Below the pieces are notes generated by a model. That model was not told where the DNA came from and did not search any database. It worked only from the letters and a program-made list of their open reading frames with translations. This document shows, one piece after another, positions 1 to 40,785 of a stretch of DNA of 40,785 bases; position 1 is the first letter of the stretch, and the number at the start of each line of letters is the position of its first letter. The position numbers were made by a program, and so were the translations under genes. Source of the stretch: Octopus bimaculoides (taxonomy: Eukaryota); contig NC_068997.1 of the NCBI RefSeq assembly GCF_001194135.2, positions 48,630,309 to 48,671,093 on the forward strand. The letters run 5' to 3'.

Positions 1-1002
1 ATATATGCATTCGTATGTGTATGTACGCTCTTATGTAAGTATATATGTATCTATGTAAGAATAGGTTTTTGGTTTGTATCTAGCAAAAAGTATGTCGACA
101 CATCTTGCTGTATTAAATATATGTGCGCTCATGACAGTATGGCTTAAAATATTGCTGTTGTTATGCATTATTCCTGGTCCAGTTGCATTGTCTGACATTT
201 TGGCCTCCTAGTTGAACAATGCTCCGAACTCAGCATGTATGATACATTTTGACAGACTAACTATGCATTTTCTTGTGGAAGAATTCCGACCCCACCACCC
301 AAGCGCTCAAAGGTGGACTGACTCATTGTTATAAAATAAAAACCTGTGAGCGATTGGCAGTCCGAGTTGGTAAGCAGTTCACTGCGAGCCGTGATAGAGA
401 ACGGTGAGTCTTGTGCAATATTAATAGTAGTGCGTCGTGTAAATACTTCCTTTCCTCACTGCTTCGTTATATTATATATCCGATACAAAGATATAAAAAT
501 TTTGAAGAATTATTCATTACATTACATCAAAATAAACAAACTCGAAACATAACTAGACAAAAAAAAATGTCTTTTGATAACCAAAATACTATACTAGGCA
601 GAAATCTAGAAAATTGAAATGAAAGAAGTTTTATAAATACCGTAATAGAAACCAAAAATATCACAGATTGAATGAATTATGTGAGTAAATAGGATTTCAC
701 TCATAAATAAATTTTTTCACTCGTCGATGATGATTTTTGTTATTTACAATATTGTTGGCATGATACTTTGCAACCTAAGAGAAAATGCTGCAGCAATGCG
801 GTACTATTGTAAATTCGTTCAGATGACGAGTACGAGAAATCTTCAAACGCTAATAAAATTAGGGAGATTGCTGTTAGAAATTGTAGTGAAGGGCTAAAAG
901 ACAAAATTCGAACACTTTGTAGTCTCTGGGACAAGTTTGAAAGAATTGTTCCTACATGAGCACACACATATGAGATTCGTAACAAGAATGCATACACGCA
1001 TA

Positions 1003-1045
<43 letters not shown>

Positions 1046-2021
1046 AGTAACATACACACAAATATGTGTGCGTGTGTATATGTACGTATACAAGTAGAGG
1101 AAGAGATTTATGTATATGCATATACATCNNNNNNNNNNNNNNNNNNNNNNNNNNNNNNNNNNNNNNNNNNNNNNNNNNNNNNNNNNNNNNNNNNNNNNNN
1201 NNNNNNNNNNNNNNNNNNNNNNNNNNNNNNNNNNNNNNNNNNNNNNNNNNNNNNNNNNNNNNNNNNNNNNNNNNNNNNNNNNNNNNNNNNNNNNNNNNNN
1301 NNNNNNNNNNNNNNNNNNNNNNNNNNNNNNNNNNNNNNNNNNNNNNNNNNNNNNNNNNNNNNNNNNNNNNNNNNNNNNNNNNNNNNNNNNNNNNNNNNNN
1401 NNNNNNNNNNNNNNNNNNNNNNNNNNNNNNNNNNNNNNNNNNNNNNNNNNNNNNNNNNNNNNNNNNNNNNNNNNNNNNNNNNNNNNNNNNNNNNNNNNNN
1501 NNNNNNNNNNNNNNNNNNNNNNNNNNNNNNNNNNNNNNNNNNNNNNNNNNNNNNNNNNNNNNNNNNNNNNNNNNNNNNNNNNNNNNNNNNNNNNNNNNNN
1601 NNNNNNNNNNNNNNNNNNNNNNNNNNNNNNNNNNNNNNNNNNNNNNNNNNNNNNNNNNNNNNNNNNNNNNNNNNNNNNNNNNNNNNNNNNNNNNNNNNNN
1701 NNNNNNNNNNNNNNNNNNNNNNNNNNNNNNNNNNNNNNNNNNNNNNNNNNNNNNNNNNNNNNNNNNNNNNNNNNNNNNNNNNNNNNNNNNNNNNNNNNNN
1801 NNNNNNNNNNNNNNNNNNNNNNNNNNNNNNNNNNNNNNNNNNNNNNNNNNNNNNNNNNNNNNNNNNNNNNNNNNNNNNNNNNNNNNNNNNNNNNNNNNNN
1901 NNNNNNNNNNNNNNNNNNNNNNNNNNNNNNNNNNNNNNNNNNNNNNNNNNNNNNNNNNNNNNNNNNNNNNNNNNNNNNNNNNNNNNNNNNNNNNNNNNNN
2001 NNNNNNNNNNNNNNNNNNNNN

Positions 2022-2064
<43 letters not shown>

Positions 2065-2240
2065 TAACCAATTGAATTAATAAGCGTCCAACATTTCTTA
2101 CTGTCGCACTAGCAGTTATGCATAATGGGTTAACTGAAACCATACACACACATACAAATGCACACACATATGTTTATATGTATGTGTGTATGTATGTATG
2201 TATGTATGTATGTATGTATGTATGTATTTGTATATGTGTG

Positions 2241-2295
<55 letters not shown>

Positions 2296-3478
2296 TCAAA
2301 TTTCGCTGATTTCGATTTTGCCTTCCTACTTTCGAGGTGAATGAAACAAACACAACTTCAACCCAGAGTTCGATTGACTATGCCCCGCCCACCAAATTGC
2401 CTATTGTAGAAAATATATAATGATAACATTTGATTGGTAGTTGCGGATCACTTGGCTGAGAATTGTTGTGGTATCAATCAGTTCCTTTAATATTTAATAT
2501 TTAATATTTTACTTGTTTCAGCCATTAGACTGCGACCATGCTGGAGTACAGTTTTGCAGTGTTTTAACTGAGCAAATCAACTCCAGTACTTTTAAATCTG
2601 ATATTCATTCTAACAAACTCGCCGAATCGCTATTTACGGGACGTAAACAAACCAACGCTAGTTATCAAGAGGTGGCGGGTACAGTATCATGCTGCGTTTG
2701 TTCCGGTTCTCTGCGCTTTGGGTTCAAATCATGGCCCGGTGAAATTTGTCTTTCTTTTCTTCGAGGTCGATAAACTATAGTACGACTCGAGTACTGGTGC
2801 CGATTCAATCGATGAACCATTCCCCGGATTCTCAGCTTCCAACTTATGATAGAAATTAGTATTCTAACATTTGTTTACAACGCCTTACGATAATTTTTCC
2901 GGTTCTTTGCGCTCTAGATTCAATTCCCACGAAATCACCATTGTGTGTTATGATTCCGGGGGTCGATAGTTGAAGTACCAGCCAAGTACTGAGCTCCGTT
3001 CTATATCATTATTCGTATCCAGCTACATTCTGCTGTGAGAAAGGCCACGAGGACTCAGTCACAGCGTATTTTCTCCAGAAATGGTGATGGTTTGGCGATG
3101 AATCAAGTAAGCACATCTTATGGAAAACCCAATATTTTACTGAAACGACGAGGGACAGAAATAAAGAACAGGTGGGGGTAATTTGACGGAAAGTTGGCTG
3201 ATATTTCTTGCAGATTGAGCGGCCATGTACAAACTCCCTGGTTTTCTCAGTATTCAACGAAAAAAATGAAAGAACTTCTAGCTTGTCACCCGATTTGCTG
3301 GAAATAACTGCCAAATCTCCATTAAATTCCGTCAAACTAGTGTCTTCATAAAGTACAGGTAGCATGATACCAGGTTCATTGCTCATAGGAAACCTATGTC
3401 ATGGTTACGAGCGGGAAACCTTTGTTCATAAATGTTTTTCATTACAGTTGACCCGGACATAAACAACAACAACAACAC

Positions 3479-3527
<49 letters not shown>

Positions 3528-3529
3528 TT

Positions 3530-3598
<69 letters not shown>

Positions 3599-3840
3599 GT
3601 GTGACAATATGTGCATTGTATGTTGTAGTAGTAGTTGTTATCGTCGTTGTCGTACTGTTATCATTTAGTTTCAGATCCAGTTTGGTGGAGCAAGACCTCT
3701 GTATGTACACAAGTCACCCATTCCATTCACGAGCAGTGATTCCGACCATTTGTCTATCCAGGAACCTCTTTGACGACAAATCGAATCCGACTCTTAACCT
3801 CTTCCTTATGTCGTCCGTAGCGGTAATCAAAAGCAGGCGA

Positions 3841-4088
3841 AATGAATGCTAGCCTTTATATAATCCTCTGTAATGAATGCTAATAATTACAATACTTCGT
3901 GCAATCAATACTAGTTTTTACAATATCGTCTGCAATGAATGCTAGTCTTTATAATACCTACAGCAATGAATGCTAGCATATAAAGTTCCCGTCGCAATGA
4001 ATGCTTATCTTTACAGTACTGAATGAAATGAATGCTTTCGTTTACAGCATCCACTTCAATGAATGCTTGCACTATATTTTTTAGATCG
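3841..4088. repeat. Array of 8 units of exactly 31 bp, each starting with AATGAATGCT (one variant) followed by a divergent 21-bp segment
   Basis: Motif starts at 3841, 3872, 3903 (AATCAATACT), 3934, 3965, 3996, 4027 and 4058. Confidence 0.95.
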
Positions 4089-5118
4089 GTATTGTGCCAT
4101 TGAAACATGATATATTTCATAAGGTTAAAACCTCTTTAGGTTTCGAATGCATGCTTTGTACTTAAGATGAAATGTTGACAACAATTACAATAACAACTTA
4201 TTCTCAGTGAAGACAACAATTAAAATAAAACCCAATAATAAGCAATTCATAATTACATCCCATATAATTATATTTAACGGCCAACAGGTCCCTGAAGTAA
4301 AATTGCTGTCGATAGCCTAAACGCTTTATGATATTCAGTTAGTATTAATAGTATTAATATTTTACTTTTAATCTTATTATTTTAAGTTGAATGTTTTCCG
4401 TTTTGTTTTAAATGAATCATGGCTCACGATTTAATCACCTATTTCCCGATATCTTGAGTGTATATGCCCTCTATTACTGGTTGTTGTTTTCATCCATCCA
4501 TATTCATGAGTTGAAAGACAACGACAACCGTAATCACCACCACTACCACCATTACAACAAAAATTACAATAAAGTCAGTAAATCGAAGGAGAAATGACAA
4601 AAAAAAACAAGCTAACAATGTCATAATAAAATGTCGACAATAACAACAAATGATAAAACAAATCAATGATTGCAACTAAAAATAAATAAATAAATAAACC
4701 GACAATCATAAAACTTTAATTATAAGTACAACAACGACAACAAGAATTATAAGTACAACAACGACAGCAATAACAAGGAGACCAACGGTCATTGGAAATA
4801 AGACAGATAGACAAATATAAGCAGACGCATAACTCCGAAAGAAAAAAAATCATCATAAACCAATAAATAAAATAAAATAAAAGAGGTAATATACAAATAT
4901 TACGTTAGAGATATCATGTTTTGTATTTCAATAAATACAGACGACAGGATGATATCAAGTTTTGGATTTCAATAAATATGGACGACATATTTGTTAATCT
5001 AACGGCAAACACCCATTTACGTTCGTGCTTAGCGTTATGTATGTGACTCAGTGTTTGTTTGTATTTGTGCGTGTGTGTGTGAATTGTGTGTATTGTGTAA
5101 ACAAGTATACATATTTAA

Positions 5119-5160
<42 letters not shown>

Positions 5161-5415
5161 GAAAACATACATGCACACATACACAATTATGCATACGTGA
5201 GAAAATGCTTCCGTATTTCATTCTTTGTTTGCACGCTCAGATACTCACACATACACACCCTCACATATGACTGTCTGTATGTATGTGTATGTATGTATGT
5301 ATGTATGTATGTATGTGTATGTGTATGTATGTATATTTGTATATATATATATATATACACACGCACACGTATGTCTATATTATACATGTATATTTATGTG
5401 TATGTATACACACAT

Positions 5416-5451
<36 letters not shown>

Positions 5452-5463
5452 GCATATATATAC

Positions 5464-5547
<84 letters not shown>

Positions 5548-6087
5548 ATATATATAATAGAGAGAGAGAATCGATAGATAGCTTGATATAGATAAATAGA
5601 CAGATATAGATAAATGGATAGATAGACATATTGAACGTATACACAGGCATACATACCACAAAGCTAATTAGATGACTACAGATAAAATCTGTCAATGGAA
5701 ATGCCGAAATATATAAAACTTTACAAAAGTTTAGCATGTAAGTTCATATGCAGATGGCTAGTGATGCTACTATATCTATGAGCATACACATATAAAACAA
5801 GATTTACAATTCTGCATGTGCTAAAGTAAAAAACTCGCACATATGCACAGAAATATTTTTAAAAATTTCGTTGTTGATATTATTGAAATTCCAATAAGGA
5901 GACTTGAATCTAGGTTAGAAATCGACTCTTTCTCAATTGGTGAGAAATCTAGAAATGAATCTAAATAATAACCTACATAATTGTATGCTTATGAACATAT
6001 ATTGGTACAGTTATGTTGATGTAATTATTTATGGATCATTGCAAGGATTACGCAGAAAAGCGAAGCAGCTCATAATCTACACACACA

Positions 6088-6187
<100 letters not shown>

Positions 6188-6292
6188 TACACATACACAC
6201 ACACATACACACACAAACACATACACATAAATAAACCCACACATACACACACGTTCACATACATACGCACACACATACACATACACGCACAT

Positions 6293-6352
<60 letters not shown>

Positions 6353-6370
6353 TCATACACGCACATAGGT

Positions 6371-6626
6371 GTACAGTAAAATCTACGAATGCTGTTACAT
6401 TTACGCATCCATTACGGTGGTCTCAACAATGCATATTTCAAACACATAATGAAAATAAATGTTTTATTTATATTTCTGTGACGTGATGAATATGAATCAC
6501 AAATAATGTGCGGTAATATTACATAACCATTTATATTCATGATGTTCTGAACCATGTATTGTTGAAACGATCGTAATCAAAGCATAAAGATATACCATCA
6601 TCGACATTCTTAGAATCACTGTGTTA
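6371..6626. mobile_element. Degenerate MITE-like foldback element
   Basis: Imperfect inverted arms: attacggtggtctcaacaatgcat (6411-6434) versus catgtattgttgaaacgatcgtaat (6553-6577). Weaker outer similarity starts at tACAGT. Confidence 0.45.
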
Positions 6627-6682
6627 ACTCCACAACTAAAAAGTTATGAAACAGTTTCTTGCAACAATATATATATAGTCGA

Positions 6683-6830
6683 ACCAATCAACCCCAGGAG
6701 TTATTCTTTGTAAGCCTAGAACTTATTCTATCAGTCTCTTTTGCCGAACCGCTACATTACGGGGACATAAACACATCAACATCGGTTGTCAAGCGATGGT
6801 GGGGGACAAACACAGACACGCACATAAATA
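6683..6830 (+). mobile_element. Interspersed SINE-like repeat, family D (other copies near 2512-2680, 9640-9720, 13025-13190, 22855-23060, 34885-35010 and inverted at 28465-28560)
   Basis: Shared motifs across copies: gactgcggccatgctggagcacc, gtcga..aatcgaccccaggact, ttttgccgaaccgc, gacgtaaacacacc. Several copies run into (CA)n. Confidence 0.7.
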
Positions 6831-6847
6831 TATATATACATATATAT

Positions 6848-6882
<35 letters not shown>

Positions 6883-7302
6883 NNNNNNNNNNNNNNNNNN
6901 NNNNNNNNNNNNNNNNNNNNNNNNNNNNNNNNNNNNNNNNNNNNNNNNNNNNNNNNNNNNNNNNNNNNNNNNNNNNNNNNNNNNNNNNNNNNNNNNNNNN
7001 NNNNNNNNNNNNNNNNNNNNNNNNNNNNNNNNNNNNNNNNNNNNNNNNNNNNNNNNNNNNNNNNNNNNNNNNNNNNNNNNNNNNNNNNNNNNNNNNNNNN
7101 NNNNNNNNNNNNNNNNNNNNNNNNNNNNNNNNNNNNNNNNNNNNNNNNNNNNNNNNNNNNNNNNNNNNNNNNNNNNNNNNNNNNNNNNNNNNNNNNNNNN
7201 NNNNNNNNNNNNNNNNNNNNNCACTTCCCTCAAATTTCGGGCCTTGTGCCTAGAATAGAAAATTATATATGTGTATGTGTGTGTTTGTGTGTGTGTATGT
7301 GT

Positions 7303-7535
7303 TATTTCTTTACTACTCACAAGGGGCTACACACAGAGGGGAAAAACAAAGACAGACAAACGGATTAAGTCGATTATATCGACCCCAGTGCGTAACTGGT
7401 ACTTATTTAATCAACCCCGAAAGGATGAAAGGCAAAGTCGACCTCGGCGGAATTTGAACTCAGAACGTAGCGGCAGACGAAATACCGCTAAGCATTTCGC
7501 CCCGCGTGCTAACGTTTCTGCCAGCTCGCCGCCTT
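7303..7535 (-). mobile_element. tRNA-derived SINE, family B
   Basis: The minus strand reads ggcgagctggcagaaacgttagc (A-box-like), gagttcaaattccgcc (B-box-like) and a central gcctttcatcctttcgggg..ataagtacc domain. Homologous copies occur elsewhere in the window. Confidence 0.85.
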
Positions 7536-8066
7536 GTGTGTGTATGTGTGTGTGTGTGTGTGTTTGTGTGAGTATGCACTGTTTCGTAATAAAAATAGAG
7601 GAAGTAGAAATGAAGCCATCCGTGTCCGGAATGTCGACCGTAAACTTCTCGAGACATGGGAAAATTTGCCGCAAATTTGCTTGGCATTTCCATACTCTTA
7701 TGTGACCTCATCCGTGTATTATTAGTGCTCCATGTTGCATGAAGACTCTCCATTTAAAGCTTTCATTCAAGTGCTTATTATTCTTTATTTTACTTTTCTA
7801 TTTAAAAATAAATTTGAGTTATTACGCTTCATCATTGTCCATATAGGGAATTTTACGATAGCAAGAATGTTTACTACGAAATTTCCAATAACACAAAACA
7901 TGAGTATAAATATTTTTTTTTCATTCGTCTAATTCAAGGAAAGGAAGTTACAAAATTACTCACCTGTCAAGGAAATTGTGTAGGTATTTGTGTGCTTGCA
8001 TGCGTGGGTGGTGCGTGTGTATGTATGATTGTATCAATATATATATATATGTGTACACACAGACAC

Positions 8067-8143
<77 letters not shown>

Positions 8144-8210
8144 TATACATATATATGTATACATATATATACATACATATATATAAATATATATATAGAG
8201 AGAGAGATAT

Positions 8211-8276
<66 letters not shown>

Positions 8277-8289
8277 GGATAGATAGATT

Positions 8290-9020
8290 GATTTGGTCAT
8301 TCAACCATTCATCGACACCTACATGCGATCGGAAAAGTCACCAATTGGATCATTGGTTTTTCTCAAAAACTTTCCAAGTATAATCGCGCGTAGCGAGTGA
8401 ATCTGTGCCCTTCTTTTCTGTCAAGTCTCACGTTGAATACAGTGGGTAGGGAAAGGAGAAATGCCGTCACTCCCGGCTAAAGAAGGTCTCTGTTTGGTGG
8501 GATATGAAAGGTTAAGTTCACTTTGAACTTTTAAACCCAAACCAAACGATAACAAATGAGATCCACTGCAAGCAGCTTGAGCAGCTTAAGTTAGCGCTAG
8601 AAGAAGAACGACCATATTTCCTCTCAAGACGAAAGGTGTTCTTCCAGCAGGGTAATGCTCGACCACATATAGCGGGGATGACATTCTAAAGGCTGGAGCA
8701 ACTTGAATGGGAAACAATGCCCCATCCACCATATTCGCTGGACAATGCCCCAACTGATTATCATTTATTTCGCAGTCTTCAGTATCATTTGGACAGAAAA
8801 AACATGAATTCCGTAGACGAGGTCAGAACAGTATGGGAGGAATAATTTTCGTTGCGGACAAGTGAATTTTGGAAGAGGGGAGGGGGCCTTGTAAGTCTAC
8901 CAGATAAATGGAAGAGCATTGTAGAAAATGGAGAGTATATTTGTTTATCTTAAGTTTATTTGTTTAAGTGAAAAAAATTAAAGTATAAAAAGCCGCATTA
9001 TTCATTTCATGACCCAATAT
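8290..9020 (+). mobile_element. Degenerate mariner (DD34D) transposon, internal and 3' portion
   Basis: Fragments translate to [76 protein letters not shown] and LPDKWKSIVENGEY. There are 34 residues between the second (mutated to G) and third catalytic positions. Stops and frameshifts are present, and a TIR-like end precedes a (TA)n run. Confidence 0.9.
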
Positions 9021-10684
9021 ATATATATATACATACATACATACATACATACATACATACATACATACATACATACATACACGTGTACGTCAGTATGAAT
9101 TTACACATACATACAGATTTAAGAATGGGGTGATGGGTCATCGCAGTTATCCTATTACGATTCGTATTAATCATGGAAATGAAGCTAAATATTTGCAGTG
9201 AGAAATATAAACCTTTATTGCCATTTCACCGAAAACAATCACGGAAATGATGAGGGATCAATTATGAATCGATTTTATATCACAGACCTAAATCCACTAA
9301 GCCCTTTTCTCTATGACAAGTATTATTTTTTGTCAATTAAGAAAAAAACATCCTTTAGCAGATGTCATTGATTATTCAAGCTGCTGATTAGAATGCGTTT
9401 CTACATGAGTGTCAGTAATTGGTAATGTCTTGGAATATTTCATAAAGACGACGTCGGATTTAGGGATGGTATTCAATGGCCGACGAGTTTATATAGCGAC
9501 AGTTTTCCTGCTTCCGGCATCCTGTTACGTTTTTATGACTTTAGAGAAGACACGTAACTCTGTTTGCCTTCAGTTTGATTTTCGGATCAAGAAATATGTG
9601 AACACTGAAATTTTCATAAACACTCTCTTTTTACTCTTTTACTCTTTTACTTGTTTCGGTCATCTGACTGCGGCTATGCTGGAGCACCACCTTTAGTCGA
9701 GTAAATCGACCCCAGGACTTAAAGCTTGTCTGTATTAATAAGAGTTTTCCATCTGCCATATCGTTTGTCACTTACTTGGCCATAAGTTGGGTTAACCATT
9801 GGATAACATTGAAATCACAAGTATTATCCCAAATTTTTCCTCCTTCTAGATCTATGTCTAAACAAAGACTAGGGGTCTTTCACTCCCAGCTGTTGGATGA
9901 CCATTGATTTTATTGAGTTCGTTTGCCCTTCGTACTGCAGGGTCAGGGTGTTCAATAAAATCTATCCTCCTTACTAAACGGACTTCGTAACAGCCCGACC
10001 CAGGGAACACGTTGTACTGGGTCGCATGTTAGCAACAGTGCTAAGTGATCTAACTTACATATATACATGCACAATCGGAAACATACATACATGCCTGCGT
10101 TCATACATACATACATACGTACATATCTGCATACATACTATACGCATTCATTCAAACACGTGTTTGTTTTGTGCGTGGATGAGAGAGGGAACATTCTGAC
10201 ACACACGCATGCATCTATGTATCCATACTGGCATACATGTATGCTCTCATATATGCATCGATGCACACATTCACAAATATGTTTCATTATCTGCTTACAT
10301 CCCTGTCATACGTAGTTTGGTAGCAAAATGAGAACTTATTAATTATTCTAACAGCTTTCTTAAAATCCACAAAGACAAATTATATTGGAACAAACAGTGG
10401 AACTCTGAATTTCTCTAAATACCAAACGCACCGCTGTTCTAAGAGACAAAGGATTATGTTTAGCAACAGTTAGGCATAAATGAAGGATTTCATTGACATA
10501 TTTCTCGAGAATCATTATCGGTAGCCTAGCAACAGCTATGCATTTGTAGCATCATTAAAATTCGATTTAATTACATGTATGTATGTTTGCATGAAGTATT
10601 GTATGTATGGATGTATTTGTGTGTGTGTCAATGTACATTAGCATGGTGTATGTAGACATATACACACACATATTTACCTATGCT

Positions 10685-10792
<108 letters not shown>

Positions 10793-10900
10793 CATATATA
10801 TATGTACTATATAATTCTGGAGGTGGACGAGCTTTATACTGTATTCTACCTCATTCCTAACGGAATATAACACACACACACCGGCACACGCATACGCACG

Positions 10901-10946
<46 letters not shown>

Positions 10947-11341
10947 TATATATATATATAATTACTTGGAAGTTACAAAAAAACAATATATATATACATA
11001 TATATATATATGTGTGTATGTGTATCAAAAGGATGTATTACAATACTATTTCACATATACAAAAACAGCCATACCAACAATCCAACGTGCCTCCATCATC
11101 AGCTGTCCAACGGATACCATCATGGTTTCGACACCCTGGACAGTACCATTCAATCCGGTGGTTTCAACAGCACGAAAATAAGTGTTGTTTGAGAACATAT
11201 ATATATATTCTTTTCTTTTATTCGTATATTCTTTTAGTTGTTTCAGGCATTTGACTGTGTCCATGTTGGCGTACCGCCTTTAGAGGAAAATCCAATAGAA
11301 AGTAAGACGGAGGAAGTAAATTCGTCAATGATTCACGTGGT

Positions 11342-12556
11342 TAGACATGACAGAAGTAAAAAAGACACCCTAAAAATCATTAAAATTTATTTAAAACTTA
11401 AATTATACATTCAAATTGTTTATTAATCCTTATAATGTGAATATTTAATATTTACTAGACATGCCCTTTGCATTTTTCAATGCAAGGACTCTATTAGGCA
11501 TGTTACTGATCAGATGACGAATATTCTCTTGCGGAATTTTTGCCAAGTTTAGTGCAGTAATTTCAAATGCTTTCTTGTTCTTTTTATGATGTGTCCTGTC
11601 CATTATGTCTCAGAAGTGTTCAATAGGGTTCATATCTGGTGACTGGTTTGACCTTTGAAGCTTTTTAATGTCATTCTCATCCAACAAATCTTGGGTCATT
11701 TTAGCCGTATGACAAGGAGCCACGTCTTTCATAAATAGTCTTCTTTAATCATTTCACCACGGGAGAAGATTGATAGGAGTCCTTTCTGCAATATGGACAC
11801 ATATTTCTTTGAGTTTATGTTTCCGTCACACTCCACCAGCTCTGATCAATCTTTGCTCCAAATTGCTCCCAAGACCATAAAAAATTAGCTATCGTGTTTC
11901 ATTGCTAGCTCAAAATCTTGATCACAGCCTCCAGAACCACACCCGACCACTGTCAGGAAATGTAGCAAATCTGGAGTCCTCAGAGAATATGACAGTGTCC
12001 CAAAATGCTAGTCGCTTCTCCACCATCTCACTGACCTAATCTTTTTTCCGTTAGATGCTGGTTAGTCGAAGAAGTGGTTTCCTTCTTGCTGCTCTGCCAG
12101 AGTAACCAAGTTTGTGGAGATACCTGACAACTGTTCTGGGACTGACATCAACTTGCTCTGTTACGTCACGTGCCTTGCAACGAGGATTATCCTCCACCCT
12201 TCTCTTATCAAAGGGAAAGGTCCTGTCAGAGGGCCCTAGTTGACCTGGGTGAGGTGATGTAGACGCCTTCTCTCTGGTGAATTGCACAGTCACTCTATCA
12301 ACTGTAAAAAGCGAAATCCCAAGGTTTTCTGCGATTTCACGCTGACTATGTCCACCTTCAGAATGAACCACAATACGGCCTCTTTGAAATTCAGGCAGTT
12401 CCAAGACTTCTTTTGTACATGGCATGCTTATACGGTCATATATAGAACCTGAAACATTAAAAAAATGTCAATTAATAAGAAGTATAAACCATTACAAGTT
12501 AGAATAAACATAAAACGATGTTTTTATGGGCTGTCTATTAATTTCTGGCATGTCTG
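11342..12556 (-). mobile_element. Near-full-length decayed Tc1-family transposon (DD34E)
   Basis: Transposase remnant 12425 to 11445: HTH N-terminus ([22 protein letters not shown]), [16 protein letters not shown] and MKDVAPCH-(34 aa)-NPIEHF, with several stops. Degenerate TIRs agacatg.cagaa.t.aa..gaca at 11342 and inverted ending at 12556. Confidence 0.88.
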
Positions 12557-13194
12557 TGTGTTTGTACGTATATATATATGTATACAGACACATACACACA
12601 CACATATATACACATATACATATATATATATATGTATGTTTGTATGTGTCTATAAATATATATATATATATATATANNNNNNNNNNNNNNNNNNNNNNNN
12701 NNNNNNNNNNNNNNNNNNNNNNNNNNNNNNNNNNNNNNNNNNNNNNNACAATTAACAATTTTTACCAAGCCCATCGGTATGAAAGCACCATTATTGGTGG
12801 AGAACTTATTTAAAAGCTCATATATATTTATAAATATAATTAAGGGATCAGCAAATATTTGCTTCACCATATACCGAAGTTCAGAAATAGCAGCTAAAAA
12901 AGCTGAGAATCCCACAGATAGCATACATATATATATATATGTGTGTGTGTATGTGTGTATGTGTGTATGTGTATGTGTGTATGTGTGTATGTGTGTAGAT
13001 ACATCTGTGTTTTTTCTTTTACTTTTTTCAGTCACCTGACTGAGGCCATGCTAGGGCACCACCTTATAGAATTCTTCGAATGAGTCGAACTTAGTACTTA
13101 TTTTTGTTAAATCTGGCACTTATCCTATTGGTATCTATTGCCGAGCCGTTTGGTTACAAGGACGTAAACACACCAACGCCGGTTGCATATGACC

Positions 13195-13350
13195 AGCTTC
13201 TTTCAATTTCCGTCTACCAAATCCACTCACAAGGATTTGGTTCGGCTCACAGATGTAGTAGAAAACACTTGCCCAATGTGTTACGCAGTGGGAATGAAAC
13301 CGGAATCATGTTGTTGGGAAGCAAACTTCTTACCATATGGCCTCATCCGC
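13195..13350 (-). mobile_element. tRNA-derived SINE with CORE-like segment, family C (other copies 22228-22384 + and 27163-27268 +)
   Basis: Shared ttgggcaagtgt(c/t)tt and gtgagtggatttggtagacggaaa motifs, with a tRNA-like head. Confidence 0.65.
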
Positions 13351-13759
13351 AAAATTTTATAAAAATACATGGAAAAGTAAACATATATTTAAGCTGACGT
13401 AGCTTATTCAAACATTCATCACGTGACCGTTTGTTATTGCCGATAATTTTGCATGAGGTTATGGGATGGGGCAAACGGCAAAATACTTAAATCCGTGAGG
13501 GTATATGACGGAGGTGGGCCAGAGAGTTTAGCATCTTAAACGATGACATTTTAAGCGACACCATTGATTTTTTTAATCTTTGAGAGTTACGGTGATTTGT
13601 GGGGATGGTGGTTGTGGTTGTGGTAGTAGTGGAGGTGCTGGTGGTGATGGTAAGGTCTGTATGAGCATGATGGTTTATAAAAATAACAACAACAACAACA
13701 GTTAAATTCCAAAATTTTTTTATTATTTTGCTCTTTAGAGGATATCTTTATATATAGTT

Positions 13760-14150
13760 ATATATGTATGTGTTTGTGTGTGTGTGTGTGATTGTGTATG
13801 TGTGCGTGTGTATGCGTGTGATTGTGTGTGATTGCGTGGTGTTTTATTGTGTGTGTATGATTGCGTGTGTGATTGTGCATGCGTGTTTGTGTGTGTGACT
13901 GTGCGTGTGATTGTGTGCGTGTGATTGTGTGTGTGTGTGTGATTGTGTATGTGTGACTGTGTGTGTGATTGCGTGTATGTGTGACTGTGTGTGTGTGATT
14001 GTGCATGTGTGTTTGTGTGTGTGATTGCGTGTGTGTGACTGTGTGTGTGTGATTGTGTATGTGTAATTGTGTGTGTGTGCTTGTGTTTTTGTTTGTGATT
14101 GTACATGTGTGATTTTGTGTGTTAGATTGTGTGTGTGCGTGTGTGTACTC
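13760..14150. repeat. Degenerate (GT)n-derived minisatellite with recurring GTGATTG/GTGACTG interruptions
   Basis: Visible tandem units of about 10-14 bp. Confidence 0.85.
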
Positions 14151-15039
14151 AATCCATATGCATTTATTATCGCTGTAAAATTAGGCTCTTTCGTGGATCT
14201 TTTTTGGTTTTAGGAGATTGATGGGGTGATTGACCAATATGGTTCCATGTTTCATCAAGATTGCCTGGTCTTAATCTGTCCCCATGTTGCCGAAATATAC
14301 AAGCAAAAAGTTATTAATCAAATGGAAACAAGTTTGAGTCTAGGCACAAAGCCATTCGCACAAAAGTATGAGTTCATTTAGTGCGAGATGAAAAGGAGAA
14401 GAAAAGTAAACGTAAAAGAAGACTGGAACGAAGAGGAAAGTGGGGAAAGGTGGAGGAGAAGGATGATTGAGATAAGTGATCGAAGACAAGAGTTAGGAAA
14501 TGAAGACGATAGTCTTCGCAGCAGCAGCAGAAGCGGCAGTAAAATAGAAGATAAATAAATGAATGAGTAATGAAATTAATAAAGAAGAAAGAAGCAAAGA
14601 AATAACAGAAAAAGAAAAAGAAAAAAAGAAAATGATGAATAGAGAAGATTATAAGAAAGGATAAAGGAGGAGAAAAGAGAGACGAGGAGATGGTCAGGCA
14701 AGTTAGCTTCTATGATCAGCTCTCCTTAGATAAACTAACCAATCAGCGATAAGCAATCAACGAAATATCAGTGGACAACGACTTTGTCATAAGTGCACGG
14801 AAGTTAAAGTGCTTGACATTTAAATGCCAAATGTCAACGATTAAATGTCAACCACTCTGTCACTTCAATTAGTTGGTGTTGTTCTTGTGGGTTTTGTTAG
14901 TGTCACTGGGGCACGTGGTGGTGGATTTTAACCTCCCGAAGTTTAACCCTAATTCGGTAAACCTATGATAAAATTAAAGACGCTATAACCGTTATCATGT
15001 TTGCATCACTGGGTTTATATAGTTTAATGCATCCTTCTT

Positions 15040-15700
15040 TATATATGAGAAATATAGCTGCTGTTTCTAACAGATCAGTGTCCGATCATGGGCAGCCCGT
15101 GTTTCATTTCCCGGCCCTTCTCGCCAGTTACAACTCGTACCTACAGAGTCACTTGTTGAGTCACTCCACCACAACTCAATGATTCACTGAGTAAATATGT
15201 AGTCGATCAGGCAGTATTTGTCGATTGAATATCGACAATTTATCAGTATTAAAATATCTCCTACTGAACCGCTTCGTCATAACACAATCAGCTGAACTTG
15301 TTCTCATTGTCTATAATTTCTCCTGTTGTGATTTTTATCTCTATAAAATGGAGTGCCTATGGGTCCTGAATTGGAGCCCAATTATACAATTTGTAGTGGG
15401 TCATATTGAGACCCAAATTGTTGCTCAATTCATTGAGTCAGTACAAGAACTGTACGAGCTCTATGATGATGACTGCAGTGGTGCCACTTCTTTCACCATA
15501 AGTAAACTAAACTGAGACACCAATATTTTCACCTTGCATTAGAAATCACTTCCGCTCTCTGTGACTTATATATCCTTCATATAATGTGTCATACATGCTA
15601 AACCAGCAATCCCTCTTAACGTATTGTTTCGCTTTCACAAATTTCACAGCTGAGACTGCGAATTCCATTCTAGATCCGTCTTCGATCGTGGGTGTCCCTG
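15040..15700 (+). mobile_element. Penelope-like retroelement reverse transcriptase relic
   Basis: Translations SAELVLIVYNFS, GVPMGPELEPNY/FVVGHIETQ, ELYELYDDDCSGATS and FHLALEIT align in order with PLE RT motifs (LAELVL.LN.F, GVAMG...GP.YA.LFVG.IE, RYIDDC.GATS, FHPAL). Frameshifted. Boundaries are approximate. Confidence 0.7.
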
Positions 15701-16296
15701 CAACCGGCACGCTGAATATTATTATAGGCGCAGGCGTGGCTGTGTGGTTAGAAGCTTACTTCCCAACAACAGCTAGAAAAGAGAACGTTGGCCTGTATAA
15801 TGTATATATCAAAACTTGTTCAAACTGCGCGTTGTACTTTATACAATTAACCATTGCAAGTCGGAAAGTACAATAGAGGACAACAGATCTGTTTCGGAGG
15901 GAATGCGAAGACCCCTGTCAAAAACAAAAAATGTCCCTCCTCACTGACTGGGTGGTAACACCAACCCCTCCCCCCGCACACACACATACCACAAAAAATT
16001 TGCTCGTTTATTAAGGATTTTCAGTAGGTGGAACCCTTTAATATCTTGGGTTTCGTCTCACTCTTAACTATGTGAAAAGAAGAAAGAAAAAGAAAAGGAA
16101 AGAAATAAAGCAATCACTTTTTAATTAGTGACCAATGAAACGATTCGTCTCTTGTCCAGCTTTATTCACTGTCTCAGCTCCACACCTTTCAGCCCTCATT
16201 TCCTTTTTCACTGTTTAACTTAGTGCTTCAGCGTTCTTCTTTTCTTTCTTCTTTGTTTATTGTTCGTTTTGAGATTACATAGTCAGTATTTTACGC

Positions 16297-16331
<35 letters not shown>

Positions 16332-16867
16332 TCCAACCTTGCTCTGAAAGTTAGCCTCATTTGTGTTCTGTATGAATTCTAGTTTGCTTTCTTTCTCTGG
16401 CTCCTTCCTCTCCATTCTTCTGCTTCTTCATTCCTCCTCCTCCTCCTCCTCCTACTACTACTACTACTACCCCCCTCCTCTCAACTCCTGCTCCTTTCTC
16501 ACCCCCTCTCAAGTTTAGAGATTCTACTGGATTGTCCGCTTACAAAACTTCCAATGGTTTTGCTTTAAACACACACACACTCAAACACCCACCCACACAT
16601 AAACACACTTCACACAGACAGACACACTCACACACACATGTACCCACCCACGTACTGACGCAAACTTGCACTGGCAAACATGTGCACGTAAACTATACTT
16701 AAGCTATACACAGCAAAAAAAATTAACGGAGGCCCAGATTGTGTTAACGAAAGATTTACTCGGTTAAATGCATGAGGGCGACAAACGCTAGTCAACTCCT
16801 TCACCGCAGACCAGCTCTCTAGCTAGCTCGCAGTGAATTTCCTGTTTATAGTTCGTCTGTCAAACAC

Positions 16868-16898
<31 letters not shown>

Positions 16899-17033
16899 TA
16901 CACACAGACACACACACATGCACTGCCCAACAAATATGCAGTGCCCTAAATATAGCTCTCCCTCAAAACTGTTGGGAGAGCATTCACAGTCATTATGTTC
17001 ATAATTATGCCTCCTAAAGTATTAATTAATAAT

Positions 17034-17399
17034 TGTTGTTATTGTTGGCACTCCGTAGCTTACGACGTCGAGGGTTCCAGTTGATCCGATCAACGAAACA
17101 GCCTGCTCGTGAAATTAACGTGCAAGTGGCTGAGCACTCCACAGACACGTGTACCTTTAACGTAGTTTTCGGGGATATTCAGCGTGACACAGTGTGACAA
17201 GGCTGACCCTTTGAATTACAGGCACAACAGAAACAGGAAGTAAGAGTGAGAGAAAGTTGTGGTGAAAGAGTACAGCAGGGTTCGCCACCATCCCCTGCCG
17301 GAGCCTCGTGGAGCTTTAGGTGTTTTCGCTCAATAAATACTCACAACGCCCGGTCTGGGAATCGAAACCGCGATCCTATGACCGCGAGTCCGCCTCCAC
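17034..17399 (-). mobile_element. tRNA-derived SINE, family A (about 390 bp), with a 25-bp deletion in the head
   Basis: Homologous to 30021-30391 and 31888-32277. Flanked by a probable TSD, attaattaataat (17021-17033) and attaattcataat (17400-17412). Confidence 0.9.
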
Positions 17400-18248
17400 A
17401 TTAATTCATAATAAGAAAAAGAAAAAGCCAAAGCAACGAAAAGACCAACACTTTTAAAAAATACTATTGGAGTATTCTCAATGCCGTTGCGTACTGATCG
17501 CGTCATTACATTGCAAATAAAAGATTTAAGTTTCAAATAAACTCTACAGAAACCTTCAACACAGGAGAAAACAAAAGAGAGCAAACATCGTTTAAAAGTC
17601 ACGTGGGGTGGTCCATGGAAAGGAGTTGATTGTTGTTGGACTTGTCTATCATTTATGGCTTTCGTGGTTAGCTATAGTGGAGATTAAGTGAAAATGTGGT
17701 TGATGTTAATTTATTTACACGGATAAAAAAGTTAAAATGACACTATTGGGTAGAATTAACAGGAATCTTATACAAAAGATGCTTTTTGCTATAATGCTGC
17801 CAGTTATCAATCTGTAACCGGAAATTAAAACATGTAAATAAATAAATACATTATTTTTAAAAAATTAACAAAAATTGAATGTTTTAAAAGGTAAAAAATA
17901 TTATTTGCATAAGATAAAAAAAATAGTTGATGAGAAAGATCGTTAATAAGAGTAAAAGAAATATATATGTAAATAAATTTCATTTATTAAAGAAATAGTT
18001 TAACAATGAGGACATTGGGAACAAAAGCAAAACTCTCATTAGCAGGAAAAAATAAGACAAATTATAAATATGCTCAAACAAAAACAAGAACAACAACAAG
18101 AACAGCAGCAGCATCTATAATTAAAAGCAACAAAAGAATACCATGGCTCTCATTAACAATCTATACTCAACGTCATGATGTCGATGATGATGATGATGAT
18201 GATGATGACGACGACTATAATCATAACGATGATGATGATCATCATCCT

Positions 18249-18283
<35 letters not shown>

Positions 18284-18453
18284 GTATTCTTTTACAGGGA
18301 GAAGAAAAACTGAAGAACCGCTGCAATAAATGTGTGAATCCGAGAAGTGAATATGTTGAATAAAATCACAATAAAATGATACTTCTGTATTTGTTTTTAC
18401 CCAAAATCAGGAACTTTTCAGCACCTCCATATATATATATATATATATAAAAA

Positions 18454-18699
18454 AATTATACTTTAGGGTATCTATGAGATACCGCCATGCTGAAAATAGC
18501 AGCCAAATCTTGACTCTAAACTACAATAAATGTTCATATAGCACACAGGAGCGATGACGAAGAAAACAAAATAAACTAGCAAAAATTTGCTTCGTTTTCA
18601 CTCCTGTATGTTATATGAACATTTTATTGTGGTTTAGGGTCAAGATTTGGCTGCTATTTTCAGCATGGCGTTATCTCAGAGATACCCTAAATTATAATT
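18454..18699. mobile_element. MITE-like foldback with arms of about 98 bp
   Basis: 18454-18551 is the reverse complement of 18601-18699 with few mismatches, around a 49-bp centre. It lies next to a (TA)n run. Confidence 0.8.
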
Positions 18700-18801
18700 T
18701 TAAATAATTGTTACCTTTGATGGTTTTTATTCCCATGCTGGCCACTTGATAAAATCAATATTTAAATATCGATCTTATCCTTATATATATATATATATAT
18801 A

Positions 18802-18997
18802 TATTCGTTTATATTTATATAAAGGGCATTATTACAGAAAAATAACAACGCCACACAGTGGACTTCTCAAAATAACCCATTTAGTACCTAATGCGAGGAA
18901 AAACAACCAACAGAAAGCTACCAACTTTCTTTTAAATAAACTTAACTGCGTTGTTATTTTTCTGTAATAATACCCTTTATATAAATATAAACGAATA
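18802..18997. repeat. Inverted repeat with 50-bp arms and one mismatch
   Basis: tattcgtttatatttatataaagggcattattacagaaaaataacaacgc (18802-18851) versus its reverse complement at 18948-18997. Confidence 0.9.
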
Positions 18998-19870
18998 ATT
19001 ATATTCTTGGGAATAGAAATTTCCCTTACGAATTTTTTTACACACTGGCTTCTTGATAANNNNNNNNNNNNNNNNNNNNNNNNNNNNNNNNNNNNNNNNN
19101 NNNNNNNNNNNNNNNNNNNNNNNNNNNNNNNNNNNNNNNNNNNNNNNNNNNNNNNNNNNNNNNNNNNNNNNNNNNNNNNNNNNNNNNNNNNNNNNNNNNN
19201 NNNNNNNNNNNNNNNNNNNNNNNNNNNNNNNNNNNNNNNNNNNNNNNNNNNNNNNNNNNNNNNNNNNNNNNNNNNNNNNNNNNNNNNNNNNNNNNNNNNN
19301 NNNNNNNNNNNNNNNNNNNNNNNNNNNNNNNNNNNNNNNNNNNNNNNNNNNNNNNNNNNNNNNNNNNNNNNNNNNNNNNNNNNNNNNNNNNNNNNNNNNN
19401 NNNNNNNNNNNNNNNNNNNNNNNNNNNNNNNNNNNNNNNNNNNNNNNNNNNNNNNNNNNNNNNNNNNNNNNNNNNNNNNNNNNNNNNNNNNNNNNNNNNN
19501 NNNNNNNNNNNNNNNNNNNNNNNNNNNNNNNNNNNNNNNNNNNNNNNNNNNNNNNNNNNNNNNNNNNNNNNNNNNNNNNNNNNNNNNNNNNNNNNNNNNN
19601 NNNNNNNNNNNNNNNNNNNNNNNNNNNNNNNNNNNNNNNNNNNNNNNNNNNNNNNNNNNNNNNNNNNNNNNNNNNNNNNNNNNNNNNNNNNNNNNNNNNN
19701 NNNNNNNNNNNNNNNNNNNNNNNNNNNNNNNNNNNNNNNNNGTGTGTAAGTTTATTCGTACCAAATTTGATAGCTTAAAAAACTCGTTTTCATATTAGAC
19801 GCACCCCTGTTTCAGCAGCAGATATTATTCCGTCAAATGTAAAGCTTATGAATTCACACTATTTTAAACT

Positions 19871-20088
19871 TGTTGTTGGCACTCCGTCGCATACGACGTC
19901 GAGGGTTCCAGTTGATCCGATCAACGGAACAGCCTGCTCGTGAAATTAACGTGCAAGTGGCTGAGCACTCCACAGACACGTGTACCCTTAACGTAGTTCT
20001 CGGAGATATTCAGCGTGACACAGTGTGACAAGACTGACCCTTTGAATTACGGGTACAACAGAAACAGGAAGTAAGAGTGAGAGAAAGT
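19871..20088 (-). mobile_element. 5'-truncated SINE family A copy
   Basis: Matches the 3' half of family A copies and ends in the same caacaac tail. Confidence 0.88.
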
Positions 20089-20486
20089 ATACCGTCATGA
20101 ACAGAAGAATAAAGAAGACATTATATTGACAATAAAGGAGACATAACTTAAGTAAATTTCATTGTTTTGCTTATCTCAGGTTTTTTATACATATTGTGTT
20201 GCGCACACGTATTCATTAATTATTCATCCTGCCCCTGACGTATGAATGGAATGTATATTATACGTGTCAATACAATTAACTTAAATAGCGATCTGCGATA
20301 AGGATGTGGACAAACAGAAAGGGTACACTAGTCCTTTTCATGCATGATCAACGAACCGTGAAACACGTCAAGTTTCAGATAAGGCCTCACAGCACTCGAA
20401 TTGTTTCCAGTGGGGCCTGATACTCTGAGAAAAACGAAAGTGTCGTTTAAGTACCCGTTCAGTGTTTCAATAGTACTCACTCGTTT

Positions 20487-20708
20487 AAGGTGGCGATCTG
20501 ACAGAACTGTTAGCTGTCAGAATTGTTAGCAAATCGGGAAAAATGCTAAGCCACATTTCGTCTGTCTGCACGTTCTGAGTTCAAATTCGGTCGAGGCCGA
20601 CTTTACTATTCATACTTTAGGGATAAATAAAGTAAGTATTGGGGTCTGTGTAATTGACTTATCCCTCGCACGAACTTGCTGACCTGCTAAAATTTGAAAT
20701 CAATATTG
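20487..20708 (+). mobile_element. SINE family B copy
   Basis: Same head, B-box-like gagttcaaattc and central domain as 7303-7535, more diverged. Confidence 0.75.
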
Positions 20709-21099
20709 ACTCTTTTGACTATACAAAATGGCTGTTTACGACAAATTCTGCTAGCGTTCTATTGGTTTGCAAAAATCTTACCAATTATTCTAATGGATAT
20801 GCAATGCAGTTTTACAGCAGTCTCATGACCATAATAGAAAAATTTATTTGCAGACAGGCTTGGGAATTTTTCATTGTAAGTTTTAAACCAATTTTTCATG
20901 TACTTATACTTTTTCTACTGCGCCTCCATCGTTTATGGTCTCCCCACACCCACATATATTTGCTTGTAATCATTTTTCTGAAGGCGCGTTGCGTCCTTGA
21001 GCAAGAGACTTTATTTCATTTTGCTCCCGTCCATCTAAGTGGCAAAAATTCAAAGGCCTAGCCTTGCAGCATTATGTGTCAAACTGAATCTCCTTGAGA

Positions 21100-21162
<63 letters not shown>

Positions 21163-22544
21163 GTTGTGTTTTGAAGAGAGTGAGCGTGTTCAAACATTGT
21201 TACTTGGAAGTCGTTTTATTATGTTTTTTAACACCTAGTCAAGGGGGCAAGGCAATACTGTTGATCCTTTACAGAGCCCCTGAGACTGGTATGAGGGACG
21301 TAAGGAGAAGGTTATCCTCAAACCGGAGACCTTACTCGAACGCATCCAAACTGTGGATTCTGTTAAAATCATTCAAAATATTAAACGGCAACTAATGGAG
21401 TCTACTGGGCGAGTGTCTCCACTTAAGGAGAGAAATAATATTTCTGCGAGCTGAAGTGAACTACTGCTATGTTTAGTGGACGAGTATCCCTCACCGAGGA
21501 TGACCATAAAGAGATCGAAACCGTACGGTCTGGTGGTCTCCGGGATAAAATAGTAGGGAGTTCCCGCGCTGCTTGCAATATATATCGAGTGCAGAGTGCA
21601 TTGATTAGCTACTAGAAGGAAGTGGCCTCTTGGGGTTAAAATAACAGAATCGTCGGTTCCTGGGGAACACATGTGTTTAGGTGGCATTAAACACTGCTTT
21701 TGAGGATAAATAGAGATTTTCTAAATTAACTAGTTTGTTTGTTAATATTTTTCCTTTCTTTTAGAGGATTCGGGGTATATTTCGTGTTGAAACATTTGAC
21801 TATTTAGCCATCTGACCTTCAGGAGGTCACAATAAAATATGTTGTGAGACGTTTTTGTATATTTTATTGTGCAAACATTCAATTTTTTTGTGCATGTGTA
21901 ACGCATGTATCGATACGTATACCTCCCCTGGATTACCCAATTACACACCCCTTTGTAATTTTAATGTGTCGGTGAATATGCACTAAGGTAAAACTTCTGA
22001 CAAACAAGAAGGAAGAAAAATGACTCTATTTATGCAAAAAGGATACAAATAGTTACACGCAAAACAAATTAAGTTTTCACAAAACAGTTTCGACCAACTG
22101 ACGTCGTAACAAGCTATTCCGGATATAGGCAAAAGAGAATACGAGATATGTATATTGCGAAATGTGCTTCATTGCATGAAGCCTTTTTAGTTTTTTTTTT
22201 TTACCGCAGGTAGATAAGGTCGCAGGTGTGAGTGTGTGATAAAACGTTTGCTTACTAACCATATGGTTGCAGGTTCAGACTCACAACGTGGCATCTTGGG
22301 CAAGTGTCTTCGATTGTAGTCTCAACCCCACCAAAGCTTTGTGAGTGGATTTGGTAGATGGAAACTAAAAGATGCCTATCGTATANNNNNNNNNNNNNNN
22401 NNNNNNNNNNNNNNNNNNNNNNNNNNNNNNNNNNNNNNNNNNNNNNNNNNNNNNNNNNNNNNNNNNNNNNNNNNNNNNNNNNNNNNNNNNNNNNNNNNNN
22501 NNNNNNNNNNNNNNNNNNNNNNNNNNNNNNNNNNNNNNNNNNNN

Positions 22545-22591
<47 letters not shown>

Positions 22592-23056
22592 TATTTGTCC
22601 CCGACCGCTGTTTGATAGCAGGTGTATTGATGTTCTTTTTACTGCTAGCTGCCACGTCTAATAATTCGAATAACACCTTATAAAAGTCATATGTTGAATC
22701 TTGATAATAAAAAAAGTGTTCACATGATGTCATTCAGGATGTTAACAAGTTAATGTCACTTTGCCTTTTCAGTACTGAATACAGAAGGAAAAAAATCAGG
22801 ATATTTTAACTTAAAATACCAGTTTGAACAATGAGAATTTCAACAATATCGTCTTTTACTTCTCTCAATCACTGGAATGCAGCCATGCTGGAGCACTACC
22901 TTGAAGGTTTAATTCGAACAAATCGCAACCAAGATTTATTTTTTTTTAAAATCTGGTGCTTTTGCTATTGGGTCTTTTGACACGTCTCCGTTAGGTGGAT
23001 ATGAAAAAGATAGTAAAAGACCGTCAAGCAGTGTCGGGTATGTGTAACAAACCCAA

Positions 23057-23111
<55 letters not shown>

Positions 23112-23335
23112 NNNNNNNNNNNNNNNNNNNNNNNNNNNNNNNNNNNNNNNNNNNNNNNNNNNNNNNNNNNNNNNNNNNNNNNNNNNNNNNNNNNNNNNNN
23201 NNNNNNNNNNNNNNNNNNNNNNNNNNNNNNNNNNNNNNNNNNNNNNNNNNNNNNNNNNNNNNNNNNNNNNNNNNNNNNNNNNNNNNNNNNNNNNNNNNNN
23301 NNNNNNNNNNNNNNNNNNNNNNNNNNNNNNNNNNN

Positions 23336-23394
<59 letters not shown>

Positions 23395-23408
23395 TTTTCT
23401 ACTCTTGA

Positions 23409-23613
23409 CACAAGGCCCGAAATTTTGGGAGAGGGGGCAAGTCCATTATATCGAACCCAGTACGCAATTAGTATTTAACCTATCGATCCCGAAAGGACGA
23501 AAGGACGAAAGGCAAAGTCGACCTCGGCGGAATTTGAACTCAGAGCGCAAAGACAAATGAAATACCGCAAAGCATTTCGCCCGGTGTGTTAACGTTTCTG
23601 CCAAATTGCCGCC

Positions 23614-23614
<1 letters not shown>
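23409..23614 (-). mobile_element. SINE family B copy
   Basis: Homologous to 7303-7535 (ggcaaagtcgacctcggcggaatttgaactcaga on the + strand). Confidence 0.85.
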
Positions 23615-23686
<72 letters not shown>

Positions 23687-23689
23687 ACA

Positions 23690-23720
<31 letters not shown>

Positions 23721-23725
23721 GTATA

Positions 23726-24030
23726 TACAGAGTTGGACAAAATAATGGAAATACCTTAAAATTTCAAACAAATTTATTTTAATATGAGGTAGGACCACCT
23801 TTAGCAGTAATTACAGCTTGAATTCTACGAGGTATGGACTTGTACAAAATTTGAATTGTTTCCAAAGGAATTTTTGTCCATTCTTCAGCTAAAACAGTCT
23901 CCAGTTCTTGTAGTGATGATGGTGGAGGATATCGACTCCTTACTTTTTTTTTTTTAAATGCACCATAAATGTTCAATGATATTGAGATCTGGGGATTGTG
24001 GTGGCCAGATAAGATGTTCAACTTCGCTTT
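23726..24030 (-). mobile_element. Tc1-family transposon 3' fragment with one TIR
   Basis: The minus strand encodes a frameshifted WPPQSPDLNIIEHL-like segment, then KVRSRYPPPSSLQELETVLAEEWTKIPLETIQILYKSIPRRIQAVITAKGGPTSY. The terminus is TA-CAGAGTTGGACAAAATAATGG at 23726. Confidence 0.88.
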
Positions 24031-24123
24031 TTGTTGATATGCTGTGACGTAGTTCATTTGACAGAAAGTTGATTTATGACTTAAAGCAGCTCTAGTATAT
24101 GCCTGTCTGCCTGCCTGCCTGCC

Positions 24124-24168
<45 letters not shown>

Positions 24169-24248
24169 GCTTGCCTGACTGCCTGATTGCATGTTTGTGT
24201 ATCTGACTGTCTTTCTGTCTGTCTGTCCCTCCCTCCCTCTCTCTCTCT

Positions 24249-24314
<66 letters not shown>

Positions 24315-24474
24315 TAGATTTCTTGGAAAAACTTGCAGATACAAATGGTACCAGTTAAATGCCCCAAATACTGGATGCTAGAAAGCTTATAGGGTCATGA
24401 GGAGAGAATGCATCTCCGCCCCCCCCCCGGTGCTAGATCAACTGGTTAATAGGTTTCGCTCAATATGCTTCTTA

Positions 24475-25420
24475 CCATTGTGAATCGTCTCTTTTAAACC
24501 AAATTTTGTAGTTTTCTTTCTACACTGCAGTCTGCATATCACTCGTGATGGTATTTGCTTTACGACGGCTTAGACTAAACGACAACAACAATCACCTCAC
24601 GCTGTCTCCAACAAATCCTCTACATCCAACTTCGATTGGAAAATGCCCTGGCCTCCATCCTGTGTCTCCACATTCCTCGAGGAGGTTTTTATAACGGTCG
24701 ATCTTTCGAGTCCGAGTGCCATCCATGTTATCTTCAGGAGGAACCGTTTACTTGACTAAGTTTACTACTTCCTTTATTTCACACCATATGATATCTGGGC
24801 TTTTCCTCAACTGGAATTGGGAAGAATCCTTGGCACCCTAGTAAATCTGCAGCCACTCACAAAAGCCGTTCCATTTTTCATCGTTCACAAGAAGATTCTT
24901 CTTCAAATGGGACTGCTGTCCTGAACGTACGAAGGTAATGAGATGTCTGGTTGGTTTCTCCTTTTTTTTGCCACTGTTGATGAAAGCAATTTGGTTCTTT
25001 ATAGCATTGAAGAGAACCTTAAGGACCGGATTGTGTCTCTATGCATATCTAACCAATGTCAGTGAACAGCTGGAAAGAATATGTTCTAGTGTTCCGACTC
25101 TTCCGCATTCCCATTTATCATTCTCTAATACGTTCCGTCTTACTAGGTTTGTAGGCGATGACAAGGCAACATAGGATGAACGAAGCAAAAAAACTCAAAC
25201 ATGATGTTCCTCACTTCCATATTTCATTCCAACATATTTTCTTCTCAATTATCTGTTCCTCCCATTTGTAATCTGTCTTTGTTGAGGGCATTAGATCAAA
25301 TGAAGCTATCGTCTCTCTGTTTCAATTAAAAATTATGTCAAAGGTAACTCAGTTTCTTATATTGCTGTTTCCTGCTGTCTATAGTATCAAGTGTAGCTGC
25401 AGCTGCATATATTTCCCGTA
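24475..25420 (-). mobile_element. HERO/NeSL-type non-LTR retrotransposon relic (zinc knuckle plus restriction-like endonuclease)
   Basis: The minus strand gives KWEEQIIEKKICWNEIWK, SSPTNLVRR..ECGRVGTLEHILSSCS..RHNPVL, SPDIIWCEIKEVVNLVK*TVPPEDN..RKIDRYKNLLEECGDTGW..FPIEVGCRGFVGDS and IWFKR. This is the CCHC plus PD-(D/E)xK RLE layout. It may extend to about 25700. Confidence 0.85.
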
Positions 25421-26109
25421 CACATGTATGAGATATAATTTCTTATCAGTTTGAACTGGTTTTACCTGCTTATACTTCACTGTTTCCTCTTACACATTAC
25501 ATATGGTAACTTGACATCGTATGAACGAAATACACTGGAATGTGTTGCTTTATAGTATTTATGCTTTGACATTTTATCGAGAGTAAACAATTTACTTTCC
25601 ATTCGGAATTTTATTACTAAGGTACGCCTAGATAAACATTATCGATGGTATCTAGTTTACCTCTTCACATCTGCTGGTTTGACCAATAAAGGATCGGATT
25701 TCAGGTTTAAATAGTAGATTTAAAGGAATCTCGCAATTAATCCAGTGTTTCATAATAGTGAATCATTATTAGAATCACAGTCAAATGCTTTCCTTCACTT
25801 ATCGAGAAACTTGTAGAAATGCAATTCACTACATTGTAGTGCATTCTCCGTTTTTGTGATTTGCATTTTTTGCATCTATCCCCATTTCCCTGTATGTACA
25901 ATACATACATACATATATGCATACATACATACATACATACATACATATGGAAAAGTGGAGAGACCCTGGATAAATAGAATACGCAATACATACGTACGTG
26001 TGTGTATATGTATGTCTGTTTGTATGTATGTTTATTTATTTACATGTCTCTCTATAATAATTTTAAAAATAGAAAAGACATACATATAAACATACATACA
26101 TATATTCGT

Positions 26110-26497
26110 ATAGCATATTCTATTTATCCAGGGTCTCTCCACTTTCTCCAGTACTTTTATGTAGACAGTGGCATTGACTCTTAAATCCTGTGAAAAAGAA
26201 AAGACGAGGCATGGCGTCTCCTATGTTGCTGACGACCCAGAGAACCATCTCAGTTGCTGAAAATTTAGTATGTGTGAACGTTGGATCCTCACTCACGTTT
26301 CTACATAACCAACTATCGTTCCTTCAGTTTGGTCTTTGCTCCAGATCGAAGTTTTTCTCATCGATGTAAAACCAAATAATTCCAACCTCGTGGTGTTTCA
26401 AATTGTTTAAGAAGCGCTTTGCACGGATAAAACGATTCTCTCCTGTCACATCGGACATAAAGTGACCCATCTGCACCACATGCAATTTATACCTTAG
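26110..26497 (-). mobile_element. Tc1/mariner transposase internal fragment (maT/DD37D-like)
   Basis: IWFYIDEKNFDLEQRPN*RNDSWLC..HTKFSATEMVLWVVSNIGDAMP..LRVNATVYIKVLEKVERPWI. The subfamily call is tentative because only the first catalytic Asp is present. Confidence 0.8.
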
Positions 26498-26924
26498 TAT
26501 TAACCATCTGACCAAGCGGTCAGATGGTTAATATAAAATGCAGACGATATACAGCTTAGCAGTATATCGTCCGCATTCATGTCCCTAGTTCAAATTCCGC
26601 CGACTTTGTCTCTTTCGGGGTCAGTAAAATAAGTACCTGTTTATTATTGAACGTAAATGTAAAATTTCTGGTCTTGTGTTAAAAGTCGAAACTATTAATA
26701 ATCGTCATACCAAAGCACGAAAGCATGACAAGATACAACTCTTTTTCCTCCCTATATTTTTTTCTCTATTTTAGTATGTGCCAACGCACGAAACTCTCGG
26801 ACCTTGAGTTACACTGTTACTGCTGCTAGATATTAATAAAATATACATATACGCATATTTTGAGTTATATTTGTCCTGTTTGCATCAACGTGCCTATACA
26901 TTTTTCTCTATTTATTTTTCACAG

Positions 26925-27018
26925 GATCTACTTAATGCCTGACGAACGGCGCTATTTACAGTCGAAACTGAGAAAAAAAACCTGTAACCCAAAATTTGAA
27001 GAAAGCTACATATTCCAG
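26925..27018 (+). CDS. SYT15: Synaptotagmin-15-like internal exon, C2A domain (phase 2 start, phase 0 end)
   Basis: ttttcacAG acceptor and CAG|GTatc donor. The 94 nt encode (R)IYLMPDERRYLQSKLRKKTCNPKFEESYIFQ, which resembles vertebrate SYT15 C2A as I recall it (LPDERRFLQSK..RKT.NP.F.E.FIFQ). Confidence 0.9.
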
Positions 27019-27267
27019 GTATCAAATGATCTCGTTCTTTGTCTCGAAAATAAATTTTTCCATTCAACATTTTGATTGTCATCATTTTGAAAATTTTAAT
27101 TGTCAATTAGAATTTTTGAACTGAAATTCAAAAATTAAAATAGTTTTCCCCGTGTTGGCGCGAACATGAGCGTGTGGTTAAAATGCTCACTTTGAAACCA
27201 TGTGGTTCTCGGTTCAGATTCACTGCATTGCACCTTAGGCATGCGTCTTCTCTTATAGCCCCGGGCC

Positions 27268-27650
27268 AATCACGAACAGAAGTAGCTGGGAATCATCATA
27301 GCCATGTATTAAGAGGAATTCTTTTGGGTTTAGATAATTTACCTCTGGAAACATAGTTGTTTTGTCCGTCATCCTTAACAACCTTCATTGAGGGGCATTT
27401 TGAGCGGGATGGGCTACTAAACCTCAGCAACGTTTTTCTGCGGAATGGGCTACTCGACCTGAAGAATATTCTGCGCCCCACCTGCGAGGTCATGCGCTGT
27501 CCATCTTGATATGAGATCACCATGTTGTGCACATATGGTTGTGATGCATGTGCTTGATGTACCCTTATCAGACGGGTAGTCATGATGGGTATATAGGGCT
27601 TCGTATATTTGTACCCCATCTTCACTCTCATGCCATGCGTTGTTGTCACA
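27268..27650 (+). repeat. Unclassified interspersed repeat, with a second copy at about 27995-28345
   Basis: Both copies share ttttgagcgggatggg.tact, ccccacctgc.aggtcatgcgctg and atcagacgggtagtcatgatgggtata. Confidence 0.8.
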
Positions 27651-27798
27651 CATAAAAAAAAAAGAAAATAATAATAATGGTCGCCGGAAGGATGAATAGT
27701 AAAGTCAACTTCCGCGTTATTTGAACTCGGAAAGTAGAGACGAACGAAATGCCGGCAATCATTTTGCCCGGTGTGCTAACGATTCTACCAGCTCGCCA

Positions 27799-27816
27799 AT
27801 AATAATAATAATAATG

Positions 27817-27855
<39 letters not shown>

Positions 27856-27980
27856 GTGATGGTGATGTTTATGGTGGTGATGATGATGATGATGATGAGA
27901 AGAAGAAGAAGAAGAAGAAGAAGAAGAAGAAGAAGAAGAAGAAGAAGAAGAAGAAGAAGAAGAAGAAGAAGAAGAAGAAG
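27799..27980. repeat. Compound trinucleotide microsatellite (AAT)n-(GGT/GAT)n-(AAG)n; a similar (AAT)-(GAT)-(GAG) tract lies at 28570-28735
   Basis: Direct reading. Confidence 0.95.
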
Positions 27981-28361
27981 ATGCGCTACAGCAAATATTT
28001 TGCTCAATACCACAGATTTGCTTGTCGGTTGTTTGACCTTGACCAGCTGAGCATGTCCCTTAGTGTGACGATATGTGTATCTCTGATCACGACCAGAAGT
28101 AATGGGGGAGCATGGGTGTTTCGTTCAACACCCTTATTAAAGGACCTTTTGAGCGGGATGGGTTACTCAGCCTGAAGAAAATTCCAACTGGGCCCCACCT
28201 GCAAGGTCATGCGCTGTTTATCACCATGTCGCCAACACATGGTTATGATAAACGAGCCCGGTGTCATCAGACGGGTAGTCATGATGGGTATACTGGGCTT
28301 CGTATATTTTACCCCAGTGTCACTTTGATGGCATTCACTCCTCTCTCACTCAATAATAGTA

Positions 28362-28454
28362 AAAACTCTTGAGAAGTACATGGAGCAAATAGGGGCTGCA
28401 ATAAGGGTGGAACACTTGCAGAAAACAGCACTGATTGGAACCGCTCGAATACTG
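28362..28454 (+). mobile_element. Short C-terminal fragment of an RLE-type (R4/Dong-like) LINE
   Basis: Encodes KTLEKYMEQIGAAIRVEHLQKTALIGTARIL, matching the LQK.ALLGTARIL C-terminal motif of RLE elements. Confidence 0.7.
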
Positions 28455-28586
28455 ATAGAATAAGTACTAGGCTTACAAAGAATACGTCCTGGGGTCGATT
28501 TCTTCGACTAAAGGCGGTGCGCAAGCATGGCCGCAGTCAAATGACTGAAACAAGTAAAATAATAAAATAATAAAATAATAATAATA

Positions 28587-28680
<94 letters not shown>

Positions 28681-28736
28681 GGAGGAGGAGGAGGAGGAGG
28701 AGGATGATAATAAAAAATTAAAAAATAATAATAATA

Positions 28737-28953
28737 ATCTCAATTTACTTCATTTTGGTAATATTTAAGGATTGACGATACTCCTTCTGAAGGTAAAAGT
28801 ACGACAATAAGAGTGCGACTGTTATCGAATGGGAGGAGTAAAGTAGATCCCTTAAATATTGCCAAAATGAAGTGGATTGAGATGATTGTTTTGAACTCGT
28901 GGAAGAGACACGAGGTGTCGAAATATTGTTCATTCGATAACAGTCGCACTCTT
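28737..28953. repeat. Two interleaved inverted repeats (34-bp and 23-bp arms)
   Basis: A 28737-28770 pairs with A' 28850-28883 (3 differences). B 28809-28831 pairs perfectly with B' 28931-28953. Confidence 0.9.
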
Positions 28954-28968
28954 CTTAATGTTCCTTTC

Positions 28969-29025
<57 letters not shown>

Positions 29026-30020
29026 CTGTTTTCTGAGAAGTTGCCTTCTTTATTCGTATAGGCAAATTGTCAAAGTATCTACAGAACATGTTGTATATTA
29101 TTATTACTATTATAGTTGTGCCAATTATAAACGATGTGATCGCCACAATACTCTTGTAATTAATTTATAAATTTTACAATGCTTTTAGTTCAGCAGCTAC
29201 ATCGTTGTAATTCTATCAATACAACATTATATTCATTCGATATTGCTATGTTGATAACTAGTATGTTGCTGTCACTTTTGATATGGAAAAACTGTCACGT
29301 TTATTATGTTATATTTCATAGTCTGTAGATTAGACTCGTACAGTATTTCCAAAGTGTCATCTTCAGGACAGGTGGAAGTTCTAGTTAATGCCACAGAACG
29401 TTGTCTTCTTGAAATAATTTAAATAACTTAGCATATATGTCTGTGAGTTGTCTATATTTGTTTCTTCATATTTCTGTCTATGCCGATCATTTGCAGCCCT
29501 TTGTATTATCACGTATACACGTATGTCTAACCTTCTACATTGACACACGTCTAGAGATACGTCCATATACATTTGCCTTTCATTCATCTTGCTTTTTTGT
29601 AACTAGAAATAGACAGAATTTTGAAATTAAAACAAGGATTGAGAACTAAAGAACAAAGATTCTTTGGAGGCTCAAATTAGAATTTATTATTTTTTTTTTC
29701 ATCATCAACAGAAGCATTTTTAGATCCTTTCCTGATTAGTGTAATCTGGGGGTAAATACTTGACTTCTCATTTTAGCTTCAGGAAAATACACCCGCAAGG
29801 TAGAAGTCCCTGGAAATAGTATGTATGCAGTCACTTAGAATTTCTTCCCTTTTCTTTCTCGATTGCTAAAGTAGGAAGTCTCTATGAAGAAAGGGGGAAG
29901 AAGAAAAAGATAAGGGAAACCATTCATTCCATGAATGTCTTCTACACAAAAATTATTGTCCATCTATAAATGTTCCGCTTCGTAAAACGTTTAATTTATA
30001 TACCTCGTATTATATCCTGC

Positions 30021-30391
30021 GTGGAGGCGCAATGGCCCAGTGGTTAGGGTAGCGGACTCGCGGTCATAGGATCGCGGTTTCGATTCCCAGACCGGGCGTT
30101 GTGAGTGTTTATTGAGCGAAAAACACCTAAAGCTCCACGAGGCTCCGGCAGGGCGATGGTGGCGAACCCTGCTGTATTCTTTCACCACAACTTTCTCTCA
30201 CTCTTTCTTCCTGTTTCTGTTGTACCTGTAATTCAAAGGGTCAGCCTTGTCACACTGTGTCACGCTGAATATCCCCGAGAACTGCGTTAAGGGTACACAT
30301 GTCCGTGGAGTGCTCAGCCACTTGCACGTTAATTTCACGAGCAGGCTGTTCCGTTGATCGGATCAACTGGAACCCTCGACGTCGTAAGCGA
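30021..30391 (+). mobile_element. SINE family A copy with intact tRNA-like head
   Basis: A-box-like TGGCCCAGTGG and B-box-like GGTTTCGATTCCC. The body matches three other copies in the window. Confidence 0.92.
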
Positions 30392-30723
30392 TGCAGGGCC
30401 TACAATTATATCTTGCGGATGACTTCTACAAAGAATGAAATGATTCATGCATTTTTACCTAAAACCATCGTACTAAAATAAGTCCGATAAATATCTACAT
30501 TCAGTTCATCTTTATTCTCAGTTTAAAATAGAAACACGTAATTCCGCCAAATATTTGGGCGAACTGATTATTTTCCGTGTAGTAACTGTCCCCAAAAGGA
30601 CCCCACTTCTTATTTATTTATCAACAGATTATTTGCAAAGTCAACTACAGTCCAGCGAATTTCTTTTCATTTCTGCTCTGCTGGTGTTGAAAACCGTAAA
30701 TTTATTATCCAATTCCATTGCAG

Positions 30724-30894
30724 GTATCGCACAAATCTTTTGATGATCGAATTCTGAAGTTCACCATGTTTGATGTGGATCGTCACCGACGTCATAATGT
30801 AATTGGACACGCATTGTTCCCGCTCAAAGAATATGATTGCGAGAATAACGAGAGAATGGTTATTTGGCGGGACCTCGAGAAAGAAGTGTCAGAG
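30724..30894 (+). CDS. SYT15: Synaptotagmin-15-like internal exon, second half of C2A (phase 0-0)
   Basis: ttgcAG acceptor and GAG|GTtaga donor. The 171 nt encode VSHKSFDDRILKFTMFDVDRHRRHNVIGHALFPLKEYDCENNERMVIWRDLEKEVSE, in frame with the previous exon and with C2 motifs (DVDR..HNVIG, WRDL). Confidence 0.92.
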
Positions 30895-31114
30895 GTTAGA
30901 AATATATTTCGTATAATCATTTATTAAATGGGTTTTTTTTCTATTAAGCTTTTGACGACTCACTTTCAATGTGTTCTTTCGCATTTTGTCTTTGGTTTTA
31001 CCAAACAAATGTTTGTGTGGAAAAGATCGTGCAGGGAATTAACACGTACTATTGATTTGAATGTTGTAGGGTACGAAATAATCCATACGCTATGTATTTG
31101 GCAATACGACTACC

Positions 31115-31204
<90 letters not shown>

Positions 31205-31268
31205 GATAAGTAATATATACTCGAATTTTACACTAATCTCTTGTTAAGCTCTTTTTTTCTTTTTGCAG

Positions 31269-31285
31269 TCCACCTCCGACAAAGG
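31269..31285 (+). CDS. SYT15: Synaptotagmin-15-like exon, only the 5' end visible (linker and start of C2B); the rest lies in gap 31286-31513
   Basis: Strong acceptor ttttttttctttttgcAG, then TCC ACC TCC GAC AAA GG (STSDKG), then Ns. A phase 0 to phase 1 exon is needed here to join 30894 to 33809 in frame. Confidence 0.7.
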
Positions 31286-31513
31286 NNNNNNNNNNNNNNN
31301 NNNNNNNNNNNNNNNNNNNNNNNNNNNNNNNNNNNNNNNNNNNNNNNNNNNNNNNNNNNNNNNNNNNNNNNNNNNNNNNNNNNNNNNNNNNNNNNNNNNN
31401 NNNNNNNNNNNNNNNNNNNNNNNNNNNNNNNNNNNNNNNNNNNNNNNNNNNNNNNNNNNNNNNNNNNNNNNNNNNNNNNNNNNNNNNNNNNNNNNNNNNN
31501 NNNNNNNNNNNNN
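31286..31513. other. Assembly gap (one of nine: 1129-2021, 6883-7221, 12677-12747, 19060-19741, 22386-22544, 23112-23335, 31286-31513, 36103-36834, 39088-39917)
   Basis: N runs. Confidence 1.
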
Positions 31514-31678
31514 CTATAGTTATCGTATGCAAAAAGCACATTGAATATACTGATACTTTAGAAGAAAAATAACCAGCGCAATACATTGTAATTATGTGTC
31601 TCAGGAATCTAGAGATGCCATTTGCCGGTTCAAGAGAAAAATATAATATAATTTAATTGTGATATAAGGATATCTATG

Positions 31679-31735
<57 letters not shown>

Positions 31736-31887
31736 CCTCTCTCTCTATCTATCTCGCTATCTTATCTATCTATTGCTGTCCCTGCCAAATTGATAGCACC
31801 AATCTGTGACCAAAAGCAGTCTAGTGTCCATACGCCATCTTAGACATCCTTTAATTCAGTTCAACGCGCCTCACGAGTTCAGTTGGT

Positions 31888-32277
31888 GTGTTGTTGTTGG
31901 CACTCCGTCGCTTACGACGTCGAGGGTTCCAGTTCATCCGATCAACGGAACCCGCCTGCTCGTGAAATTAACGGGCAAGTGGCTGAGCACTCCACAGACA
32001 CGTGTACCCTTAACGTAGTTCTCGGGGATATTCAGCGTGACACAGTGTCACAAGGCTGACCCTTTGAGTTACAGGCACAACAGAAACAGGAAGTAAGAGT
32101 GAGAGAAAGTTGTGGTGAAAGAGTACAGCAGGGTTCGCCACCATGCCCTGCCGGAACCTCGTGGAGCTTTAGGTGTTTTCGATCAATAAACACTCACAAC
32201 TCCCGGTCTGGAAATCGAAACCGCGATCCTATGACCGCGAGTCCGCTGCCCTAACCACTGGGCCATTGCGCCTCCAC
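31888..32277 (-). mobile_element. Full-length SINE family A copy with 9-bp TSD
   Basis: TSD tcagttggt at 31879-31887 and 32278-32286, with a (CAA)n-like tail. Confidence 0.93.
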
Positions 32278-33808
32278 TCAGTTGGTTTAACGAACCCCAA
32301 AAATTTAAGTTGCATGGAACCGAAACAAACTGTTATTACCTAATAAATATATATGCATCTACTAAAACGTATGAAATGTTAGCGAGGAATTTAGTTTCGC
32401 GAAATTCGCGAGGCTGGCATATTTGCGAAAATAAAATCCGCGAAATTTGATCCTAAAAGGTTATAAGTTTCAGTCATTTTTATAAAATGGGGAGAAACCC
32501 GAGGCAAGAAAATCAACTATTCTTTGTAATATGTTTATTTCAAATGAAAAATACACAAAAATCTACATTCAATTAAAAATTACGACATTCAATGAAATCA
32601 TCGTCTTTGATTTGCACAACATTAAGTATACCTGTGTATTTCCAAACTTGCAACAAAATATTTTTATGTTTAGATGTACAATCAAATGATGACAAAACCC
32701 ATTTAGTATGCAATGGTTTTACAATTGAGTGTTTTAACTGAACAGTAACATTATTTACAGATTTTACCGGAATTTAACTGTGAAGTAACTTCATCTGCAT
32801 ACCATAAAGTGAATTTGTATTTTAATTGTTGTTTGAGAAAATGATTGGCCTGTATGTTTCAGTAGGCTCTGTGTTAAAAAAGTTTCAGTTATATTCAGCC
32901 ATTTCATATTTTGTCTTTCTCTCCGTTTTGTCTGTCTCTCTGTTTGTCTATCTCTTTCTCATTTTTTCTCTCTGTCTTTGTCTCTCTTTCCTTCTTTCTC
33001 TCTCACATACGATGTATTCATGTTTGTCTATGCATCTGTCTTCCTCTCCTTTTGTTTTCACATACGCTGTATATATGAGTGTTTATGCATTAATATAAGA
33101 ATATATGTGCTTATATGTATACATATATGTACATACACATGTATGGATAGATAGACAGATACATACACACACACACTCACAAAAAAATATGCATGTATGT
33201 ATGTATATAAGTGTGTGTGTGTATGTGTGTGTGCGTGCGTGTGTGTCTGAGCTGTGGTTTCATAAGGCTCGCTGAAACTAAATAATGTCGATGTATGCGG
33301 TTCTTTAGTTTCAGCAATTGGCTTCTCAACCATTTTTCGCCTATGGAAAGTTTCGATCTCAACTTTACTCTAGTTTTATAATTAAATATTTCTAGGAATT
33401 GTATAAAAAATTAAACTATTTTCTATATTGTAGAAGTATAACCGATATTTTTTACATAAATTTTAACGGCAAAGGCTTACGAGGACCCTTAAGAGATCTT
33501 ATGAGGACCCTTAAGAGATATATGCATCCCAGTTGAGAACCACAGAGTTTCTTTATTATGTCTGGAATGATTTTTTTTATTCTACATATTGAAGCCTCAC
33601 TAGAAAACTTACGCTGTACGTAGGTCGAATCATCACATCTCCAAATTTCCATACATTTCTCCGGAGGTCACTATAATTCGAACGGCTAAAATAATGATGT
33701 ACATCTAATTGATTATCTTATATCAACCACAAAATGTTTTTGTTTTAAATAAATGCTTTCATACTTCATATGAGTTGTTAATAAATCTATTTACACATAT
33801 ATTTTCAG

Positions 33809-33991
33809 ATTCCTATGTGAAAGTGTGTCTCTTAATTCAGAACAAGATTGTCAAATCGAAAAAAACTGCGATTGTGAAGCGAACTATCGACCCGAACTTT
33901 AGCGAGTCTTTCACTTTTAAGCTCTCTTCATCGTCACTTGATACGGCAAGCATAAGTGTTAGCACTATGCAACATTTCACCGGTGCTAAAG
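33809..33991 (+). CDS. SYT15: Synaptotagmin-15-like internal exon, C2B core (phase 1-1)
   Basis: attttcAG acceptor and AAAG|GTtagt donor. The 183 nt encode (D)SYVKVCLLIQNKIVKSKKTAIVKRTIDPNFSESFTFKLSSSSLDTASISVSTMQHFTGAK, a typical C2B with a polybasic patch and P.F.E.F.F motif. Confidence 0.93.
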
Positions 33992-34473
33992 GTTAGTGTC
34001 ATAAGTCCTGGTCACAATATAAACACTACGTTCCTATGTCCAACGATTTTATTGTTTCCGTGTTAACTTTCGGAGTTGTGCTGCACAAATTGCGGAAGAG
34101 GCCGAGTTTCAGCAGAGCTTTGAGAAGTTTAAAGTAAGTATTCTCTCAAGTTCTCTGAGCCGGTTACTCTGTCTGTGGAATGTAGGTGACCGAGATTATA
34201 ACATTCCCCTTGAACGGATCGTCAGTCTGCCACAGCTTTACTCATTATCAGGGTTACTTATTTTCGGTCTGGGAATCAAAACTACCACCTTGCAAGCATC
34301 ACCCTAACTGCTAGGCCACGCATCTTCACTTTGAGATGTTTAGCAAAATGTTATTTGCATTAAGAAAGTAAATCTAAGGTCAGCGCTCTGTTTATATAGT
34401 TTTTATGGAGTCTGAAACTGGGATAACAATCATTACTTTGCTTGTAAATCCAAAATTTGAAACCATTATTATT

Positions 34474-34690
34474 AAAGCGGCGAGCTGGCAGAATCCTTAT
34501 TGTGTTGGACAAAATGCTTCGCAGCATTTCTTCCGACTTACATTCCGAATTCAAATGCCGCCGGGGCTGAGTTGCCTTTCGTCCTATCGGAATCAATGAA
34601 ATAAATAGCAGTTGAGCACTGAAGTCAATACAACCGACTTGTCCCTCCAACGAAATCACTGGTGTTTTGCCAAAACTGAGACCATTATTA
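34474..34690 (+). mobile_element. SINE family B copy
   Basis: gcggcgagctggcagaatc head, gaattcaaatgccgcc, gttgcctttcgtcctatcgg core. Confidence 0.75.
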
Positions 34691-35063
34691 CATAAGAGTT
34701 TGGTCCAATGATTTACATTCTAAGTTCAATTCCCACCGAGGTAAATACTTTTTTTTTGTTATCCTTTCGTAGTTGATTAAACAAAGTACCAGACAAATAC
34801 TGGGGTCAATAATGTCTTTCCATCAAAAAATTCCTGGCCCCATAACTAAATCAGAAACCATTATCTTATATGCTTTATCATTTACTTGTTTTTAGTAATT
34901 ACACTGTGGCCACGCTGGGGCACAGCATTGAAGAACTTTTAGACAAATGAATCGGCTCCTGTAATTACTACGTTTAAAACCTGGTACTTATTTAATCGGG
35001 CTCTTTTGTCGAATCACTATATATTTAAAATATTCACCCATTTTTCTTTTTCTGTCTTTGCAG

Positions 35064-35188
35064 ACAAAATGATCGGCCGAGTGGTCCTTGGATCTTTCAT
35101 GTTCGCTCGTGGTCGGGAGCTGGACCACTGGAATGAAATGTTGAGCAGTCAACGGGATCAAATCAGTTACTGGCACTCGCTCACCTAA
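35064..35188 (+). CDS. SYT15: Synaptotagmin-15-like last coding exon
   Basis: Polypyrimidine tract and ttgcAG acceptor. Encodes (D)KMIGRVVLGSFMFARGRELDHWNEMLSSQRDQISYWHSLT with TAA at 35186-35188. GRELxHWxEML and WHxL match the SYT15 C-terminus as I recall it. Confidence 0.92.
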
Positions 35189-35236
35189 AAATCAGCCTGT
35201 CCTTCAATGATACCAATTATTGTAATAGAGTTTAAT

Positions 35237-35620
35237 GTGTGTGCGTATACACATACATACATACATACACACATACACACACTCACATATATAATTATAT
35301 ATATATATATATATCTTCATATATATACATATATATAAATATATATATATTTATATATATGTATATATATATATACATATATATATATACATACATAGAT
35401 ATACATACATATATATGCATTTATATATATACATATATATGCATATATGTGTATACATGTGCATATATGACTATATTTATATACATATACACACATATAA
35501 ATGTAGATATGTGTATATATATGTCTATATATATCCATATACCTATTTGTAAGCGCGTGTGTATATGTATATACATATATATATATGTATGTTTATATCA
35601 ATACATGTATGTATATATAT

Positions 35621-35687
<67 letters not shown>

Positions 35688-35790
35688 TATATGTATTATA
35701 TTTAGGCATATATATATATATATATATATATATTCATCATAAACATATTTTAGATAGATATATATGATATACATATATGCGTACACACAT
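35237..35790. repeat. Compound (TA)n/(CA)n/(TACA)n microsatellite just downstream of the stop codon; similar tracts at 5120-5630, 6080-6360, 8040-8290 and 10690-10800
   Basis: Direct reading. Confidence 0.95.
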
Positions 35791-37472
35791 GCATACATTA
35801 ACGATGATGATTATAATAACGAAGTAAAATTTTAAAAAAAAATCATAATAATAACAACAACATCAGCAAAAACAATTATAAGGATAAACGTAACAACAAC
35901 AAAAAACTTGTAGTATTAGTGCACTGAAGCAATAGCGATGATGATGATGATGATGTAATAGATAAAATTACAAGCATCTAATATAATTATCTTAGCAACG
36001 GCGTTACAGCTACGTTATAGCAAAACGCACAATATACGCAGTATTACACAAACAAACGAACAAATGCTTAACGATGCACACACACACACACACACACACA
36101 CANNNNNNNNNNNNNNNNNNNNNNNNNNNNNNNNNNNNNNNNNNNNNNNNNNNNNNNNNNNNNNNNNNNNNNNNNNNNNNNNNNNNNNNNNNNNNNNNNN
36201 NNNNNNNNNNNNNNNNNNNNNNNNNNNNNNNNNNNNNNNNNNNNNNNNNNNNNNNNNNNNNNNNNNNNNNNNNNNNNNNNNNNNNNNNNNNNNNNNNNNN
36301 NNNNNNNNNNNNNNNNNNNNNNNNNNNNNNNNNNNNNNNNNNNNNNNNNNNNNNNNNNNNNNNNNNNNNNNNNNNNNNNNNNNNNNNNNNNNNNNNNNNN
36401 NNNNNNNNNNNNNNNNNNNNNNNNNNNNNNNNNNNNNNNNNNNNNNNNNNNNNNNNNNNNNNNNNNNNNNNNNNNNNNNNNNNNNNNNNNNNNNNNNNNN
36501 NNNNNNNNNNNNNNNNNNNNNNNNNNNNNNNNNNNNNNNNNNNNNNNNNNNNNNNNNNNNNNNNNNNNNNNNNNNNNNNNNNNNNNNNNNNNNNNNNNNN
36601 NNNNNNNNNNNNNNNNNNNNNNNNNNNNNNNNNNNNNNNNNNNNNNNNNNNNNNNNNNNNNNNNNNNNNNNNNNNNNNNNNNNNNNNNNNNNNNNNNNNN
36701 NNNNNNNNNNNNNNNNNNNNNNNNNNNNNNNNNNNNNNNNNNNNNNNNNNNNNNNNNNNNNNNNNNNNNNNNNNNNNNNNNNNNNNNNNNNNNNNNNNNN
36801 NNNNNNNNNNNNNNNNNNNNNNNNNNNNNNNNNNTATATTTGTGTGTGTGTGTAGAAGGTTGTAAAGTAACACCCGAGTTGATATATATAAGGAAAATAG
36901 GACAAGGTAGAAAATGTTAAAATAATTTTATCATGAAGAGCATTTTAGTGCCGGTTTGTCTTTGTGACTTTTTCAACTTAGAGTAAAGCATAAAAGCAAT
37001 TGAATTGAGGAAAAGTTAAATTTTTTTATTTATTTATTTATTTATTTATTTTTGGGGTATTTCCAGAGTTTTCAAATGCATCGGACATTTCCCTTTTTTC
37101 TGTTGCTCTCTGTTTTACTTTTGTGAAGGATCGCTAGGTAAGTAGTAGCAGATCTGAAGGAATATCTAATACGAGAAATGTGGGTTCTTGGTTTTGAATG
37201 TTTAAGCAGCAGTAGCGGAGGAAGGAGACGGCGAACAAGAAGAAGAAGAAGAAGAAGAAGAAGAAGAAGAAGAAGAAGATAGAGAGAGAGAGAATAAAAA
37301 AATACAGGAGTGGTATGACAGTAGTCGTTTGTTGGTGAAGTTCTTTTTTAATGGTCAAGTGACCTAAAAGTGACCTGTTGTGGTTATAGTAGTAGCGATA
37401 GGAATTGTTCTGTTCTGAATATATCGTTAGTAATATTTGCGTGGGTATTATTCTAAGGCCTTTGTAGTAGTG

Positions 37473-37730
37473 TCATTTGGAGGCATTCAAAAAGGATTTA
37501 TATTTTGCGATAAAATGTGACGCTTTACTAATGCACTGATTATAGGTTGCGTTGTCCCTGAATTTATAGAGGGGATAAATTCTTAAGTTGGGTTGTTCGT
37601 TAGTGGCGCAAATGTCGATGTATTCACTGAACGCTATTTCTCTTTATTCCTGAATTTTAATCTGGGATCTATGTAGTATCATCTTTTGGCGTAGACTGTT
37701 TTTGGTTTGGCCTATGTATTGCTCTCGACA
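37473..37730 (-). mobile_element. Penelope-like GIY-YIG endonuclease relic
   Basis: CREQYIGQTKNSLRQKMILHRSQI..*..SEYIDIC..IYPLYKF..HFIAKYKSFLN matches the YIGQT..L..R...H and FI.KY...LN motifs of PLE endonucleases. One in-frame stop. Confidence 0.8.
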
Positions 37731-37904
37731 CATCCTTCAGATCTGCTACTACCTACCAACCGAGCCTGAGGGAGAAAAAAGGAAAATGTCCCGTGTATTT
37801 GAAAACTACGGAAATATTTTGAAGCAACATTTAATTTAATTTTTCCACAATTTAATTGTTTTCATGCTTTGAAAAAGTCACGAATACTGAAACCGGTACT
37901 AAAA

Positions 37905-38057
37905 TCGTACATTATTTACATCATTTACATTCGACGGATATTTGTCCTCATCTTGTTTGTTGTTAACACAACATATCGGCTAATATACTCTCCAGCCTTC
38001 TTCAGGTGTCTTGGGGAAATTTCGAACCTGGGTTCTCCTTTCTAAGGTATTTTTCGA

Positions 38058-38108
<51 letters not shown>

Positions 38109-38265
38109 TGTTCAGGTCACTGCTTGGAATCGGACTCGGAATCTTGGGGTTAGTAGCCCGCGCTCTTAACACCTACGGCATATGCAACAAACAAGATGAG
38201 GTCAAATATCCGTAAATAATGTAAATAATGTACATAATTCCTCATCTCTTAAATATAGAACTGTA
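37905..38265. mobile_element. 361-bp Penelope pLTR-like insertion with inverted ends and 11-bp TSD
   Basis: TSD cggtactaaaa at 37894-37904 and 38266-38276. The ends acggatatttgtcctcatcttgtttgttg and caacaaacaagatgaggtcaaatatccgt are inverted copies. A hammerhead-like motif lies on the minus strand. Confidence 0.75.
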
Positions 38266-39044
38266 CGGTACTAAAACATTCTTCATGATAAAATTATTTT
38301 AGCATTTTCTACCTTGTCCTATTTTCCTTATCTATATATATATATATACATATATTCATATATACACATATAATTACACACACACACACACACACAAACA
38401 CACATGTATACACATACACACACACATATATATATTCATACGTGAAATGCGAAAGTATTTCTAATAATGTATAATGTATTCTTACGATGCTGCGAGGTCA
38501 CAAATTTGGGGAGAGAGAACAGTTGACTAAATTGATCCCAGTATATGACTGGTACCTTAATCTATCTACCGTGATATGATGAAAGAGTAGATTTTGTAAA
38601 AAGTAAATTATGTATATGAAAAAAATATGGTGGATTTAAAAATATATACACTAACATGTTTGTGAGATATAAAATGTCTTCTTGAAATTGTAACTTAGTA
38701 CTTTGGAAAGGAAATGCTAATAAAAATAATACATTAAACAATGCATCCTGGATAGGCTATGTGTAACTTGGACTACAATATCTTGATTAGATGGTCATAT
38801 ATTTCTAAATCTCGAGCTTACCGAGAAACAATATACGTACATATATACAGACATTATATATACATACATACGTACAAATATACATACGTATATGCATGTA
38901 TACATGCATACATGCAGAAATGCAAGCATATATAGACACTCCTCTACACATACTGTAGCCCACACACATAAATACAACGCTTATAATATTTATATAAATT
39001 ACAAAGTACATCTTGTAGAAAAATCGTGTTCCTAATTTCAAGTA

Positions 39045-39087
<43 letters not shown>

Positions 39088-39944
39088 NNNNNNNNNNNNN
39101 NNNNNNNNNNNNNNNNNNNNNNNNNNNNNNNNNNNNNNNNNNNNNNNNNNNNNNNNNNNNNNNNNNNNNNNNNNNNNNNNNNNNNNNNNNNNNNNNNNNN
39201 NNNNNNNNNNNNNNNNNNNNNNNNNNNNNNNNNNNNNNNNNNNNNNNNNNNNNNNNNNNNNNNNNNNNNNNNNNNNNNNNNNNNNNNNNNNNNNNNNNNN
39301 NNNNNNNNNNNNNNNNNNNNNNNNNNNNNNNNNNNNNNNNNNNNNNNNNNNNNNNNNNNNNNNNNNNNNNNNNNNNNNNNNNNNNNNNNNNNNNNNNNNN
39401 NNNNNNNNNNNNNNNNNNNNNNNNNNNNNNNNNNNNNNNNNNNNNNNNNNNNNNNNNNNNNNNNNNNNNNNNNNNNNNNNNNNNNNNNNNNNNNNNNNNN
39501 NNNNNNNNNNNNNNNNNNNNNNNNNNNNNNNNNNNNNNNNNNNNNNNNNNNNNNNNNNNNNNNNNNNNNNNNNNNNNNNNNNNNNNNNNNNNNNNNNNNN
39601 NNNNNNNNNNNNNNNNNNNNNNNNNNNNNNNNNNNNNNNNNNNNNNNNNNNNNNNNNNNNNNNNNNNNNNNNNNNNNNNNNNNNNNNNNNNNNNNNNNNN
39701 NNNNNNNNNNNNNNNNNNNNNNNNNNNNNNNNNNNNNNNNNNNNNNNNNNNNNNNNNNNNNNNNNNNNNNNNNNNNNNNNNNNNNNNNNNNNNNNNNNNN
39801 NNNNNNNNNNNNNNNNNNNNNNNNNNNNNNNNNNNNNNNNNNNNNNNNNNNNNNNNNNNNNNNNNNNNNNNNNNNNNNNNNNNNNNNNNNNNNNNNNNNN
39901 NNNNNNNNNNNNNNNNNATATATATATATATACAATATATCTCA

Positions 39945-40039
39945 AGCAGGGGGAGCGAACCCCAACTAATGTCCAGTTGCTAACATTCCCGCGAAACTGT
40001 TAGATGCTGGAGGTTAGTAGGAGTTCGCTCCCCCCTGCT
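39945..40039. ncRNA. Candidate long hairpin, pre-miRNA-like (unconfirmed)
   Basis: Stem of about 40 positions with symmetric mismatches and a 12-nt loop, paired by hand. No expression evidence. Confidence 0.3.
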
Positions 40040-40255
40040 AGCGATATAGTGTATATAAAGGATGCAGAGCGTTGCACCGATAACCAGCTGTCGGAGACTC
40101 TACCTGGGGTTAAACTAGCAGTAACATTTAACAATCACTTTGATGTGGCGACTCGCTTTACTGTTTAGTATACGTTACTATTCTATCTCTTGTTGAGATT
40201 TTATGACTACACCTATTTATATATGACTATATATCTATGTATATACACAGATATA

Positions 40256-40329
<74 letters not shown>

Positions 40330-40709
40330 ACAACAAAATATTACGCTGTAAAACAAACAGACGGATAATAAAATTGTAGCGTATTTAAATACAGTCAAAT
40401 TTGATAACAGTTGCTTGCAGGCTAAAATTTGGGAACATTTTCTGTCCCATCTTGCATACACAAAGAAGAGCAGGGCCTTCTTGATGATGGTTTCTTGATG
40501 TATGGGAATATCAAGCGGATTCCTTCATATAACAGCCTATTGTTATTAAAAAGCGTAGATATGCAGCACAATTTAGTGATAGGAATCCTCTTGGCACCCA
40601 CGGAAAAAAAAGGAATAAAATAAAATAAAATACAAAGAACAAGTGGAATGGTCACGCACGAAATATCTTGAATCAGAATACGTACAAATGTATACTTATT
40701 TATATATAA

Positions 40710-40770
<61 letters not shown>

Positions 40771-40785
40771 GTCTGTCCATTCCAC

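What the first reader, a model, noticed from the sequence alone, without database searches (positions are those of the whole stretch)
3841..4088. Strictly phased 31-bp array with a near-invariant 10-mer and variable 21-bp spacers
Seen: AATGAATGCT recurs eight times at an exact 31-bp period with no indels (7 perfect, 1 AATCAATACT). The spacers are agcctttatataatcctctgt, aataattacaatacttcgtgc, agtttttacaatatcgtctgc, agtctttataatacctacagc, agcatataaagttcccgtcgc, tatctttacagtactgaatga, ttcgtttacagcatccacttc and tgcactatattttttagatcg. They are weakly related (TA at positions 7-8 in seven of eight), so the array probably arose by tandem duplication. Yet the spacers have diverged heavily while the motif and spacing have not, which is not how neutral minisatellites usually decay. 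An off-phase variant AATGCATGCT sits at 4146. The period of 31 is not a multiple of 3 and is about three helical turns, putting each motif on the same DNA face. Inference: a phased homotypic protein-binding array. TGAATG resembles CIC/HBP1-class HMG-box sites (TGAATGAA at 4020-4027 and TCAATGAA at 4056-4063 are present). As RNA, GAAUG resembles a TDP-43-type site. A small-RNA-producing array is also conceivable.
Basis: partly seen in the sequence, partly recalled or inferred. Interest (0 to 1): 0.72.

Follow-up and report, generated by a model that had tools for sequence, protein, structure and literature searches.

The report
Phased 31-bp motif array in octopus
In non-coding Octopus bimaculoides DNA upstream of (or in an intron of) a synaptotagmin-15-like gene, a 10-base word recurs eight times exactly 31 bases apart while the sequence between copies has drifted, which suggests a row of protein-binding sites kept by selection, though neither its binder nor its origin (host element or mobile element) could be determined here.

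Summary
AATGAATGCT sits at 3841, 3872, 3934, 3965, 3996, 4027 and 4058, with AATCAATACT at 3903, all in exact 31-bp phase. There is no other exact copy in the 40.8-kb window.

The array is seven related units plus a terminal motif. Spacers 0-6 are 53% identical pairwise, so they share an origin; the eighth spacer is unrelated. The most parsimonious tree needs at least 38 substitutions in the 21 spacer columns but only 2 in the 10 motif columns (Poisson P about 2.5e-6, or 8e-5 after correcting for 31 registers). Neutral-decay simulations never reproduced this. No indel has broken the phase.

Tests found:
- no RNA structure or Rfam family
- no coding remnant
- no terminal inverted repeats
- no A-tract curvature
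- no second copy in the window
- no homologue in the public collections I could reach

The window is Octopus bimaculoides. The array lies about 23 kb upstream of the first visible exon of a synaptotagmin-15-like gene, on the same strand.

Best reading: a constraint-maintained, helically phased cluster of binding sites, resembling the Su(Hw) array of gypsy. Whether the constraint acted in the host locus or in a repeat family is unresolved, because no octopus genome could be searched. The CIC/HMG-box assignment is not supported.

The parts
3841..4067 (+). The whole array: (10-bp motif + 21-bp spacer) x 7, closed by an eighth motif. Exact 31-bp period, no indels.
3841..3850 (+). Motif copy 1, AATGAATGCT (perfect). 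The array starts abruptly here; the preceding 31 bp show no similarity to a unit.
3872..3881 (+). Motif copy 2, perfect
3903..3912 (+). Motif copy 3, AATCAATACT. This is the only degenerate copy; both G's of the AATG-AATG half-repeats are changed.
3934..3943 (+). Motif copy 4, perfect
3965..3974 (+). Motif copy 5, perfect
3996..4005 (+). Motif copy 6, perfect
4027..4036 (+). Motif copy 7, perfect
4058..4067 (+). Motif copy 8, perfect. It is the terminal copy; the 21 bp after it (4068-4088) are unrelated to the other spacers (3-7 of 21 matches).
3855..3863 (+). First instance of a semi-conserved second box (unit columns 15-23, consensus TTTAYAnTA). It recurs every 31 bp in units 0-6. Columns 17, 18 and 20 are invariant in those seven units.
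4046..4057 (-). Imperfect inverted copy of the motif inside spacer 7 (AGCATCCACTTC against the reverse complement of GAAATGAATGCT). It gives a local 13-bp hairpin in the minus-strand fold. Single occurrence.
4143..4165 (+). Possible decayed, out-of-phase relic unit (tcgAATGCATGCTTTGTAC). It resembles units 6-8, which also have T after the motif. It lies 88 bp after the last in-phase motif.
   Evidence: similarity judged by eye

Best explanation
The array is an old, short tandem array. It began as copies of one 31-bp unit. Since then its 10-12-bp core ((G)nAATGAATGCT(W)) and its exact 31-bp spacing, about three turns of the DNA helix, have been held by purifying selection while the 21-bp linkers drifted.

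The most economical mechanism is a homotypic cluster of eight sites for one sequence-specific DNA-binding protein. The sites sit on roughly the same face of the helix, so bound molecules can contact each other or a common partner. Such a cluster could act as an enhancer, silencer or insulator-like module. It lies in the 5' flank or an intron of a synaptotagmin-15-like gene of Octopus bimaculoides.

**Shown:** the array, its common origin, the rate contrast between motif and spacer, the lack of indels, and the genomic context.

**Inferred:** selection, binding at the DNA level, cooperativity, and any regulatory effect.
For: - **Phase and identity.** Exact phase and 7 of 8 perfect motifs.
- **Common origin.** Spacers 0-6 are 53% identical against a 28% composition expectation, so the units are homologous and not independently placed.
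- **Rate contrast.** At least 38 substitutions in 21 spacer columns against 2 in 10 motif columns, and both of those fall in one unit (P = 2.5e-6, or 8e-5 corrected). None of 10,807 comparably diverged neutral simulations reached the observed block conservation.
- **No indels.** Seven spacers carry at least 38 substitutions but no indel. At the usual animal ratio of about 0.1-0.2 indels per substitution (general knowledge), 4-8 indels would be expected.
- **Alternatives that predict other features are not seen.** No RNA structure, no Rfam or tRNA hit, no protein-domain remnant in any frame of 2960-5100, no flanking terminal inverted repeats of 12 bp or more, and no further copy in the window.
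Against: - No binding protein is identified. The motif matches no consensus I could verify, and the CIC octamer fails.
- No orthologue, chromatin, expression or population data could be obtained, so selection is inferred from one sequence only.
- The array was picked post hoc from a scan, which weakens the P values.
- I found no helical A-tract phasing or curvature signal within the unit.
- At 10.5 bp per turn, 31 bp is 2.95 turns, so the sites drift about 120 degrees around the helix across the array.
- The same data fit a constraint that acted in a mobile-element family before insertion.
Confidence: 0.38

Rival explanations
1. The array is an internal or subterminal part of a dispersed repeat, such as a non-autonomous DNA transposon, a Helitron-like element, or the untranslated region of a retroelement. 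The conserved word would be a binding site that the element family needs (for a transposase, a promoter or an insulator). The variable spacers would already belong to the family consensus, and this copy would be a young, functionally inert insertion.
For: - The genome is repeat-rich. SINE copies and Tc1-like transposase remnants lie in the same window.
- Many mobile elements carry arrays of short binding motifs. The gypsy Su(Hw) array sits in a transposon 5' UTR, and Drosophila Foldback elements contain 31-bp repeats (from memory).
- A young insertion would explain why the motifs are almost untouched.
- Microsatellite-like complementary arms flank a 1.07-kb segment holding the array (3621-3656 and 4725-4760, 78% complementary).
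- A strongly A-rich tract follows at 4500-4900 (AT skew about 0.5).
Against: - There is no second copy of the array or its flanks in 36.6 kb of non-gap sequence.
- No non-low-complexity terminal inverted repeat of 12 bp or more, and no target-site duplication, brackets the array.
- No transposase, reverse-transcriptase or other domain remnant occurs in six frames of 2960-5100.
- The only inverted arms are trinucleotide-repeat debris, which is abundant in this genome.
- A 40-kb window has little power to detect a moderately repeated family.
Confidence: 0.3
2. The array works at the RNA level. It would be transcribed as part of the synaptotagmin-15-like pre-mRNA or of a non-coding RNA. The repeated AAUGAAUGCU (or AGCAUUCAUU on the other strand) would recruit many copies of an RNA-binding protein, soak up a microRNA, or give rise to phased small RNAs about 31 nt long.
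For: - The motif has the same orientation as the downstream gene, whose 5' exons must lie further upstream. The array is therefore plausibly intronic and transcribed.
- Conserved short cores with free spacers are known from Xist A-repeats and CDR1as (general knowledge).
- 31 nt is close to piRNA length.
Against: - Strict spacing is not needed for RNA-binding-protein or microRNA sites.
- There is no stable or unusual RNA fold (z = +0.34 and -1.05) and no Rfam hit.
- ATGAATGC is listed as a 'Non-seed kmer' control in the octopus microRNA study. No other register of the motif was found in the supplementary files held, though those files are incomplete.
- No expression data are available.
Confidence: 0.12
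3. The array is a functionless decaying minisatellite. The intact motif would reflect chance plus uneven mutation or repair. For example, slippage or short-tract conversion seeded on the (AATG)2-like word could keep re-copying it.
For: - The array begins and ends with the motif, the usual footprint of slippage between short direct repeats.
- The motif is itself a dimer of AATG.
- Unrelated, ordinary 31-bp minisatellites containing the same 10-mer exist in metagenomes (L009/L010/L019, L011, L007/L016/L017).
- The case was selected post hoc.
Against: - Uniform neutral decay is rejected.
- Known homogenisation mechanisms copy whole units, which would also homogenise the spacers. No pair of spacers is more than 71% identical.
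- The lack of indels is also unexpected under neutral decay.
- The metagenome arrays, unlike this one, have near-identical whole units.
Confidence: 0.15

Closest known systems
Su(Hw) binding-site array of the Drosophila gypsy retrotransposon (the 'gypsy insulator')
   Same: Both are a few hundred bp long and hold about ten copies of a 10-12-bp word in one orientation. The copies are separated by short AT-rich linkers that vary in sequence. The gypsy array has 12 sites in 340 bp, a mean period of about 28 bp (PMC2374998).
   Different: - The words are unrelated (YRYTGCATAYYY against AATGAATGCT).
- Gypsy linkers vary in length, whereas here the spacing is exactly 31 bp.
- The gypsy array lies in a recognisable LTR element, and no element is recognisable here.
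- Binding and insulation are demonstrated for gypsy and untested here.
Phased origin or partition repeats: plasmid iterons and the family of repeats of Epstein-Barr virus oriP (from memory: 20 x 30 bp, each with an EBNA1 site)
   Same: Both are strictly periodic arrays of one protein's site at about 2-3 helical turns, and the spacing matters for cooperative binding.
   Different: - Those arrays have nearly identical whole units and sit next to replication genes in plasmids or viruses.
- Here the spacers are about 50% diverged and the context is octopus chromosomal non-coding DNA. No coding remnant is nearby.
Drosophila Foldback (FB) element arms (from memory: built of 10-, 20- and 31-bp tandem repeats)
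   Same: Both have a 31-bp period, are non-coding, and consist of tandem units with a conserved sub-motif.
   Different: FB arms are long inverted repeats with homogeneous units. Here there is no inverted partner array in the window and the units are highly diverged.
RNA repeat modules with a conserved core and free spacers (Xist A-repeat, CDR1as/ciRS-7)
   Same: Both have about 8 or more copies of a short conserved core of tandem-duplication origin, with spacers free to drift.
   Different: - Spacer lengths vary in those RNAs.
- Their cores are structured (Xist) or are microRNA seed matches (CDR1as).
- Neither structure nor a seed match was found here.
Satellite monomers with a protected protein box (the CENP-B box in alpha satellite; general knowledge)
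   Same: Both have a short protein-binding box preserved in monomers that otherwise differ by tens of percent.
   Different: Alpha satellite forms megabase arrays of 171-bp monomers at centromeres. This is a single 227-bp array in a gene region.

Membership tests
Ordinary (neutral) minisatellite | Head-to-tail copies of one unit, with common descent of the units | tested here: met
   Seven units are in register and spacers are 53% identical against 28% expected. TRF reports period 31.
Ordinary (neutral) minisatellite | Divergence spread evenly over the unit, and indels accumulating along with substitutions | tested here: not met
   There are 2 changes in 10 motif columns against at least 38 in 21 spacer columns, and no indels.
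TIR DNA transposon / MITE / Foldback element with subterminal repeats | Terminal inverted repeats and a target-site duplication bracketing the repeats; for Foldback elements, an inverted partner array | tested here: not met
   No arm of 12 bp or more that is not low-complexity was found. The only arms are trinucleotide-repeat-like (3621-3656 and 4725-4760, 78%). There is no inverted array.
Any dispersed repeat family | Multiple copies in the genome with the same internal pattern | not testable with these tools
   There is no second copy in this window, and no octopus genome could be searched.
Insulator-type homotypic site cluster (gypsy Su(Hw)-like) | Many same-orientation copies of one 10-12-bp word separated by short AT-rich variable linkers | tested here: met
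   spacers are 65% A+T. Architecture compared with PMC2374998.
Insulator-type homotypic site cluster (gypsy Su(Hw)-like) | The Su(Hw) consensus YRYTGCATAYYY, and demonstrated protein binding or enhancer blocking | tested here: not met
   The word is different. Binding and insulation cannot be tested with these tools.
   TGAATGCT fails positions 7-8. The in-register NNAATGAA has the first T in 1 of 8 units. Only two incidental perfect octamers exist, at 4020 and 4056.
CRISPR-like repeat-spacer array | Repeats of 23 bp or more, unrelated spacers, a prokaryotic context and cas genes | tested here: not met
   The repeat is 10 bp, the spacers are homologous to one another, and the host is an octopus.
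Structured RNA / known RNA family | A fold more stable than shuffled sequence, or a match to an Rfam model | tested here: not met
   z = +0.34 (plus strand) and -1.05 (minus strand). No Rfam match at gathering score, and nothing in the array at E up to 10. No tRNA.
microRNA sponge | The repeated word is the seed match of an expressed microRNA | tested here: inconclusive
   ATGAATGC is listed as a 'Non-seed kmer' in Data S2 of PMC9699675. No other register was found, but the held files are truncated and the miRNA list itself is not held.
Protein-coding repeat | A period divisible by 3 or a 93-bp higher-order repeat, an open frame, and homologues | tested here: not met
   31 is not a multiple of 3 and there is no lag-3 signal. 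The 69-aa minus-strand ORF has no Pfam hit and no homologue.

The most novel reading that the evidence does not exclude
The array is a host cis-regulatory or architectural element peculiar to octopods. Eight helically phased sites for one still unknown sequence-specific factor (for instance one of the greatly expanded octopus C2H2 zinc-finger proteins) would be kept by selection on both word and spacing, inside the intron or 5' region of a neuronal synaptotagmin-15-like gene. It would be a single-copy analogue of the gypsy insulator that arose in place by tandem duplication.
Probability: 0.25. Interest if true: 0.6.

Novelty: new member of a known kind. Interest (0 to 1): 0.42.

Why it matters
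Cis-regulatory grammar in cephalopods is almost unknown. A short array in which both the word and the helical phase are protected would be an unusually clean, experimentally tractable entry point. The word could serve as bait for a protein pull-down from octopus tissue, and the phase can be broken by 5-bp insertions in reporter constructs.

If the block turns out to be part of a repeat family, it would define the binding module of an octopus mobile element. That is useful for repeat annotation but ordinary.

The case also shows that standard tandem-repeat finders largely miss this class. TRF saw only 2.9 of the 8 units.

Tried and rejected
- **Finding the same locus or relatives through called ORFs.** Exact look-ups of the 69-aa ORF through the array and of the 125-aa ORF at 3009-3386 found nothing. 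Homologue searches with both also found nothing.
- **Pattern scans with motif-N21-motif.** I scanned metagenome, viral and GTDB contigs. All hits were either single chance pairs or ordinary homogeneous 31-bp minisatellites with an unrelated remainder of the unit. None is a homologue.
- **Reaching orthologous introns through the neighbouring gene.** The O. bimaculoides protein has no contig on record. The closest relative is known only from short transcript contigs.
- **A protein-like 44-aa reading just upstream (3717-3848, minus strand).** Its only hits are bacterial proteins with many copies of an FDL-Y-RFLDLQKAE repeat (E = 4e-6, summed over repeats). I judged this spurious.
- **93-bp higher-order repeat or coding repeat.** Rejected.
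- **Intrinsic curvature from A-tracts phased at 10.3 bp.** No signal.
- **Terminal inverted repeats and target-site duplications.** None found.
- **Transposable-element protein remnants.** None found.
- **CpG-island-like patch upstream of the array.** CpG observed/expected is 1.0-1.3 against a window median of 0.84, which is not exceptional.
- **Literature search for the 10-mer.** Only unrelated primers and similar sequences turned up.
- **CRISPR-like, iteron or integrated-replicon readings.** Rejected on context and on the homology among spacers.

Full report
**What is there.** Reading 3400-4600 directly and searching for the word confirm the finding to the base. AATGAATGCT starts at 3841, 3872, 3934, 3965, 3996, 4027 and 4058, and AATCAATACT at 3903. 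Every start-to-start distance is 31 bp. No other exact copy exists in the 40,785-bp window. Matches with up to two mismatches are at chance level overall (65 against 64.7 expected from shuffles). A scan for any 8-mer recurring four or more times at a fixed period found only this array apart from microsatellites. Tandem Repeats Finder reports just 2.9 copies at 3887-3976, so the array is cryptic to standard tools.

**Anatomy.** Laid out in register, the ten motif columns carry 2 deviating cells out of 80, both in unit 3. The 21 spacer columns average 46% pairwise identity.

The last spacer (4068-4088) matches the others at only 3-7 of 21 positions, which is the random level. The array is therefore seven units plus a closing motif, 3841-4067. 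Spacers 0-6 are 53% identical against 28% expected from their composition, so they descend from one unit.

Similarity does not rise at lag 3 (10.1, 10.7 and 10.2 matches at lags 1-3). There is therefore no 93-bp higher-order repeat, and no hidden 31-codon repeat.

Conservation spills slightly beyond the word: G at -2 in 7 of 8 units and A/T at +11. A second box, TTTAYAnTA (columns 15-23), is semi-conserved, with columns 17, 18 and 20 invariant in units 0-6.

AATGCATGCT at 4146, with the TTTGTAC that follows it, looks like a decayed out-of-phase relic unit. One spacer holds an imperfect inverted copy of the word (4046-4057).

**Is it more than chance?**
- I simulated arrays of eight 31-bp units growing by random duplication and decaying uniformly. 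Among 10,807 arrays whose remaining columns were as diverged as observed, the best 10-column block reached at most 75 of 80 matching cells (99th percentile 71 or lower). The observed value is 78.
- A tree-aware count avoids counting inherited changes twice. Over all 945 trees for units 0-6, the most parsimonious needs 38 substitutions in the spacer columns and 2 in the motif columns. At the spacer rate 18 would be expected in the motif. Poisson P = 2.5e-6, or 8e-5 after allowing for 31 possible registers. This is conservative because parsimony ignores multiple hits.
- No indel has occurred in seven spacers that took at least 38 substitutions. With the usual 0.1-0.2 indels per substitution in animal non-coding DNA (general knowledge), several would be expected.
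- Caveat: the array was noticed because it looks like this, and I do not know how many windows were scanned.

**Context.** The window is animal DNA rich in microsatellites, with nine assembly gaps. Four exons on the plus strand (26935-27024, 30718-30894, 33838-33990 and 35048-35185) match the Octopus bimaculoides protein A0A0L8HDE2 at 98-100% outside splice junctions. That protein has a C2 domain and its relatives are named synaptotagmin-15.

Transcript contigs from a related octopod show that the reading frame continues upstream of the first visible exon (…NSNGCDPFVRIYL|MPDERRY). The window has a splice acceptor there. No further 5' exon is detectable in 1-26,900.

The array lies 23 kb upstream and in the same orientation. 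It is therefore either in a large intron or in the 5' flank of this gene.

Close by are an old SINE copy (about 2486-3000), (AAC)5(CTA)40 at 3462-3598, and an A-rich tract at 4500-4900.

**What it is not.**
- *Not a structured RNA.* There is no Rfam family at gathering score anywhere in the window and nothing within the array at E up to 10. There is no tRNA. Neither strand folds better than shuffles (z = +0.34 and -1.05).
- *Not coding.* The minus strand is open for 69 codons through six units only because AGCATTCATT has no stop in any frame. That ORF, the neighbouring ORFs and all six frames of 2960-5100 have no Pfam match and no homologue.
- *No recognisable transposon.* No non-low-complexity inverted repeat of 12 bp or more brackets the array and no target-site duplication is present. 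The only complementary arms (3621-3656 and 4725-4760, 78%) are trinucleotide-repeat debris.
- *No second copy in the window.* Neither the array nor its flanks recur, by BLAST or by a profile of the unit.
- *No curvature signal.* A-tracts within the unit are not phased at 10.3 bp.
- *Not a CIC-site cluster.* The word is not the CIC octamer.

**Outside evidence.** I could not reach any cephalopod genome. Scans of metagenome, viral and prokaryotic contigs with motif-N21-motif returned 21 loci. All are either single chance pairs or ordinary minisatellites of period 31 whose whole units are nearly identical and whose remainder is unrelated to the octopus spacers. They show that this word in a 31-bp repeat can arise independently. 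They also show what a young, unconstrained array looks like: the opposite of the pattern here.

**Mechanism.** The data require something that protects both a 10-12-bp word and its spacing. I think the most likely explanation is a homotypic cluster of sites for one DNA-binding protein at about three helical turns, allowing side-by-side cooperative occupancy.

The closest described architecture is the Su(Hw) array of gypsy. [quoted passage not shown] That array is carried by a mobile element. This points to the main unresolved question: did selection act in this octopus locus (confidence about 0.38) or in a repeat family before insertion (about 0.30)? A genome-wide BLAST would settle it in minutes.

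RNA-level roles (about 0.12) fit the likely intronic position but do not need strict spacing, and they found no support. A functionless minisatellite with a mutational quirk (about 0.15) is disfavoured by the statistics and by the lack of any known process that would re-copy ten bases but not their neighbours.

**Verdict.** This is a real, statistically unusual feature and a plausible binding-site array. It is a new example of a known kind of architecture, not a new kind of system. Interest is moderate until copy number and orthologues are checked.

Noticed in passing
window 26935-27024, 30718-30894, 33838-33990, 35048-35185 (+): Four exons of a synaptotagmin-15-like, two-C2-domain gene. They match Octopus bimaculoides A0A0L8HDE2 at 98-100% and identify the organism. 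The reading frame continues upstream of 26935 through a splice acceptor, so more 5' exons exist.
   Followed up: yes
window 31269-31513: The exon that encodes the start of the second C2 domain (STSDKGEIYIALSYNSHLERL… in a related octopod transcript) begins at 31269-31286 and runs into the assembly gap 31286-31513. This explains why the public 176-aa O. bimaculoides model lacks about 50 residues.
   Followed up: partly
window 2486-3000 (-); also 9638-9687, 11232-11274, 22854-22896, 28524-28566: Copies of an abundant SINE-like repeat (…TTTCAGCCATTAGACTGCGACCATGCTGGAG…). From memory I recognise it as the common octopus SINE. Its tails carry AAT/ATG/AGA trinucleotide runs.
   Followed up: partly
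window 17041-17295 (+), 19873-20088 (+), 30152-30406 (-): Three copies, 94% alike, of another roughly 250-bp dispersed repeat. Not classified.
   Followed up: no
window 12051-12425 (-) and 23779-24312 (-): Remnants of Tc1-like transposases. The first has Pfam HTH_23 and HTH_Tnp_Tc3_2. The second has no significant Pfam match; it was recognised by eye as a Tc1-type C-terminal part fused to microsatellite-derived sequence.
   Followed up: partly
window 3462-3657 and 4725-4760: (AAC)5(CTA)40 is followed 23 bp later by its own inverted junction, (GTA)3GTTGTT… This makes a microsatellite palindrome. A complementary AAC/GAC-rich stretch lies 1.07 kb downstream. It could be a fold-back rearrangement, an assembly artefact or chance.
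   Followed up: partly
window 4500-4900: A 400-bp tract that is strongly A-rich on the plus strand (AT skew about 0.5). It contains a 27-bp x 2 tandem repeat at 4718-4770. It may be a decayed retroposon tail.
   Followed up: no
L009 1343-1650, L010 1450-1800, L019 1-186; L011 3859-3961; L007 978-1049 (with L016 and L017): Unrelated metagenome contigs carry homogeneous 31-bp minisatellites that happen to contain AATGAATGCT, for example AATGAATGCTACAACGAACGATGCTATAAC. They serve as a contrast, showing whole-unit identity.
   Followed up: yes
window 3717-3848 (-): A 44-aa stop-to-stop reading (…DDIRKRLRVGFDLSSKRFLDRQMVG…) scores E = 4e-6 against giant bacterial sensor proteins with many FDL-Y-RFLDLQKAE repeats. 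I judged it a repeat-inflated chance match.
   Followed up: yes
window 1129-2021, 6883-7221, 12677-12747, 19060-19741, 22386-22544, 23112-23335, 31286-31513, 36103-36834, 39088-39917: Nine assembly gaps. Those whose edges were read abut dinucleotide microsatellites. About 10% of the window is unknown sequence.
   Followed up: no
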